64,000 nt of DNA from Myxococcota bacterium (GCA_036337435.1 JAYZEG010000058.1:160001-224000), one strand, 5' to 3'. Positions 1 to 64,000 are shown, numbered from the stretch's first letter. Numbers and translations are program-made. Notes: generated by a model from the letters alone, not told the origin.

Positions 1-635
1 TTCTGGGAGCTGGTATCGCGGGCATGCTGGTCATTGGTTTAGCCAAAGACAGCGCATCTTATAGACTCAATTCGATTTTGCTGGCTGGTGTCGCCGTGGG
101 TCTCATTTTTTCAGCACTGCTTTCGCTGGTCTTGGTCTTCGCCGAACGGCAAGCCGGCGATATGTTGTCTTGGTTACTAGGCCATGTAGGCCACACAAAT
201 TGGACACAATTGTCCGTCATGGCGTCCCTGACCTTAATGGGCACAATCGCGATTCAATCCAATGCCAATGCCCTGGATGTTGCCTTGCTCGGTGAAGGCG
301 CAGCGCAAGGTATCGGTGTTCAATTCTCAAAATTAAAAATAACCGTTCTACTCGCCACATTCATTCTGGTATCGAGCGCGGTTGCCTATTGTGGAATTAT
401 TGGTTTTGTGGGGCTGGTCGTGCCTCACACCGTGCGTCTCTTGGCGGGACCATCACATAAATATCTCATTGGCCTTTCAGCCATTGGCGGTGCTATTTTG
501 TTGGTCGCAGCAGATCTAATTGCCCGTCTAATCCTTCCAGAGCGCGAATTGCCCGTCGGCGTAATTACAGCCTTGATTGGAGGACCTTTCTTCCTATTCC
601 TCCTAAGAAAGGATAACCAATATGCTAGTCGTTGA
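1..635 (+). CDS. FecCD/BtuC-family iron/cobalamin ABC transporter permease (5'-truncated by window edge)
   Basis: Frame is open from position 3; hydrophobic; motifs 'LLGEGAAQGIGV', 'GIIGFVGLVVPH' and 'ELPVGVITALIGGPFF' are typical of FecCD/BtuC. Confidence 0.92.
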   Translation, partial: LGAGIAGMLVIGLAKDSASYRLNSILLAGVAVGLIFSALLSLVLVFAERQAGDMLSWLLGHVGHTNWTQLSVMASLTLMGTIAIQSNANALDVALLGEGAAQGIGVQFSKLKITVLLATFILVSSAVAYCGIIGFVGLVVPHTVRLLAGPSHKYLIGLSAIGGAILLVAADLIARLILPERELPVGVITALIGGPFFLFLLRKDNQYASR

Positions 636-1386
636 CGGGCTTCGAACCCAGTATTGTATCGAGGATCCGCTCAGTTTTACTGTCAACCGCGGTGAGATGG
701 TGGCCATAATTGGCCCGAATGGTGCCGGTAAAACAACGCTGATTAAAGCGATATCTGCCCAAATAAATCTCGAAGCTGGACACGTTTCGATAGCCAACCG
801 ATTCATCAGCGACCTATCATTTCGCGATCGCGGTCAGATTTTGGCGTTAGTCAATCAGTATGAGTCCAAACCCCAGGGCTTCACTTTAAGACAATTCGTC
901 GAGATGGGTCGATATGCACACCGTCCAGCCTGGGGTCCACTTTCGGAAAAAGACCGGCACATGGTCGAACTCAGTTTGAGACGCGCTCATGTCTGGCAAT
1001 TGAGCACAAGCCTGATTACGGCTGTGAGTGGTGGAGAATACCAACGCGCTCGGATCGCACGTGCTCTGGCACAAGAGCCACAGCTTCTGATTTTAGACGA
1101 ACCGATGGCGCACTTGGATATTGCGCATCGGCACCAAGTTGCCAAATTGCTCAGACAGCTCAATCGAGACGAGGAACTGACGGTGATCGCTGCTGTGCAT
1201 GATCTCAATCTAGCCGCCTCATATTTCGACCGAGTGATCATGCTGTGTGATGGAACCATATCGGCCGAGGGCACAATCGAGGATGTGATGACAAGCGAAC
1301 GATTGAGCCAAACCTTTGGAGTCCCACTCACTCATGTGGTCCATCCTACGTCAGGTCGCCCCCAGTTTTTGGGTGTAGATTTATGA
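622..1386 (+). CDS. FecE/BtuD/HmuV-type ABC transporter ATP-binding protein
   Basis: Walker A GPNGAGKT, signature VSGGEYQR, Walker B LILDEP, H-loop VHDLNLA; overlaps the permease. Confidence 0.93.
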   Translation: MLVVDGLRTQYCIEDPLSFTVNRGEMVAIIGPNGAGKTTLIKAISAQINLEAGHVSIANRFISDLSFRDRGQILALVNQYESKPQGFTLRQFVEMGRYAHRPAWGPLSEKDRHMVELSLRRAHVWQLSTSLITAVSGGEYQRARIARALAQEPQLLILDEPMAHLDIAHRHQVAKLLRQLNRDEELTVIAAVHDLNLAASYFDRVIMLCDGTISAEGTIEDVMTSERLSQTFGVPLTHVVHPTSGRPQFLGVDL

Positions 1387-2459
1387 ATCGTTGGTGGCGG
1401 CACATCGGATGGAGTGCGATTTTAATCATCGGTCTAAATGCCTGTGGTTTTCAGTCAAGCGAAGCACCTGAGCCCCCGAATTCCGGACTGGATTTCCCAC
1501 AGGATGTTTTGTTCGTAGACGATCTCTTGGTCGTTGCCAGCACCGGCTATGATGCCTCGGACTGGCGGATGGGACGCATCGATGTCTACCGGATGCCCTC
1601 GTTAGAGCATGTGGGCCAACACACCGTATCTAAATTCAATCCACAGCACTTGTATGAGGATGGAGATGACATCCTCATAGTTAACACAGGAACCTATGAT
1701 TTCTCTGATTTTGATGACCCTAAAGCGGCGACACCGGGGAGCGTAGACCGAATTGAAAAAAGCGATCTCATAGGCATTGGCCAGGCCAAATTGCTCTACT
1801 CATTCGACCAAGAAAATTTTCCTGCGCCCATTGATTTAATTCGACTTAATGAGACTCAATTAGGGATTACTTCAGGTCTGAAACCCATCTTTGGAGTATT
1901 GGACGAGACATTGACAATCCAAGCGATGGCGTCCCTGAATTCAACCGCCTTGGGGCGCTTTGCGCAGTGGAACGAATTGACATTTATCGTCGACTTCAAT
2001 TCCGATACTGCCCACGTTTATGATTCTGAGAACAGAGCACTTTGCGAAATAGAACTGGGCGAGTTTCCTGATGAAATGGAAGGGGCGACAACGCCTGTCA
2101 TCTTTGAGGATGCTCTCTATTACATCCTCGCACTATCTGGGACTGTAAGGCGAATTTCTCTGAGCGAAAGCGCACCGTGTTCTGGCACAGCAAAAACAAT
2201 TATCGCGCCTTTAGGACAAGTACCGAATGATCTGCATGTGAGGTCAGACGGCATCTTCGTTGTCCATTCAGCGGACAATAACTTAATTCAATATGACCCG
2301 CTGAGCGGCGATGAAATTGAACGTTATCCAATGCCCCTGGGAAGTAACCCATGGGCAGCCGCTTTCAGTCACGATGGACGTTACATCGCTGTCACCGAGT
2401 GGGCTCGTCACCAAATTACCCTCATCGATCGGTCAACAGGACAGCTCAGTCGGCTCTAG
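1383..2459 (+). CDS. YncE-like beta-propeller lipoprotein
   Basis: Lipobox GLNAC; propeller-type repeats (NPQHL, VPNDL, NPWAAAFSHDGRYIAVT); ATGA-coupled to the ATPase. Confidence 0.65.
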   Translation: MNRWWRHIGWSAILIIGLNACGFQSSEAPEPPNSGLDFPQDVLFVDDLLVVASTGYDASDWRMGRIDVYRMPSLEHVGQHTVSKFNPQHLYEDGDDILIVNTGTYDFSDFDDPKAATPGSVDRIEKSDLIGIGQAKLLYSFDQENFPAPIDLIRLNETQLGITSGLKPIFGVLDETLTIQAMASLNSTALGRFAQWNELTFIVDFNSDTAHVYDSENRALCEIELGEFPDEMEGATTPVIFEDALYYILALSGTVRRISLSESAPCSGTAKTIIAPLGQVPNDLHVRSDGIFVVHSADNNLIQYDPLSGDEIERYPMPLGSNPWAAAFSHDGRYIAVTEWARHQITLIDRSTGQLSRL

Positions 2460-2468
2460 TCCTAGACC

Positions 2469-3860
2469 TCAACCGGTCTTGAGGAACATCACGAGAGCAC
2501 TGCCGATCAGACCCACAATGACAATTGTTCCGATGAAGTATGTCAGTGCCTTATTGCTGCTCCGGTTCGGACCTGTCTTAGATGTGATTGCTTGACCGTA
2601 GTAGCCGGGTCTGGTTGCGTTCTCGTCAACGGTCGCGCCTGGTGCCCTCAGTTGTGGGTGCTCAGACAGGTCGACACTTTCATCCACGGTTTTCGTCTGA
2701 TTTGCCTCCGAGCGAGACACAATGTTTGGACGGCTAGGAGGCAAGCCTGCCCGTTTAATTCGTGGTTCATCAACGGACGGAGCCTCAATCAATGTGGCAT
2801 CGGATGAATCAACTGGTGGTTGGCTGCTGTAGTTAGATAAATCAGAACCGAAAGATGAATGACTGTCTGGTGTAGGGGGTGGACCAGGATGGGTCATCTC
2901 TGACACCATGTTGACGGGCCGAGGCGGAGGCGGCGGGTGGCCTTTCGTCCTTGTCGATATGCTCTCATCAGCATTTTGTTTAGCACTTGGGGAAAATGAG
3001 AGAGAACGGAGTGCTTCGGCCATCTGTTGAGCACTTGAATAACGGTCTTCAGGTTTCTTCTCCAAGACCTTAAAGATCACATCCTGAAACTGTTGATGAA
3101 GATCTTTTCTGCGTTCGATGAGAGGCGGAGGTGGCTCCTTTATATGCTTTAAGACCAGCGAAAAGGGTGTACCCCCTCGAAAAGGTTGTTCCCCCGTCAG
3201 CATTTCATAAGCGACAATCCCGAGGGAATATAAGTCCGTCTCAGGACTCGGTGGCTGACCTTGAGCATGTTCTGGTGCCATATAGTCCGGCGTGCCAAAT
3301 ACGATGCCTGTCTTTGTCAACGTGTCATTGTCACTCTCTTTGACGATGCCAAAATCCATAATGCTGGTATGACCATCGGGTGCGATCATGATGTTGCCCG
3401 GCTTGATGTCACGATGAATCAAGCTGCGTCGGTGAGCGTGGTCTAAACCACTGCAGAGCTGAATCAGAACATCTCGAACTTCTTCAATGCCAAATGGGTC
3501 AGCCAAACCAAGGCGATGTCTTTTGAGTCTTTCCGAGACCGTCCATCCAGTGAGAAATTTCATCACAAAATAATGAACGCCATACTCGTGTCCAATGGCA
3601 TAAACTGGAACAATATTTGGATGGTCAAGACTGGCCATTGCTCGAGCTTCTCGTCTAAATCGCTCGACGGATTCGTTGTCACTATTGTACCGTTTAAAGA
3701 GCACCTTTATAGCAACTGGACGACCGAGCGATTGGTCGATACCTCGGTAAACAATCCCCATTCCACCACGGGCAACCTCACTGAGGATTTCATATTTACC
3801 TTCGAGTGTTACACCGACCAGCTCGATAGGATTCGCCCCCGATTTCTGATCGATAGTCAC
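2469..3860 (-). CDS. Hanks-type Ser/Thr protein kinase with Pro-rich linker and C-terminal TM helix
   Basis: ARGGMG, VAIK, HRDIKPGN, DFG, GTPDYMAPE. Confidence 0.95.
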   Translation of the reverse strand: MTIDQKSGANPIELVGVTLEGKYEILSEVARGGMGIVYRGIDQSLGRPVAIKVLFKRYNSDNESVERFRREARAMASLDHPNIVPVYAIGHEYGVHYFVMKFLTGWTVSERLKRHRLGLADPFGIEEVRDVLIQLCSGLDHAHRRSLIHRDIKPGNIMIAPDGHTSIMDFGIVKESDNDTLTKTGIVFGTPDYMAPEHAQGQPPSPETDLYSLGIVAYEMLTGEQPFRGGTPFSLVLKHIKEPPPPLIERRKDLHQQFQDVIFKVLEKKPEDRYSSAQQMAEALRSLSFSPSAKQNADESISTRTKGHPPPPPRPVNMVSEMTHPGPPPTPDSHSSFGSDLSNYSSQPPVDSSDATLIEAPSVDEPRIKRAGLPPSRPNIVSRSEANQTKTVDESVDLSEHPQLRAPGATVDENATRPGYYGQAITSKTGPNRSSNKALTYFIGTIVIVGLIGSALVMFLKTG

Positions 3861-4064
3861 GGCCGTTACCTCCCCAAAAGCTAATCAACCCAAGGTCTTA
3901 ATCTATAAAACCAAGCCTGCCCCAACTCGGTTATACTCATCGACCATCAGGTCACGCAAGAGTTGATGGGATTAGAGTCACCTTGACGGCGTAATCACAA
4001 ACATTTCTATGGAAGATCGCACGGTTTGATTGACAAGCCGCAGAGAGCATTGGATTTTCTAAGC

Positions 4065-4400
4065 ATGCAACTCTTAGTGACCATCATCAAAGATTATAAA
4101 AAGGTCGAGGACTTGCTACTGGCGTTTGTTGGTATTGAGATCACAGGATCGACGATTCTCGAAGGTAAGGGTATGGGTCAGCTGCTGGGTGACGTGCCTA
4201 TTATGGCTGATCTGCGTGGTCTATTCCCAGGGTCAGGACTTGATTCCTACCTGGTCCTGACGGTCCTGGATTCATCGAAGTTAACGCCAGCCCTAGACTT
4301 GGTGGAAAAGATCTGTGGCAAAATGGAAAACCCCAGTGAGGGTATCGCTTTTTCTGTGCCCATCGGCCAGGTCCGCGGCATTAAAGGTGGATTAATCTAG
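4065..4400 (+). CDS. non-canonical P-II-like signal transduction protein
   Basis: 'GITG.TI.EG.GMG'-like N-terminus and 'GIAFSVPIGQVRG' C-terminus; start set at ATG 4065. Confidence 0.75.
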   Translation: MQLLVTIIKDYKKVEDLLLAFVGIEITGSTILEGKGMGQLLGDVPIMADLRGLFPGSGLDSYLVLTVLDSSKLTPALDLVEKICGKMENPSEGIAFSVPIGQVRGIKGGLI

Positions 4401-4482
4401 TCTTCGTCCTTGAACGATGCGTTCGCTTTCACTAAATACGTGACGGTGGATCATTCGTCGCTCCAAATGAGGAGACCAAATA

Positions 4483-5688
4483 TTGAAACTGAGCTTTTAC
4501 ATTTTTCTGATTCTAGCAGCCCTCGGTGCCTATATGGCAGATATACTCATCGATCTGCACATCAGTGTAAATTACGCGGGTGGGGGCGATGACGCCACCT
4601 GTGCGGCAGGGTCTAATTTTTCATGCGCTGAGGTTTTAAAAAGTAGCCTTGCTTCTGTTTTCGGGATTCCCATTGCAGTTTATGGACTGGCTTTCTACGC
4701 CGTCACCGCAATTCTGGTCTGCATTCGTCGGTTTAAGGAAAACTTATTACCAGGACTACCAGACGTTTTCTTCGCCGGTGGATTGATCATTACAGTCTAT
4801 TCAATCTTCTTGCTGATTGGCAGCAAGGTGGTCGTCGGAAAATTCTGCATCCGGTGCATGGGCCTCTACGGGGTAAATATCGCCCTTTTCGCCACCGCAT
4901 GGGTGTCACATCCGGATGGAGGACGTGCGGCGTTAGGACGCGTGGCAAAAGTTGTCACATTGCCTGGCTTTTGGGCCACCGTCTTACTGCTTTCCATCGC
5001 CACCCCATCGACTCAATATCGATATTCACAAGCTGCAGATGCAGCCATCAAAGACCAAATTGAAAAGAAACGGATCGAAATTCAGAACACGGCCGACAAC
5101 ATTACTGTTGACCCTGGAAAGAGTCCGATGCGCGGATCGGAAAACGCACCTGTAACTATCATCGAATGGGCCGATTTCCAATGTGGATACTGCCAACAGA
5201 TGGCCTTCAGCCTGAAGGCCGCCTTATCTAAGGCACCGACAGCATTTAAATATCATTTTAAGAATTATCCGCTGACAAATTGCAGCAGCAATGAGGGAAA
5301 TGTTCACCGGTCATGTGCAGCAGCAATCGCTTTTGAGTGTGCAAAAGATCAAGGCAAAGCATGGGACATGCATGACATGCTATTCACCAATAATCATGCA
5401 CTCGGCGATGACCAGTTATATCAGTACGCGAATATGTTGGGTCTTGATGTGGAAACATTTCGCTCGTGTTTGAAGGATCCCAAAGCACATGAGCGCCTAA
5501 AAGCGGATGTCGAACAAGGCATGAAGCTCAAAATCGAAAGTACACCAACCTGGTACATCAATGGGTCTAGACAGGTCGGACCCGTCACACCAAACGTCAT
5601 CTTGAGCATGGTTCAAACCGCGCGCGAGACCGCTAAAAAACCGTCATCCAAAGACCAATCAACGCCGTCAAAAACCCCAGCTAAATAA
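4483..5688 (+). CDS. VKOR-DsbA/thioredoxin fusion (disulfide-bond formation)
   Basis: VKOR loop C..C ('CAAGSNFSCAEVLKS') and CIRC active site; thioredoxin-like domain 'EWADFQCGYC' with cis-Pro 'STPT'. Confidence 0.9.
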   Translation: MKLSFYIFLILAALGAYMADILIDLHISVNYAGGGDDATCAAGSNFSCAEVLKSSLASVFGIPIAVYGLAFYAVTAILVCIRRFKENLLPGLPDVFFAGGLIITVYSIFLLIGSKVVVGKFCIRCMGLYGVNIALFATAWVSHPDGGRAALGRVAKVVTLPGFWATVLLLSIATPSTQYRYSQAADAAIKDQIEKKRIEIQNTADNITVDPGKSPMRGSENAPVTIIEWADFQCGYCQQMAFSLKAALSKAPTAFKYHFKNYPLTNCSSNEGNVHRSCAAAIAFECAKDQGKAWDMHDMLFTNNHALGDDQLYQYANMLGLDVETFRSCLKDPKAHERLKADVEQGMKLKIESTPTWYINGSRQVGPVTPNVILSMVQTARETAKKPSSKDQSTPSKTPAK

Positions 5689-5690
5689 CC

Positions 5691-6539
5691 GTGACCAACC
5701 AATCGAACTCGTTGTTAGACAGTCTGAATCAAAAGACCGTGGGCATCGTTCTTTCAAGTGCATATTTTGGTTTCTATGCCCATACGGGCTTTATGAAAGC
5801 AATTAAAGAGACTGGACTCAAAATCGGTGCGTACTCAGGCAGTTCGTCAGGTTCATTGATCGCCGCTTTATCTGCTTGTGAAACGTTGGACCAAATCACA
5901 CCAAGTTTACTTCAGTTGCGGCGCCGTGATTTCTGGGATCCGTCTGTTCAAGTAGGACGACCCTGGGGGCTCCTGAAAGGGCGGAAACTTCAAGGACTCA
6001 TCGAGCAGTATCTGCCAGTGGATACATTTGAAGACTGCACGACCCCCCTGGTCACCGTCTGTACAAATTTGGAGACGGGCCGTCGACACGTCGACGACCA
6101 TGGGCCCTTGGCTCCGGCCATTGCATCAAGCTGCGCTCTCCCCTTTCTATTCCAACCGATTTCAAGGCGTGGCGTTCGATTCTCCGATGGCGGAATTATC
6201 GACAAAGCACCCATCGAAGCATTGATTAGACATCATAAACTGGATGCTTTGGTGGTGCACATCATCCATTCGAAGAGCATTGGCAAAAAAGCACCATCGG
6301 CACCAAGACGGTTTTTGAATTGGTCATTAGACCAGTGTCGTCAAAGTGCTTGGCAATCACAAGCTTTGCTTGCGGAGGCAATGGGTGTTGAGACCTACAT
6401 TGTCGAATCTGAGCCCGCATCCATCGGTCCATTCACCATGGGGCGTGGTCAACAAATATTGCAGCGCCAAACCATCCAAGTTCAAGACCAGCTCAAACAG
6501 CCCAGTCACCTTTTTCGAGCCAGTTATCTCCTCAGTTGA
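5691..6539 (+). CDS. patatin-like phospholipase
   Basis: LSSAYFGFYAH loop, GSSSG nucleophile elbow, DGG. Confidence 0.9.
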   Translation: MTNQSNSLLDSLNQKTVGIVLSSAYFGFYAHTGFMKAIKETGLKIGAYSGSSSGSLIAALSACETLDQITPSLLQLRRRDFWDPSVQVGRPWGLLKGRKLQGLIEQYLPVDTFEDCTTPLVTVCTNLETGRRHVDDHGPLAPAIASSCALPFLFQPISRRGVRFSDGGIIDKAPIEALIRHHKLDALVVHIIHSKSIGKKAPSAPRRFLNWSLDQCRQSAWQSQALLAEAMGVETYIVESEPASIGPFTMGRGQQILQRQTIQVQDQLKQPSHLFRASYLLS

Positions 6540-6548
6540 AGGCATCCA

Positions 6549-7766
6549 TCAATATCGGCTAATGACGAGACCTGATCGAAGTTTAGGCTCAAACCAGGTC
6601 GATTTTGGTGGCATCACTTGTCCGGCATCAGCGATATCCATCAGTTCAGCCAAGCTCGTCGGAAACAGGGAAAAGGCGACGCCTTCGCTGGAAGATGCTT
6701 TCTTTTCTAGCTCTGCCAATCCACGTATGCCACCGACAAAAACGATGCCGTTATCTGTTCTTGGGTCTGCAATGCCCAACATGGGTTCCAAAACCAGGTT
6801 TTGCAAAACGCTGACATCTAACCTTTCGACGGGATCCGATGGGTCAGGTTTTGACGTGTCTTTTAGGTCGAGTCGGTACCACTGACCCGACAAAAACATG
6901 CTGAATTGCTGACGACTCGACGGGGCAAGTGCCCGGTCTAATTTAGACACCTCAAAGTGATGTTCTAACTTCGCCAGCAAGACGTCGACAGAGTGACCGC
7001 CCGTGTGCAGGACAACGCGATTATACGGCAGAATTTTAAGTTCACTATCTGGAAAGGCCACAGCTAAAAAACGGGCCTTTGCATGGTTCTTGTCGAGACC
7101 TTTTCCAATTCTGGACGCGGCCGCCGCCCGATGATGACCGTCGGCGATATATAAGGCGTCAAGTTTTGAAAAGTTTTCATTGATCAAAGCAACGCTCGCG
7201 ACATCCGATATTGGCCAGACTTGATGTCGGATTCCATCGACCGCCACGAAATCAACTTCGGGGTCGTTCTGGGTAACTTTGGCAATGGTCTGATCGATTT
7301 CTTCCTGCGCACGGTACGCAAGAAACACCGGCCCTAAATGAGCTCGAACGGCATCGATATGACGCATCCGATCGTCTTCCTTCGTCGGTCTTGTGAACTC
7401 ATGCTTTTTAATTCGATCGGCCCAATAATCATCCGCAGTGACCAGTCCGACCAAGCCTGTCTGAACGTGATCTCCCATATGCTGCGCATAGGCATAATAG
7501 TTTGGCTGCTCATCTTCCACCAATACGCCCTGAGAGATTAATCGGTCAAATGCCGCACATGCGCCTTGATAACTCGCTTCTCCATAGAGAGACGAGCCGT
7601 CTGGCAAGTCCACATCCGGTCGAGTCACCCTCAGAAGACTATTGGGGGCATCTTTGACCAGTGCACGTGCTTCTTCTGTGTCCACAACGTCATATGGAAC
7701 AGCTGCAACCTCCTGTGCTAACTCTGTACGGGGTCGCCAAGCCTTAAATGCAATAAAATCTACCAT
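6549..7766 (-). CDS. DUF1015 family protein
   Basis: PYDVV, IKKHEFTR, YIADGHHR, MPPKSTWFEPKLRSG; start set at MVDFIAF. Confidence 0.92.
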   Translation of the reverse strand: MVDFIAFKAWRPRTELAQEVAAVPYDVVDTEEARALVKDAPNSLLRVTRPDVDLPDGSSLYGEASYQGACAAFDRLISQGVLVEDEQPNYYAYAQHMGDHVQTGLVGLVTADDYWADRIKKHEFTRPTKEDDRMRHIDAVRAHLGPVFLAYRAQEEIDQTIAKVTQNDPEVDFVAVDGIRHQVWPISDVASVALINENFSKLDALYIADGHHRAAAASRIGKGLDKNHAKARFLAVAFPDSELKILPYNRVVLHTGGHSVDVLLAKLEHHFEVSKLDRALAPSSRQQFSMFLSGQWYRLDLKDTSKPDPSDPVERLDVSVLQNLVLEPMLGIADPRTDNGIVFVGGIRGLAELEKKASSSEGVAFSLFPTSLAELMDIADAGQVMPPKSTWFEPKLRSGLVISRY

Positions 7767-7779
7767 TCTAAATCCTCGC

Positions 7780-9516
7780 TCAGTCCAAATGAAGTTGTGC
7801 CATTGTCGTCGAGACAAATTGCGCTAAGTGGTCGATGGCACGTCGTCTTACATCGTCGATAGATTCGCCATCCAAAACGGGTTCACAAATTTCAAAATAG
7901 AATTTGATCTTCGGTTCTGTCCCAGACGGACGAACCATTAATCGAGATCCATTTGTCATGTGAAAGCCGAGTACATTGCTCTTCGGCAGATCGATGTTCG
8001 TTTGCTCACCAGACTCAAGAATTTTGGTCTCAGAGATGAGATAATCTTTGATCTCGCTAACATTGCACCCGTCTAGTTCCGTGGGTGGATTTGACCTTAA
8101 TTTATCCATCATTTTGGCCATAATTACCTGGCCTGATTGCCCTGGAAATTTAAAGCTTCGTTGCGTGGTCTCATACAACCCGTGCGTCCGATAGAGTTGA
8201 TTTAAACGGCTTTCTAATGAGTGTCCTTGCGCCATTGACCTCGATGCTAAATCAGCAAAAATCAGGGCCGCTGATACGCCGTCTTTATCTCGAACGATGG
8301 GACCAACAGAATATCCAATCGCCTCTTCAAACCCGACGACGAATGAACCTCCTCGGCTTTGCTGCTTCATCCCCTCATGGGCGAGCCATTTAAAACCCGT
8401 CAGGGTCTCGACGCATCGTGCACCATATTCAGCGGCCACTTTTTGTAACATCGATGTCGACACAATGGTGGTCACAACGAGCGTTTCACCGGGGTATTGT
8501 CCATATTTCAGTAATTCATCAGCCAACAAAATGCCGATTTCATTTCCCGTCAATAAGCGATATCCGCCTGCGATAGGAATGGCGACGCAGAGACGATCTG
8601 CATCAGGATCATTTGCAAACACCACATCCGCATCGATGTCATGAGCAAGCTGTAAGGACAGATCCATCGCACCCGGTTCTTCAGGGTTGGGAAAAGCCAC
8701 GGTTGGAAAATCTGGATCTGGGTCGGCTTGCGCACCGACAATGTTGATGTTCTTGTACCCGTTCTCACGTAGAACGCGCTCAACGCTCAATCGACCGACG
8801 CCATGCATTGCAGAGTAGACAATCTTAAGGTCCGTAGGCCCGTCATACACTCTAAGCTGACTCACTGCATCGTAATATCGGTTCTGCGTCTCTTGCGAGA
8901 TAGGGATCAGACGGCCCTGATCACGGGCTGTTTGCAGGTCACCGAGGGGGACATGACTGGTATCCGAAATCATGTCGACTCGCTTAGAAATCCCTGTGTC
9001 GTGGGGGGGTATAATTTGTGCTCCATCGGCCCAATACACTTTATAACCATTATCCTGGGGCGGATTATGGCTGGCTGTGACCATAATCCCGATGGACGCT
9101 TTAACTTCCAGGAGCGCATGGGCCAGTCGGGGGGTTGGCACAACATCGTCGAATACATGGACCGTGAAGCCTTCAGCAAGCAGAACACGTGCTGCATAAT
9201 CAGCAAACTTGCGGGAGCCATAGCGACCATCAAAACCGATGATAGCAACATAGCCTGTGTCACTTTTGATGGTCGCCTTCGTATACGCAGCAAGGGCCGA
9301 TGTAACTCTAATGACCGTCGCTGAATTCATCCGATTCGGACCCGGTCCAAGTGCGCCCCTCAAACCAGCGGTTCCGAAGGAGAGGCTGCGCCCAAAATGA
9401 CTCATGAGTGCCTCTTCATCATTGGCATCGATGAGTGCCTGCCCCTCTGCTTTTGAATCGATATCTGGATCTTGGTCAACCCAATCCTGAGCGACTTTAT
9501 GGATGTTTTGATTCAC
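7780..9516 (-). CDS. phosphomannomutase/phosphoglucomutase (alpha-D-phosphohexomutase)
   Basis: FGTAGLRG, TASHNP, DPDADR, FEEAIG, RPSGTEPKIK. Confidence 0.95.
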   Translation of the reverse strand: MNQNIHKVAQDWVDQDPDIDSKAEGQALIDANDEEALMSHFGRSLSFGTAGLRGALGPGPNRMNSATVIRVTSALAAYTKATIKSDTGYVAIIGFDGRYGSRKFADYAARVLLAEGFTVHVFDDVVPTPRLAHALLEVKASIGIMVTASHNPPQDNGYKVYWADGAQIIPPHDTGISKRVDMISDTSHVPLGDLQTARDQGRLIPISQETQNRYYDAVSQLRVYDGPTDLKIVYSAMHGVGRLSVERVLRENGYKNINIVGAQADPDPDFPTVAFPNPEEPGAMDLSLQLAHDIDADVVFANDPDADRLCVAIPIAGGYRLLTGNEIGILLADELLKYGQYPGETLVVTTIVSTSMLQKVAAEYGARCVETLTGFKWLAHEGMKQQSRGGSFVVGFEEAIGYSVGPIVRDKDGVSAALIFADLASRSMAQGHSLESRLNQLYRTHGLYETTQRSFKFPGQSGQVIMAKMMDKLRSNPPTELDGCNVSEIKDYLISETKILESGEQTNIDLPKSNVLGFHMTNGSRLMVRPSGTEPKIKFYFEICEPVLDGESIDDVRRRAIDHLAQFVSTTMAQLHLD

Positions 9517-9524
9517 GATAAATC

Positions 9525-10547
9525 CTACCGAAAATAGTGTCTAATGAGTGCGTTTATTTGATCAGCTTGATCGACCATGTCAGTCGCCAAAAACAGCATG
9601 GCTCGAGTCCTGGCAATATTGTGTAACCGGCGCGAGGGATAGCGCTGCGCATCAAACGCAAAATAATCGTCTACCATGACGTCTCGAGCAAAGCGGCACG
9701 CGAGTTCCATTGTAATCGTCCGACCCGCTTGCGGAAGGTAATCAAGTTCGTGGTCGGTAAGCTCAAGACCCTCTGCCGCATATCCCGCCAAGATTGACTC
9801 AAAACGGTCTATCCGAAAGTGCTGTTGCTCATCCTCGCTGCCATCGCGACACCACGACCGAATGGCGTCACCGATGTCCACAAGAACGGTATGGCGATTA
9901 CAGGTATCTAGATCGATCAGCCCAATGGCAGCGTCGCCATCAAACAGGACATTACTAATTTTCGGATCACCATGAACAACGCGTTGGGGCAGGGAATCCG
10001 GCAAGATCAGACTCGGCAGTTGATCAAGAATTTGCTCTACCTCTGGCTTTATCAGATGGAGAGCGGACTCATAGGCAGGTGTTTGTATCGCGTCTTTAAG
10101 ACCAGCTAGGTGCGCTCTCGTGTCATGAAGTGGATGCTGTGATGCAAAGTGGTGATCCAAATCTGCAACGATCTTGTGAAACCGGCCAAGTGCTCGCGCA
10201 CCTTGCTCCGCTTCAACAGCTGACTCAACCTTGGCCTTCGTATAGCCTGGAACCCAGCTCGACATACGCCACCATCGATGATCTTTATCTACGAAAACGG
10301 GTTCATTTGCCGAGGTTCTAATCAGACGGGGCGCGACTAATTTACGGTCATACAAAAAATTCGTCACGGCCTCAAAGTCGCCGATTATTTCGTTGGTGGC
10401 CAACTTCTTGTGTAGCCTTTGTAGCGTAAATTGACCCTCGTCTGAATCGACGAGATAGGTTGAGTGCATCAAGCCGCTTTTAATCTCGGTCACTGTTTTT
10501 AGTCGCCCGATTGGAAACTTTTCAGCGATCTGGTCAATGGCGTTCAT
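9525..10547 (-). CDS. APH/choline-kinase-fold phosphotransferase (N-acetylhexosamine 1-kinase-like)
   Basis: HGDPKISNVLF, IDLDT, DIGDAIRS, LHDT, ELACRF..D...DDYF. Confidence 0.8.
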   Translation of the reverse strand: MNAIDQIAEKFPIGRLKTVTEIKSGLMHSTYLVDSDEGQFTLQRLHKKLATNEIIGDFEAVTNFLYDRKLVAPRLIRTSANEPVFVDKDHRWWRMSSWVPGYTKAKVESAVEAEQGARALGRFHKIVADLDHHFASQHPLHDTRAHLAGLKDAIQTPAYESALHLIKPEVEQILDQLPSLILPDSLPQRVVHGDPKISNVLFDGDAAIGLIDLDTCNRHTVLVDIGDAIRSWCRDGSEDEQQHFRIDRFESILAGYAAEGLELTDHELDYLPQAGRTITMELACRFARDVMVDDYFAFDAQRYPSRRLHNIARTRAMLFLATDMVDQADQINALIRHYFR

Positions 10548-10626
10548 GTAGGACTCAACTCAGAATTAGAGTCGACAGTGTGCTGTAAGCAAGAATCGTT
10601 GGCAAGAGCTGTAGAAGTCTAAATGT

Positions 10627-11346
10627 TCACGCTCGCTGTCTTATGGATCGAACAAGTCCGAAAAGAGCAAGACACGCGGTAAAAACCATCAACAGTACGA
10701 CCACCAGGTCCGTCCAACGATCACTGGGCTTCTGGGTCAGGTCAAAGATAAGTAATTTCTCGGAATCAGGAATCGCCCATCGAATTCTTAACGCGGATTC
10801 CGTCTTCCTTAAGTAGGCCAATTTACTTGGGTCGATAAGCCGTCCGGCATCGTCAAATTCAAAACCGGTGATACTGCCCTTTCGCTCTCGAAAGCGCATG
10901 ACATCGTCTCGATCAGCAGGAATTACACCGATGACGTTGGCACCGACAAGCTTGACGTAATATTTTACACCTTCAAGAGACTCCTTCGTCTCAAATTGGC
11001 CATTGCGAAAAGGTTGCTCGCCGTTTTTCTTGGCTGTCGCCAATGCGCTGAGCTGCCCATTTATACCCTTTAATTTGCAAAAAAGATCGTGTTCTAGACG
11101 GGGCGCAGATCCAGGTTCTTTTGCTTCCTGACTGGGTCTCAGGCTTAAATCACCACAATCCGTCGGTTCTGCGAAGAAAAATGAGGCTTTCGGCCAAGTC
11201 TGATAGGCCAAGAACAACGCGCCGATCAATACTCCGACCAAGATGATTGGATGACGCATCGTGAAGCCGCGCTGGTTTCTAAATCGCTCCATGTCATCGA
11301 TGGCGCGAAAGTCTGCCTCTGACCAGTCACTCTCGTGTTTAGACAT
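10627..11346 (-). CDS. hypothetical two-TM membrane protein
   Basis: ORF with N- and C-terminal hydrophobic helices and two Cys in the loop. Confidence 0.7.
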   Translation of the reverse strand: MSKHESDWSEADFRAIDDMERFRNQRGFTMRHPIILVGVLIGALFLAYQTWPKASFFFAEPTDCGDLSLRPSQEAKEPGSAPRLEHDLFCKLKGINGQLSALATAKKNGEQPFRNGQFETKESLEGVKYYVKLVGANVIGVIPADRDDVMRFRERKGSITGFEFDDAGRLIDPSKLAYLRKTESALRIRWAIPDSEKLLIFDLTQKPSDRWTDLVVVLLMVFTACLALFGLVRSIRQRA

Positions 11347-11496
11347 ATTCAATCTTCCTAGATAGCGTCATCGGCTTTAACCGCCCCAAGAACGATGTTT
11401 TTCATCGAGATGAGACAGCTGTTCGAAGCCAATGTTTCTCGTGTTCAGAGACCAAACAGACGAACCAGCTGATGATAAATCACTCGGTTGTTTAAT

Positions 11497-11943
11497 TCAG
11501 TTAGCGCCCAACGAACTGGTAATTAAAACCCGTTCAGTGAAGCCCGCTGTGTCGCTGACCTCAAACTGAACTTGGAGGCGCGTTCCAGTTTCACCGCAAA
11601 TAATCTGTGGAGTGCTGGCACCACGACGCCACCGGTATTCGACCTCACAGACATCATCTGTTCCGCCACAGTCCGGTAAAGGCTCCAAATCAGTGAGGGG
11701 GACGGTCTCCATATCTAGACTTGTGGCCTCAACAATGGCTCTCACATCAGCGAGGTCATCTGCGCCATCGAGATCGGTGACACGCACTGTGAGAGACGCC
11801 AGCTTAACGACATTGTCAGTTCCAAAGGGGCGACAGGTCGCTGTTGCCTGCGTCACAGTGGGCTTGTTGGGTGGTGCTGGGTCTTCTCCACATCCGCTGA
11901 AAAGGCTCAACGCGATGAAGACTAAAGTAATTTTGTGAAACAT
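11497..11943 (-). CDS. hypothetical lipoprotein (Ig-like)
   Basis: Lipobox FSGC; 'VRVTDLDG' and 'FEVSDTAG' beta strands. Confidence 0.7.
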   Translation of the reverse strand: MFHKITLVFIALSLFSGCGEDPAPPNKPTVTQATATCRPFGTDNVVKLASLTVRVTDLDGADDLADVRAIVEATSLDMETVPLTDLEPLPDCGGTDDVCEVEYRWRRGASTPQIICGETGTRLQVQFEVSDTAGFTERVLITSSLGAN

Positions 11944-12084
11944 AATGGGTCCTGACAGAGCACGATACTAAACTGAAGCAGTAGTCCAGGCGGACTTTAT
12001 TGCACCCTTTGGAAGGATCGCAAGCAAAGAACGGTTTTCAAGGATCGGTTGGCGTAAACGGATATTCAAGATACAGTCCAAATT

Positions 12085-13530
12085 GTGAAGTACTTAGTCC
12101 CAATTATTCTCATGGTCAGTTTGGCCCATTCGACGCCGAAGGCACCGGTCTACTGGAATTATCCCGGTCCTCATGGCGATAAAATTCGGGCTGTTTTAGC
12201 GGTCGAACGCACCGACGAGCACGCCCATCATCTGATCTTGCCAGATGAATTAGATGCTTATCTGAGCGACATACCCATTCCAGCACATTTCGATTGCCTC
12301 GATGATTCAGAGGTATGCGAGTCTGAGACCCAGGGTGTTCTACGCTTGCTTGGGTTTGGAGCCCGAGTCGATGCTGACTCGAGACGGACAGACCAAGGCT
12401 ATGAGGTTACGCTTCGCATGACGCTCGCGGATGGGGTCGATAACAAAGTTTTTAAGGGTAACGGCGAGACCATAGAAGAGGCCTCGGTAAGTGCATTCGC
12501 TGCACTGATTGGACAGGGGACATTACTTCTCGACGTCAACCCGAAAACGGCGTCATTTAGAATCGATGGGCGACCCTACGGCCAAGGCAGTGGACGATAT
12601 CTTATCTCCGCGGGCAAACACACCCTGACCATCGAGGCGGAAAATCATCAGCCAACGGAGGAGCCAATCGAAATTAAGCCCTCAGAAACATTAAAAATAG
12701 TCGCTAAGTTAGCAGCCGCCTTTGGCCGACTGTCACTCAAGACAACGCCTGAGCGAACGACGGTTTTTCTCGACGGCAACGAGTGGGCTAACCCTGCTGA
12801 GCTGAAAGACGTAGAGCCAGGGCAGCACATCATTCGCGTAGAGGCACCCGGATATGAGGCCTTCAGCCAAAATGTGACCATCCGGGCGGGTGTTGAGCAT
12901 GCTTTGAAACTGAAGTTGGTTCCCAGTGAACCCATCTGGCGAACAGCCATGAAAACAACCCATAAAGATACCTATGCGAATCACTGGTATGTCGGTCTTC
13001 AGCTGCACACTGTTTCAGCGAGGGGTGGTGGCATTAATCTGAAGACGACCCAGAACTTCGAGATGAAGACTCTCTCGGAATCGGTCGGGATGCTTGGTCT
13101 CGGTCTGACCGCGGGCTGGCGCAGTAAGCATCTAGAAATACTTGGTTTAGGTTTGAGCTTTCAAAATGGAATAAACGAAGCCAAGGTGATCATGGATGAT
13201 GAAACGCCTGGCCGGCTTGATACCCTGGACCGAACGATGATGCGCGTTGGGTGGATGGGCCTAAGATATCCCCTCTGGCGCGTTGACGCCTACACCTTAG
13301 CCGGTCTCGGATTAGCCTTTGAAACATTCGAGGGCGGCGCGATCAATCGAAACTTCCGAGCGACGACAACCAGGCTGTTTATCGGCAGCGAATTCGGTCT
13401 ACGCTACAGTTTCTCAGAGAGTTGGTTTGCAGGGTCATCGATCATATTGGACTATTGGCCGGACGACAGACCAAGTATCACTTGGACCATGAATGGCGAA
13501 TATGCTTTCGACCTGAATGGACTATTCTAG
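12085..13530 (+). CDS. PEGA-domain protein with putative C-terminal outer-membrane beta-barrel
   Basis: Signal peptide; two PEGA-like repeats ('FRIDG..AGKHTLTIEA', 'VFLDG..PGQHIIRVEAPGY'); amphipathic strands ending YAFDLNGLF. Confidence 0.7.
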   Translation: MKYLVPIILMVSLAHSTPKAPVYWNYPGPHGDKIRAVLAVERTDEHAHHLILPDELDAYLSDIPIPAHFDCLDDSEVCESETQGVLRLLGFGARVDADSRRTDQGYEVTLRMTLADGVDNKVFKGNGETIEEASVSAFAALIGQGTLLLDVNPKTASFRIDGRPYGQGSGRYLISAGKHTLTIEAENHQPTEEPIEIKPSETLKIVAKLAAAFGRLSLKTTPERTTVFLDGNEWANPAELKDVEPGQHIIRVEAPGYEAFSQNVTIRAGVEHALKLKLVPSEPIWRTAMKTTHKDTYANHWYVGLQLHTVSARGGGINLKTTQNFEMKTLSESVGMLGLGLTAGWRSKHLEILGLGLSFQNGINEAKVIMDDETPGRLDTLDRTMMRVGWMGLRYPLWRVDAYTLAGLGLAFETFEGGAINRNFRATTTRLFIGSEFGLRYSFSESWFAGSSIILDYWPDDRPSITWTMNGEYAFDLNGLF

Positions 13531-14502
13531 ATGAAGGTGATGAGATTCACAGTGCCTCCTGTCGGGCTCGTTCTGATGCTCTGCCTGCCCTTTTCGGGAC
13601 TGGCAGAAAAAAGCAAGACACAGTCAGATGATTATCCGAAACACCCCCTCACGACAAAAGCCAAAGATGCCTATAATTCAGGAAAATACAACGAGGCAGT
13701 GCGGTCATTTCGACGCCTGGCAATCTTGTTTCCCGAAAACCCGACTGTCTATCGCGGACTTGCGCGGGCCTTAAGTTGGGCAAACGAACCCGCGTACGCC
13801 TTGCAGGCTTACTGGCACTACCAAGACCTCGCCCCCAGCGCATCGGACCAAGAGAAGGTGAAAGCAGAAATCGAACTCTTACTGAGGCGTGTTAAAAAAC
13901 CGCCATCGCGACACCCATCATCGAAGATCAAAGCTGCGTTTCAGGCTATCGAGGTTCGGGCTAAATCGGGGCGTTTTACCGGCAGAGATGGTGCGTTGGG
14001 AGCCCTTGAGCAAATCATATCGTCGCAGTATTTCGGACCCAAAATAGGCCACGCTAGGCGGCAAATTAGAAAACAGCTCATGGTTCACTCGGACAGAGCC
14101 TCCACCAACTGGTGGCAGGTGACAACCCGGGCCCAACCAAAAACTCTCGTTGAACTCACAAGTGCCTGGGAATTGCTCGATATTGAGACGCTCACAGATG
14201 TTGAGAGAACGACTTTTCTAACCCTCGATGCCATGACACATCTAAGCCATGGAGAAGCACGCGAAGCGGCCAAAATTATTGCACCTGTTGCAGCTGGTCG
14301 CCCACGGGTGCGCTATCTACAAGCGGTCGCGCTCGTTCGGTCAAAACAATATCAGAAGGCGTATGCTCTGCTGAGCGGACTCGCACGGGGTTCAGTCGAC
14401 TCGAGAATTCATATTCTGTTGGGGTTTGCAGCGCAGAAACTCGGTAAGAAAGCTGCATCTGAATCATTTCTCAATGCGCTGAACACTGAGGATGAGCCGT
14501 AA
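13531..14502 (+). CDS. secreted TPR-repeat protein
   Basis: Signal peptide; 'AYNSGKYNEAVRSFRR..FPENPTVYRGLARA' TPR. Confidence 0.75.
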   Translation: MKVMRFTVPPVGLVLMLCLPFSGLAEKSKTQSDDYPKHPLTTKAKDAYNSGKYNEAVRSFRRLAILFPENPTVYRGLARALSWANEPAYALQAYWHYQDLAPSASDQEKVKAEIELLLRRVKKPPSRHPSSKIKAAFQAIEVRAKSGRFTGRDGALGALEQIISSQYFGPKIGHARRQIRKQLMVHSDRASTNWWQVTTRAQPKTLVELTSAWELLDIETLTDVERTTFLTLDAMTHLSHGEAREAAKIIAPVAAGRPRVRYLQAVALVRSKQYQKAYALLSGLARGSVDSRIHILLGFAAQKLGKKAASESFLNALNTEDEP

Positions 14503-16308
14503 TTAAAGCTGCGTGGGTGGGCTCGCATACTGACAATTCTGGATAATATCGGTGGCCTGATTAAGCTTTGGGCTCACCGCGAGCACACGTTTCATGCTTT
14601 TAACCGCTTGAGCACATCGCCCCGACCGATAGGCCAGTTGCCCCTTCTGTAAAGCTCTACGCATACCGATGATTTGGTTGCGAAGGCGTTTGACCGCCTC
14701 ATTGCGCCGATGGGCTTTATGGAGCTTTTCCACAACGACGGCCGCAGCTTCAAATCGACCATCTTTGAGCATGTCTTTAGCCTTACTCAAACGCGCATTT
14801 AATTGCTTTACGGCTTTCTTCTTTTCGAGTTCGGCTCGCCTCTGCTCGCGTTTTGCCCTCGCCGCACGCTCCTTGGCTGCTAATGTTGCTGAATCGTCTG
14901 TTCCAGGCTGTGTGTCTGGGGGCGTCTGATGGGCATCTGCACCTGCTGGGTCCCTTGACATCCTCTTGGTCTGAGAAAACCGAATGTCACCTGCTCTTTT
15001 CGCGCGTTTTTCTCCAGCCAACTTGGGTTTCGTAGACCCGTCATTAAGCCCACGAGTCGCAGGCTCCTCGCGCGTTTGTTCGCTGGTGGCAACCACACCA
15101 GGTTGTTTGGTTTGAACAGCATCACCGTCGTCTTGAAGAGCAAAAGATAGGACTGCAAAAAGACTGAGGGCCGCAACACCTATAGCCGCGAGAACAGACG
15201 GTCGCTTAAGAGTCACTAGATTGAGTTTCATAGTCGTCATGGTGTGATCGTGCTTCGGCCTGTGTCCAGAAACACGCATGACGATAGAATGAAGTCGAGA
15301 CACCTTGGCTTTTTCATCAGCTGACAGCTGACCAGGAACCGTTGGGGCGGGTACCGTAGCTTTATTACCGCGCAGATAACGGTCAAGAGCATCGATCAAC
15401 GCGTGAGTATCTTTGAAACGGCGGTCCGGTTTCTTCTCCAACGCCTTCATCACAATGCCGTCGAGCTCTTTGTCGATTGAGACACCAGGAATCGCATTTT
15501 TTAGCTTAGGTGGTGCATCGTGAGCCTGTTGATGCATGATGCGTAATTTATCTGAACCCGTGAATGGAGGGTCACCGACAAGCAATTCATAAAGCATCGT
15601 ACCCAATGCATAAATATCGCTCCGGGCATCAACTGTTTTACCACGGGCCTGTTCGGGAGCCATGTATTCCGGGGTTCCAAAAACCATTCCGGCTTGAGTC
15701 AACCTTGGTCCATCATCATCGATATGCTTAGCGATCCCAAAGTCCAGTAAGCGAACATGATATCGGCCGGGTCTAATCTCAGTCAAAATCACGTTTTCTG
15801 GCTTGAGATCTCGATGAACAATCCCTTTTTGATGAGCCTGTCCAAGTCCCTGTGCAATTTGAAGAATCAGGTCAGACGCCAGGTTTGGTTGAATGCGGCC
15901 CTGTTCACGAACCAATTTGGCCAATGACACACCAGGACAGTATTCCAACACCATGTAAAAGGTGCCGGTTTCAGTCCGACCAAAATCGTGAAGACTGACT
16001 AGATTAGGGTGACAGACCTGGCCATACGTCAGAGCTTCTTTCTCGAACCTCTGAATCAACTTATCGTCGCCCGCATACCGTTCATGAAGCACTTTAATGG
16101 CTACGCTTTGACCCAATCGAGTATGCGTACCCAAATAAACAGTCCCCATGCCGCCGACACCGATACGCTCTTCGATCCGATACCGGTTGCCGATGGTTAG
16201 CCCGATAAGCGGGTCCACAGGTTTTCCATCTGTCGAGCGTGCAAGCCCGCACCGACCGCAAAAACGGTCTTGTTCGCACAGCTGACGGTCGCATCGAGGA
16301 CACTTCAT
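14503..16308 (-). CDS. Ser/Thr protein kinase with N-terminal zinc ribbon, TM helix and periplasmic TPR-like tail
   Basis: CPRC..FCGRCG; GVGGMG, VAIK, HRDLKPEN, DFG, GTPEYMAPE. Confidence 0.93.
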   Translation of the reverse strand: MKCPRCDRQLCEQDRFCGRCGLARSTDGKPVDPLIGLTIGNRYRIEERIGVGGMGTVYLGTHTRLGQSVAIKVLHERYAGDDKLIQRFEKEALTYGQVCHPNLVSLHDFGRTETGTFYMVLEYCPGVSLAKLVREQGRIQPNLASDLILQIAQGLGQAHQKGIVHRDLKPENVILTEIRPGRYHVRLLDFGIAKHIDDDGPRLTQAGMVFGTPEYMAPEQARGKTVDARSDIYALGTMLYELLVGDPPFTGSDKLRIMHQQAHDAPPKLKNAIPGVSIDKELDGIVMKALEKKPDRRFKDTHALIDALDRYLRGNKATVPAPTVPGQLSADEKAKVSRLHSIVMRVSGHRPKHDHTMTTMKLNLVTLKRPSVLAAIGVAALSLFAVLSFALQDDGDAVQTKQPGVVATSEQTREEPATRGLNDGSTKPKLAGEKRAKRAGDIRFSQTKRMSRDPAGADAHQTPPDTQPGTDDSATLAAKERAARAKREQRRAELEKKKAVKQLNARLSKAKDMLKDGRFEAAAVVVEKLHKAHRRNEAVKRLRNQIIGMRRALQKGQLAYRSGRCAQAVKSMKRVLAVSPKLNQATDIIQNCQYASPPTQL

Positions 16309-16333
16309 TGTATTTCCTACTACCTTTGACTAC

Positions 16334-16362
16334 ATTGTGCAGAAAAGTATTCCAGGAGTCAA
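16334..16362 (-). promoter_or_regulatory. putative sigma70 promoter of the kinase gene
   Basis: TTGACT-N17-CACAAT on the minus strand ~25 nt before the ATG. Confidence 0.5.
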
Positions 16363-16505
16363 CTTTGGTGCCCTCACTTTTTGAATAGCGGTGACACAAA
16401 AACCGCTTCAGACCGAATCGTAATGGTCATTCAGGGCGTGCAATAGGAGGATGAGAATCAGGGCTGTAAACCCTTTGACGGGGTTTGAATTACCACTTTT
16501 AGAGT

Positions 16506-17105
16506 CTAGAAGTCGCCAAAGAGAACCGTCAACTTAACGCCAAGACCATGGGCGATCTTATAGAGAGAGCTTACAGATGCACTGGATTCAGCGCGCTCGA
16601 TCTGACTCAACAAACTTGGCGATAATCCGGTTCGACGCGCCACTTGCTTCAGGGTGAGAGACTTTTCTTTTCTCAGACGCCTCACGATCTGACCAATGGT
16701 CTGATGCAACCGCTCTTCCATGTCGAGAACGATACCTTTTCTCTTCAAGACATCGCTGATTGTGTTACGAAAACTGTCTATATCAAATGGCTTTTTGACG
16801 TAATCAGAAACATCAAGCTTGAGCGCGTCTATCGCTGTTTCGACGGACGGATAGCCAGTGAATACAATAATCGCAATATCTGTATCAACTCGACGAATTC
16901 TCTGGATGAGCTCGATTCCATCGATCTCGGGCATCATTAGGTCGATGACCAATACATGAAACTCTTGCTCTCTAAGCCGATCTAAGACCAGCGAGGGGTT
17001 TGAGATTGTTGTGACATCATACCCAGATGAGCCCAACATCGTCTGCATGTACGCACAGATGTCTTTATCATCATCAACAATCAATATCTTCGCAGCATCA
17101 GCCAT
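16506..17105 (-). CDS. response regulator with XRE-type HTH (DigR-like architecture)
   Basis: REC: ILIVDDD, IDLMMP, FTGY, KKPF; HTH: LTLKQVARRTGLSPSLLSQIER. Confidence 0.88.
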   Translation of the reverse strand: MADAAKILIVDDDKDICAYMQTMLGSSGYDVTTISNPSLVLDRLREQEFHVLVIDLMMPEIDGIELIQRIRRVDTDIAIIVFTGYPSVETAIDALKLDVSDYVKKPFDIDSFRNTISDVLKRKGIVLDMEERLHQTIGQIVRRLRKEKSLTLKQVARRTGLSPSLLSQIERAESSASVSSLYKIAHGLGVKLTVLFGDF

Positions 17106-17211
17106 CGATTAATCCAAAACTCTAAAACAAACACACAGGGCGATTCGGTAGCATGTACTCGAGCGAAATTTCAATCAAACTGTTCAATTGAAACAAGAAT
17201 AACAGGTGGAT

Positions 17212-18549
17212 TTACTGTTCAAATTCACGCTTTAGATTTACGAAACGGCTGTGTTCGATAAAGAACTTCAGTTTGACTGTACCCAAAGGTCCGTTTCGCT
17301 GCTTTGCGACGATAAGTTCAGCGAGCCCTTTATCCTCAGAATCCTCGTTGTAGTATTCATCACGGTAAACAAACATGATGATGTCAGCGTCTTGCTCTAT
17401 CGCACCAGACTCTCGCAGATCCGACATCATTGGCCTTTTGTTGGGCCGACTTTCGACGCCTCGATTGAGCTGCGATAATGCCACAACCGGAATACCCAGC
17501 TCCTTTGCCAAACCCTTTAGGTTCCGGCTGATCTCACTGATTTCTTGTTCACGACTCTTGGCTGTCGGTGAGCGCATCAATTGGAGATAATCGATGAGAA
17601 CAAGACCAAGTGGTGGTAAATTGCGGTCGCTTGCGAGCCGTCGACACTTCGATCGAACCTCCATAATTGTCGAACCAGCTGTATCATCTATCTCGATGGA
17701 CCAATCATTCATACGCCTTACCGCAGCGACAAGTCTCTCGATATCCTGGTTGACCAAATGTCCTGTCCTCATAGAACGAGAGTTGACTTCAGCCTCGCAG
17801 GCGAGCATCCGAGCAGCAAGCTGGGCCGTCGGCATCTCAAGACTAAAAACAGCCACCGTACACCCTGACATCCGTGCAGCATTACTGGCCATATTGAGCG
17901 CAACCGCAGTTTTACCCATACCGGGACGTCCAGCCAGAATGACCAAGTCACCCGGGTTTAGGCCACTGGTCAAGTTATCCAGATCCGTGAATCCCGTGGG
18001 CGTTCCCGTCACCGCAATCTTATTCTCAAAGGCATTTCGGACGTTATCAAGGACGTCTTTGAGCGCATCGTTCATGGCGACGAAACTGCCCTGATTTTGC
18101 TTCGCTCCAATCTCAAAAATCAGTTGCTGAGCCTCGTCGAATAAGATGGTTTGATCCTCGTAATCGCCACCCTGGGCTTTCTCGACAACACTGGTACAGG
18201 CGGAGATCAAGCGACGAAGCTCGGCCAGGTCGTGGACGATCTTCGCATGGTGTCCCACGTTGATTGCGGTCGCAGAAGTTTGGTCTAGGGCCAGCAGATA
18301 TTCCATGCCGCCGATATCTTCAAGCTGACTCTGCTGGTCAAGCCTGGTTGCGAGCGTCACTGTATCGATGGGTTTGCTTTCATCCGACAGCGAGATCATC
18401 GCCTCAAAAATGATTTTATTCTGAGGCAGATAGAAATCGTCATGACCCAGTGATTCAGCCACTCGATCAAGCGCGCCATTATCGAGTAAAATCGCGCCTA
18501 ATACGGCTTGTTCAGCTTCCCTAGCCTCTAGATGGCGACCGACAGACAT
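17212..18549 (-). CDS. dnaB: replicative DNA helicase DnaB
   Basis: EAEQAVLG, GRPGMGKT, FSLEM, IDYLQL, LSQLNR, SDLRESGAIEQDAD; no intein. Confidence 0.98.
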   Translation of the reverse strand: MSVGRHLEAREAEQAVLGAILLDNGALDRVAESLGHDDFYLPQNKIIFEAMISLSDESKPIDTVTLATRLDQQSQLEDIGGMEYLLALDQTSATAINVGHHAKIVHDLAELRRLISACTSVVEKAQGGDYEDQTILFDEAQQLIFEIGAKQNQGSFVAMNDALKDVLDNVRNAFENKIAVTGTPTGFTDLDNLTSGLNPGDLVILAGRPGMGKTAVALNMASNAARMSGCTVAVFSLEMPTAQLAARMLACEAEVNSRSMRTGHLVNQDIERLVAAVRRMNDWSIEIDDTAGSTIMEVRSKCRRLASDRNLPPLGLVLIDYLQLMRSPTAKSREQEISEISRNLKGLAKELGIPVVALSQLNRGVESRPNKRPMMSDLRESGAIEQDADIIMFVYRDEYYNEDSEDKGLAELIVAKQRNGPLGTVKLKFFIEHSRFVNLKREFEQ

Positions 18550-18627
18550 CTCTAGATTCCCCCACTGTGAACGCGATGCAGAGGTATGCCATTAGCTCCA
18601 GGCTGAGCAATGTGCATCCATTGCGAT

Positions 18628-18668
18628 AAAAAAAGACGTGAACTGTGGCGACCAAAGCTGGCCGCCAC
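18628..18668 (-). terminator. hairpin downstream of rplI (possible terminator)
   Basis: GTGGCGGCCA-GCTT-TGGTCGCCAC stem; the T7 run lies 10 nt downstream, which is atypical spacing. Confidence 0.4.
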
Positions 18669-18679
18669 TGGAGGTAAGA

Positions 18680-19135
18680 CTATTCGCTCTCGCTGCGTGC
18701 GACAACCAAAACCTTAATGGTCGCCACAACATCTCGATGAAGCTTAATGCCTAGGTTGTATTCGCCCAGATTCTTGATGTTTTCATCAAGCTGGATCCGA
18801 CGACGGTCGATGGTAAACCCGTTGTCGCGAAGCAAAGCTTCAATCTCCATGGCTGTCACAGACCCAAACAACTTGCCATTCTCACCGGCCGACTTTTCAA
18901 CCGTGATGACAACCTCATTGAGCTTGCTGGCTTCGTCCTCAGCCCCTTTACGAGCTTTTGCGACGCGCGCTTCGATGATGCGCTTTTCATGCTCTACACG
19001 ACGAACTTGACGGTCGTTTGCCTGTACAGCCAGACCACGGGGAAGCAAAAAATTGCGAGCGTAGCCGGCCTTGACTGTAACCAAGTCTCCAACCTCACCG
19101 AGATGATTTACATCCTCACGAAGAATCACTTGCAT
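18680..19135 (-). CDS. rplI: 50S ribosomal protein L9
   Basis: MQVIL..V..LG..GD.V.VKAGYARNFL; GKLFGSVT. Confidence 0.98.
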   Translation of the reverse strand: MQVILREDVNHLGEVGDLVTVKAGYARNFLLPRGLAVQANDRQVRRVEHEKRIIEARVAKARKGAEDEASKLNEVVITVEKSAGENGKLFGSVTAMEIEALLRDNGFTIDRRRIQLDENIKNLGEYNLGIKLHRDVVATIKVLVVARSESE

Positions 19136-19146
19136 CTTGGTACTCC

Positions 19147-19395
19147 TCAGTGGTGATTAATGGTTGTGAAGGGCATGAGAGCCAGCATGCGCGCACGCTT
19201 GATCGCTTGCGTGATCTTACGTTGATTCTTTGCACACAGTCCCGATACTCGTCGGGGAACGATCTTTCCGCGTTCCGTGACGAAATACTTGAGCACTGAT
19301 GGATCCTTATAATCGATGACAAGGCTTTTATCAGCGAGGAATCGGTCTACTTTACGTCGACCACGTCGGCGGCCGTCGAATCGCAAGTCACTCAT
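19147..19395 (-). CDS. rpsR: 30S ribosomal protein S18 (zinc-motif-less)
   Basis: [28 protein letters not shown]. Confidence 0.97.
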
Positions 19396-19781
19396 GAGGC
19401 CACCTCCTCTGCGGCTGCAGCGTCTTCGTTATCGTCATCGCCCAAAATCGCAAATCGGTCCAAGTGGTCAGGATCAATTTCATCTTCGAGACGAATGGTT
19501 TGGTATCGCAAACAATCGTCTGTGAGACGAAAGACACGCTCGATCTCGTGACTGAGACCAGGCGATGCGATAAATTCGACATAGTAGTAGTACGCTTTGT
19601 TGAACTTTGCGATTTCGTAAGCCAGCTTGCGCTTGCCCCACTCTTCATTTTGAATCAAGTGTGCACCACCATCCTTCAAAATGCCGAGCATGCGGTTCAC
19701 CAAGTGTGTACGCGCATCGTCTTCAGCTTCTGGCTGAATCAAAAACACAAGCTCATAGCGTCTAAGCTTTGCATTTGCCAT
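19392..19781 (-). CDS. rpsF: 30S ribosomal protein S6
   Basis: [28 protein letters not shown] before ATG 19781. Confidence 0.97.
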
Positions 19782-19790
19782 GGTATTAAA

Positions 19791-19840
19791 CCTCCCTCTG
19801 GGTGTTTGAGTAGCCCGCAATCTACGTTACGAGCAGGGAG
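19791..19840 (-). promoter_or_regulatory. S6:S18 autoregulatory leader-like RNA
   Basis: CTCCCT/AGGGAG stem sequesters the SD and encloses a GCTCGTAA/TTGCGGGC hairpin, matching the S6:S18 motif topology; CUA replaces the usual CCG. Confidence 0.65.
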
Positions 19841-19856
19841 TGGGCTTTCACCCAAC

Positions 19857-19887
19857 AAAAAAATGTCCCCCCGAAAACCGGAGGGAC
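19857..19887 (-). terminator. intrinsic terminator-like hairpin between hppA and rpsF
   Basis: GTCCCTCCG-GTTTT-CGGGGGGAC followed by A and T7. Confidence 0.7.
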
Positions 19888-19891
19888 GCGG

Positions 19892-19920
19892 ATATTAATG
19901 ATTGTTCACAAAATGATCAA
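19892..19920 (-). promoter_or_regulatory. putative sigma70 promoter of rpsF-rpsR-rplI
   Basis: TTGATC-N17-TAATAT with GC-rich discriminator CCGCG. Confidence 0.55.
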
Positions 19921-19974
19921 GTCTTGCGTCAACACGAGCCGAAATCTTATTTTCGACTGCTTTAATTGCGGAGA

Positions 19975-22110
19975 TTAAAGCAGTGGTGCGATGACCAATG
20001 CGATGACACTCATGAGCTTAACCAAGATGTTCAAGGAGGGACCAGCCGTATCCTTGAATGGGTCACCGACAGTATCGCCAACAACGGCAGCGTCATGCGG
20101 TGGTGTACCCTTTTCCAAAATTTCACCTGTCGAGGTCTTGAAACCGCCTCCCTCGAAAGACTTCTTGGCATTGTCCCAAGCACCGCCTGCGTTTGACATG
20201 AAAATGGCCATCAGGACACCACAGACGGTGACGCCTGCGAGCAAACCGCCCAATGCGTACTTGTCGACACCAAAGCCGATTGCCACCGGTGCGATCACAG
20301 CGATCATGCCGGGCAAAACCATTTCCTTAATGGCTGCATTGGTTGAGATGGCAACACAAGTCGCTGAATCAGGATCTGCCTCGCCCTCTTTAAGTCCGGG
20401 AATCTCACGGAATTGGCGTCGTACTTCTTCGATCATGTCCATTGCGGCATTACCAACCGCCTTCATGGCCAGCGACGAGAATAAGAAAGGTAACATACCA
20501 CCGATGAAAATACCGGCCATGACCTTCGGTTCTGTCAGGTCGATAGACTCGATTCCTGCTGTCAGCTTGAAGGCAGCAAACAGCGCAAGGGCTGTCATTG
20601 CCGCACTTGCAATGGCAAAACCTTTACCGATTGCAGCCGTCGTGTTCCCTACAGCATCGAGCTTATCTGTTCGTTCGCGGACGATAGGCTCTTGATGTGA
20701 CATTTCCGCAATACCACCGGCGTTATCGGCAATCGGTCCATAGGCGTCTACCGCCAATTGAATGCCGGTGGTCGACAACATACCCAATGCAGCGATCGCA
20801 ACGCCGTACAGACCGGCAACTGCATGAGTCGACATCACGCCGACTGCGATGAGAATCATCGGTACCGCCGTCGATTCCATTCCAACTGCAAGGCCCGCGA
20901 TGATGTTTGTTGCCTCACCCGTTTTTGACTGTTCAGCGATACTATTGACGGGCTTTTTACCCATGGAGCAGTAGTACGATGTGATCATACCAACGAAGAC
21001 ACCAATGGCGAGCCCGATGACTGTCGCCGTTCCAATCTGCCACCAAACCACAGTCTTTCCTGCAGCAACAAGACCCTCGGCCGGCCACATGACGTTTGCG
21101 ATGCCAAAAGTAGCACCGGCCATAACGAAGGCTGCGCCAAAAGCACCAAAATCGAGTGCATGCTGAATTTTCGTGGTGTCGGCATCATCGCTTGCACGCA
21201 CAAAGAACGTACCGACAATCGAACAGATAATACCGCATGCAGCGATGACCAATGGCAGGAGAACAGGAATCACGCTGAGCTCGCCCTTACCAGATGCAAC
21301 GACTGTCGTGAAACCGAGAGCGAGGACCATCGTACCGATAATGGCACCGACGTAGGATTCAAACAGGTCAGCACCCATGCCGGCAACATCACCCACATTG
21401 TCGCCAACATTGTCAGCGATGACCGCCGGGTTGTTGGGACTGTCTTCTGGAAGACCTTGCTCCACTTTACCGACTAGGTCAGCACCCACGTCAGCCGCCT
21501 TCGTGTAGATACCGCCACCGACGCGTGCGAAGAGTGCGATTGACGATGCACCCATGGAGAATCCAGCGAGGACGTTCAGTGTTGTCTTCATGCCGGCTTC
21601 CTTGACTGTCGCAGCCAATCCTGTGCCGCTAACGGCATCAAACATACCTGTATAAACGAGGTAGAGAACACCAAGACCAACAAGCGCGAGGCCGACAACA
21701 GACATGCCCATGACCGTCCCGCCATTAAACGCAACCTTGAGTGCCGCGGGTAGACTCTTCGCTGCTGCCGCCGTCGTCCGAACGTTTGCCTTCGTCGCAA
21801 CGTTCATACCGACCCAGCCCGCTAGACCACTGGCGATAGCACCGATGACAAACGAGAGTGCAATAATCGGACTCTGGTTGTCTCCACTGGAGTTTGCCCA
21901 AGCGAGAAGTCCAGCGACGACGATCACGAAGAGGGCCAGAACTTTATATTCTGCCTTCAAAAAGGCCATCGCTCCGTCTTGAATGCTGGCGGCAATGCGC
22001 TTCATGTTGTCGCTGCCAGCGTCTTCTTTACTGACGCTTGATGCCTTTATAAAGGCAAAAACCAGCGCGAGCGCACCAGCGGCTGGAGCGCCGTAGATCA
22101 GATATTCCAT
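19975..22110 (-). CDS. hppA: K+-dependent, probably Na+-translocating membrane pyrophosphatase
   Basis: [34 protein letters not shown] (K+-dependent Ala), DLFESY; start set at MEYLIYG. Confidence 0.95.
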
Positions 22111-22252
22111 TTGAATCTCCTGCCCACCTACTTGGGCCGAAATGTTGTCTTTACTTCTGATGTCACGACCAATGAACATCTATTTTCTGTAAATTAGTAT
22201 CGGTGACCCGGTCGCGGCCGCCCTTGTTTTCTTTTAGTCGCCCTGGGTCAAA

Positions 22253-22822
22253 TTACGTCCCATTGACATGATTCATCGCACCCCGAGTTCCATCTAACAC
22301 CGCCGATTCAACAGCCTGACTTCCTCGGTCAATAAAATCACCCAGCCAGTCTTTTTCGTCTCCCGCCGAAAACTGGGCTAATACGTAGTTGGACACGCTG
22401 CCTTTCTGGGGCCGCCCAATACCCATTCGAAGCCGATGGTATTGATTTGAGCCCAATTCACCATGGATTGAACGCAATCCATTGTGGCCCGCATGTCCAC
22501 CACCCACCTTGAGCCGAATGGTCCCGAAAGCCAAGTCGAGCTCATCATGAATCACCAAAATGTCTTCAACCAGTACATCGAAGTACCGACTCATCGGAGC
22601 AACGCAGCGACCACTCAAATTCATGAATGTCTCAGGTTTTACTAAAACGACCGAATGGCCGCCGATGGACCCAGTACCGTAATGGCCATTGAACTTGCGC
22701 CGTGTCATGCCAATCCCTGCACGATTCGCCAACTCATCAATCAACATAAAGCCTACGTTATGACGAGTAGCGACGTATTTAGTGCCTGGATTTCCAAGGC
22801 CGACAATCAATCTCCGTGACAT
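22253..22822 (-). CDS. pth: peptidyl-tRNA hydrolase
   Basis: VGLGNPG, TRHNVGF, KPETFMN.SG, HDELD, GHNGL. Confidence 0.98.
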   Translation of the reverse strand: MSRRLIVGLGNPGTKYVATRHNVGFMLIDELANRAGIGMTRRKFNGHYGTGSIGGHSVVLVKPETFMNLSGRCVAPMSRYFDVLVEDILVIHDELDLAFGTIRLKVGGGHAGHNGLRSIHGELGSNQYHRLRMGIGRPQKGSVSNYVLAQFSAGDEKDWLGDFIDRGSQAVESAVLDGTRGAMNHVNGT

Positions 22823-22888
22823 TCTAAATTCGCTTCCGAACGTCTCTTAGTGATGAGAAATCGAACGCCAGCCGTCAAAGGCTCCCGA

Positions 22889-23500
22889 TTACCCTTCGTC
22901 AGAACCAGCCGCTTGCACTTGACCTGTGTCTTCTTGTTTACCGCGAGGCTTCAGAACCTTCGCAATCACAAAATCCCGCTCAAACAGAATCGAAGCACCC
23001 TCACCAAGTTCAATTTCACTGGCCATGATGGCATCGCCAATCCCGAGTGTCCCGAGGTCGACGGAAATCTCAGCAGGAATTGCTGCAGGTTTCGCACTGA
23101 CCTTAACCTCTCGGTAAGGTGTTCGGAGTCGACCACCCAAACCTACGCCGGGTGACTTACCTGAAAAGTTCACATCGACTGTCGCGACCAAATCGGCATC
23201 TGGATTTGGCGAGACAAGGTCTACGTGCAGAATCCGACGACTGACTGAATCTCGTTGAATTTCCCGAACGAGGACAGTGTGGTTTTCGGTGCCGTCGATA
23301 GAAAAGGAAAATAGGGCGTTGGCGCCTTTTGGATTTTCCAAACATTTGCCCAACTCACGAGGGTCAAGAGTCACAGACTTTGTCTCTGCGACACCGTGTC
23401 CATAAAGGGTTGCTGGAATTTTTCCACTCGCCCTTAATCTACGGTTAGACCCTTTTCCGGAGGTGGTTCTTAGAGTCCCTGTCAATGGTAAGGTTTCCAT
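22889..23500 (-). CDS. rplY: 50S ribosomal protein L25/Ctc
   Basis: GKG..RRLR..GKIPA.LYG, HVDL; position between prs and pth. Confidence 0.93.
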   Translation of the reverse strand: METLPLTGTLRTTSGKGSNRRLRASGKIPATLYGHGVAETKSVTLDPRELGKCLENPKGANALFSFSIDGTENHTVLVREIQRDSVSRRILHVDLVSPNPDADLVATVDVNFSGKSPGVGLGGRLRTPYREVKVSAKPAAIPAEISVDLGTLGIGDAIMASEIELGEGASILFERDFVIAKVLKPRGKQEDTGQVQAAGSDEG

Positions 23501-23533
23501 ACTTTGCGTCCTTACAATACCTGCTCAACACGC

Positions 23534-24472
23534 CTATTCATCGAATAAACTGCTGACCGAATCGAAATCATGTATTCGCCTAATCGCTTCGCCTAAAATA
23601 TCAGCGACCGATAACACGCGAATCTTAGGACATGCCCGACCCGCGCTGCTGAGCGGGACAGTGTCCGAAACTATCACTTCTTCTAAACAACTCTCCGAAA
23701 TCCTTGCGATGGCAGGTCCAGAGAGCACGGGATGTGTTGCACAGCTAAACACCCGTCTCGCACCAAAGTTTTTGAGCGCCTCCGCTGCTTGGACCAGAGT
23801 ACCGCCCGTATCGATCATATCGTCGACCACAATCACGTCGCAGTCTTCAACATCACCAACCAGGTTCATTACCTCGGCCACATTTGGACCTGCTCTTCGC
23901 TTATCCACAATCGCAAGCGATGCATTCAGCTTCTTCGCATAGGCGCGAGCCCGCTCGACACCGCCCGCATCGGGACTAACAATCACGGGCCGAACGAGAT
24001 TCAAGGACTTCAAATACTTCATCATCACAGGTGCGGTGTACAAATGATCCACCGGCCCATTGAAGAATCCCTGAATTTGTCCAGCATGAAGCTCCATCGT
24101 GATCAATCTGTTGACACCTGCGGTCGTCAACAGATCCGTGACCAATCGAGCAGATATCGGTGCCCGAGGTGCCGACTTCCGATCTTGGCGAGCATAGCCG
24201 AAGTACGGAATCACCGCAGACACACTGCCTGCTGATGCCCTCTTCAAAGCATCAACCATGATCAGCAGCTCCATAAGGTTTTCATTGACCGGTGCACACG
24301 TGCTCTGAATGAGGTAGACATCAGCCCCTCGAACCGACTCATCGATTTCAACCCGGATTTCGCCATCCGAGAATCGACCGACTCGTGCGCTGCCTAATTG
24401 CAAACCCAGGTAGTCGCAGATTGAGCGCGCTAACTCAGGGTTTGAATTTCCGGCAAATACGCGGACCGACAT
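23534..24472 (-). CDS. prs: ribose-phosphate pyrophosphokinase
   Basis: FSDGEI, PYFGYARQDR, VSPDAGG, VDDMIDTGGT; start set at MSVRVF. Confidence 0.98.
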   Translation of the reverse strand: MSVRVFAGNSNPELARSICDYLGLQLGSARVGRFSDGEIRVEIDESVRGADVYLIQSTCAPVNENLMELLIMVDALKRASAGSVSAVIPYFGYARQDRKSAPRAPISARLVTDLLTTAGVNRLITMELHAGQIQGFFNGPVDHLYTAPVMMKYLKSLNLVRPVIVSPDAGGVERARAYAKKLNASLAIVDKRRAGPNVAEVMNLVGDVEDCDVIVVDDMIDTGGTLVQAAEALKNFGARRVFSCATHPVLSGPAIARISESCLEEVIVSDTVPLSSAGRACPKIRVLSVADILGEAIRRIHDFDSVSSLFDE

Positions 24473-24492
24473 GTCGAGCCTCCAAAAAAGTG

Positions 24493-24564
24493 CAGGGGCG
24501 GCAGGATTCGAACCTACGATAGCCTGTACCAAAAACAGGAGTCATACCACTAGACCACGCCCCT
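24493..24564 (-). tRNA. tRNA-Gln (TTG), CCA not encoded
   Basis: Acceptor AGGGGCG/CGCCCCT, anticodon arm CCTGT-TTTTGGT-ACAGG, T arm GTAGG-TTCGAAT-CCTGC; canonical position before prs. Confidence 0.95.
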
Positions 24565-24636
24565 ACAGAACCGTAAGCATTCGGAATTATTGCTATAAAA
24601 TAAGCCCGTGTGCTGCGGTCACTGAAAACGAAGGGC

Positions 24637-24665
24637 CATTTACCACGAGTGTTTCAATCTGTCAA
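24637..24665 (-). promoter_or_regulatory. putative promoter of the tRNA-Gln-prs operon
   Basis: Perfect TTGACA with N17 to an imperfect -10 (TAAATG). Confidence 0.4.
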
Positions 24666-24770
24666 TGCTAGCTCATCACTATCTGCATTCTCTATTGTAG
24701 CGTTAATGCACCCAACGTGAGATGAGTAGTGAGGCGACGAATCAGAATGAATGATCCTAAGCAAGTGTAG

Positions 24771-26774
24771 ATGAAACCTGTTCAAGACATCAAAAACATA
24801 GGACTTCTGGTCTGCGTTTATCTGGTTAGCTTCGTCATCATAGTGATTGGTGTTGCCCCAGGCCTGACGTGGCTCGATGCAGGCGAATTAACAGCTGCAA
24901 GTAGCGAACTCGGGATTTCTCACCCCCCAGGCATGCCAGTCTTCGCCATGTTGCATAAAGGAATTATGGCCCTATTTCCATTCGGTGACGCTGCATTTCG
25001 AGGGAATCTTGCGTCGGCGATGCTTGGCGCGGCCAGCTGCTGTCTGATGTTTCGAATTTCATTACGACTGGGTGTCCGAGCCATCGCGGCTGGGGTTGGA
25101 AGTTTACTCGCCATTCTCTCACCGCTCTTCCTCATTCATGCAACAGCAGTCGAAGTGTACACAGGGCTGTTATTGATTACGCTCGCAGCAATGGACCTGA
25201 TGATCGTTGGACACCAAAGCAAAGATCACAGGCTTTGGCTTCTACTCGGCGTGATCTTGGGGCTCGGAGTCGCTGGACACCATGCGGAACTGAGGCTAAT
25301 GGCGTTGGCCAGTACGGCTTATTTATGCACACAAGTTAAATCAAAACGGTTCTGGATTCTCAAAGTGCTGGCCCTTATATCGGGGTCGATAGTGATCTTA
25401 TATTTACCAATACGCTCTCTCCAATCTCCCATGAGAAATTGGGGTGATCCATCAAGCCTGACAACACTTTGGGACCATTTCTGGGGTGCCCGCATCCGTG
25501 TCGCCTACGGAGACCAAATCGGCAACTTGGATTTCGACACGTTGACTCTATTCCTCGAACAATTGGTTCTCAATGCACCACTGCTTGCTGGACTTGGTCT
25601 CGCTGGCTTATTGGTTACGGTACGAAAGAAACATGGGTCGTTCATTGTCGCTGTCTTGGTCATCGACCTGTTCTATTCAATTCTCATCAATCCAATGGGG
25701 GTACGAGACCAACAAAATGGTATTTTGACAGTCGCTTGTCTTGGTATCAGCGCAGCTCTCTTAATTGATTCAATGCTATCGAAATTGAAACACAGCCCGC
25801 TCCTTCGTCCAACGCTCCTTACTGGTATTTGCGTGTCCGGATTGGTTTTTTTCCCAGGCTATCCAAGGGCCGATGACCGCGGACTCGACCAACTCATTGA
25901 AATGACCGCTGACAAAGCACCACCAAGCGCATTGCTTTTTGTGGCCAGCGACCATATGGCGTCGGGCTGGGCATATAAGCAAGTGGTTGAATGCGCTCGT
26001 CCGGATTTGGCTGTGATTGTTCGTCAACATATCGGGTATGAGTCATCCGTTGGCCCAGTCAAGTCACGATTGCCCGAGAGTCTCAGTGGATGGACACCTG
26101 GTGGAAAACTCAAGGATCTAGACCACCTCCGGAGTGGGTGGCCGATTCTATGGGAATGGGCATCTGGACTTGATGCTGCTGCCAGACCCAACCCACTTTT
26201 TCCATCTTTTCCAGTTTTTCAGAATCGCCGAGTCGATGGCGAAAGCTTCGGCAATATGCTCAGGCTTTGGGCGAGACCGCACTTGCAAAGCAGCCAGGTC
26301 GCCATCGATGCCGTCGCACATCTCGCGACGGACTTTGGCGCCTACAGCCTCTCGAAAAAGCAGCACAATGTTGCGCTGGACTATCTCAGGTGGGCAACAG
26401 AACTGGGACCATTGGTGCCGTCGAGATGGACAAATTTAGGGGTCGCACTCAATTCGATGGACCAGATTCAAAGTGCCATTGATGTGACGCGTCATGCGCT
26501 CGATATGAACAGGGGCGACAAGACGGCGATTCGCAACCTCGTGCGGTATTTAAGTAGACTCAAAAAATGGGATGAAGCGGAACGACTGGTCGTTCCCCTA
26601 GTGGACGACAACCCGACCGCCACCGATTATGGGCTTCTCGGAGTTATTCGCGCGAATCAAGGTGATCTGATAAATGCCGAAGTCCATTTCGAACGCGCAC
26701 TTAAATTGAATTCGAATCAACCAGAAGCCAAGATTGGTCTGGAGATCATCCGGCGGAAAAAACGCCTAAAATAA
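24771..26774 (+). CDS. DUF2723/TMEM260-like GT-C membrane glycosyltransferase with C-terminal TPRs
   Basis: 'WLDAGEL..A...LGISHPPG.P', 'AVEVY', 'YLPIRS...P..NWGDP', many TM helices, TPR tail. Confidence 0.85.
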   Translation: MKPVQDIKNIGLLVCVYLVSFVIIVIGVAPGLTWLDAGELTAASSELGISHPPGMPVFAMLHKGIMALFPFGDAAFRGNLASAMLGAASCCLMFRISLRLGVRAIAAGVGSLLAILSPLFLIHATAVEVYTGLLLITLAAMDLMIVGHQSKDHRLWLLLGVILGLGVAGHHAELRLMALASTAYLCTQVKSKRFWILKVLALISGSIVILYLPIRSLQSPMRNWGDPSSLTTLWDHFWGARIRVAYGDQIGNLDFDTLTLFLEQLVLNAPLLAGLGLAGLLVTVRKKHGSFIVAVLVIDLFYSILINPMGVRDQQNGILTVACLGISAALLIDSMLSKLKHSPLLRPTLLTGICVSGLVFFPGYPRADDRGLDQLIEMTADKAPPSALLFVASDHMASGWAYKQVVECARPDLAVIVRQHIGYESSVGPVKSRLPESLSGWTPGGKLKDLDHLRSGWPILWEWASGLDAAARPNPLFPSFPVFQNRRVDGESFGNMLRLWARPHLQSSQVAIDAVAHLATDFGAYSLSKKQHNVALDYLRWATELGPLVPSRWTNLGVALNSMDQIQSAIDVTRHALDMNRGDKTAIRNLVRYLSRLKKWDEAERLVVPLVDDNPTATDYGLLGVIRANQGDLINAEVHFERALKLNSNQPEAKIGLEIIRRKKRLK

Positions 26775-26806
26775 AAAAAGCCCGAACGCAATGTCCGGGC
26801 TTTTTT
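26773..26806. terminator. bidirectional intrinsic terminator
   Basis: A7-GCCCGAAC-GCAAT-GTCCGGGC-T6 between convergent genes. Confidence 0.85.
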
Positions 26807-26837
26807 CCATCCGAAGATGAACTCGCAGTGCGCGCGC

Positions 26838-27122
26838 TTACAGTTTTTCTGTGAGCGTACGCTTCCAACCAGTTGCGACCTTGAAACCAACAGTGTTGCT
26901 TGCTGGAATCGTGATCTTTTCCTTAGTGCTTGGGTTTACACCTTGGCGCTCTGCACGAGCACGGATGTTAAACGTACCAAAACCAGGATAAGTGAACTTA
27001 CCGTCCTTCAAAAGACCAGTGATCTCATTGAAAGTCGTATCGATGATCTCACCCGTAAGCTTACGGCTGAGGTCAAGGTTAGCATTCTCATGAACTGCGT
27101 TGATGAGGTCTTGCTTCTTCAT
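26838..27122 (-). CDS. HU/IHF-family DNA-binding protein
   Basis: MKKQDLI, FTYPGFGTF, R.ER.GVNPST..I.IPA....FK. Confidence 0.92.
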   Translation of the reverse strand: MKKQDLINAVHENANLDLSRKLTGEIIDTTFNEITGLLKDGKFTYPGFGTFNIRARAERQGVNPSTKEKITIPASNTVGFKVATGWKRTLTEKL

Positions 27123-27149
27123 TTTATAATCTCCTCTTCAATCAGTCGA

Positions 27150-27434
27150 TTAGTTAAAAGTGTTCTTCAGGTTCGTCGATGGCTTGAAACCAATAGACGC
27201 TGAAGGACCGATCTGGATCTTAGGCCCGCCGGGGTTTGCAGGGTTGACACCCATGCGCGCGTCGCGAGTCTTGACAGTCCAAGTACCGAATGCTGGATGC
27301 GTGTACTTGTCGCCTGCATTGTTCAACTCGTTGCTGATCGTGTTGAACGTTGCATCAATCACTGTAGAAACCTGCGCTTTTGTCAGGTTTGGATACTTCA
27401 ACGCCACCGCGTCGATAATCTTCTTCTTACTCAT
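27150..27434 (-). CDS. divergent HU/IHF-family DNA-binding protein
   Basis: LTKAQV..VID..F, PAFGTW, R.ARMGVNP, GFKPS. Confidence 0.88.
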   Translation of the reverse strand: MSKKKIIDAVALKYPNLTKAQVSTVIDATFNTISNELNNAGDKYTHPAFGTWTVKTRDARMGVNPANPGGPKIQIGPSASIGFKPSTNLKNTFN

Positions 27435-27492
27435 TACCCTACTTCTCCTACTTTGTATTGAGTTGTAGACAAATGTCCATTTGGGTGGGTGG

Positions 27493-27522
27493 AGAATATC
27501 GACGTATTTTTTTGAGTGTCAA
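27493..27522 (-). promoter_or_regulatory. putative sigma70 promoter of the HU pair
   Basis: TTGACA-N18-TATTCT. Confidence 0.55.
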
Positions 27523-27772
27523 TGAAGAAATTTCAGATTTTTGATTAACGGATCATCCCGTGTTTATCGGGGTTAGCGGGAGATTCTCATAATTTTGCAT
27601 GTTTTTTTGTTACATCTGGATCAATTTCCAAGGCGAAAAACTGAGCCAAACTAAAATCAGAGAGATCTAAGATGTTGAAAATATTATCTTAAACGATATG
27701 TTCAGTTAAAATCATGCAACACCGAGAAAATTCTTCCGAAAGGTCGAATATAAACCTAATTCCGGTGGGTGG

Positions 27773-28474
27773 ATGCATTCATTTTTTAGTCAAATTTTTT
27801 CTATATTTTTTTCGTCAAATTGCCTGAGTTGTGACGAAAATCTGCGCCATTTTGGGTTTTGTCAGTCGTGCTGGCGTAATTTGGAACCTCGGAGTGGTTA
27901 TCGATGTAAGGTCTGCGACGCGTCCATTAGAGGGCCTGTTTTCAATAGTCGCTGCGGTCAATGTCTTGATAAAGCACCACCCTTCGACAAGGTTCATGGT
28001 TTATTCGACTACTCTGGACCGGTCGGGGATGCCATTCGGCACGGTAAATATAGAGACTGCCCCAGGGCAATCTCGATGGTTGCGAAACTGTGTTCACTGG
28101 CCATACGAGACCGAATTGAAATCGCAACATCAATGACCATCGTGCCCATACCAAGTCATTGGATACGCGTCACTCGACAGCAATTTGAACCAACACTGAT
28201 CATCGCACATACGTTGTCCCGCGAACTAAAGCTGCCTATCAACAAAAGCCTTCTAAAACGAGTCGTGTACACGATGCCTCAAGCGGGCATGAACGCTGTT
28301 GATCGATTAAAGAACATGAACGGAGCATTCAGAGCGACCGGTGAATCACCGAAGAGGGTTTTACTGGTCGACGACGTCTACACCACAGGGGCGACCACAA
28401 AGAGCGCAACACGGACACTTAAACAAGCCGGTGCTCGTGAAGTTCAAATTGTCGCTGCAGCCTATGTCACGTAA
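27773..28474 (+). CDS. comF: ComF/GntX family protein (double zinc ribbon + PRTase)
   Basis: Four CxxC pairs; VPIP.H; VLLVDDVYTTGAT. Confidence 0.9.
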   Translation: MHSFFSQIFSIFFSSNCLSCDENLRHFGFCQSCWRNLEPRSGYRCKVCDASIRGPVFNSRCGQCLDKAPPFDKVHGLFDYSGPVGDAIRHGKYRDCPRAISMVAKLCSLAIRDRIEIATSMTIVPIPSHWIRVTRQQFEPTLIIAHTLSRELKLPINKSLLKRVVYTMPQAGMNAVDRLKNMNGAFRATGESPKRVLLVDDVYTTGATTKSATRTLKQAGAREVQIVAAAYVT

Positions 28475-29465
28475 GCTTCAGGTGGCCAGTGGCATGAGTC
28501 AACTCTGCAACGATGACCGTAGCGTATGAACCCGATGGCAATTCAAAGGATGTAAATAAATCGTTTCCCTCGATCTCGAGTTGCAAATTTTTGGGTCGAA
28601 TGCGTGCCACTCGCCGACTGCCTTTACCCAAGCGTCCAAGAGTCTCCCAGTCTTTCGCGGCCAAACCAATATCATCGCGCACGGCTGTTTCTCGTTTGGC
28701 CGCATCTGCGAGTGCCATCTTCATTTTGGGCCCATAAATAGGCCCGGTTGGATCGATTTCTAGGTGGTCGAGCCGCAGCTGTTCAATGTCGGGCGTGTCA
28801 GAAGTAAACAGACCACCCGTCTCTGCCTTCTTAAAAATATCTCCGCAAAGTGCTGTGTGAAAAAGTCCATCGTGCACGCGTCGACCTAACCAGATATTAA
28901 ACAGTGCACCTTGAATGACGCTTGCGGAAAATCGGAGATCCCGTTTCTTACGGCGCGAGCGACGACGCAATTGATTCAGGCTGTGATCTGGGCCATCGGC
29001 GTAGATTCCGAATCTCTGATGACCAAAGTAATTGGGGACACCACGCTCAAGACGACCTAGGAGTGCTTGAACGCACTCCTGAGATGTCTCTTTAAGTCCG
29101 GTCATTCTGATTCGAAAGCGGTTCCCCCTCAGGTGTCCTCGTCGTAATTTATGATTGTGTCTGCTGGTCGAAATTAAGCGAATTCGAGTATCGTCAGGTT
29201 CGATTGGCTCGACTGGCAACGATAACCATTGCGATGTCACAGCCCATTTGTCTTTACGTCCTGCCACCCCGATATCACTCGGCGCACAACCAGATGAACT
29301 TGCAAATGCCTTAACCAATTCCGGGGTCGTCATACCGACTTTCCGGACATGAATGTAAATGTGATCGCCGTCGCCAGACGGTTCATAGGCCGGTATTTCA
29401 TCCACAACAAAATCGTCTGGTTCACCTGTTAAATGACCCCCAAGACCAACCAAATCAGATGTCAA
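28467..29465 (-). CDS. truD: tRNA pseudouridine(13) synthase
   Basis: DFVVDE, AGRKDKWAVT.Q, GNRFRI, PNYFGHQRFG, FELPSGSYAT. Confidence 0.95.
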   Translation of the reverse strand: MTSDLVGLGGHLTGEPDDFVVDEIPAYEPSGDGDHIYIHVRKVGMTTPELVKAFASSSGCAPSDIGVAGRKDKWAVTSQWLSLPVEPIEPDDTRIRLISTSRHNHKLRRGHLRGNRFRIRMTGLKETSQECVQALLGRLERGVPNYFGHQRFGIYADGPDHSLNQLRRRSRRKKRDLRFSASVIQGALFNIWLGRRVHDGLFHTALCGDIFKKAETGGLFTSDTPDIEQLRLDHLEIDPTGPIYGPKMKMALADAAKRETAVRDDIGLAAKDWETLGRLGKGSRRVARIRPKNLQLEIEGNDLFTSFELPSGSYATVIVAELTHATGHLKLT

Positions 29466-29524
29466 GAAGGGGATATTAGGGGAACCTGGCCTGCAATCCC
29501 CGAAGTATTGCTGTTGGACGGGGT

Positions 29525-31873
29525 TCAGGATGGCGACTCAGCCACATCACCGGCAGCCTCAGGAGAAGAACTGGTATCAGCTGATACTGACTCCGGTTCG
29601 TCATCAAGCACACGCTGCGCAAGTAATTCTGCCAGATCGAGTACTTTGACTTCATCCGCCTTGTCCTTGGACTTAACACCGTCGTCCAGCATGGTCATGC
29701 AGAAGTTGCACGCCACCGCGATGACTTTGGGTTCTGTCTCCAACAACTCGTCTGTGCGGACATTATTCATACGCTGACCGATGTTCATTTCCATCCACAT
29801 TTGTCCGCCACCAGCACCGCAACAAAGTCCAATTTGTTTGTTACGTTTGGTCTCGACGCGCTCGACATCGGGCAGCGCGTCGATGATGTCTCGTTGGGGA
29901 TCGTAAATTTCGTTGTAACGACCTAGGTAGCATGAATCGTGATAGACGACTTTTTCCTTCTCTTCCTTGTCCGCTTTCGGAACAAGTTTGCCCTCTGACA
30001 TCAACTTGGACAAAAGTTCACTATGATGGATGACCTCGTAGTCGCCACCAAACTGCGAATATTCGTTCTTGAGGGTATTGAGGCAGTGTGGACAGTGAGT
30101 CACAATTTTCTTAACCCCATTGGCATTGAGGTTTTCCACATTTTCCATGGCCATATTTTGGAACAAGTATTCGTCACCAAGCCGACGTGCTGAGTCGCCT
30201 GTGCATTTTTCTTCGTTCCCCAGAATTGCGAAGTCAACACCCGCCTTTGCCATGAGCCTGGTCACCGATTTCGTGACTTTCTTCGCCCGATCGTCATAGG
30301 CACCAGCACAGCCAACCCAATACAAATACTCACTGGGTTGTTCTGGATCCCAAAGCTTCGCTTCTGGAACATCCTTGGCCCACTCAGCACGCTCTCTTGT
30401 CGGCATACCCCATGGATTAGCCCGGCTCTCCATAGCCTTCAACGCTTTCTGGCTCCCATGACCCACTTCGCCAAGGCTCATGGTGAGATATCGTCTCATG
30501 TCGATGATGTCGGGTATATGCTCATTACCCACAGGACAAACTTCCATACAAGCCCGGCAGGTTGTACATGACCAGAGCACGTCAGGATCGATGACTCCAC
30601 CGGGCAGGAGAAGAGACTCATCCCCGTCCAAATCCAGTTCTTCACCTCGCCGGTTAAACCGGTCTTCCATGTGATGTTTGATATCGACAATAATATCCAT
30701 TGGCTTGAGTGGCTTGTCGCTGCGAGAGGCTGGACAATTGTCCGTACAGCGGCCACATTCGGTACAACTTAGGCCGTCAAACAACTGCTTCCAACTCAAA
30801 TCTTCCAAATTCCGGGCACCGAAATATTCAGGTGACGGCGGCTCGTATTCAGCTTTGAGAGTCACCCCAGCTTCAGGTCGCTTCGCATCAGGAATCACGA
30901 CCGAATTATTGTCAGCATTGAATTTAAACTTTCGAAACTTCTTCGTGCCGAGGTAGAGGGTCACTCCGCCATCTTCAGCGGGGTTCTTAAGCGTGAATTC
31001 GAGGTCTCCTTCACCCTCAGGAACAACAAACTCTTCCGTCGTCGAATTCTCGTCCGTCAGTCCAAGATCCATTTTCCGAATGGCACCTTTGGCTTCGAGC
31101 GACATGAAGAAAATATTCAACGGTGCCGCAAACACATGACTGTGCTTACTCCATGGCACGTAATTTGTGAACGCGAGGAGCGTAACCAGGTGACACCACC
31201 AAGCCACTTTGTAACCAACAGCCTGGGTAGCGGGGTCGACCCCAGCAACAGCCGAAGCGAATATGGAACTAAACCAGATATGCCCGACATCCTGGGCACC
31301 GCTGTGAGCGATACTAAATCCTTGTTGAGCAACTTCGAAGACCATCAAGCCAAGAATAAAGAAAATCGTGTACATGGCATCTCGGGTCAGTGGCAACCTC
31401 TCCGGCTTGATCACAGTCCGATTGATGAAGGCCATGACGAGTCCGACGATACAAAGGAAGCGAAACGTATCTGCCAATGCCTGATATGCACCACCTAAGT
31501 CGTGAGCACCGCTAAAAGGAAGATGGAAGGTAGACGTGTGCTCGATTAAACCAAAAGCACCGAGTGTCTGGAGAATGCCATCGGTGACAAAGTTCACCGT
31601 ATCCACACTCAGCACCATGAAGGCACCAAAGATGAACATGTGTAAAATGCCGCTGTACAAATAACCGTTTCGCGGCAACCGTTTTTGAGCAACTACGTAG
31701 ATAAAAACGTTCTTGATTCGATCGGGAAATTCATTCCAGCGCATCTCCGGCCGCTTGCCGAGCATGAGTTGCCCAAACCGCATCTTAATCGCCATCACAA
31801 AGGCACCGCCGGCAATCATGAGTAAGAGCGCAAAACTTGCAATTGTTGGTATGCCTGAGATCGTCTCAATCAT
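29525..31873 (-). CDS. membrane-anchored heterodisulfide-reductase-like Fe-S oxidoreductase (FadF/HdrED-type, CCG domains)
   Basis: TM region, CTECGRC..CP, CTTCRAC..CP, WVGC, CTG, HDSCY.GR, CCGAGG, ACNFC. Confidence 0.9.
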   Translation of the reverse strand: MIETISGIPTIASFALLLMIAGGAFVMAIKMRFGQLMLGKRPEMRWNEFPDRIKNVFIYVVAQKRLPRNGYLYSGILHMFIFGAFMVLSVDTVNFVTDGILQTLGAFGLIEHTSTFHLPFSGAHDLGGAYQALADTFRFLCIVGLVMAFINRTVIKPERLPLTRDAMYTIFFILGLMVFEVAQQGFSIAHSGAQDVGHIWFSSIFASAVAGVDPATQAVGYKVAWWCHLVTLLAFTNYVPWSKHSHVFAAPLNIFFMSLEAKGAIRKMDLGLTDENSTTEEFVVPEGEGDLEFTLKNPAEDGGVTLYLGTKKFRKFKFNADNNSVVIPDAKRPEAGVTLKAEYEPPSPEYFGARNLEDLSWKQLFDGLSCTECGRCTDNCPASRSDKPLKPMDIIVDIKHHMEDRFNRRGEELDLDGDESLLLPGGVIDPDVLWSCTTCRACMEVCPVGNEHIPDIIDMRRYLTMSLGEVGHGSQKALKAMESRANPWGMPTRERAEWAKDVPEAKLWDPEQPSEYLYWVGCAGAYDDRAKKVTKSVTRLMAKAGVDFAILGNEEKCTGDSARRLGDEYLFQNMAMENVENLNANGVKKIVTHCPHCLNTLKNEYSQFGGDYEVIHHSELLSKLMSEGKLVPKADKEEKEKVVYHDSCYLGRYNEIYDPQRDIIDALPDVERVETKRNKQIGLCCGAGGGQMWMEMNIGQRMNNVRTDELLETEPKVIAVACNFCMTMLDDGVKSKDKADEVKVLDLAELLAQRVLDDEPESVSADTSSSPEAAGDVAESPS

Positions 31874-31942
31874 CTAATTTGTCCCCGCAAATACGACTGT
31901 TCTTTTGTACCTAAATACCGTGGCAAAAGCGACTATTTATCC

Positions 31943-31966
31943 GTCCTATGCTATGAGCGATAGGAC
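31943..31966. repeat. inverted repeat in divergent intergenic region
   Basis: GTCCTAT-GCTATGAGCG-ATAGGAC. Confidence 0.4.
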
Positions 31967-32023
31967 ACGCGATCGGTTGCAAAACCCATCTCATTATCAG
32001 CAAGAATCGTTGGAAACATCAAA

Positions 32024-33076
32024 TTGCGTAGGCTAAAAGCTCGATATTGGTGGCTGCTAAGCGCCGTTTGGTTTGCGATCGCTGGGTGCTACTGGGCTAC
32101 CTACTTCTATCAGAAAAGACAGTTAAAGCGACTCCAATACGAACAGAAAATACTCGAACACGTCTTTGACAAACTTGACATTAAGAATCCGAAACCGAGG
32201 CCAGCAATCAGCGATCCCACGAGGCTGCAGGTCCATGTTGAAGCCCTGGCCAAGCCAAGATTCACGTCGTCTGAACGTAAGCGGGCTAGGCACTATATTG
32301 TGCAGGTGATCTCACGCTGTGGGTACACACCGATGCGAGAGACTTTTGCGAGTGGAATGAACATTGTTGCAACAAAGCGAGGGCGTCTCAGTCCTCCGTC
32401 GATAATCGTTATTGGAGCTCATTACGATACCGTTCAAAACTCGCCCGGTGCCAACGACAACGCCAGCGGCGTAGCTGCTGTGCTGGAGATCGCATGTCAT
32501 TTGAAGACCGTCGACACTCAGTTAAGCTATCGATTTATTTTCTTCGATGGGGAAGAGCAGAACATGCTCGGGAGTAAAGCCCATCTCAACCACCAGTCCC
32601 GCCGGCAAAATATAGTCGGTGCCGTCATTTTGGAAATGATCGGCTCGAAATGCACTAAGAAGGGGTGCCAAACCTGGCCAAAATCGACGCCTCCATGGAT
32701 GAAACGAACTCCAGGTGATTTCATTGCGGTCGTTGGCGACATCAGCCATTTGGGGTTAATGAGCGCACTCGCCGAGAGCGGTGCGACAAATCGCCCACAT
32801 GTCCATACGATTCCGGTTTCAGGCGGCGGACACGCATTTCCCGATTCAAGGCGAAGCGATCATTCTCCTTTCTGGGACGTTGGCATCGATGCTGTCATGG
32901 TGACCGATACTGGTAATTTTCGTTATCCGCACTACCACCAGATGAGCGACGTGAGCGATCATATTAACTATGAATTTATGGCGGGCGTGCTCGATACTGT
33001 CATAGATGCAGTCATGAAAATCGACACGTCAAGTCTGTCGCTCAGTCCAAACACTATTCCACACTCGCGTCAATGA
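32024..33076 (+). CDS. M28 family metallopeptidase with N-terminal TM helix
   Basis: GAHYD, GANDNASG, DGEE, RSDH.PF, YH. Confidence 0.9.
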   Translation: MRRLKARYWWLLSAVWFAIAGCYWATYFYQKRQLKRLQYEQKILEHVFDKLDIKNPKPRPAISDPTRLQVHVEALAKPRFTSSERKRARHYIVQVISRCGYTPMRETFASGMNIVATKRGRLSPPSIIVIGAHYDTVQNSPGANDNASGVAAVLEIACHLKTVDTQLSYRFIFFDGEEQNMLGSKAHLNHQSRRQNIVGAVILEMIGSKCTKKGCQTWPKSTPPWMKRTPGDFIAVVGDISHLGLMSALAESGATNRPHVHTIPVSGGGHAFPDSRRSDHSPFWDVGIDAVMVTDTGNFRYPHYHQMSDVSDHINYEFMAGVLDTVIDAVMKIDTSSLSLSPNTIPHSRQ

Positions 33077-33884
33077 GAGTAAAAACCTGGTTGTTCGTCG
33101 GCTGAAATTGCCATTGAACGATCCCAACACCTTGCTGAACCCAGTAGGTGCGGTTTTTGGTTCCCAATAAGCTATCGGATACGTCGATTTGGCGGATGCC
33201 TTCCCGATATTGACCCTCCATCAATATGACCTGCGGATCCACGGACGTTACGACTTGAATACTGAGGTTAGATTGAGTCACACGAGGCTCGTCCTCACCG
33301 GCTCGAGTTAAGGTTTCCGTCATCGAATGATCTTCGATGGTATTTGTACTGAAACTCCCTGTTCGCCATGCGTCAGCCATCAATGTGTACGGGGGTAGGT
33401 AATCCCTCTCAATCTGATTCAGGAAAGTATCATCAGACGCCAAGAATTCTTTGATTTTGACGCTTTTAATCTTGAGGACCGGCCCCACATTCATGTTGGC
33501 CGGCTCAATCAAAAAGGTCTCTTCGAAAACCTGACGCACGAGCTGCGACTCGCCATCGATATCAATGTCAAGAAATGCTGTGGTCGACCGCAAATATTCG
33601 TTCTCTCCATCTCCCGGTGTCAGTGTTGAGACGGCTCGTTCATTGGCGTTTGGTGGCGTCATCCAATCGTCGGTTTGTTTTCGGTAACGCCATTGCGCAC
33701 CGGGCACGACAGGGAAATAGCTGCGGGTATCGACCACGACCGAGTCAGGGAGCTGGGTCACTGAGCTATCGAAGTTAAGCGGGTCTGTAGCACTGTCTCC
33801 CATAGACATATCACCATTGCTGCTCGTCTCTGAACAAGCGAACAAGAGACTGGCTGACAGAGTGACAATGCATAATCGATTCAT
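33054..33884 (-). CDS. hypothetical lipoprotein
   Basis: Lipobox LFAC; 'YFPVVPGAQWRY' and 'YWVQQGVGIV' beta-sheet motifs. Confidence 0.7.
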   Translation of the reverse strand: MNRLCIVTLSASLLFACSETSSNGDMSMGDSATDPLNFDSSVTQLPDSVVVDTRSYFPVVPGAQWRYRKQTDDWMTPPNANERAVSTLTPGDGENEYLRSTTAFLDIDIDGESQLVRQVFEETFLIEPANMNVGPVLKIKSVKIKEFLASDDTFLNQIERDYLPPYTLMADAWRTGSFSTNTIEDHSMTETLTRAGEDEPRVTQSNLSIQVVTSVDPQVILMEGQYREGIRQIDVSDSLLGTKNRTYWVQQGVGIVQWQFQPTNNQVFTLIDASVE

Positions 33885-33887
33885 GTT

Positions 33888-34661
33888 CTAAGACCTTTCT
33901 ATCAAATCGGAGTCTGGGCCGGCTTGGGGTTCCAACTTGGGTCGTACCCATTGCCGCACATCAGGAGGTAGTTCACGCTCAGCCAAGTCCGTGGCATCCG
34001 ATTCCGCAAGCCAAACTCGATCAACACGGTATGAATGGCCGTCATGGACCAAAGTCCAAAAATGTTGAACTTGGTCCATCCGAGCCCGTCCTTTTAGCGT
34101 TTTCCCGTTTTTATTCACCAAATGATATCTCGCCTTTTGCTCCAAGCGCAGCATCAATTCAACGTCCTTCGGAGCAGGCCCTTCGCCCACCATATACAAG
34201 CCAAGTGGGTGAACTTTCAAAACGGAGACAAACTCGCATTCAAGTTCCTGCCCTTGCTCTTGGACGCGCTGAACTTGCAGGGCCATATCTTGTTTAAATC
34301 GTTCTGTGACAAAGTTATCTATCTTGGACAAATCACCATGGACAAATCCATGCCATACATGAGGCGCACACAAGTGCACCCAGGTCTTGATATGGTCGAT
34401 GTCAAACTCTGTGTAAAATGGACCTATTTCTTTAATGAGCCTGGAGAGTGTTCGCCTCTCGTTCAGTTGCTCTTTAAAAATGATTCGACCCATCAAGACC
34501 ATAATTGATAAGCCCCCAACCCAGAATATGAGTTGGCTGCCGAGAGTATACTGAACAGGTCTTGGCTGCGGAGTCTGGCCGATTGCATAACCACACAGGG
34601 TGAGCGCGACAACTCCAAAAACACACCCTAGCCTTCGCGCAAATCCCCGCACAGAGTTCAT
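33888..34661 (-). CDS. Tim44-like domain membrane protein
   Basis: N-terminal TM helices; 'FD...IK.WV', 'GDL..I..FVT' and 'HFWTL' pattern. Confidence 0.55.
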   Translation of the reverse strand: MNSVRGFARRLGCVFGVVALTLCGYAIGQTPQPRPVQYTLGSQLIFWVGGLSIMVLMGRIIFKEQLNERRTLSRLIKEIGPFYTEFDIDHIKTWVHLCAPHVWHGFVHGDLSKIDNFVTERFKQDMALQVQRVQEQGQELECEFVSVLKVHPLGLYMVGEGPAPKDVELMLRLEQKARYHLVNKNGKTLKGRARMDQVQHFWTLVHDGHSYRVDRVWLAESDATDLAERELPPDVRQWVRPKLEPQAGPDSDLIERS

Positions 34662-36550
34662 TGAATTTCCTCGTCACGCTGATGCTGGGCATCAGGATAA
34701 TGCTCTGAACCTCCGATTTCTCTCAGAAATCGACTCGGTGCGAGAATAGAGCCATTTGTATGTTCTTGCCAAGCATGACAGAGATACAGCCAGCGCTGAC
34801 AGCGTGTCAAAGCGACATAAAAAAGACGCCGCTCTTCGGCCATATCAATACCTCGATCCCTCCCAAGCAGCGGAAATGACCCATCGGCGAGACCCACGAT
34901 GAAAACGGAGGCCCACTCCAGACCCTTGGCACGATGAACTGTTGACAATACAACACCTTGGTCTTGCCGAACTGTATCGGATGCCAGTGTCAATGCGTCT
35001 AAAAAATCGGTGGGTTCGGCAAAATCAAGAGACATGCGTATACAATCAACCAAGTCTTTCATACGAGAATCTGCATCGTCAAATGAACGCCGTATCCAAG
35101 GGTCGAGCACGCTTTTTCTCATCTGCGTCAGACATTGGAAGAGAGGTAATTTCAACGCTTCGAATATCGATCGAAGACAGGAATGAACTCGGATAATGGG
35201 GTCTCTTAATCGCGCTGGGACATCAATGTGTTCGGGTTCATGCTGTACCCAGTTTTGAAACGAGCCTAATCGTTTGATTTGACTGACAATTTCCTGAGAC
35301 GATCTTGGTCCGATACCCTCGAATATTTCAAGAATGGTCGCGTTTTCCAACGCGATTTCATCGCCGGAGATAAAAGACAGTAAATCGAATAACGGACGAA
35401 TATGAGGTCGTTCGAAGAGGCGCCGACCACTTCGCAATGTGTATGGAATACCAAATTCACCCAGTGCCAGTTCTAATTCTCGAGACTGCGAATGTGTTCG
35501 ATACAACACAGCTTGTTCAAAAAAAGGGACACCATGACCGTTTAATCGCTTGATTTCCTCGCACACAAAACGCGCTTGTTCAGCAGAGGTAAGAAAATCT
35601 TTTATAACTGGCATTGGTCCATCACTACGAATCGAATTTAACTTCAATGGACGCTGGTTTGGGTTGTTGGAAACGCTCTGATTGGCGAGGGCTATGATCT
35701 GAGGCGAGCTTCGATAATTATTGGTTAAATGAAGTACTCGAGCGTTTGGATATCGGTTTTCAAAATTCAAGATTGCATTCACATCCGAGCCACGAAAACC
35801 ATAAATTGATTGCTTATCGTCACCAACTACGGTCATGCGTTCGTGGGCGTGGGCAAGAGCATCTAAAATTGACACCTGTAACGGGTTTACATCCTGGTAT
35901 TCATCGACAAAGAGCGCATCGAAGCGAGAACGTATATCGTCATGACAAGCAGATTCCTTCGAAAGTAGCTGATTCAGGTAGAGCAGCAAATCATCAAAAT
36001 CCATGCAGTTATGCTCGATTTTCATGACCAAATAATCAATGTAAATGGCATCGATTAGGTCTAGATCCGCATTGGGTAAAAGCCGCTTTTGTGCGACCAA
36101 ATCCGACAGGGACTTATCAGCATTAACCGTGAGACTGTAAGCTCGCAATAAATGATTCGCTGTCAGATTGGGCGGAAGGGGTGGTGATTTTTCGAGAACA
36201 GCATTCATCAAGCGCTGGCAACGACTGTAATCCATGATTTGAAAATCAGCGCCATAGTTAAATTGATGTGCGTAATCCCGAAGTAAGCGGGCTGCAATAT
36301 GATGAAATGTGCCCACCCAAGGTCGACCGCCAATCGAATTGAGGCTACCGATGCGGTCACTCATCTCCTGAGCTGCTCGTTGAGTAAAGGTGACGAGCAG
36401 CGTACGCTCTGGTGTGAGGCCTCTATCAATCCAATGACAGACTCGATGAGTGAGCGTTCTGGTTTTTCCTGTGCCGGCACCTGCAACGACGAGGAGGGGT
36501 GCTAACGGTGCTTCAACAACGGTTTGCTGTTGATCATCCAAAGTTGCCAT
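34658..36550 (-). CDS. UvrD/Rep/PcrA-family ATP-dependent DNA helicase
   Basis: AGAGTGKT, TFT, VDEYQD, VGDDKQSIYGFRG, NYRS, STVHRAKGLEW, EERRLFYVALTR. Confidence 0.95.
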   Translation of the reverse strand: MATLDDQQQTVVEAPLAPLLVVAGAGTGKTRTLTHRVCHWIDRGLTPERTLLVTFTQRAAQEMSDRIGSLNSIGGRPWVGTFHHIAARLLRDYAHQFNYGADFQIMDYSRCQRLMNAVLEKSPPLPPNLTANHLLRAYSLTVNADKSLSDLVAQKRLLPNADLDLIDAIYIDYLVMKIEHNCMDFDDLLLYLNQLLSKESACHDDIRSRFDALFVDEYQDVNPLQVSILDALAHAHERMTVVGDDKQSIYGFRGSDVNAILNFENRYPNARVLHLTNNYRSSPQIIALANQSVSNNPNQRPLKLNSIRSDGPMPVIKDFLTSAEQARFVCEEIKRLNGHGVPFFEQAVLYRTHSQSRELELALGEFGIPYTLRSGRRLFERPHIRPLFDLLSFISGDEIALENATILEIFEGIGPRSSQEIVSQIKRLGSFQNWVQHEPEHIDVPARLRDPIIRVHSCLRSIFEALKLPLFQCLTQMRKSVLDPWIRRSFDDADSRMKDLVDCIRMSLDFAEPTDFLDALTLASDTVRQDQGVVLSTVHRAKGLEWASVFIVGLADGSFPLLGRDRGIDMAEERRLFYVALTRCQRWLYLCHAWQEHTNGSILAPSRFLREIGGSEHYPDAQHQRDEEIQ

Positions 36551-36553
36551 ATG

Positions 36554-38623
36554 CTATTGAATCAGCATCGTCTCAAAAGAAACGTCGTCAATGCAGTGCA
36601 GATAACGGCTTATCGGATCAGACTTCAGTGGCTCGCAAGTAGACTCCTCCTGGTCTACCACTGCAGTATAGATATCGTGGATAAACTGTGTGCACTGCCG
36701 GATACAATCGGCACTTGAGGTCGATTCTGATGATAAAGCATCTTGGGCACTCAGTAATGCATTCGTCACCAGGACCAAGCGGTCCGTCAGACCCTCATGG
36801 TTTCCATGCGCCTCGATGAGAGATTTAACTTGCCAAGCTGCAAGCTCGATTCTTGGGGCAAGATAAGGCAGGAGATGAGGTGACCTATCAGCTGAAATCA
36901 CCGGGCTTAACCTGGCGACCTGAACACGTTTGACACTGTCTAAATGACGACTGATCCCCATCAATTTCAACGATTTATCAGCATGACTGATTCGGCTTAA
37001 TTCTCGCAGAAAGCTCATACCTTCATACCAATTTTTTGTCATGGATTCGGCATCGATAGCACCGATCAAACAGAGTTGATGATCGGTATGACGACTGCAT
37101 TTATCAAGGCGCTCAGATTGAGTTGTCCACCATGCTCGTGCATGCGTCTGAGCGGCTTTTTCACCTGAGACATGACAATAGGCTGACCCGTCGGATCGTT
37201 TTGAACCACCCCAAACCGGGTCGACACTGTGGAGCAACGACTCAGTCTTGCTCAACCGATAATCCCCGTCTGGCCGGTCATCACCCATCTGTTTCCACGC
37301 TTCAAATTTTGGATCAATAGCCAGTGCAACCGTCTGACTATTTGGGCTCGACATGGGGGTCAGAACCCCGTAGGCAGGCTTCGCGGAAGCAGCCGAAAAT
37401 GCATCCGATGTGACAATAAAATAACGGATGCCCGCCTTGTGAAAAAGGGCATCGAATGACGGCATGTAACCCTGCTGACCCAGGTAGAGACCAGAGCTCT
37501 CGAATCCAAATGCCGACCGAAAGGTCTTTAATGCGGTTGCTAAGTTAAGCTCTACGCTTCCTCGGAAAGGTAAAATATCCGTGAGTGGCGCATTGGTGGC
37601 CCAGGTTGTCATCAACTCAATGCAACCAAGCTCATGAAGTCGTCGCAACTCTTCGAGAATATCTTTATCGATGATGTCAAAAACGGTCTGAAGCGAGTTC
37701 AAACGATCCTGATCTGCGGAAAAAATCTCAGGATGCTCGTGGACCACTTGACTCATAGCAAATCGACGGGCTTGTAATTCATCTACGACCGACTGTTTAT
37801 TTTCTTGTGAGTTCAGAAAACTGATCAACCTCGGGCAGATTGCCAACCCGAAACAAGATCCTTCACCAGCGATGGCGATATCACGGAGTGTTGCGATCAC
37901 AGGCAGACACACATCCACGACGTAATCTATGACCGCTTTTTGGTGATTTATCTGGTCAAATTCCAATTGGAGCCTAAGGACTGCACCGATTGCCGCACTC
38001 TGCTTCAGCTGAACAGATTGGGCCGACTCTAATCGTGCAGACTTCGAAGTTAATTTAGGCAACCAATGGGCATGATAGGGCCCGCTCAAACTTTGTGCAT
38101 ACGCTCGAACAAGGGAGTGTCCCTCCTTCGATGATACGTCAAGAACATCCGTCTTCCCTGTGGACCAATCGATTGAATTGAGTTTGATGGACTCTCTACC
38201 ATGGCTCTTGAGGGGTCTCTGGATCGGTGTCGATCGAACGATATGACTGAATCCTGAGGGCGTTCGAATTCCAATTGCACCCACCACCCGACTGACAGTC
38301 TTAGGCAAATCAACCCTTTTGAAACCAATCCATCGGTCTATTTTAAAATCCTGAGTACGTTTGGCACCTTGAGCGGTTTCAATATAAATGCGCAGAGTCA
38401 GTCGAGCTTCAGACCCCTCCGACTGCCTCGATTGACCACGGGTGATGCTGGCCGACGTCAGTGTCCAATAAAGCAGAATACCATCCGGCTCATTAATACA
38501 TGTAATCATGGGTTGTTCGATTCGATATCGCAGTTTTTCGAAATCAGCCGACTCCATTGAAAATAATTCATCTGTCGATTCGAACCGCTTTTCGATTTCA
38601 GTGCTGGTCTCGTCCTGTAACAT
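36554..38623 (-). CDS. DUF4912-like domain fused to a degenerate GH57 branching-enzyme-like domain
   Basis: 'EPD.ILLYW' and 'IGIRT..G.F..I.RS' (DUF4912-like); 'IELMT', 'F.SAFG....G', 'GIRYFIV', 'DAE....WYEG..FL' (GH57-like). Confidence 0.6.
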   Translation of the reverse strand: MLQDETSTEIEKRFESTDELFSMESADFEKLRYRIEQPMITCINEPDGILLYWTLTSASITRGQSRQSEGSEARLTLRIYIETAQGAKRTQDFKIDRWIGFKRVDLPKTVSRVVGAIGIRTPSGFSHIVRSTPIQRPLKSHGRESIKLNSIDWSTGKTDVLDVSSKEGHSLVRAYAQSLSGPYHAHWLPKLTSKSARLESAQSVQLKQSAAIGAVLRLQLEFDQINHQKAVIDYVVDVCLPVIATLRDIAIAGEGSCFGLAICPRLISFLNSQENKQSVVDELQARRFAMSQVVHEHPEIFSADQDRLNSLQTVFDIIDKDILEELRRLHELGCIELMTTWATNAPLTDILPFRGSVELNLATALKTFRSAFGFESSGLYLGQQGYMPSFDALFHKAGIRYFIVTSDAFSAASAKPAYGVLTPMSSPNSQTVALAIDPKFEAWKQMGDDRPDGDYRLSKTESLLHSVDPVWGGSKRSDGSAYCHVSGEKAAQTHARAWWTTQSERLDKCSRHTDHQLCLIGAIDAESMTKNWYEGMSFLRELSRISHADKSLKLMGISRHLDSVKRVQVARLSPVISADRSPHLLPYLAPRIELAAWQVKSLIEAHGNHEGLTDRLVLVTNALLSAQDALSSESTSSADCIRQCTQFIHDIYTAVVDQEESTCEPLKSDPISRYLHCIDDVSFETMLIQ

Positions 38624-38710
38624 GACTCGGCTCTCCCAAAACGAACATCAAATCCCTACGCCTACTCGACTCATCGAGCTGTAATCACTAACCGCCTCAA
38701 CGTCAACGCT

Positions 38711-39184
38711 TCATTCGCGATGATACGGATGACCCGACATCATAGACCCCGCACGATACAGCTGCTCACACAAAACGAGCCGCGCCAATTCATGGGGTAG
38801 TGTTAAAGTGCTCAATGACATGATTAAGTTCGCTCGTTTCAAAACGCTTTCTCCGTGTCCATCGGGTCCGCCGATGAGAAAAGCGAGGCTTGATGTGCCC
38901 TTGACTTGTTGTGCCTGAATCCAGTCAGCAAATTGAGTGCTTGAGAACTGTTTTCCGTGCTCGTCCAGAACCACCGTGAAAGCCGTCTTTGGTATATGCC
39001 GGGTCAAGTTGATTGCTTCTTGGTCCTTCCACGACTTTGATCCATCTGAACGACCTCTGCGAATATCCTTGAGCTCGATGTAGTCGACTTTGAAGAATCG
39101 CTTCATTCGCGACAGAAAGTCATCACAACCGAGGCGAGCATATTTCGCCTTGACGCGGCCGACAGCGCATATCGTGATTCTCAC
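38711..39184 (-). CDS. rlmH: 23S rRNA pseudouridine-1915 N3-methyltransferase
   Basis: LDEHGK, FLIGGPDG, TLPHELAR, EQLYRA, GHPYHR. Confidence 0.97.
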   Translation of the reverse strand: MRITICAVGRVKAKYARLGCDDFLSRMKRFFKVDYIELKDIRRGRSDGSKSWKDQEAINLTRHIPKTAFTVVLDEHGKQFSSTQFADWIQAQQVKGTSSLAFLIGGPDGHGESVLKRANLIMSLSTLTLPHELARLVLCEQLYRAGSMMSGHPYHRE

Positions 39185-39202
39185 AAGTCCTCCGAAATCG
39201 GA

Positions 39203-39559
39203 CTAGGAGTCCATCGGCGTAAAGTCAATTTTCTTCGCATCCGACCAGAGGCCTTCAAGGTCATAGAAGTGTCGCTCATCTTCGCGAAACACATGTACGA
39301 CGGCATCGCCAAAATCGGCGAGTGCCCAGCGTCCTGATTTTGTTCCTTCAACACCCATGGGCAGTAAATCGAATCGTGCCTTCAACTCGGTGCGAACATT
39401 GTCGATCAGGGATTGCACTTGACGGTCGCTTCGACCACTGGCGAGGACAAAATAAGATGTGTAGCCCACAAGGCTTTCAACATCTAGGATAACAATATCG
39501 CGACCCTGTTTGGCATCGAGGGAACGCGCGATATGATTCACAAGTTCTAGTGGCTCCAT
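39203..39559 (-). CDS. rsfS: ribosome silencing factor
   Basis: DIVILDV, W.L.DFGD.VVHVF, R.FYDLEGLW. Confidence 0.96.
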   Translation of the reverse strand: MEPLELVNHIARSLDAKQGRDIVILDVESLVGYTSYFVLASGRSDRQVQSLIDNVRTELKARFDLLPMGVEGTKSGRWALADFGDAVVHVFREDERHFYDLEGLWSDAKKIDFTPMDS

Positions 39560-40846
39560 TCAACTCCTTATTTGACCTGCACCACGAATAATATATTTTC
39601 GTGTGGTTAAGTCATTAACACCCATTGGTCCATATGCATGAAGCTTGGATGTGCTGATACCAATTTCAGCCCCAAGACCCATTTGTCCACCATCGGAAAA
39701 CCGGGTGGATGCATTCGCCATGACGACGGAACTTTGGATGCGATGAATAAATCTCTCTATGGTTTCTTGGTCTTCAGAGACGATTGACTCCGTATGGTCG
39801 GACCCGAATTCGTCAATATGTGAGATGGCTGCGTCTACATCTGAGACAACCTTAACTGCGATTTTTAGGTCCAGGTACTCAGCATGATAATCTTCGAGAC
39901 TGGCTGGCGACACATCGCTATCAATTTTTGTCGTTTTCTCGCAACCGCAGATAGCCACACCAGCACCACGAAATCTTTCAAAAATGCGCGGTATAAATTG
40001 GCCAGCGACTGACTCATGAATCAGAAGCGTCTCCATCGCGTTGCAAACACCTGGACGTTGGACCTTGGCGTTGAAACAAATCTCTTCTGCTTTTGCCAGA
40101 TCAGCTCGCTCATCAACATAGACATGGCAAACGCCTTTGTAATGCTTGATGACTGGTACTTTTGAATTCTCGGTTACAAAGTCGATCAATGCTTCTCCAC
40201 CGCGAGGGATAATGACATCGATATGCGCGTCTGCCTTAAGCATAGCCATGATCCACGAACGATCGGTGGACGGCAAACTCATCAAAACATCCGGTGGTAA
40301 GCCGACCGTCTCAACAGCACTACGTAAACAATCTAGGATCGCTTGATTACTGTGCTGTGCTTCGCTACCACCGCGCAGAAAAACCACATTTCCACTCTTG
40401 AGACAGAGACCGGCAGCATCAGATGTCACGTTAGGCCTCGCTTCGTAAATCATGCCGATTACACCAAGTGGAATTCGAATCTGTGAGATCTGCAAACCAT
40501 TCGGTCGTACCCATTCATCGACGATTCGTCCGACAGGATCGCTCAGTTCGGCCACCTCTCGGAGACCCTGTGCCATAGACTCAATTCTCGACGGCGTCAG
40601 TTTAAGACGATCTCTCAGGGCACCTGTAATGCCTTTCTCATCGGCCCGAGCTAAATCAAGTTCGTTAGCCGCCTGAATGTTCAACGTCTTCGAATCGAGG
40701 GTTTCAGCCATGGCAAGTAGAGCCTGATTCTTTTGATCTGTTGACGCATTGACCAAAGCTCGAGCAGCCTGACGAGCACGCCGACCTAGACGGTCCATTT
40801 CTTGTAAATGGTTCAAATTGTCCCCCGACAAAACGACGCCCTGCAT
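39560..40846 (-). CDS. proA: gamma-glutamyl phosphate reductase (start uncertain)
   Basis: PLGVIGMIYEARPNV, IIPRGG, CNAMETLL, NASTRFSDG, EIGIST.KLHA.GP. Confidence 0.97.
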   Translation of the reverse strand: MQGVVLSGDNLNHLQEMDRLGRRARQAARALVNASTDQKNQALLAMAETLDSKTLNIQAANELDLARADEKGITGALRDRLKLTPSRIESMAQGLREVAELSDPVGRIVDEWVRPNGLQISQIRIPLGVIGMIYEARPNVTSDAAGLCLKSGNVVFLRGGSEAQHSNQAILDCLRSAVETVGLPPDVLMSLPSTDRSWIMAMLKADAHIDVIIPRGGEALIDFVTENSKVPVIKHYKGVCHVYVDERADLAKAEEICFNAKVQRPGVCNAMETLLIHESVAGQFIPRIFERFRGAGVAICGCEKTTKIDSDVSPASLEDYHAEYLDLKIAVKVVSDVDAAISHIDEFGSDHTESIVSEDQETIERFIHRIQSSVVMANASTRFSDGGQMGLGAEIGISTSKLHAYGPMGVNDLTTRKYIIRGAGQIRS

Positions 40847-40952
40847 ATTGGCTGGACTATCAAAGATTCCATCTCGGGCATAGGTTTTTTTGAGGGAAAA
40901 AAACCATTTCTTATGGATTTGACTGCCTCGGTCAGAGATCGACAATGAATTT

Positions 40953-42164
40953 TCAAGATGGGCGTCCAATCATCTCATAAATCCATCCCCTCGCCATCAA
41001 TCGTTGAATGAGATTTTCACCGAATGCCGTCATCGGTGTCAGTATACCTCCGCCACATTGAGAGACTGGATCAACGGTCTCTGTGAGACAAAAAGCTGAC
41101 TCGCAAAGAGCCATGACAGTGCTCCTATTTCCGGGATCGCCTTTGGCTTTCAACACCGCTCGATGAATAGATCCGTCATCAGCTTGAGCAACCATATCGA
41201 GCTTGAAAAAACCACTATCCATTGCTTTAACTGATGGTCCCTGCCCCGGTTTTGGTCCTACCCACTTGATGAATTGTCGACCCATTTTTGTACCCAAACT
41301 CGCTTCTGTTAAACGAGAAATACCTCCTATGAACGACGCTTTTGTTCGACTTTTCACAGACAAGCCTTCGAGATATCTAAAACTAGGGCCATAGGGACGA
41401 TTGATACCACCGAATAATCCATTGCTCCTGCGGACAACTCGCGTGTTTATCGGAGACATCACGAAGGGTGTAATCCACCCAAGATTTTCGTGAAACATCG
41501 GCTCATCTAAATCAGGACTTTCCGCGCGCTCAATTTCGGAGATTGCATCTGGAGGATTCAAGAGCAAGACGTCCTTCATCCGCGCTGTGTATGTGTCACT
41601 GCTCGATGTTTCGAGGGCTGTCGCCAATGTGCCTCCGTTAAACCCGCCTTTGAGCTTGAAGGCACCGACAACCTGGCCCAACATCAAGCCCTGTTTCCTC
41701 AGATGATTTGCCATGAAAAAAACCAGGCTATCACTCGGTACTGAATCAAACCCACAAAACGGAACGATCAAGGTCCCATCTCTTGCGGCTTGACCATGAT
41801 GTTTAGCAATGATGTCAGCGATGAAGGCCGTCTCGCCGGTGATGTCGACATAATGTGTCTTCTTATCGATGCATTGTTCGACCAAGAGTCTACCAAACTT
41901 TGAGTAAGGTCCCGCCGTAGTCAAAATAACCCTGGTCGACTCGGCCAGACGACTCATATCATCCGGATCCAAACCGTCGGCTTTGATGCATGGGATCTCT
42001 CGTCCGGGTGCCCATTTTCGGACTACGGCGTTTAATTTTTTGAGATCACGCCCGCTGACCGCCCAGCGTAGACTGGATGGTGCGTGTTGATTGACATACG
42101 CCACTGTTTGCTGGCCTGTGAAGCCACTGGCACCGTGCAATATCAAATCAAACGGTCGATTCAT
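40953..42164 (-). CDS. saccharopine dehydrogenase-like oxidoreductase (trans-acting enoyl reductase family)
   Basis: GASGFTG, AGPY...G, YVDITGE, CGFDSVPSD, GGILTP. Confidence 0.9.
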   Translation of the reverse strand: MNRPFDLILHGASGFTGQQTVAYVNQHAPSSLRWAVSGRDLKKLNAVVRKWAPGREIPCIKADGLDPDDMSRLAESTRVILTTAGPYSKFGRLLVEQCIDKKTHYVDITGETAFIADIIAKHHGQAARDGTLIVPFCGFDSVPSDSLVFFMANHLRKQGLMLGQVVGAFKLKGGFNGGTLATALETSSSDTYTARMKDVLLLNPPDAISEIERAESPDLDEPMFHENLGWITPFVMSPINTRVVRRSNGLFGGINRPYGPSFRYLEGLSVKSRTKASFIGGISRLTEASLGTKMGRQFIKWVGPKPGQGPSVKAMDSGFFKLDMVAQADDGSIHRAVLKAKGDPGNRSTVMALCESAFCLTETVDPVSQCGGGILTPMTAFGENLIQRLMARGWIYEMIGRPS

Positions 42165-42213
42165 GAATTATCGGGTCCGGAAGAACTCAGCCCTACTCGC
42201 CAGAAGAAAACGC

Positions 42214-43005
42214 TCAATCTCCGCACTTCTTCTTGGTCTTTTTATGCTTACGCTTTGCTCTTTTTAGATATTTATAGGAAGGATATTCATCGATTAATTC
42301 CTCGATGAACACCAGAGCGGTCTTGCACTTGTTGATTCGTCGAAAGGCGTCATGAGTCAATTCGAGTGCATCATCAACTTTTCGACCTTTCTTATACTTG
42401 GTCAGAATGATGTTGAGATGACGGATCGCCTCTTTCGGATTTTTATTCTGGTACTGACATTTGGCAGCCAGGTAGAGAGCACTGTCTGTCTGTTTGTACT
42501 TAGGAAATTTATTGTAGAGCTGCAAAAACGCCCGAATGGCCTCCTTACAATCCTTCTCTTTTTTACGATCGTAGCCGTATTCGTATAGTTCCTTGGCTGT
42601 CGTCGGCAACTTCACCGTTTCGGGTATGACTGTATCAGCAGGCGCATTTACAGGGCTCTCGGTCTGTGCTTTCAGAGAATCGTGTTTAAGCTTCGAAATC
42701 TCGCCTTTAAGACCTTTGATTTCATCTTTGATGCTTTGAAGTTCACTGTCACTATCCAAGCTGTCGTCCTGAAGACGTGAGATGGCTCGTTTGACTCGTT
42801 CGTCAATCTTATCGAATCGAGATTCTAGGGAACCGAAGCCTTTTTCGAGTTTTTTTCGGAGCTTTCGCTGGTCTTCCACTTGCTGTTCAAGCTGGGCTCT
42901 TACCATCTCAATGTCGGCTGACATCTCTTGGCCGCGCCAGTGGCTGACGCAGCTGGTCGATAAAGTACCGACCAGCGCGATGTAAGTGAGCCTGAGAACC
43001 ATCAT
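42214..43005 (-). CDS. cpoB: CpoB/YbgF-like coiled-coil + TPR lipoprotein
   Basis: Lipobox-like STSC, coiled coil, TPR 'AI..F..L..KFP......ALY..A.C.Y'; directly downstream of pal. Confidence 0.7.
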   Translation of the reverse strand: MMVLRLTYIALVGTLSTSCVSHWRGQEMSADIEMVRAQLEQQVEDQRKLRKKLEKGFGSLESRFDKIDERVKRAISRLQDDSLDSDSELQSIKDEIKGLKGEISKLKHDSLKAQTESPVNAPADTVIPETVKLPTTAKELYEYGYDRKKEKDCKEAIRAFLQLYNKFPKYKQTDSALYLAAKCQYQNKNPKEAIRHLNIILTKYKKGRKVDDALELTHDAFRRINKCKTALVFIEELIDEYPSYKYLKRAKRKHKKTKKKCGD

Positions 43006-43018
43006 CGGTCCTCAATCC

Positions 43019-43789
43019 TTACTTATTTGGAGTGAATTCAGAGCGGCGGTTCTTACGCCATGCGCTCTCGTTACTGCCATCAGCAGCAGGTCGATTCTTG
43101 CCGTAGCTTATCGTTGAGAGTTTATCCTCAGGAGCACCCTTCTTGACCAGGTGCTTCTTGGTTGAGGCTGCACGCTTTTCACCCAAAGCCATGTTGTATT
43201 CCTCAGTGCCGCGCTCATCGCAATGCCCTTCGATGACGATGTTGGCGACATTGTCACCCTGTAGACAGGTTGCAACTGACTCGATCTTCTCTCGCTCAGA
43301 CCGTTTGATGTTGTGACGGTTGTAGTCGAAGTAGACCGGCTCCGCTGTACACTCGACGATCTTGATCTGGCATGCACCGCCAACGCATTCTTTACCCTCT
43401 GGGCATGCAGGGGTCAGAGCCTTATCGCCACACTCGGGTCGGTCCGAGCAGCTGCCGTTATCGCAGTACTTTGTCTCAGAGCACTCGTTATCGCCCATAC
43501 ATTCTGGTCCACAGCGATTGTCGCGGCACTTTTGGTTACCAGGACATGCGGTTTCGCCATCGCAGTAACCAGGTATCTGCTCACAGAGACCGCGGGTACA
43601 GCGCATACCAGGACCCTTACAATGGTCGTTAGTTGCGCACTGGCTACACTTACCGCTGTAGCAGTATTCACCCTTGTCAGAGCAATGGTCGTTGCTCTCA
43701 CACTTGGGATACGTTGGGCCACAGGCGGCGAAAAAAAGTGCTGCTGCAGCGAGGAGAAAATTACTTACCAATAGGCGAGTCGAGCTCAT
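43019..43789 (-). CDS. pal: Pal/OmpA-family peptidoglycan-associated lipoprotein with N-terminal Cys-rich repeats
   Basis: Lipobox FAAC; VYFDY, IEGHCDERGTEEYNMALGEKRA, ISYGK.RP, WRKNRR.EF. Confidence 0.88.
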   Translation of the reverse strand: MSSTRLLVSNFLLAAAALFFAACGPTYPKCESNDHCSDKGEYCYSGKCSQCATNDHCKGPGMRCTRGLCEQIPGYCDGETACPGNQKCRDNRCGPECMGDNECSETKYCDNGSCSDRPECGDKALTPACPEGKECVGGACQIKIVECTAEPVYFDYNRHNIKRSEREKIESVATCLQGDNVANIVIEGHCDERGTEEYNMALGEKRAASTKKHLVKKGAPEDKLSTISYGKNRPAADGSNESAWRKNRRSEFTPNK

Positions 43790-43897
43790 GTCACTCATCC
43801 AATGAAATATGTTGAAAGTACGTGCATTCAATGCACAACAATGGCTAATGTTGGGGACGCTAGACGAACTCAATGCCGTTGTCAACTGATGCATCTC

Positions 43898-44590
43898 ATG
43901 AACCGTGGCACTTTTACTAAAATCATGCTCGCAATCGCATGCTGCGCATGCAGTTATCAACCGCAGGAGTCTATGCTCACTGTCGTTGACTCATTGCCTA
44001 GAGACCGGTCAACAATCGGGTCTGATGAACCTATAAGCATCATGTTCGACGACTATTTGTCTCTATCTAGCCTATCCACTGACGGGATTGTTCTCTCCTC
44101 GGGCGATCTAAGCGTTGACGTTCAGTTGAGCTATAATCCGGTGGACAAAGCCATCGTCATCAAACCAAAGCGTAACTTGCGGGTCGGTATAGGCTACAGT
44201 TTAACGATTGAGCGAAATAGCATCCTGAGTTGGAGCGGCCAGACGGGAAACGAAGAATATCGACTCAATTTTCGAACAGACGGTCCCATCGGATCCGCGG
44301 CGCAACCGATTTCATATGGGGCTGACATCCAACCTATTTTCGTAAAGCAGTGCGGATGCCATGGATTCGAAGACGATATTCATCCAAATCTCGACCAATG
44401 GCCGTCGCTGGTGGATACACCAAGCTCTCGTCAACCAGAATTTCCCCTCATCAGTCCAGGCCAGCCATTGAGCAGTTATCTGATCCTGCGATTACTGCCA
44501 GATTATCCAACTGTGTTCGGTTCACCGAAAAGCGTCACAAAAGAGGAGGTAAGACGTTTGGTTCGTTGGGTCAGACGACTGGCACCGTAA
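43898..44590 (+). CDS. lipoprotein with Ig-like (Big_5-type) domain and cytochrome c-like C-terminal domain
   Basis: ACCAC lipobox; 'I.I.FDD', 'I.IKP..L..G..YSLTI', 'F.T'; 'ISY..DIQPIF..QCGCHG', 'ISPG.P..SYL'. Confidence 0.65.
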   Translation: MNRGTFTKIMLAIACCACSYQPQESMLTVVDSLPRDRSTIGSDEPISIMFDDYLSLSSLSTDGIVLSSGDLSVDVQLSYNPVDKAIVIKPKRNLRVGIGYSLTIERNSILSWSGQTGNEEYRLNFRTDGPIGSAAQPISYGADIQPIFVKQCGCHGFEDDIHPNLDQWPSLVDTPSSRQPEFPLISPGQPLSSYLILRLLPDYPTVFGSPKSVTKEEVRRLVRWVRRLAP

Positions 44591-44594
44591 CGGC

Positions 44595-45416
44595 CTATTT
44601 GATGTCCTTGAGGAGCTTCTCGACCATGGCAGCAATTTTCTCAGGCGTCATTTCATCTGTGTACATACGCCCATTGATGTAGAGGGCTGGGGTTCCTTGT
44701 ATTTGGGCAGCAATTGCCTCTTTTTTATCCCGATCGAGTTGGTCCTTGACCGCGACGCCAACCATGTCGGCATTGAATCGTTTCAAGTCGAGACCCAATT
44801 GTTTGGCAAAGGCACTGAAGCTTTCGTTTGAAAGACGAGTCTGATTATCGAAGATGAGGTCGTGCATCTCCCAAAACTTACCTTGTCGCTGAGCAGCAAG
44901 GGCTGCTTTTGATGCACGTTCGGAATAGGTGTGGTGGGGCAATGGAAATTGCTTGAAGACCAATGCAACGTCGTTGGGATATTTTTTGGATACCGCCCCT
45001 AAAACGGCTCTCATGGCTGAGCAATGTGGGCATTCAAAATCAGCGAACTCAACGATAGTGATTCGCGGTTTCTCAGCCCCTTTTGTGGGGGAACTCGAGA
45101 CATCAAAGGTGTAACGAACGTGGTCATCGATATACTTCCGAATGACCGCCTCTCCAACTTGGCTCACACTCAAGCCTTCTTTAAATTTATCGACGCCATA
45201 TTGGGCCAGCTCAGTTGCAGCAGGACACGACTTTTGCTGGACACACGTGAGAATCGTCTGTTTGGGATCGCACGGGCAGACGCCTTGTCCCAGCAAACCA
45301 ACCAACGCCTGCATGTTGTCACCGGCAACGCCGCTTGAATTAACACCGGGAAGCGGATTGAGTGCGGGTGAACTCAAAATGAGTGCTAGAACACCGAAGC
45401 TGTAAGCTGGTAACAT
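44595..45416 (-). CDS. DsbA/thioredoxin-domain protein with N-terminal CPC domain
   Basis: EFADFECPHC, FKQFPL, QGKFWEMHD, IQGTP; start set at MLPAYSF with GAGG SD. Confidence 0.9.
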   Translation of the reverse strand: MLPAYSFGVLALILSSPALNPLPGVNSSGVAGDNMQALVGLLGQGVCPCDPKQTILTCVQQKSCPAATELAQYGVDKFKEGLSVSQVGEAVIRKYIDDHVRYTFDVSSSPTKGAEKPRITIVEFADFECPHCSAMRAVLGAVSKKYPNDVALVFKQFPLPHHTYSERASKAALAAQRQGKFWEMHDLIFDNQTRLSNESFSAFAKQLGLDLKRFNADMVGVAVKDQLDRDKKEAIAAQIQGTPALYINGRMYTDEMTPEKIAAMVEKLLKDIK

Positions 45417-45507
45417 AGTGGACCTCTTGTCGCAGGCAGATTTGGGTTGTGACCGTATTAAGACCACCCAAGCTTTGTCAACCGCGGTGTCGACGAACCG
45501 CAGTCGG

Positions 45508-46041
45508 TTGTTGCCGGATGAAACAAGAAAGCGAGCGTGGATTATTTCTGACAAGACCGAAATTTTTTGGATTGGCTTGGGCGGTAATAGCGGGGACGTA
45601 AAAAAGTGCTTTGATCAGGTCATCCAGCGAATCACCTCGGAGCTCAATGTCGTATTGAATCAGAGCCGGTTGTATAAGACGAAACCATGGGGGCCTGTTC
45701 CTCAGCAGGATTTCTTGAACCAAGTGGTCGAAATTCACACTGCCATGCCACCCCTCGCCTTACTCGATTATCTTCAAACTTTAGAAGGTCAGTTTGGGCG
45801 AGTCAGATCACAAGAGATCCGTTGGGGACCGCGAACGATCGACCTCGACATCTTGTCTTGGACAGGGCCTTCCTTGGCGATGAATAGACTGACCGTTCCA
45901 CATCCCTTGTTATCCGACCGTCAGTTTGTGCTAAAACCCTTCGCAGACCTGGCACCTGACCATAGGCCGCCCGGTTTGCAAAAAAGCATTAAGGACCTGC
46001 TCAAGATATGCCCCGATTCCACGAATGCCGATTTATTCTAG
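45508..46041 (+). CDS. folK: 2-amino-4-hydroxy-6-hydroxymethyldihydropteridine diphosphokinase (start uncertain)
   Basis: IGLGGN.GD, SRLY.T.PWG...Q.DFLN, WGPRTIDLDIL, PHP....R.FVL.P. Confidence 0.93.
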   Translation: MLPDETRKRAWIISDKTEIFWIGLGGNSGDVKKCFDQVIQRITSELNVVLNQSRLYKTKPWGPVPQQDFLNQVVEIHTAMPPLALLDYLQTLEGQFGRVRSQEIRWGPRTIDLDILSWTGPSLAMNRLTVPHPLLSDRQFVLKPFADLAPDHRPPGLQKSIKDLLKICPDSTNADLF

Positions 46042-46679
46042 CCGTTGGCTTGATGGGCCTACTCGGATTTGACTCAGCGCACGCTCAGCCAAAGTTGCGA
46101 GATCAGCTTGGGCCTGAACGACCCATGCCTCCAGCTGGCGAACGCCATGCTTTCCAGGTTAACCAGACAGCGGCGACACAAATTAATCAAGATAACCTGC
46201 TCAAGAACCCAGCCAATTTGGTTCGGTTCTTCCGGGAAAACCCAACCCGGCTGTCGGTGGATTCAATGAATCCAGCCCTGGCACTGACGATCTCCCGAAT
46301 TTTGGTTGAGGGCGGCGCACTCTTTATTTCAGAAAAGCTCTTGGACATGTCGATACAGAAATGGACGATGAGAAATGATTTAAAACGCGAACACGGCCGA
46401 CTTTTGGTGCAACTGGGCCGACCAAACGCAGCGGTTCTCAAGTTGAGAAAACTCGTCGAGGATGAGCCGAACAATGCAGCCAATCATTTCATTTATGCGT
46501 TCGCCCTCGTTCGGCTAAAACCGGAAACTGACGCACGGAAAAACGAGGCTATCAAACATTTCGAAAAAGTGCTCTTTCTCGACCCCAACTACCGGGACTC
46601 CAGTGGCTGGTCTGCGAGTAATATCCGCAATCAACTCAATCGGATGAAGGGGAGCGACCCGACGGGTTTAGTGCCTTGA
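46008..46679 (+). CDS. secreted TPR protein
   Basis: Signal peptide ending AHA; TPR 'AIKHFEKVLFLDPN'. Confidence 0.7.
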   Translation: MPRFHECRFILAVGLMGLLGFDSAHAQPKLRDQLGPERPMPPAGERHAFQVNQTAATQINQDNLLKNPANLVRFFRENPTRLSVDSMNPALALTISRILVEGGALFISEKLLDMSIQKWTMRNDLKREHGRLLVQLGRPNAAVLKLRKLVEDEPNNAANHFIYAFALVRLKPETDARKNEAIKHFEKVLFLDPNYRDSSGWSASNIRNQLNRMKGSDPTGLVP

Positions 46680-47919
46680 GGCGTTCAATGAATTGCTGTT
46701 CTTGGCCAACGCCAGATGGCTGAAATAAATGCCGTCCTTCCAATTGTTTGGGTAATGCATCCCGGGTATCGGCTTGCTCATCGAGTCGGTCGGTTTGTGG
46801 TCTCTGTGTAGATTGACGAAGCCAACTTGGAACAGGGGCTGAACCGGCGTCTTTAACCGCTTCGCGGCTCGCCAACAATGTCTTTTTGATGGTGTCGCTC
46901 TTTGGCGCCGTTGCAAGATAGGTAACAGCCTGCATTAAAGCATAGTTTCCCTCCGGCATACCGACAAAGCGAAACGCATCTAAGGCTGCCGTGGCCACCT
47001 GCAATGCATTTGAATCTGCATGCCCAATATCTTCGCTGGCGAAGATAATGAGACGTCTGAACAAAAACAGGGGGTCTTCTCCAGACATGACCAACCGTTG
47101 AGCCCAATACGCCGCAGCATCTGGTTCACTGGCCCTCATCGATTTGATCAAGGCGCTGATCACGTCATAGTGCGAATCTCCATCTCGGTCATGATCGAAA
47201 ACCGGTTTGCCGATAACTTCGCTAAGGAGGGCTGAATCCATAGCGCGACCATCATTGAGTGCTATCTCCAAAACATTCAGTGCCCGTCTCGCGTCGCCCT
47301 CGGACCTCTGTGCGATGAGCTTGATTACATCCTCGTCGAGATTGAGGCCTGGCCAACGCTTTACACATTCCGAATGGTGCAAGGCACGATGGAGAATAGC
47401 CACGATAGAATCAAGGTCATGACGCCCTAACGGGACAACTCGACATCGACTCAAAACAGCTGAATTTACGTAGAAACTTGGATTTTCAGTGGTGGCACCA
47501 ATGAGAATAAAAGTGCCGGTCTCAATATGCGGCAGTAGAGCGTCCTGCTGAGCTTTATTGAAACGATGAATTTCGTCGATGAAGAGGATGGTCTGACGGC
47601 CACTGTATCGTCGTTCTTCATGAGCGCGTTCAACGTGTTTCCTGATTTCCTTCACTCCATCTAAGACGGCAGAAATAGATTCGAATCTCCGCTTCGTTTG
47701 CTCGGCAATAATCCCAGCAAGGGTGGTTTTGCCCACACCAGGTGGACCCCAAAATAGAACACTCGTGACGCGATCTGACTCGATCATCCTGCGAAGAACA
47801 GACCCTGGGCCGGACACGTCGGACTGACCAAAAAATTCATCCAAGGTCCGAGGGCGAACCACGTCTGCGAGTGGTTTGGCATGGCCATGTTGATCGACAG
47901 CGTAATCAAAGAGATCCAT
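46636..47919 (-). CDS. rarA: replication-associated recombination protein A (MgsA/RarA)
   Basis: PLA..RP, WGPPGVGKT, FIDEIHRFNKAQQD, GATTENPSF, ASEDIG. Confidence 0.95.
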   Translation of the reverse strand: MDLFDYAVDQHGHAKPLADVVRPRTLDEFFGQSDVSGPGSVLRRMIESDRVTSVLFWGPPGVGKTTLAGIIAEQTKRRFESISAVLDGVKEIRKHVERAHEERRYSGRQTILFIDEIHRFNKAQQDALLPHIETGTFILIGATTENPSFYVNSAVLSRCRVVPLGRHDLDSIVAILHRALHHSECVKRWPGLNLDEDVIKLIAQRSEGDARRALNVLEIALNDGRAMDSALLSEVIGKPVFDHDRDGDSHYDVISALIKSMRASEPDAAAYWAQRLVMSGEDPLFLFRRLIIFASEDIGHADSNALQVATAALDAFRFVGMPEGNYALMQAVTYLATAPKSDTIKKTLLASREAVKDAGSAPVPSWLRQSTQRPQTDRLDEQADTRDALPKQLEGRHLFQPSGVGQEQQFIERLKALNPSGRSPSSD

Positions 47920-49213
47920 CGTGTTCCTCATCAGGGTTTAAAAAACCCGTAATGGCATGCTGATAAATCACTTTAATGGGAATACCAGAGGCGTTTGCAA
48001 TATTGCGGCAATCGTCAAATTCGGGTGCAACGTTACACATAATGCCGTCTCGATAGGCAACTTTGACCCGAACCTCACCCCAAGGGGTTTCAACAGTTTC
48101 AAGCGCTCTATCTAAGCAACGTCTGTCGATGGAAGAATACCGTAATCCAATGGCCGAGGATTGAGCAAAAATCGTATTTTCAATGGCCCTTCGATGTCTT
48201 GACTCAATCAAGACGCTCACCTTGGTTCCGGGACGATTCTTTTTCATTTGAATCGGCGTAAACCAAACATCGAGAGCACCCTGATTGAACAGTTCATCCA
48301 TGAGGTGACCTAATAGTTCGGGGGTCATATCATCAACATTGGTCTCCAACAGAACGGACGGCTGCGGCAGCTCCTCTGTTTCCCCTAAGACAAGACGGAG
48401 AGCATTGGGCCTGTCCGGGAATTCCGCATCTCCAAATCCCCAGCCCACTTTTGAGACGCGCATGGTCGGAAAAGGACCCACGCGAGTACCCCAAGCCTTA
48501 ATGAAGGCAGCCCCGGTGGGCGTGACCAATTCTCGTTCAAGTCCGGCATCGACGACTTGCAGACCTTGCGTAATGAGTAAGGTTGCCGGTGCGGGCAATG
48601 GAATTCGACCATGAGCGCATTTAATAAATCCCCGCCCCAGGGGCAGGGGGGCTGACTCAATTCTATCAATTTTTAGAGCCCACATGCACCAAGCAACCCC
48701 CACAATGTCGACAATGCTATCCACCGCACCAACCTCATGGAAATGAACGTCCTCCACCGGGACACCATGGACTTCGGCTTCCGCCTTAGCGACCACCTCA
48801 AATGCGCCGATGGCCATTTTTTTGACGGATTCCGGAAGACGTGATTTAGCGATAATATCGACAATATCCCTGTAATGACGGTGATTTTCATGGGTGTGAT
48901 CAGTCGGATTATGTCCGGGCGATTCGTCGTGATGAGCGGACCCATGACCATGTCCGTGATCGCTGAAATGTTGACCAGACTCGAGACTGCCCGCCGGTCC
49001 CTCCTTCTGGTCCCCAACCCAAATTTCTACATTTATTCCCCTCAGCCCTTGACGTCTGTCGACCCTCGCTGAAAGGGACCAATCCGGTAAATCTAAGCTT
49101 TTCAGAGCCTCAACCAACTGTTCTTTATCGACGCCTAAATCAATCAATGCGCCGAGCGTCATGTCGCCCGCAATCCCACTAAAGCAGTCAAAGTAAAGAA
49201 TGCGTTCAGTCAT
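47906..49213 (-). CDS. larC: nickel pincer cofactor biosynthesis protein LarC
   Basis: YFDCFSGIAGDM, His-rich tract, HFHEVGAVDSI.DI, PAPAT, ETNVDD, MKKNRPG, PEFDDC. Confidence 0.96.
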   Translation of the reverse strand: MTERILYFDCFSGIAGDMTLGALIDLGVDKEQLVEALKSLDLPDWSLSARVDRRQGLRGINVEIWVGDQKEGPAGSLESGQHFSDHGHGHGSAHHDESPGHNPTDHTHENHRHYRDIVDIIAKSRLPESVKKMAIGAFEVVAKAEAEVHGVPVEDVHFHEVGAVDSIVDIVGVAWCMWALKIDRIESAPLPLGRGFIKCAHGRIPLPAPATLLITQGLQVVDAGLERELVTPTGAAFIKAWGTRVGPFPTMRVSKVGWGFGDAEFPDRPNALRLVLGETEELPQPSVLLETNVDDMTPELLGHLMDELFNQGALDVWFTPIQMKKNRPGTKVSVLIESRHRRAIENTIFAQSSAIGLRYSSIDRRCLDRALETVETPWGEVRVKVAYRDGIMCNVAPEFDDCRNIANASGIPIKVIYQHAITGFLNPDEEHDGSL

Positions 49214-49961
49214 CGGATGGTCTCCGATTAATCGACGACGCTGCGTAGCCAGCACCAAAACCATTGTCAATGTTGACTACGGTTACACCGGCTGCACAGC
49301 TATTTAACATGCCGAGTAAAGCGGTCATGCCATTGAAATTAGCGCCGTAACCAATACTTGTTGGAACAGCAATCACCGGCCTTGACACAAGGCCGGCGAC
49401 AACGCTCGGAAGGGCTCCTTCCATCCCCGCACAGACGATGATGACGTTGGCAGAACGAATCAGATCTAAGTGATTCAAAAGTCGATGAAGTCCAGCGACT
49501 CCAACATCCGTTAAACACGTGACCTGATTCCCATCAAGTCGCGCCGTAATCATGGCCTCGAGCGCAACGGGCAAGTCGCTGGTACCGGCAGAAATCACGA
49601 GGATCTGGCCAACACCACGATCATCAACATCCGCCTCCGTATATAAACAGCGAGCCAGTTCATCATAAATGAGTGGGACATGAACACACTGGCTGATGAT
49701 GATTTTTGCGGTGTCTGGTTCGACTCGCGTAGCCAAGCATGTTTGACCATTGCGCCACAAACTCTCAATGATTTGTCTAACCTGGTCTGCGGATTTCCCA
49801 GGTCCAAATATGACCTCGGGGGTACCACGACGCCGAACGCGTTCGAGATCAACTCGAGCAAAACCCAAGTCGTCTTCTGATGACTTGTTCAACAACCCAA
49901 ATGCGGTGTCCACGTCCAGTTGGCCCGACTGAAGTTTTTCTAAGATAGATTTAAGGTCCAT
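49206..49961 (-). CDS. larB: nickel pincer cofactor biosynthesis protein LarB
   Basis: AGTSD.PVA.EA, DVGVAGLHRL, AGMEGAL.SV, VPTS.GYG, VNIDNGFGA. Confidence 0.96.
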   Translation of the reverse strand: MDLKSILEKLQSGQLDVDTAFGLLNKSSEDDLGFARVDLERVRRRGTPEVIFGPGKSADQVRQIIESLWRNGQTCLATRVEPDTAKIIISQCVHVPLIYDELARCLYTEADVDDRGVGQILVISAGTSDLPVALEAMITARLDGNQVTCLTDVGVAGLHRLLNHLDLIRSANVIIVCAGMEGALPSVVAGLVSRPVIAVPTSIGYGANFNGMTALLGMLNSCAAGVTVVNIDNGFGAGYAASSINRRPSDD

Positions 49962-50188
49962 ATTCTTCCTGACATAGAATGCACTCGGCGGTGCTGTATG
50001 CCAATCTGCCTTTTCATTGAGCGCAAAACCGAGCGTTTAAATAGCAAGTCAGATTGATTCTCGTGCACCCTTTGTTCCCATAAATGTCTATCACTGATCA
50101 ATCCTCCTGATGACCGAGTGTAAAACTATTTGACTCTCTCTCTGGTTGGTTTTTTTAACGTGTCACCCATGAGAGTGAAACGAACATC

Positions 50189-50217
50189 TTGACAAGATTC
50201 AAAAAACTACTTAGGTT
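50189..50217 (+). promoter_or_regulatory. putative sigma70 promoter of rho
   Basis: TTGACA-N17-TAGGTT followed by a GC-rich discriminator. Confidence 0.65.
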
Positions 50218-50379
50218 GCCGCCGCTTTCGGGTATTTTACCTGAATTCTCTCCGGCAAATTTCGAGGACAAAGACCACCTTTCTCACATCGACCGAGTGA
50301 ACCCATTTTAGGCGCATTCAGTGAGGTACCTGCCGGACAGCACAATCGTGCTGAGTGAGAGGGTGATAGAAGGGAAATT

Positions 50380-51627
50380 ATGAATCTTCGAGAGCTTAAA
50401 CAGCTTAAAATCGCAGAGCTGGCCGCAATGGCCCGCGACATGGAGATAGAAAACGCATCTGTTTTGAGAAAGCAGGAATTGATATTTGCGCTTCTCAACG
50501 AGCAGACCAAGAAAAACGAACCCATTTTTGGCGAGGGTGTCTTAGAAATCTTGCCGGATGGATTTGGGTTTCTTCGCGCTCCGGATTACAACTATCTGCC
50601 AGGACCTGATGATATTTACGTATCACCGTCACAGATTCGCCGATTTGGTCTCCGAACAGGCGATACCGTAAGCGGACAAATCAGACCGCCGAAGGAAAGC
50701 GAACGCTACTTCGCGCTGCTGAAAGTTGAAACCATCAACTTCGAAGAGCCTGAAGCATCGAAACGAAAAATCTTGTTCGACAACCTGACGCCTCTCTACC
50801 CGGACGAGCGTCTGGTCATGGAATATCATCCTAAAAATTACAGCACGAGAATTGTCGACCTTCTCGTGCCAATTGGCAAAGGCCAGCGCGCTTTGATCGT
50901 TTCACCGCCGCGCGCAGGTAAAACGGTCCTCATGCAGAATTTGGCCAATGCCATTGTCGCCAACAATCCAGACATCGTGCTCTTGGTCTTACTCATCGAC
51001 GAAAGACCAGAAGAAGTCACTGACATGGAACGAATGGTCCAAGGAGAGGTCGTCAGCTCCACATTTGATGAGCCCGCACAACGACACGTTCAAGTGGCGG
51101 AGATGGTCATCGAAAAAGCAAAACGGCTCGTGGAACACAAAAAAGATGTTGTGATCCTTCTTGACTCGATCACTCGCTTGGCGAGGGCGTACAATACGGT
51201 CGTGCCTCCATCGGGCAAAATTCTGTCAGGTGGTGTTGATTCGAATGCGCTTCACAAGCCAAAGCGTTTCTTCGGTGCAGCCCGCAATATTGAAGAGGGC
51301 GGCAGCTTGACAATTATTGCGACCGCGCTGATCGACACCGGAAGCCGAATGGACGAAGTGATTTTCGAAGAGTTCAAGGGCACGGGTAATAGCGAATTGC
51401 ATCTCGACCGAAAGCTCATGGAGAAACGTATTTTCCCTTGTCTCGACATCAACAAGTCAGGGACCCGGAAAGAAGAGTTGCTGATGAACGAAGCTGATCT
51501 CAATCGAGTTTGGATTCTTCGACAGCTGCTTCACCCACTCAATGTGGTCGATTCCATGGAGTTTATGTTGGACAAAGTCAGTAAGACTGAGAGCAACGGC
51601 GAATTCCTGGAATCTATGTCTGGTTAA
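50380..51627 (+). CDS. rho: transcription termination factor Rho
   Basis: [49 protein letters not shown]. Confidence 0.99.
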
Positions 51628-51657
51628 GTACCGATTTCACAAAAGAAAATGATCATC

Positions 51658-51686
51658 TTGATCCGCGAGCCAGTGATCATTATGAT
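51658..51686 (+). promoter_or_regulatory. putative sigma70 promoter of rpmE-prfA
   Basis: TTGATC-N17-TATGAT followed by GCGCGGC. Confidence 0.6.
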
Positions 51687-51764
51687 GCGCGGCTCAAATG
51701 ATCGTTATGAAAACCACACGTCTCGGTGCTGTAACTCGGCACTGTCACTGTGGGAGGATTGAAA

Positions 51765-52028
51765 ATGAAAGCTGAAATTCATCCAACACTTTATCCTGTT
51801 GTCTTTGTTGATGGAGAACATGAGATCGTAACCCGGTCGACTAAGAAGTCGTCTGAGACACGAGAGATCAATGGCGTGGAGCACTACGTGATTCCGGTCG
51901 ATATCAGTGCGTTCACACATCCATTCTTCACGGGTAAACAACGCATTGTTGACACTGAAGGTCGCGTTGAACGATTCCGACGCCGTTTCGGGTCACGCGG
52001 TGGCAGCAACTCAAACACTGCTGAATAA
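51765..52028 (+). CDS. rpmE2: 50S ribosomal protein L31 type B (no Cys)
   Basis: MKAEIHP...[38 protein letters not shown]. Confidence 0.95.
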
Positions 52029-52041
52029 GCAGGTTAGCTGA

Positions 52042-53112
52042 ATGCAGGAAAAGCTCGCCGAGCTCGCACGTCGTTTCGATGAATTAACAGCTCGGATGGG
52101 CGATCCAAACGTCTATTCAGAGCCAGGGCTTTTCCAAAAAATTGCTCGTGAGGCAGCCGATTTAGAGCCGCTTGTTAAGTGCTGGCGGACCCTAGAGAAA
52201 GTCGTTCAAGAACTGGCTGACGCTCGAGAGCTGCTCGATGCTGAAGACGATTCAGAGATGCGTGCTCTCGTCGAAGATGAGATCACGGACTTAGCCGACC
52301 AAGAAAACACACTCAGAGCAGAACTCCGAATCCTATTACTTCCGAAAGACCCAAACGATTCCAAGAACGTAGTGATTGAAATACGTGCAGGGACGGGCGG
52401 TGAAGAGGCTGCACTGTTCGCAGCGGACCTGTTTAGGATGTACGGTCGCTATGCTGAAAAAGAGGGTTGGCGAGTTGAACGACTCGCTGAATCTGCGAGC
52501 GACACAGGTGGTCTCAAAGAGGTCATCGCACTCGTGAGTGGCAAGGCGGTCTACAGCACACTTAAATTCGAATCGGGTGTCCATCGGGTGCAGCGGGTGC
52601 CAGCGACGGAAAGCCAAGGTCGAATTCATACATCGGCATGTACCGTTGCCGTCCTGCCAGAAGCCGAGGATATCGAACTGGCGATTCCAGATTCAGAGCT
52701 AAGAATCGATGTCTATCGCTCCAGTGGACCGGGTGGCCAAAGTGTAAATACGACAGACAGTGCCGTTCGAATCACACACGTCCCTACGGGCCTGGTTGTG
52801 ACCTGTCAAGACGAGAAAAGTCAGCATAAAAACAAAGCAAAAGCACTCAAAGTCTTAAGAAGTCGCCTTTTGGATCAAATGCAAGCAAGTGCTGCGGCAG
52901 AGCGCTCTGAAGCACGGCGAACACAGGTGGGGTCCGGTGACCGGTCGGAGCGAATTAGAACCTACAACTATCCGCAAAATCGCGTAACCGACCATCGAAT
53001 TGGTCTCACGCTTTACAAACTAAACGAAATCATCGAAGGCGATATCAATCCAGTCATTCTTCCGGTTCGTGAAGCACATCAAGCTGAACTTTTGAATCAG
53101 AAGGGCGAATAG
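52042..53112 (+). CDS. prfA: peptide chain release factor 1
   Basis: EIRAGTGGEEAALF, VPAT (PxT), GPGGQ, DRSERIRTYN. Confidence 0.98.
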   Translation: MQEKLAELARRFDELTARMGDPNVYSEPGLFQKIAREAADLEPLVKCWRTLEKVVQELADARELLDAEDDSEMRALVEDEITDLADQENTLRAELRILLLPKDPNDSKNVVIEIRAGTGGEEAALFAADLFRMYGRYAEKEGWRVERLAESASDTGGLKEVIALVSGKAVYSTLKFESGVHRVQRVPATESQGRIHTSACTVAVLPEAEDIELAIPDSELRIDVYRSSGPGGQSVNTTDSAVRITHVPTGLVVTCQDEKSQHKNKAKALKVLRSRLLDQMQASAAAERSEARRTQVGSGDRSERIRTYNYPQNRVTDHRIGLTLYKLNEIIEGDINPVILPVREAHQAELLNQKGE

Positions 53113-53119
53113 GTCGAAC

Positions 53120-54235
53120 TTGACCGATCTGCAAGAGCGATCGAAGCTAGACGACATGTCAAAGCCTACGACCAAGCGGGCGAAAAGTGCCCACCTCGAT
53201 AAGAAAAGCATCAGGTCCGAATTGTTTTGGGTTGTTGGCTTGACGTTGGTGGTCACGGGTGGCTTGGCAGCCGCTCAATTTTCAATCGGTTGGATCAGAG
53301 AGTATATCTTGGCGGCTGTCGCTGCTCTCTTCTTGTATCTGCCCCTAGAAGTCCTTCATAAAAAAGGAATAGACCCCGCCGATTTCGGCATTAGCAGTAA
53401 ACCAGTTTGGCGGTCAATCAAACACGCTATTTGCGTCAGCATGATCATATTTCCCGGGTATTTTGCTGTCTACCATGTCTGGCAAACCCAGTGGCTCAAT
53501 AATCAGGTCAGAGAAAACTATGAGCGTCTAGATAAATGGCCGATGGAGATCCAAGACCGACCGAAAGTCGCGGACATGCAAGAGGGTGCTGTACGACTTT
53601 ACACGGAAGGCGAACTATTTTGGATTCGCTGGCACTTGCCCCCCGGGCAACAGTTCCATCTCCGCGCCAAAAGCGATGCTGTTTTAGAAACTCACGTGAG
53701 CAGACCCTATCATCGCTCTGAAAAAGAAATTAAGTATCGAGGGCCAAGCGATGGACGAGTTGCGTTCAAAACATCAGGTCAAAACCTCACACTTAACATT
53801 CAAGCCGGTGGGGATGAGCTTCCTGCAGACAGGTTAAAATTAGGTGCAAGTTTAAAATCAGCTGATGAAAATCCGATTTCATTTCACCGCAGTTATTGGT
53901 GGATCATTAATTTACTACTCGTCCAATTTTTACTCGTGGCACTCCCTGAAGAAGTTTTCTACCGAGGTTATCTTCAAACCAGGCTTGACCAACTGTTTCC
54001 AAAGCAAACGAAAGTGATGGGCGTCGATGTAAGCGTGATGAGTCTATTTCTGACCAGCTTGATCTTTGCTGTTGGACATTATGTTACAGTCCCATCACCG
54101 CATAGACTCGCTGTCTTTTTTCCAAGCCTACTCTTCGGATGGATGAGAAAAGCAAGTGGTGGAATACTCGCCCCCCTGATCTTTCATGCCCTTTGTAATC
54201 TTGCCGTTGAATTCGCATCTATGAACTATCACTAG
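53120..54235 (+). CDS. CPBP/CAAX-II intramembrane glutamic endopeptidase, myxosortase (MrtC)-like
   Basis: ALPEEVFYRGYLQ, FAVGH, RLAVFFPSLLFGW, FHALCN. Confidence 0.85.
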   Translation: MTDLQERSKLDDMSKPTTKRAKSAHLDKKSIRSELFWVVGLTLVVTGGLAAAQFSIGWIREYILAAVAALFLYLPLEVLHKKGIDPADFGISSKPVWRSIKHAICVSMIIFPGYFAVYHVWQTQWLNNQVRENYERLDKWPMEIQDRPKVADMQEGAVRLYTEGELFWIRWHLPPGQQFHLRAKSDAVLETHVSRPYHRSEKEIKYRGPSDGRVAFKTSGQNLTLNIQAGGDELPADRLKLGASLKSADENPISFHRSYWWIINLLLVQFLLVALPEEVFYRGYLQTRLDQLFPKQTKVMGVDVSVMSLFLTSLIFAVGHYVTVPSPHRLAVFFPSLLFGWMRKASGGILAPLIFHALCNLAVEFASMNYH

Positions 54236-54246
54236 GCCCGCCAAGT

Positions 54247-54651
54247 TCAGCGAGTCGCTTCAAGTTCTTTCACGCGTTTGAAGTAAGTGTTGCGATCATA
54301 CGGCTCATTGAGAATATGAAATTCTTTTCGAACAAGACCGACGCAACCGTAACAATAGGTACAATTCGAACAATCTTCGCAGTGGGATAAATATTGACTG
54401 TCTACGCAACGAACACTGTTTTTCGTATGGCTGCAACCGTGACAATCCGTACAACGATCAATGTGCGTGCAATGCGTGCACCGCGAACTAGACTGAGCAT
54501 ATTGACAGGCATAACAGGACTCACAGTCATCACAAAACATGCACTGCACACAACCTGTGCAGCCATCTGCGCTAAATGAATCAACATTACCCCGTTCGCT
54601 CAATTTCGTTCGAAGGGCTCTTAATTCTGACTCAAATTCCCTGCTATCCAT
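54247..54651 (-). CDS. small Cys-rich (CxxC-repeat) cytoplasmic protein
   Basis: 18 Cys in period-3 register, ending CYGCVGL..KEFHILN; GAGG SD before MDSREF. Confidence 0.8.
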   Translation of the reverse strand: MDSREFESELRALRTKLSERGNVDSFSADGCTGCVQCMFCDDCESCYACQYAQSSSRCTHCTHIDRCTDCHGCSHTKNSVRCVDSQYLSHCEDCSNCTYCYGCVGLVRKEFHILNEPYDRNTYFKRVKELEATR

Positions 54652-54808
54652 CAAATAAACCTCACTTTGAGGGCACACTAGCGATGGTAGGTTGAGTGTG
54701 CAAGCAATGATATTAAGCTGTTATTTGAAGCGGATGCACAATGCTCGTTACATCTAGACTTTAGCCCTGTAATTTAGATGATAGAGTGTCGGCCAAAAGG
54801 TTTTAAGA

Positions 54809-55690
54809 ATGTCTCTAACAGAAGCGAGCATTGATACTGAACCGGAATCATCTCGTGATGAAACCGCAAACATCGCACTCTTGGTTACGATTCGTGGTCC
54901 AAAACTCGGCCAGAGACGAATTCTGGACCCACTCACGAAAGGGATAAGACTCGGTCGGGACGAAGGCGCAGATATTCCCCTCAATGATGACAGTGTATCT
55001 CGGTTTCATTGTGAGATTATTCGAGAGGAATCGGGCTGGTTTATTACCGATTTAGGCAGTACTAATGGGACCTATTTAGGTCATCAAGTCGTCGATAGAG
55101 CCCCCATCGAAAACGGTGACCTAATCAAGGTCGGCGCGACCATATTTAAGTTTTTATCTACAAAAGACATCGAATCCGCTTTCCACGAAGAAATTTACAG
55201 GATTGCCATCATAGACGGACTCACTCAAATCTATAACAGCCGCTACTTAGATGAGTTTCTAAATCGAGAAATTAGCCGCTGTCGGCGACACGGTCGACCC
55301 ATGTCACTCATCATGTTCGACCTAGACGGTTTCGAAGAGATTAACGAACAATTCGGTCAATTGTCAGGGGATCATGTTTTAAAATTCATCGCAGGAAAGT
55401 TGAATCGACGCATCAGGCGAGAGGAACTATTCGCACGATACAGAGCGGATGAATTCGTTGTCGCCCTCCCAGAGACCGATTTAGACGATGCCCTTAAGTT
55501 CGCAGATATAATAAGAGAGAGCGTTGAAATTATGCCCATCGCATTCGACGGCTGGAAGATACCGGTGAGTATTAGCGTGGGTGTCGGGCGCTTCGATCAT
55601 AAAATGACAAAAGCATCAGAATTACTCGACAATGCCCACGACGCATTAAATCGAGCAAAAGCTAAAGGTCGAAACCAGGTTTCCAGCTAA
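54809..55690 (+). CDS. FHA + degenerate GGDEF domain protein
   Basis: FHA: LGR, VSRFH, DLGSTNGT; GGDEF fold with DGLT.IYN.R but RADEF at the A-site. Confidence 0.88.
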   Translation: MSLTEASIDTEPESSRDETANIALLVTIRGPKLGQRRILDPLTKGIRLGRDEGADIPLNDDSVSRFHCEIIREESGWFITDLGSTNGTYLGHQVVDRAPIENGDLIKVGATIFKFLSTKDIESAFHEEIYRIAIIDGLTQIYNSRYLDEFLNREISRCRRHGRPMSLIMFDLDGFEEINEQFGQLSGDHVLKFIAGKLNRRIRREELFARYRADEFVVALPETDLDDALKFADIIRESVEIMPIAFDGWKIPVSISVGVGRFDHKMTKASELLDNAHDALNRAKAKGRNQVSS

Positions 55691-55697
55691 TACAACC

Positions 55698-58600
55698 ATG
55701 CGAAGGTCCACTTTTTTTGTCTTATTAATCATGGGTTGCTCCGGTAGTTCATCTTTTCAAAGTTGCTCTAGCGAGACCGATTATCAGTTTACGAGAACAG
55801 CAACAAACGTGATCGACGATAGCGTTCAAGGCGTCATAACATCACGAGGTTTTGACTTTATTTATGAAAACAGAGAAACGCTCGTAGGCTTGCTCTTCAA
55901 CATCGATTCAAATGGATGGGCGAGTATTCCAATCTCTGATTTTGGCCGAGATGGCGACAGCATCTCAGTTGCAGCCCGAGACTTAAATCTCGGGGTCGAA
56001 CTGCGCCGAGCAGAATTTGGAATCGAACTACTACCAAATCCATTGGCAATCCGAGTCGATATCCAAAATGCTCGACTCCGATTTAATGCCGGTATAGCGA
56101 GCATCATGGGACTATTCAACGGTGCATGCCTGCTGGGTAATGGGGTTGATCGAGACTCATTAAACGCATCTTTTGCATTGGTGGATTTAACAGTCATCCT
56201 CTATCCATCCATCGATTTGAATGGTTTCTTGAAAACGCGAGTTGAAGTCGAAAATCTCGTTTTAAGCGACATTAATGTAGACTTTATTTTCGATGAGGCA
56301 CTGCCGGAATGCCGCACTTCAAATTGTGCGACTCTTTGCAGCACAGGCGAGCTCGGTGCCGCAGTCACCGAAATTCTCTATGAGGCTTTCAGGGAAGAGA
56401 TCGGCTCATTGATTACTCCCGTGCTCGAAATTATCGTCAACGAGACCCTTGATGAATTAAACGACACGCCACTTCTGTTTGAGGGAGAATTACTTCCAAG
56501 TATTTTGTCGGCTGTTCTGCCATTGCCCCGAGATGCCCTTAAAATAGGTGTGTTGTTGGAACCAGGTTCAAATGCAATAGAGTACATCGCTGGAGCGAAC
56601 GAAAATCCAGGTATTGGTCTGAGATTAAACATTGGGACCGATGGACACGACCATCCATGCGTTCCAGAGCAAGTAGACGAACCTGGATTCCTATCAGGTC
56701 CTGTACCAGACTTGAGCGGGTCTGATCCAAACGGCAACCCAGCCCACTTCGGCATAAGTGTTTCTAATGGCACCATTAATCGGCTGATATGGAGTTTTTG
56801 GCGAGGTGGATATTTGTGCCTTAGACTCGATTCAGACCAAATTGAATCGAGCCTTGGAAGTCGAATCGATTCAGACACATTGTCCATTTTTTTACCGAGC
56901 TTGGCGACCCTCGCGAAACAATCAAAACCCATCATGGTGGTCATTGACCCTGGGTTTAGTTCATCAGATTTCCCACTCACGAAACTTAATAATGTGGAGA
57001 CAGCCGCGTCGATTCCACAAGCGGGCATAGAAATGAAATTGCCTCGACTGGGAATCGATATGTACGTCTATCTCAATGACCGATGGACCCGGATGACTCA
57101 AGTCGTTACCGATGCGGAAATGGATCTTGTGATTCAAGCAGGGGAAAATAATGAACTGATTCTGACAGGTGAAGCACCACGGATTGGGGAGATTCGTGTG
57201 ACCTACAATGAACTCTTAGAATCCGATGATGTCGAGGCGTTATTGAGAGCCATGTTGGATGTAGCAGTTGGTGCATTTTTAAGTGATGGACTCGACTTTG
57301 ACTTCTCTCTGACGGGTCTTATATCGAGAAGCACAGGCCTACCCTATGACCTCAATATCTCGACCATTTCTTCAACGGGAACCGATGGGGACCACCTTGG
57401 GATTTATATGAATCTCATACCTGAGACCAGTTCAAATGCGCTTCGAAGACAAATCCAAACCTGGGCCGAAATTAAGGCTATCAATGGATACGATGCCCGG
57501 CTCAAGGTACGCTCTGAAGGCATTGACAATCCTGCATATCAGTATCGATTCAATGGTGGTATCTGGAGACCAATCCGAGAGGCAGACAGCGGCATCCTAA
57601 GCATTTCAGAACCTCGGTTTGGTCTAAAAACGACACAATTTTTAGAGGTACGAGCTGTAGACAAAGATGATCCGAAAAGAGTCGACCATCGACCAGTAAG
57701 ACTCGTTTATCATCCCGACCTAAACGAGCATTTAAAAGACGAACCTTTATCGAGTGGTCATGGTTGCAACTCAAATCCAAATCGCAATGGTTCAAACATA
57801 GTCTTCTGTCTAAGTGTTTTGATTCTATGTCATCGACGGTTTCGAACCAGGTTAGTGACAGCCATTTTTCTAATCCTGTTCGTTGGGGCTTGCCAAGGTC
57901 CGTCAAAGGCACCTGACTTACCGTGTTCAACGGACGCAGAATGTCCCAGTGGACTTGCATGTCTAGATGACTTTTGCCGGCCTCAGAAACCATGCCAAAC
58001 AGACGATCAGTGCTGCGCCAAGCAAGTCTGTCAACAAGGGAAATGTCGATCCGCACCAACCGATGACTGCCAGAATTCTGGATGCCTAACACACCAGGAC
58101 TGTATCGATGATTACTGTGTCGCACGCGAGTGTGAACAAGATTCTGAATGTCGTGGTGCAAAATGCGTCCGAAATCTATGCCTTGAAAGCACACCATGTG
58201 GCGACCGTTGTACGCCTGAAGAAACCTGTGTTCCTCATCGTAACGTGTGTCGAATTCTCACAGGAAATTGCGCACAGACATGCCCAAGTGGTTCGGTGCG
58301 AGTCGCGTTAAATTCAAGTCAATTGAGTCAATCTGTATGCGATATTGAGGCGGTTGTCTGTGAATGTCTAAGTGCCTTTGGGCAGCATGTGGGTGCCATC
58401 GCACGCGAGGCGGACATGGCAATTGTCGAGGGGCAGCCTGTCTTTGCCGTCTTCGACGCATTCTATGAAGACTTGGTTTTGATCACCGGGCTCGGCACCG
58501 ACTTGGAATCTCATTATTACATGGATGGATTTCCGTCCTCGATAGACCAACCGACACCGAGTTTGACACGCTATGGAGAACAACTGGCGGGTCCTGTGAC

Positions 58601-59579
58601 AGGACTCTATCCACAAGTTGAATCCGACTCCGCAGGGCGCTTGCACTTTGCCTATTACGACGCAGATGAGAAGCATCTGCGATACATGAGACGAGACCGA
58701 CAAAACCGCTGGACAGGTCCAATTGTGGTCGATGATAGCGGCGACGTTGGCCACCATGTCAAATTAGAGATTGATCACCTCGACCGCCCTCACTTGGTCT
58801 ACTCCGTATTCAGTGATCCCAGAGGTCAGGATGGACTGAGGTATGCGTTAGGCTCCAACACAGCAGAAACTCGGTCTCACTTTGAAATCGTAAACATTGC
58901 ATCTGCACCGAGCCAAGGACCAGCTGGGCCATTGAGAGAAAGACCAACCCGTTTCGGTCAAAGACCGTGTATGTCGCTCGACGGTGATCAAGTGGTCACA
59001 GCATTTATGGATGGTAACGAAAAGTGGCTCTACATCGCCCGAGGCGGTTCACAGGGCTTCCGTATCGAACGCCTACGGGGCCGATTGGATGAATCGAACA
59101 TTAGGGTCCAAGATGAGCGTTATGAGGATTTCAATACCCATGAGATTGGTGAACATTGTGCGATCAAGTCACGCAACGGCACGATCGATCTCGCTTTCAC
59201 CAATGAACGAACTTGGGCACTCATGAGTTACCATGGCTCCATCGACGGCCAAGGCATCATTCAAGTGGTTGATTCGGGCCCTAAGGAGCAAAGAACAATG
59301 ATCGGCTCATCACCCGCGTTGGGATTCGTTGGCAACAATAAACTCATTGCCCTCTATCAAGACTCAACTCGCAATGACCTCTTGATGAATATTAGAGAGA
59401 ATGAACAATGGCTCGAGGAGCCGGTCGTTATCGAGTCGAACGGGGCTGTTGGTTATTCTAATAGTCTAGAAATCCAACAAAATGAGGCTTTGATCGGCAC
59501 TGTTAAATTCGTCACGGATATTGGAGGACGTGACCTGAGCCAGATTTTATTTATCCCCGTCAATCTCAGCGGATATTGA
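55698..59579 (+). CDS. large surface (poly)protein: lipoprotein/BPI-like region + internal MYXO-CTERM-like signal + second lipobox + Cys-rich repeats + beta-propeller
   Basis: 1293-aa uninterrupted ORF; lipobox IMGC; GHGC-x-TM-RRFRTR-TM-VGAC at aa 687-732; C-x5-C repeats; 'GRLHFAYYD', 'VG....LEID....PHLVY'. Confidence 0.75.
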   Translation: MRRSTFFVLLIMGCSGSSSFQSCSSETDYQFTRTATNVIDDSVQGVITSRGFDFIYENRETLVGLLFNIDSNGWASIPISDFGRDGDSISVAARDLNLGVELRRAEFGIELLPNPLAIRVDIQNARLRFNAGIASIMGLFNGACLLGNGVDRDSLNASFALVDLTVILYPSIDLNGFLKTRVEVENLVLSDINVDFIFDEALPECRTSNCATLCSTGELGAAVTEILYEAFREEIGSLITPVLEIIVNETLDELNDTPLLFEGELLPSILSAVLPLPRDALKIGVLLEPGSNAIEYIAGANENPGIGLRLNIGTDGHDHPCVPEQVDEPGFLSGPVPDLSGSDPNGNPAHFGISVSNGTINRLIWSFWRGGYLCLRLDSDQIESSLGSRIDSDTLSIFLPSLATLAKQSKPIMVVIDPGFSSSDFPLTKLNNVETAASIPQAGIEMKLPRLGIDMYVYLNDRWTRMTQVVTDAEMDLVIQAGENNELILTGEAPRIGEIRVTYNELLESDDVEALLRAMLDVAVGAFLSDGLDFDFSLTGLISRSTGLPYDLNISTISSTGTDGDHLGIYMNLIPETSSNALRRQIQTWAEIKAINGYDARLKVRSEGIDNPAYQYRFNGGIWRPIREADSGILSISEPRFGLKTTQFLEVRAVDKDDPKRVDHRPVRLVYHPDLNEHLKDEPLSSGHGCNSNPNRNGSNIVFCLSVLILCHRRFRTRLVTAIFLILFVGACQGPSKAPDLPCSTDAECPSGLACLDDFCRPQKPCQTDDQCCAKQVCQQGKCRSAPTDDCQNSGCLTHQDCIDDYCVARECEQDSECRGAKCVRNLCLESTPCGDRCTPEETCVPHRNVCRILTGNCAQTCPSGSVRVALNSSQLSQSVCDIEAVVCECLSAFGQHVGAIAREADMAIVEGQPVFAVFDAFYEDLVLITGLGTDLESHYYMDGFPSSIDQPTPSLTRYGEQLAGPVTGLYPQVESDSAGRLHFAYYDADEKHLRYMRRDRQNRWTGPIVVDDSGDVGHHVKLEIDHLDRPHLVYSVFSDPRGQDGLRYALGSNTAETRSHFEIVNIASAPSQGPAGPLRERPTRFGQRPCMSLDGDQVVTAFMDGNEKWLYIARGGSQGFRIERLRGRLDESNIRVQDERYEDFNTHEIGEHCAIKSRNGTIDLAFTNERTWALMSYHGSIDGQGIIQVVDSGPKEQRTMIGSSPALGFVGNNKLIALYQDSTRNDLLMNIRENEQWLEEPVVIESNGAVGYSNSLEIQQNEALIGTVKFVTDIGGRDLSQILFIPVNLSGY

Positions 59580-60683
59580 AGATAAGAGAACCAAGTCATC
59601 CCTGTGGATCACTTCAACACTAGAAATGCCGCGGTGTACATCGCTTCTTTGTCCTTTGATGGTTCGAAGAGTCTCCGAATCATAAGCAACCAATCCACGC
59701 GCGAATGGTTGCCCATCATCGTTGCAAATGTCTACGGCTGCACCAACATCAAATTCACCCTCGACAGCAGTTAAGCCAATTGGCAACAGGCTTCGGCCTT
59801 TATCAGTAATTGCGGTACAAGCACCATCATCAACGGTCAGATGACCCTCAACCTTGTGCGCGTAGGCGATCCAATGTTTTCGGCGAGAGATTTTGATGCC
59901 ACCGCTGTCAAACCACGTTCCAAGGTTATCACCCGCAAAAATTCGTTCTAAAACAGTTGGGACTTTCCCTCGAGCAATAATGGCAATGATGCCGAGTTCA
60001 TTGACTTGCCGAACGGCTTCGAGCTTCGTTCGCATACCTCCACTCCCAAGACCGGTTGAACTTTCACCGGCTTTGCTCATCAAATTCTCGGTGATCTCCG
60101 AGATATAGTCGGCAACTCGAATTCCATTGTTCTCAGGATTATCGACATAAAAACCATCGACATCAGACAAAATAACGAGAGCACTGGCACCAGTTAAGCT
60201 AACGACCTGACTTGATAACAGATCATTATCGCCCATTTTGATTTCTTCGATGGCCACCGTGTCATTTTCATTGATGATTGGAATCGCGCCCAACTCCAAA
60301 AGCGCGCGCAGTGTATGGCGGGCCGCGAGAAACCGTTTACGATTTTTAAGGTCATCATGAGTCAGCAGAACTTGCGCCGCCGTCAGTTCATAGTGATTGA
60401 GTTCATCAGTCCAAAATCTAATCAACCGACCTTGACCAACGGCTGCGGATGCTTGGAGTCGTTCGATTCTCTTTGGGCGGTCGAGTAAACCAAGCTCGGG
60501 AAATCCGAGGGCAACTGCTCCACTACAAACAACAATACATTCGATACCCTGAGCTCTAAGATAGGCGATTCCCCGGCAGATGGATGCGAAAGTCACGCGG
60601 TCAAAATCTGAACCATCTCTTAAAACAGAGCTGCCAATTTTGATCACGATTCGCTTGGCGCCGCCCAACATACTTTGTCTCAT
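59547..60683 (-). CDS. proB: glutamate 5-kinase with PUA domain
   Basis: VIKIGSS, SGAV, PIINENDTV, GDND.L, GSGGM.TK, SLLPIG, IHRDDL. Confidence 0.97.
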   Translation of the reverse strand: MRQSMLGGAKRIVIKIGSSVLRDGSDFDRVTFASICRGIAYLRAQGIECIVVCSGAVALGFPELGLLDRPKRIERLQASAAVGQGRLIRFWTDELNHYELTAAQVLLTHDDLKNRKRFLAARHTLRALLELGAIPIINENDTVAIEEIKMGDNDLLSSQVVSLTGASALVILSDVDGFYVDNPENNGIRVADYISEITENLMSKAGESSTGLGSGGMRTKLEAVRQVNELGIIAIIARGKVPTVLERIFAGDNLGTWFDSGGIKISRRKHWIAYAHKVEGHLTVDDGACTAITDKGRSLLPIGLTAVEGEFDVGAAVDICNDDGQPFARGLVAYDSETLRTIKGQRSDVHRGISSVEVIHRDDLVLLSSISAEIDGDK

Positions 60684-60691
60684 TCGGAATC

Positions 60692-61720
60692 CTATCTCTT
60701 GATGCCTCGGGTCCTCTTGGACGCCGGTAACACTTTCGGTTCTTTACGCGACGGCTGCAAGCCCAGTCTCAAATTAGCTCTATTAAATTCGTAACCGGTC
60801 AACTTTTCGTATGTCGACTTCAATGATGAGGGGGGTCTTACGATCCGATGCTTTGGTTCCTTAATCAGCTCACCAAATGAGTCTGATTCGACTGCGACTT
60901 TAATTAAAATTGTAAAGGGAATTTTTCCGTTAAATCCGTATTCAATTGCGATGTCGCCAGCCCTGATCGAGCCAGTCTCACTCTCGAATTCCAACCGAGC
61001 GTTTAAGGTTTGCAATGACCCGTACCGGGCCAGCATAGACGGAGAATACTGGTTATCGTCGTCCAGTAAAATATCCCAAACAAATGGTTCTTTCGGAAAG
61101 GTATCAGTCTTTATTTGGGGTGAATCATGACGAGTTAAAATCAGGGTTTTCCAGATATTTGGTGGTCCATCTGCCTCTACATCCGCACGACTGTCAGACT
61201 GAGTTGTTTCAACAAGCTGAGGAATCCAATCGAGCGAATTTTCGAGGCAATTCCGGTCGTATATGTGAGCTGGTTGAAACTGAATCCATGAGTCAGACTC
61301 TCGCTTGATCATAGACTGACCATTAATCTGCAAACAGCGGAGCACCCGGGTATGATCATATCCGTCTTGCCGTTTCAAGGTAGTCTCGATGCTATGCGTC
61401 CACGAGCCCTTGATATCAACCTTCGTTTTTGACACCTCAACCAAATGGAAAGCCAGACCATCCTTGTTTCTCAGGGACAGTTCAACACGGGCTTTTAAAG
61501 CCAGTCCCGTCAATGCAGAGACTCGACGATGAATATTCAATCCCGATGATTTGATGATGGGGTGTCTTGGGTCGGTTTTCAAAGACGACGGATTTTCTAA
61601 CCGAACAGCTTGCAAAAGTTCATGAGCGAGTCGTCCAGATTTTTCTTTCGTTTGAGATTGGCAAGCAAACAAGTGTGTAGCCAAGATCCAAGTACACACG
61701 TTGCGAATAACCAGTGACAT
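60692..61720 (-). CDS. hypothetical lipoprotein
   Basis: Long ORF; lipobox LFAC after MSLVIR start. Confidence 0.6.
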   Translation of the reverse strand: MSLVIRNVCTWILATHLFACQSQTKEKSGRLAHELLQAVRLENPSSLKTDPRHPIIKSSGLNIHRRVSALTGLALKARVELSLRNKDGLAFHLVEVSKTKVDIKGSWTHSIETTLKRQDGYDHTRVLRCLQINGQSMIKRESDSWIQFQPAHIYDRNCLENSLDWIPQLVETTQSDSRADVEADGPPNIWKTLILTRHDSPQIKTDTFPKEPFVWDILLDDDNQYSPSMLARYGSLQTLNARLEFESETGSIRAGDIAIEYGFNGKIPFTILIKVAVESDSFGELIKEPKHRIVRPPSSLKSTYEKLTGYEFNRANLRLGLQPSRKEPKVLPASKRTRGIKR

Positions 61721-61956
61721 AGAATCCATCCAAATGGGAAACCGATCCGGTTGTGACGCAAACAAAACTGAGTCAATGAATCAACAAAAATAGTCATGCC
61801 GATCCCTTTAATTCTTGGGCCCTTGACCGGTGTAAATCGTCCGCCAGGAACAGACCGAAAAGCATTGAACCTGCTCGCTGATGTTAAAAATCAACCTCGT
61901 ATTAGGTAAAAATGCCGTCAGAACGGCTAAATTGCCTCAAATAATCACTTCTTTCA

Positions 61957-61985
61957 TTGACACAAGGCCCGTCGATCATCAGTAT
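61957..61985 (+). promoter_or_regulatory. putative sigma70 promoter of metK-ahcY
   Basis: TTGACA-N17-CAGTAT (TATAAG also nearby); short leader with AGGAG SD. Confidence 0.5.
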
Positions 61986-62013
61986 AAGCCACTTTTCCAG
62001 CAGGAGTTTTTAG

Positions 62014-63192
62014 ATGGCAAGTTACATCTTCACGTCCGAGTCAGTGTCTGAGGGTCACCCAGACAAGATCGCAGACCAAATTTCAGACGCGATATTAGAT
62101 GCACTCCTCGAGCAAGATCCGCGAAGTCGTGTGGCTTGTGAAACATTGATCAAAACCGGTTATGTCAATTTAGCTGGTGAAATCACGAGTAAGGCTGTCG
62201 TTAATTACGCCGACATTGTTCGTAAAACCATTCGAGAAATCGGTTATGACGATTCCAAAAAAGGTTTCGATGCTGATACGTGTGGGATTTTAGTAGCACT
62301 CGACGGGCAATCTGATGATATCGCGATGGGTGTCGATGTGGGCCGAGGTGATCACGCAGAGCAGGGTGCTGGTGACCAAGGACTGATGTTCGGATACGCA
62401 TGTAACGAGACAGCTGAGCTGATGCCCCTGCCGATCCTTCTCTCTCATAAACTGACAGCTCGACTGGCTGAAGTTCGGAAAAACGGAACGCTGCCGTACC
62501 TAAGGCCTGATGGAAAAAGCCAAGTGTCCGTTGAGTATGTCGATGGTAAACCGAAGCGCATCACCGCTGTCGTGATTTCGAGCCAGCACGATGAGACGTA
62601 CAAGGGTGAAGAACTCACCAACGAACTTTTGCGAGAAGGCATCAAGCGTGACGTAATCGATCCGGTCGTACCGATAGATATGATCGATTCGGACACGGTT
62701 TTTCACATCAATCCAACGGGTAAATTTGTCATCGGCGGTCCTCAAGGTGATTGTGGACTCACAGGACGAAAAATCATCGTTGATACCTACGGTGGTATGG
62801 GCCGTCATGGTGGTGGGGCGTTCAGTGGGAAAGACCCATCAAAAGTCGACCGCAGTGCAGCCTACATGTCTCGCTATATCGCAAAGAATATTGTCGCAGC
62901 AGGCCTAGCCGAACGCGCCGAGGTTCAACTTGCCTATGCAATCGGTGTTGCAGACCCTGTTTCTGTTTACGTAGACACGTTCGGAACAGAACAGATTGAC
63001 CCAACCCGGATCAGCGAATTGGTTCGGGAACACTTTCCCTTGAAACCTCAAGGGATCATTGAACATCTGCAATTGCTTCGTCCGATCTATCGAAAAACAG
63101 CGGCATACGGCCACTTTGGACGAGAAGAACCAGAATTTATTTGGGAGCGTACCGATAAAGCGGACGTATTAAGAAAGGCTGCAGGACTATGA
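62014..63192 (+). CDS. metK: S-adenosylmethionine synthetase
   Basis: [42 protein letters not shown]. Confidence 0.99.
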
Positions 63193-63227
63193 GTACAACA
63201 CACTACGACCATAAGGAGAACGGCACA

Positions 63228-64000
63228 ATGTCTAACGCCATCGCAACAATCGAGGCACCTTTTATGTCGACGGGGCTTCCGCTGTTCAGTGGATACGATT
63301 ACAAAGTGGCGGATCTTTCTGAAGAGGCCATTCGTTTTGGCCGAAAAGAGATCGAGCTGGCCGAACATGAAATGCCAGGTTTGATGGCCTTGAGGGAAGA
63401 GTTCGCAGGAACAAAACCTCTGGCGGGAGCTCGGATCATGGGCTCGTTGCACATGACTATTCAGACGGCTGTCCTCATGGAAACACTGCAGGACCTTGGC
63501 GCAGAAATACGCTGGGTCTCATGTAATATTTTCTCAACCCAGGATCATGCGGCTGCTGCCGTGGTTGCTGGTCGAGATAACAACGGGATTCCTGTTTTCG
63601 CCTGGAAGGGTGAGACGCTCGAGGAATACTGGTGGTGTACGCTACAAGCACTCAACTGGGGTGATGATGTTGCACCCACTCTGATCGTAGATGACGGTGG
63701 CGATGCAACACTTTTGATTCACCTGGGATACGAGTACGAGGTGAAGGGAGAGCGTCCTGACCCATCGACAGCCAGCAATGAGGAAGAGGCCGTCGTTTTG
63801 CAAGTTCTCGCTGACGTGCAAGATGCAAAAGGAATGCGGTACTGGCATCAGTTTGCAGAATCGGTCCGAGGCGTCTCAGAAGAAACGACGACGGGTGTAC
63901 ACCGCCTCTATCAGCGCGTTGAAAATAACTCGTTGTTATTTCCGGCCATTAACGTCAATGACAGCGTAACGAAATCGAAATTCGACAACGTCTACGGGTG
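63228..64000 (+). CDS. ahcY: adenosylhomocysteinase (3'-truncated by window edge; absent from the ORF track)
   Basis: Manual translation gives [75 protein letters not shown]. Confidence 0.97.

Follow-up and report, generated by a model that had tools for sequence, protein, structure and literature searches.

A MYXO-CTERM-like tag followed at once by a lipoprotein signal inside a Myxococcota open reading frame: candidate precursor of two lipid-anchored proteins

Described systems with internal sorting signals

The closest described system is MYXO-CTERM/myxosortase sorting (TIGR03901, TIGR03382; MrtX, MrtC, MrtP), in which tags with a tripartite layout of Cys, helix and Arg cluster occur many times per genome in proteins with an N-terminal signal peptide. 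MrtX cuts the tag of TraA in a Cys-dependent manner, and lipidation has been proposed to come first (Guo et al., PMC11980579). The same paper describes a mid-protein MYXO-CTERM in MXAN_5598 of Myxococcus xanthus, read by the authors as a two-gene fusion whose N part is processed and anchored, which stands there as a proposal only; by their account, C-terminal tags are functional in mid-protein positions as well (Guo, Haft and Wall, mBio 2025, PMC11980579).

We analyzed a Myxococcota open reading frame of 1293 residues, located in a stretch of 64,000 nucleotides (the window), that likewise carries a MYXO-CTERM-like tag inside the protein (Table 1). MXAN_5598 has an outer-membrane barrel with OmpA as its C part, and no second lipoprotein signal is named in the passage that describes it, whereas here a lipobox comes at once and the two parts are BPI-like and a propeller. 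Moreover, unlike the single case of MXAN_5598, the family offers fused, split and tag-less forms for comparison across a phylum, i.e., natural controls. The tripartite layout, the N-terminal signal peptide, the presence of MrtP and the many tags per genome are shared with described MYXO-CTERM proteins, but the tag is internal, in this copy below detection, and belongs to an N protein that also has an N-terminal lipobox. Compared with Sec/SPII lipoproteins (Lgt, LspA), the second signal has the same basic n-region, h-region and lipobox Cys, which in homologues precedes a polar, Asp-rich stretch, yet it lacks a free N-terminus and forms the second arm of a hairpin.

One open reading frame processed at an internal membrane signal is also found in an ArtA substrate with an internal tripartite motif (so described in its title), in NCBIfam 'midcut-by-XrtH' (compared by name alone) and in Bradyrhizobium fbcH, the cytochrome b/c1 precursor. 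They use other enzymes, and each has a single signal, not a lipoprotein signal placed directly behind a sorting tag. To our knowledge, examples of bacterial polyproteins that housekeeping export enzymes process are scarce.

A literature search (MYXO-CTERM, TULIP/BPI in myxobacteria, internal lipobox, polyprotein) found no paper on a tag directly followed by a lipobox or on this family, table rows and some relevant papers lying outside the search. The initial annotation had called the locus the best candidate for an undescribed system. This was too strong, as MXAN_5598 provides a published case of an internal MYXO-CTERM (in the part of PMC11980579 cited above); what stands is the direct succession of tag and lipobox, for which we found no paper. 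The tag-lipobox junction is a variant of known sorting systems, not a new system. It bears on whether Lgt and LspA tolerate a signal whose N-terminus is not free, and on whether a myxosortase cuts an internal tag, as PMC11980579 proposes for MXAN_5598. Annotation tools would overlook the second protein, since a lipoprotein signal is expected at the N-terminus.

Table 1. Features of the fused open reading frame and its upstream neighbors (positions within the window)
Feature	Position	Strand	Basis or remark
Myxosortase MrtP gene, predicted processing enzyme for the tag	53120..54235	+	NF040674, 383 bits (cut-off 250)
Cys-rich ORF, 143 aa, between mrtP and the FHA-GGDEF gene	54247..54678	-	no family match; retained in several relatives
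FHA-GGDEF gene, ends 7 bases upstream of the fused ORF	54809..55690	+	conserved neighbor of the orthologue group
Fused ORF, 1293 aa, 142.0 kDa	55698..59579	+	no Pfam match, no genuine NCBIfam family match
N-terminal lipoprotein signal, lipobox I-M-G-Cys14	55698..55739	+	pattern match
BPI/LBP/CETP-like two-barrel tubular lipid-binding (TULIP) domain, ~aa 39-576	55812..57425	+	AF2 model, Foldseek, structure alignment, weak PF02886 in relatives
Fibronectin-III/Ig-like domain (FN3), ~aa 583-676	57444..57725	+	structure alignment
Gly689-Cys690 with the signature Cys of the MYXO-CTERM-like tag, where lipidation and myxosortase cleavage are predicted	57762..57767	+	conservation
Hydrophobic helix 1 (I701-C711), tag helix	57798..57830	+	sequence
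Basic loop H712-R718 (HRRFRTR), putative tag tail and n-region of second signal	57831..57851	+	homologue loop composition
Putative internal lipoprotein signal, h-region L719-A731 and Cys732 (V-G-A-C)	57852..57893	+	pattern, conservation, counterpart is the N-terminal signal of split C genes
Cys-rich repeats, aa 742-890; missing from short homologues	57921..58367	+	sequence, model, DUF7107 in relatives
Seven-bladed beta-propeller, ~aa 897-1293	58386..59576	+	AF2 model, blades counted from strand list, structure alignment

Conservation of the tag-lipobox junction

The junction begins with G687 at 57756 and ends with Cys732 at 57893, Cys690 being encoded at 57765-57767, and the tag lies 580 residues from the C-terminus, with 575 residues after the Arg loop, so it is not terminal. 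The residues quoted for it initially (Gly-Cys690, helix, Arg loop, second helix, lipobox) are all exact, no stop codon interrupts 57756-57893, and the N-terminal lipobox at Cys14 is present by pattern match. The signal of the C half passes the lipobox rule and has a basic n-region and an h-region, at an internal position instead of an ORF N-terminus. A Pfam search with the whole 1293-residue protein gave no match, and a ClfA match in NCBIfam was discarded as spurious and due to low complexity.

With the N half as query, matches were found in 38 of 41 genomes (relatives and its own). A 31-row profile matched in 93 of 151 genomes across the phylum (E <= 1e-10), counting also weak matches to shorter BPI-like proteins that are not part of the fused family, and 808 proteins of a 50%-identity library matched at E <= 1e-30. 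The best 150 of these 808 clusters comprise 108 with the C half fused on, 32 that stop at a terminal tag and 10 fragments or other forms. The family comprises two paralogue groups, with one copy of each in this genome. Fused forms carry the source labels Bradymonadales, Lujinxingia, Polyangia, Kofleriaceae and Labilithrix, a form ending at the tag comes from a Myxococcaceae MAG, and close homologues carry Myxococcales MAG labels. Cultured carriers of the family are Lujinxingia (WP_127780922.1, WP_146973426.1) and Labilithrix luteola (AKJ09_09059).

We compared the gene with four public runs; the labelled ones are marine or seawater metagenomes, and the junction lies outside the coverage of X3 and the RNA run X17. 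No indels relative to the gene were listed in any of the four. A contig of the independent marine metagenome run X2 spans 57478-57933 with two substitutions and no gap, and a contig of run X1 covers 57762-58456, also ungapped. The initial annotation had named reads with a stop or frameshift at the junction as counter-evidence; the X2 contig crosses it without a gap. An assembly error or a recent stop-loss accident joining two genes would fit the existence of two-gene versions that a frame shift sets apart from the fused form, but is hardly credible given independent contigs free of indels, 108 fused clusters less than 50% identical to each other among the best 150 of 808 matches, and fused proteins in named cultured species. 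The RNA run was rejected as evidence of expression, as it holds one contig with 223 bases of the C half and DNA carry-over is possible.

Cys690 and Cys732, on whose conservation the initial reading depended, are both invariant in 14 of 14 fused orthologues. In a larger alignment (A3), the equivalent of Cys690 is present in 31 of 31 rows, which were trimmed to end at that Cys. Column conservation in the 14 fused orthologues averages 0.35-0.49 for linker, helices and loop, compared with about 0.54 for the folded domains. In these alignments the junction is conserved in its predicted signals, not in its sequence.

Hairpins were then scored with one rule for homologues and control, its lipobox part being a PROSITE-type pattern. 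Among the 108 fused clusters from the best 150 of 808, which had been picked by N-half similarity, 106 had scorable hairpins; the control comprised 557 internal helix-basic-helix hairpins in ORFs of this genome. In the homologues, [GSA]C precedes helix 1 in 103, a strict lipobox is found in 91 and both in 89, and the corresponding numbers in the control are 23, 10 and 4. The pairing of tag and lipobox at the junction exceeds chance. Three of the four control hairpins with both signals come from the gene itself, from its paralogue and from a trypsin/C-type-lectin gene of contig C95, where a tag with 19.6 bits on TIGR03901 (cut-off 20) is followed by a lipobox. The tag-lipobox junction recurs in more than one family.

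Of the 15 homologues that miss the strict lipobox, most have a near-lipobox Cys, as judged by eye. Gly, Ala or Ser precedes the second Cys in 104 of 105 homologues, and mostly Ser, Gly or Asp follow it. The loop between the helices has a median of 7 residues with 4 Arg/Lys and about 0.08 acidic residues (106 homologues). In 14 of the 91 lipobox-bearing homologues no other Cys occurs within the next 40 residues, so the second Cys is not merely part of a Cys-rich region. Moreover, some second helices measure only 8-9 residues from Arg to Cys, too short for a permanent membrane span and normal for a lipoprotein signal, which favors the signal reading. The N-terminal lipobox rule was passed by 115 of 131 complete homologues. 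A further count, 136 of 169 homologues with both signals, is an undercount caused by a search window that clipped the tag, and we do not use it as a statistic. The junction is real, ancient and widespread. Many Polyangiales-type homologues (the P0264-P0351 group) have an atypical lipobox, S-Q-G-C or S-E-G-C, followed by Cys-x-Cys.

Split and tag-less relatives and scores of the tag

Both arrangements envisaged at the outset for homologues occur: the fused GC-TM-Arg-TM-lipobox junction is retained across Bradymonadales- and Polyangia-labelled relatives, and there are split two-gene forms with the same two signals. At 11 loci the halves are adjacent overlapping genes, each C gene bearing a lipoprotein signal of its own, with a stop/start overlap of ATGA in ten and GTGA/TGATG in one. 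In six of them (L028, L030, L033, L039, L040, L090) the N gene ends after the tag, and the C gene has, from the overlapping start on, its own Met, basic residues, an h-region and a lipobox; tail and leader are longer in L039. Since the split loci carry exactly these units, the fused junction corresponds to a terminal tag plus a lipoprotein signal minus its Met. At the other five loci (L102, L114-L117) the N gene is devoid of FN3 and tag, and the C gene overlaps it by ATGA. The tag is hence dispensable in this lineage, where the N protein has lost both; a myxosortase is still encoded in three of three tested genomes with tag-less loci.

The tree of 98 genome loci contained 85 fused forms, 8 ending at the tag and 5 tag-less ones; two of the eight (L099, L107), labelled split, have no partner in the DNA examined. 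Left out were loci with frameshifts away from or across the junction (L026, L044, L110), distant short relatives (L113, L118, L119) and rows covering fewer than 500 profile positions. Split forms appear as scattered tips among fused ones, with at least 7 changes in an unrooted FastTree tree of 98 rows and 4 in an unrooted IQ-TREE tree of 32 rows. A single split clade was not rejected by the AU test (p 0.0755, log-likelihood 902 lower), and with this result and unrooted trees either fusion or fission may have been the direction of change.

The TIGR03901 model, proposed initially as a check, did not match the tag of this copy, nor did TIGR03382, and two home-built tag HMMs, from 17 terminal tags of this genome and from 32 homologous terminal tags, gave no match at 5 bits or more. 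For this reason we do not count this copy among the MYXO-CTERM members. Elsewhere in the family, 14 of 28 fused junctions pass a curated cut-off (TIGR03901 or TIGR03382), the other 14 being below both, and 3 of 4 split tails are above the curated cut-offs. The genome-specific model does score the paralogue (17.9 bits) and the gene on contig C95 (20.1 bits). The tag of this copy is unusual for an Arg in the linker and two extra Cys in the helix. It has the invariant signature Cys, the helix followed by an Arg-rich cluster, the N-terminal signal and a myxosortase in the genome; terminal placement is absent here and is found in 32 of the best 150 (of 808) homologue clusters. By layout and positional homology, not by score, it is to be called MYXO-CTERM-like. 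It is a divergent positional homologue of the scoring tags and probably works like one.

Two further genes of this genome have the same junction. The paralogue (L124:4232-8398, minus strand), on the same contig outside the window, encodes 1388 residues with the same N half, the tag-Arg-lipobox junction and a propeller. An unrelated open frame of 1182 residues on contig C95 (L123:3543-7091, plus strand) combines trypsin, MopE repeats and C-type lectin. Several junctions gave weak matches, up to 21.8 bits (cut-off 37), to NCBIfam NF058595, a 'lipo-invert putative C-terminal anchoring domain', for which a literature search found no paper.

Folds, proposed processing and alternatives

Structure searches with AF2 models bore out the guessed folds, i.e., a BPI-like N half and a C half with Cys-rich part and propeller. 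The N-half model (pLDDT 81) matched 1bp1 in Foldseek (E 1.4e-16) and aligned with human BPI over its full length (Z 17.7, rmsd 4.0, 439 of 456 BPI residues); CETP and LBP also aligned. It shows the two tubular barrels joined by a central sheet, i.e., the boomerang fold of BPI/LBP/CETP in the TULIP superfamily, and bacterial two-TULIP P47 and OrfX matched as well; it differs from BPI/LBP/CETP by an identity of only 12-14% and as a predicted bacterial lipoprotein with FN3 and sorting tag. The FN3-like domain after the BPI-like part extends over about 85 residues (Z ~8 to FN3 domains). PF02886 (LBP_BPI_CETP) gave no match in this protein and weak ones in 3 of 31 members (best E 0.0003). The best ESM Atlas matches were only unnamed Myxococcota clusters below 0.9, and one at 0.80 with PF01273 in 21% of its members is a lead only. 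The family brings a full BPI-like two-barrel fold into a widespread bacterial family, and P47/OrfX structures among the fold matches are prokaryotic precedents to a two-barrel TULIP. A 2017 review stated, in the passage on this point, that there was no evidence yet for TULIP dimerization in prokaryotes (PMC5507252). Shorter BPI-like proteins (~560-700 residues) with terminal MYXO-CTERM were seen at L113, L118 and L119 and among the weak profile matches; they often occur two to three per genome in other families and belong to a wider bacterial BPI-like family.

The C-half model (pLDDT 87.5) consists of Cys-rich repeats, with DUF7107 matching this region in 7 of 28 members, and a seven-bladed propeller. 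The latter matched CylK (Z 30.3) and the fucose lectins PLL/PHL/BP39L (Z 27-29) at 7-12% identity. As the lectin match has 10-12% identity and is tied with the unrelated enzyme CylK, we assign no function to the propeller.

From the sequence, its conservation, the split equivalents, the folds and the presence of the enzymes, we propose that the fused gene probably encodes a precursor that is cut into two lipid-anchored proteins, with both signals working. The two-in-one reading of the initial annotation is thus supported by the conserved Cys pair, the retained join, the natural split versions and the confirmed folds. The precursor would be an N protein with a complete MYXO-CTERM-type tail, in frame with a C lipoprotein whose signal lacks only the start Met. 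Topology, lipidation, both cuts and surface delivery would proceed as follows, with the hairpin steps derived from established Sec topology rules. The N-terminal signal would drive Sec export, Lgt would lipidate Cys14 and LspA would cut. Helix 1 would stop transfer, the Arg loop would remain cytoplasmic, and helix 2 would restart export, now of the C half, which would put both Cys690 and Cys732 on the periplasmic side, the place of action of myxosortase and Lgt/LspA. Lgt and LspA at Cys732 would release a propeller lipoprotein of 562 residues (62.0 kDa, aa 732-1293). MrtP, cutting after the (lipidated) Cys690, would free a BPI-like protein of 677 residues (73.9 kDa, aa 14-690) that, owing to its N-terminal lipobox and C-terminal tag, would bear lipid at both ends, and a hairpin of 41 residues (4.6 kDa) would remain. 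Either cut alone would separate the halves. Fusion would replace the translational coupling of the split forms and give 1:1 synthesis.

LspA and Lgt are encoded once each in the genome, and mrtP lies two genes upstream of the fused ORF. MrtP is introduced as the Bradymonadales myxosortase in the part of the Haft preprint concerned with it (10.1101/2023.06.07.544157). We rejected its adjacency as a sign of a dedicated system, with mrtP found at only three relative loci (L023, L024, L028) and most other flanks being short. In our literature search, no paper that demonstrates Lgt/LspA processing of an internal lipobox came up.

Other fates of the precursor have to be weighed. MrtP might be unable to cut a tag tied in a hairpin, or the tag of this copy might have decayed, and only the lipobox would be cut; the C half would then be freed, and the hairpin would keep the BPI-like half (aa 14-731, 78.5 kDa) in the inner membrane, perhaps as a periplasmic lipid-handling tether. 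The missing HMM match of this copy and the existence of a tag-less lineage are in line with this, as is the finding, in the relevant part of Guo et al. (PMC11980579), that surface localization is not fully lost without MrtX. We nevertheless regard this outcome as unlikely: Cys690 is invariant, [GSA]C stands before helix 1 in nearly all fused homologues, and a plain anchor would not need that Cys. It is rather improbable that cleavage is absent altogether, i.e., that the gene product is one inner-membrane protein with a two-helix hairpin, both halves periplasmic and its cysteines lipidated or disulfide-bonded but uncut. Such a topology would work, fused forms are maintained across the phylum and atypical lipoboxes occur at some junctions, but split orthologues make the same two units separately, and second helices of 8-9 residues, the small residue before the Cys and the lone Cys of Cys-poor forms fit peptidase recognition better.

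The C protein could also arise without proteolysis, from an internal start codon or recoding near the junction. Codons available in frame are TTG at L708 and GTG at V720, and coupled starts occur at this point in split relatives. The orthologue alignment, however, shows no conserved Met at the junction, and initiating internally would leave the N protein without an end, which makes this route very improbable.

Judging from the fold models, the BPI-like half may bind or shuttle lipid or LPS at the cell envelope, with the propeller as a binding or adhesion partner, an assignment we offer with some doubt. It is conceivable, though we would not assume it, that Myxococcota routinely reuse a hairpin of sorting tag and lipoprotein signal as a polyprotein junction, with myxosortase and Lgt/LspA each working on a mid-chain signal and two lipid-anchored envelope proteins made in fixed ratio, here joining a doubly lipidated BPI/LBP-like protein and a propeller for surface lipid or LPS capture.

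Two observations concern the neighborhood. The FHA-GGDEF gene adjoins or is near the orthologue-group gene at most loci of this group, including the tag-less lineage, and its GGDEF motif reads RADEF in the window. In the paralogue group, the fused gene is followed at L041, L064, L067, L069, L071, L076 and L077 by one more propeller gene, separate from it and apparently equipped with a lipoprotein signal of its own.
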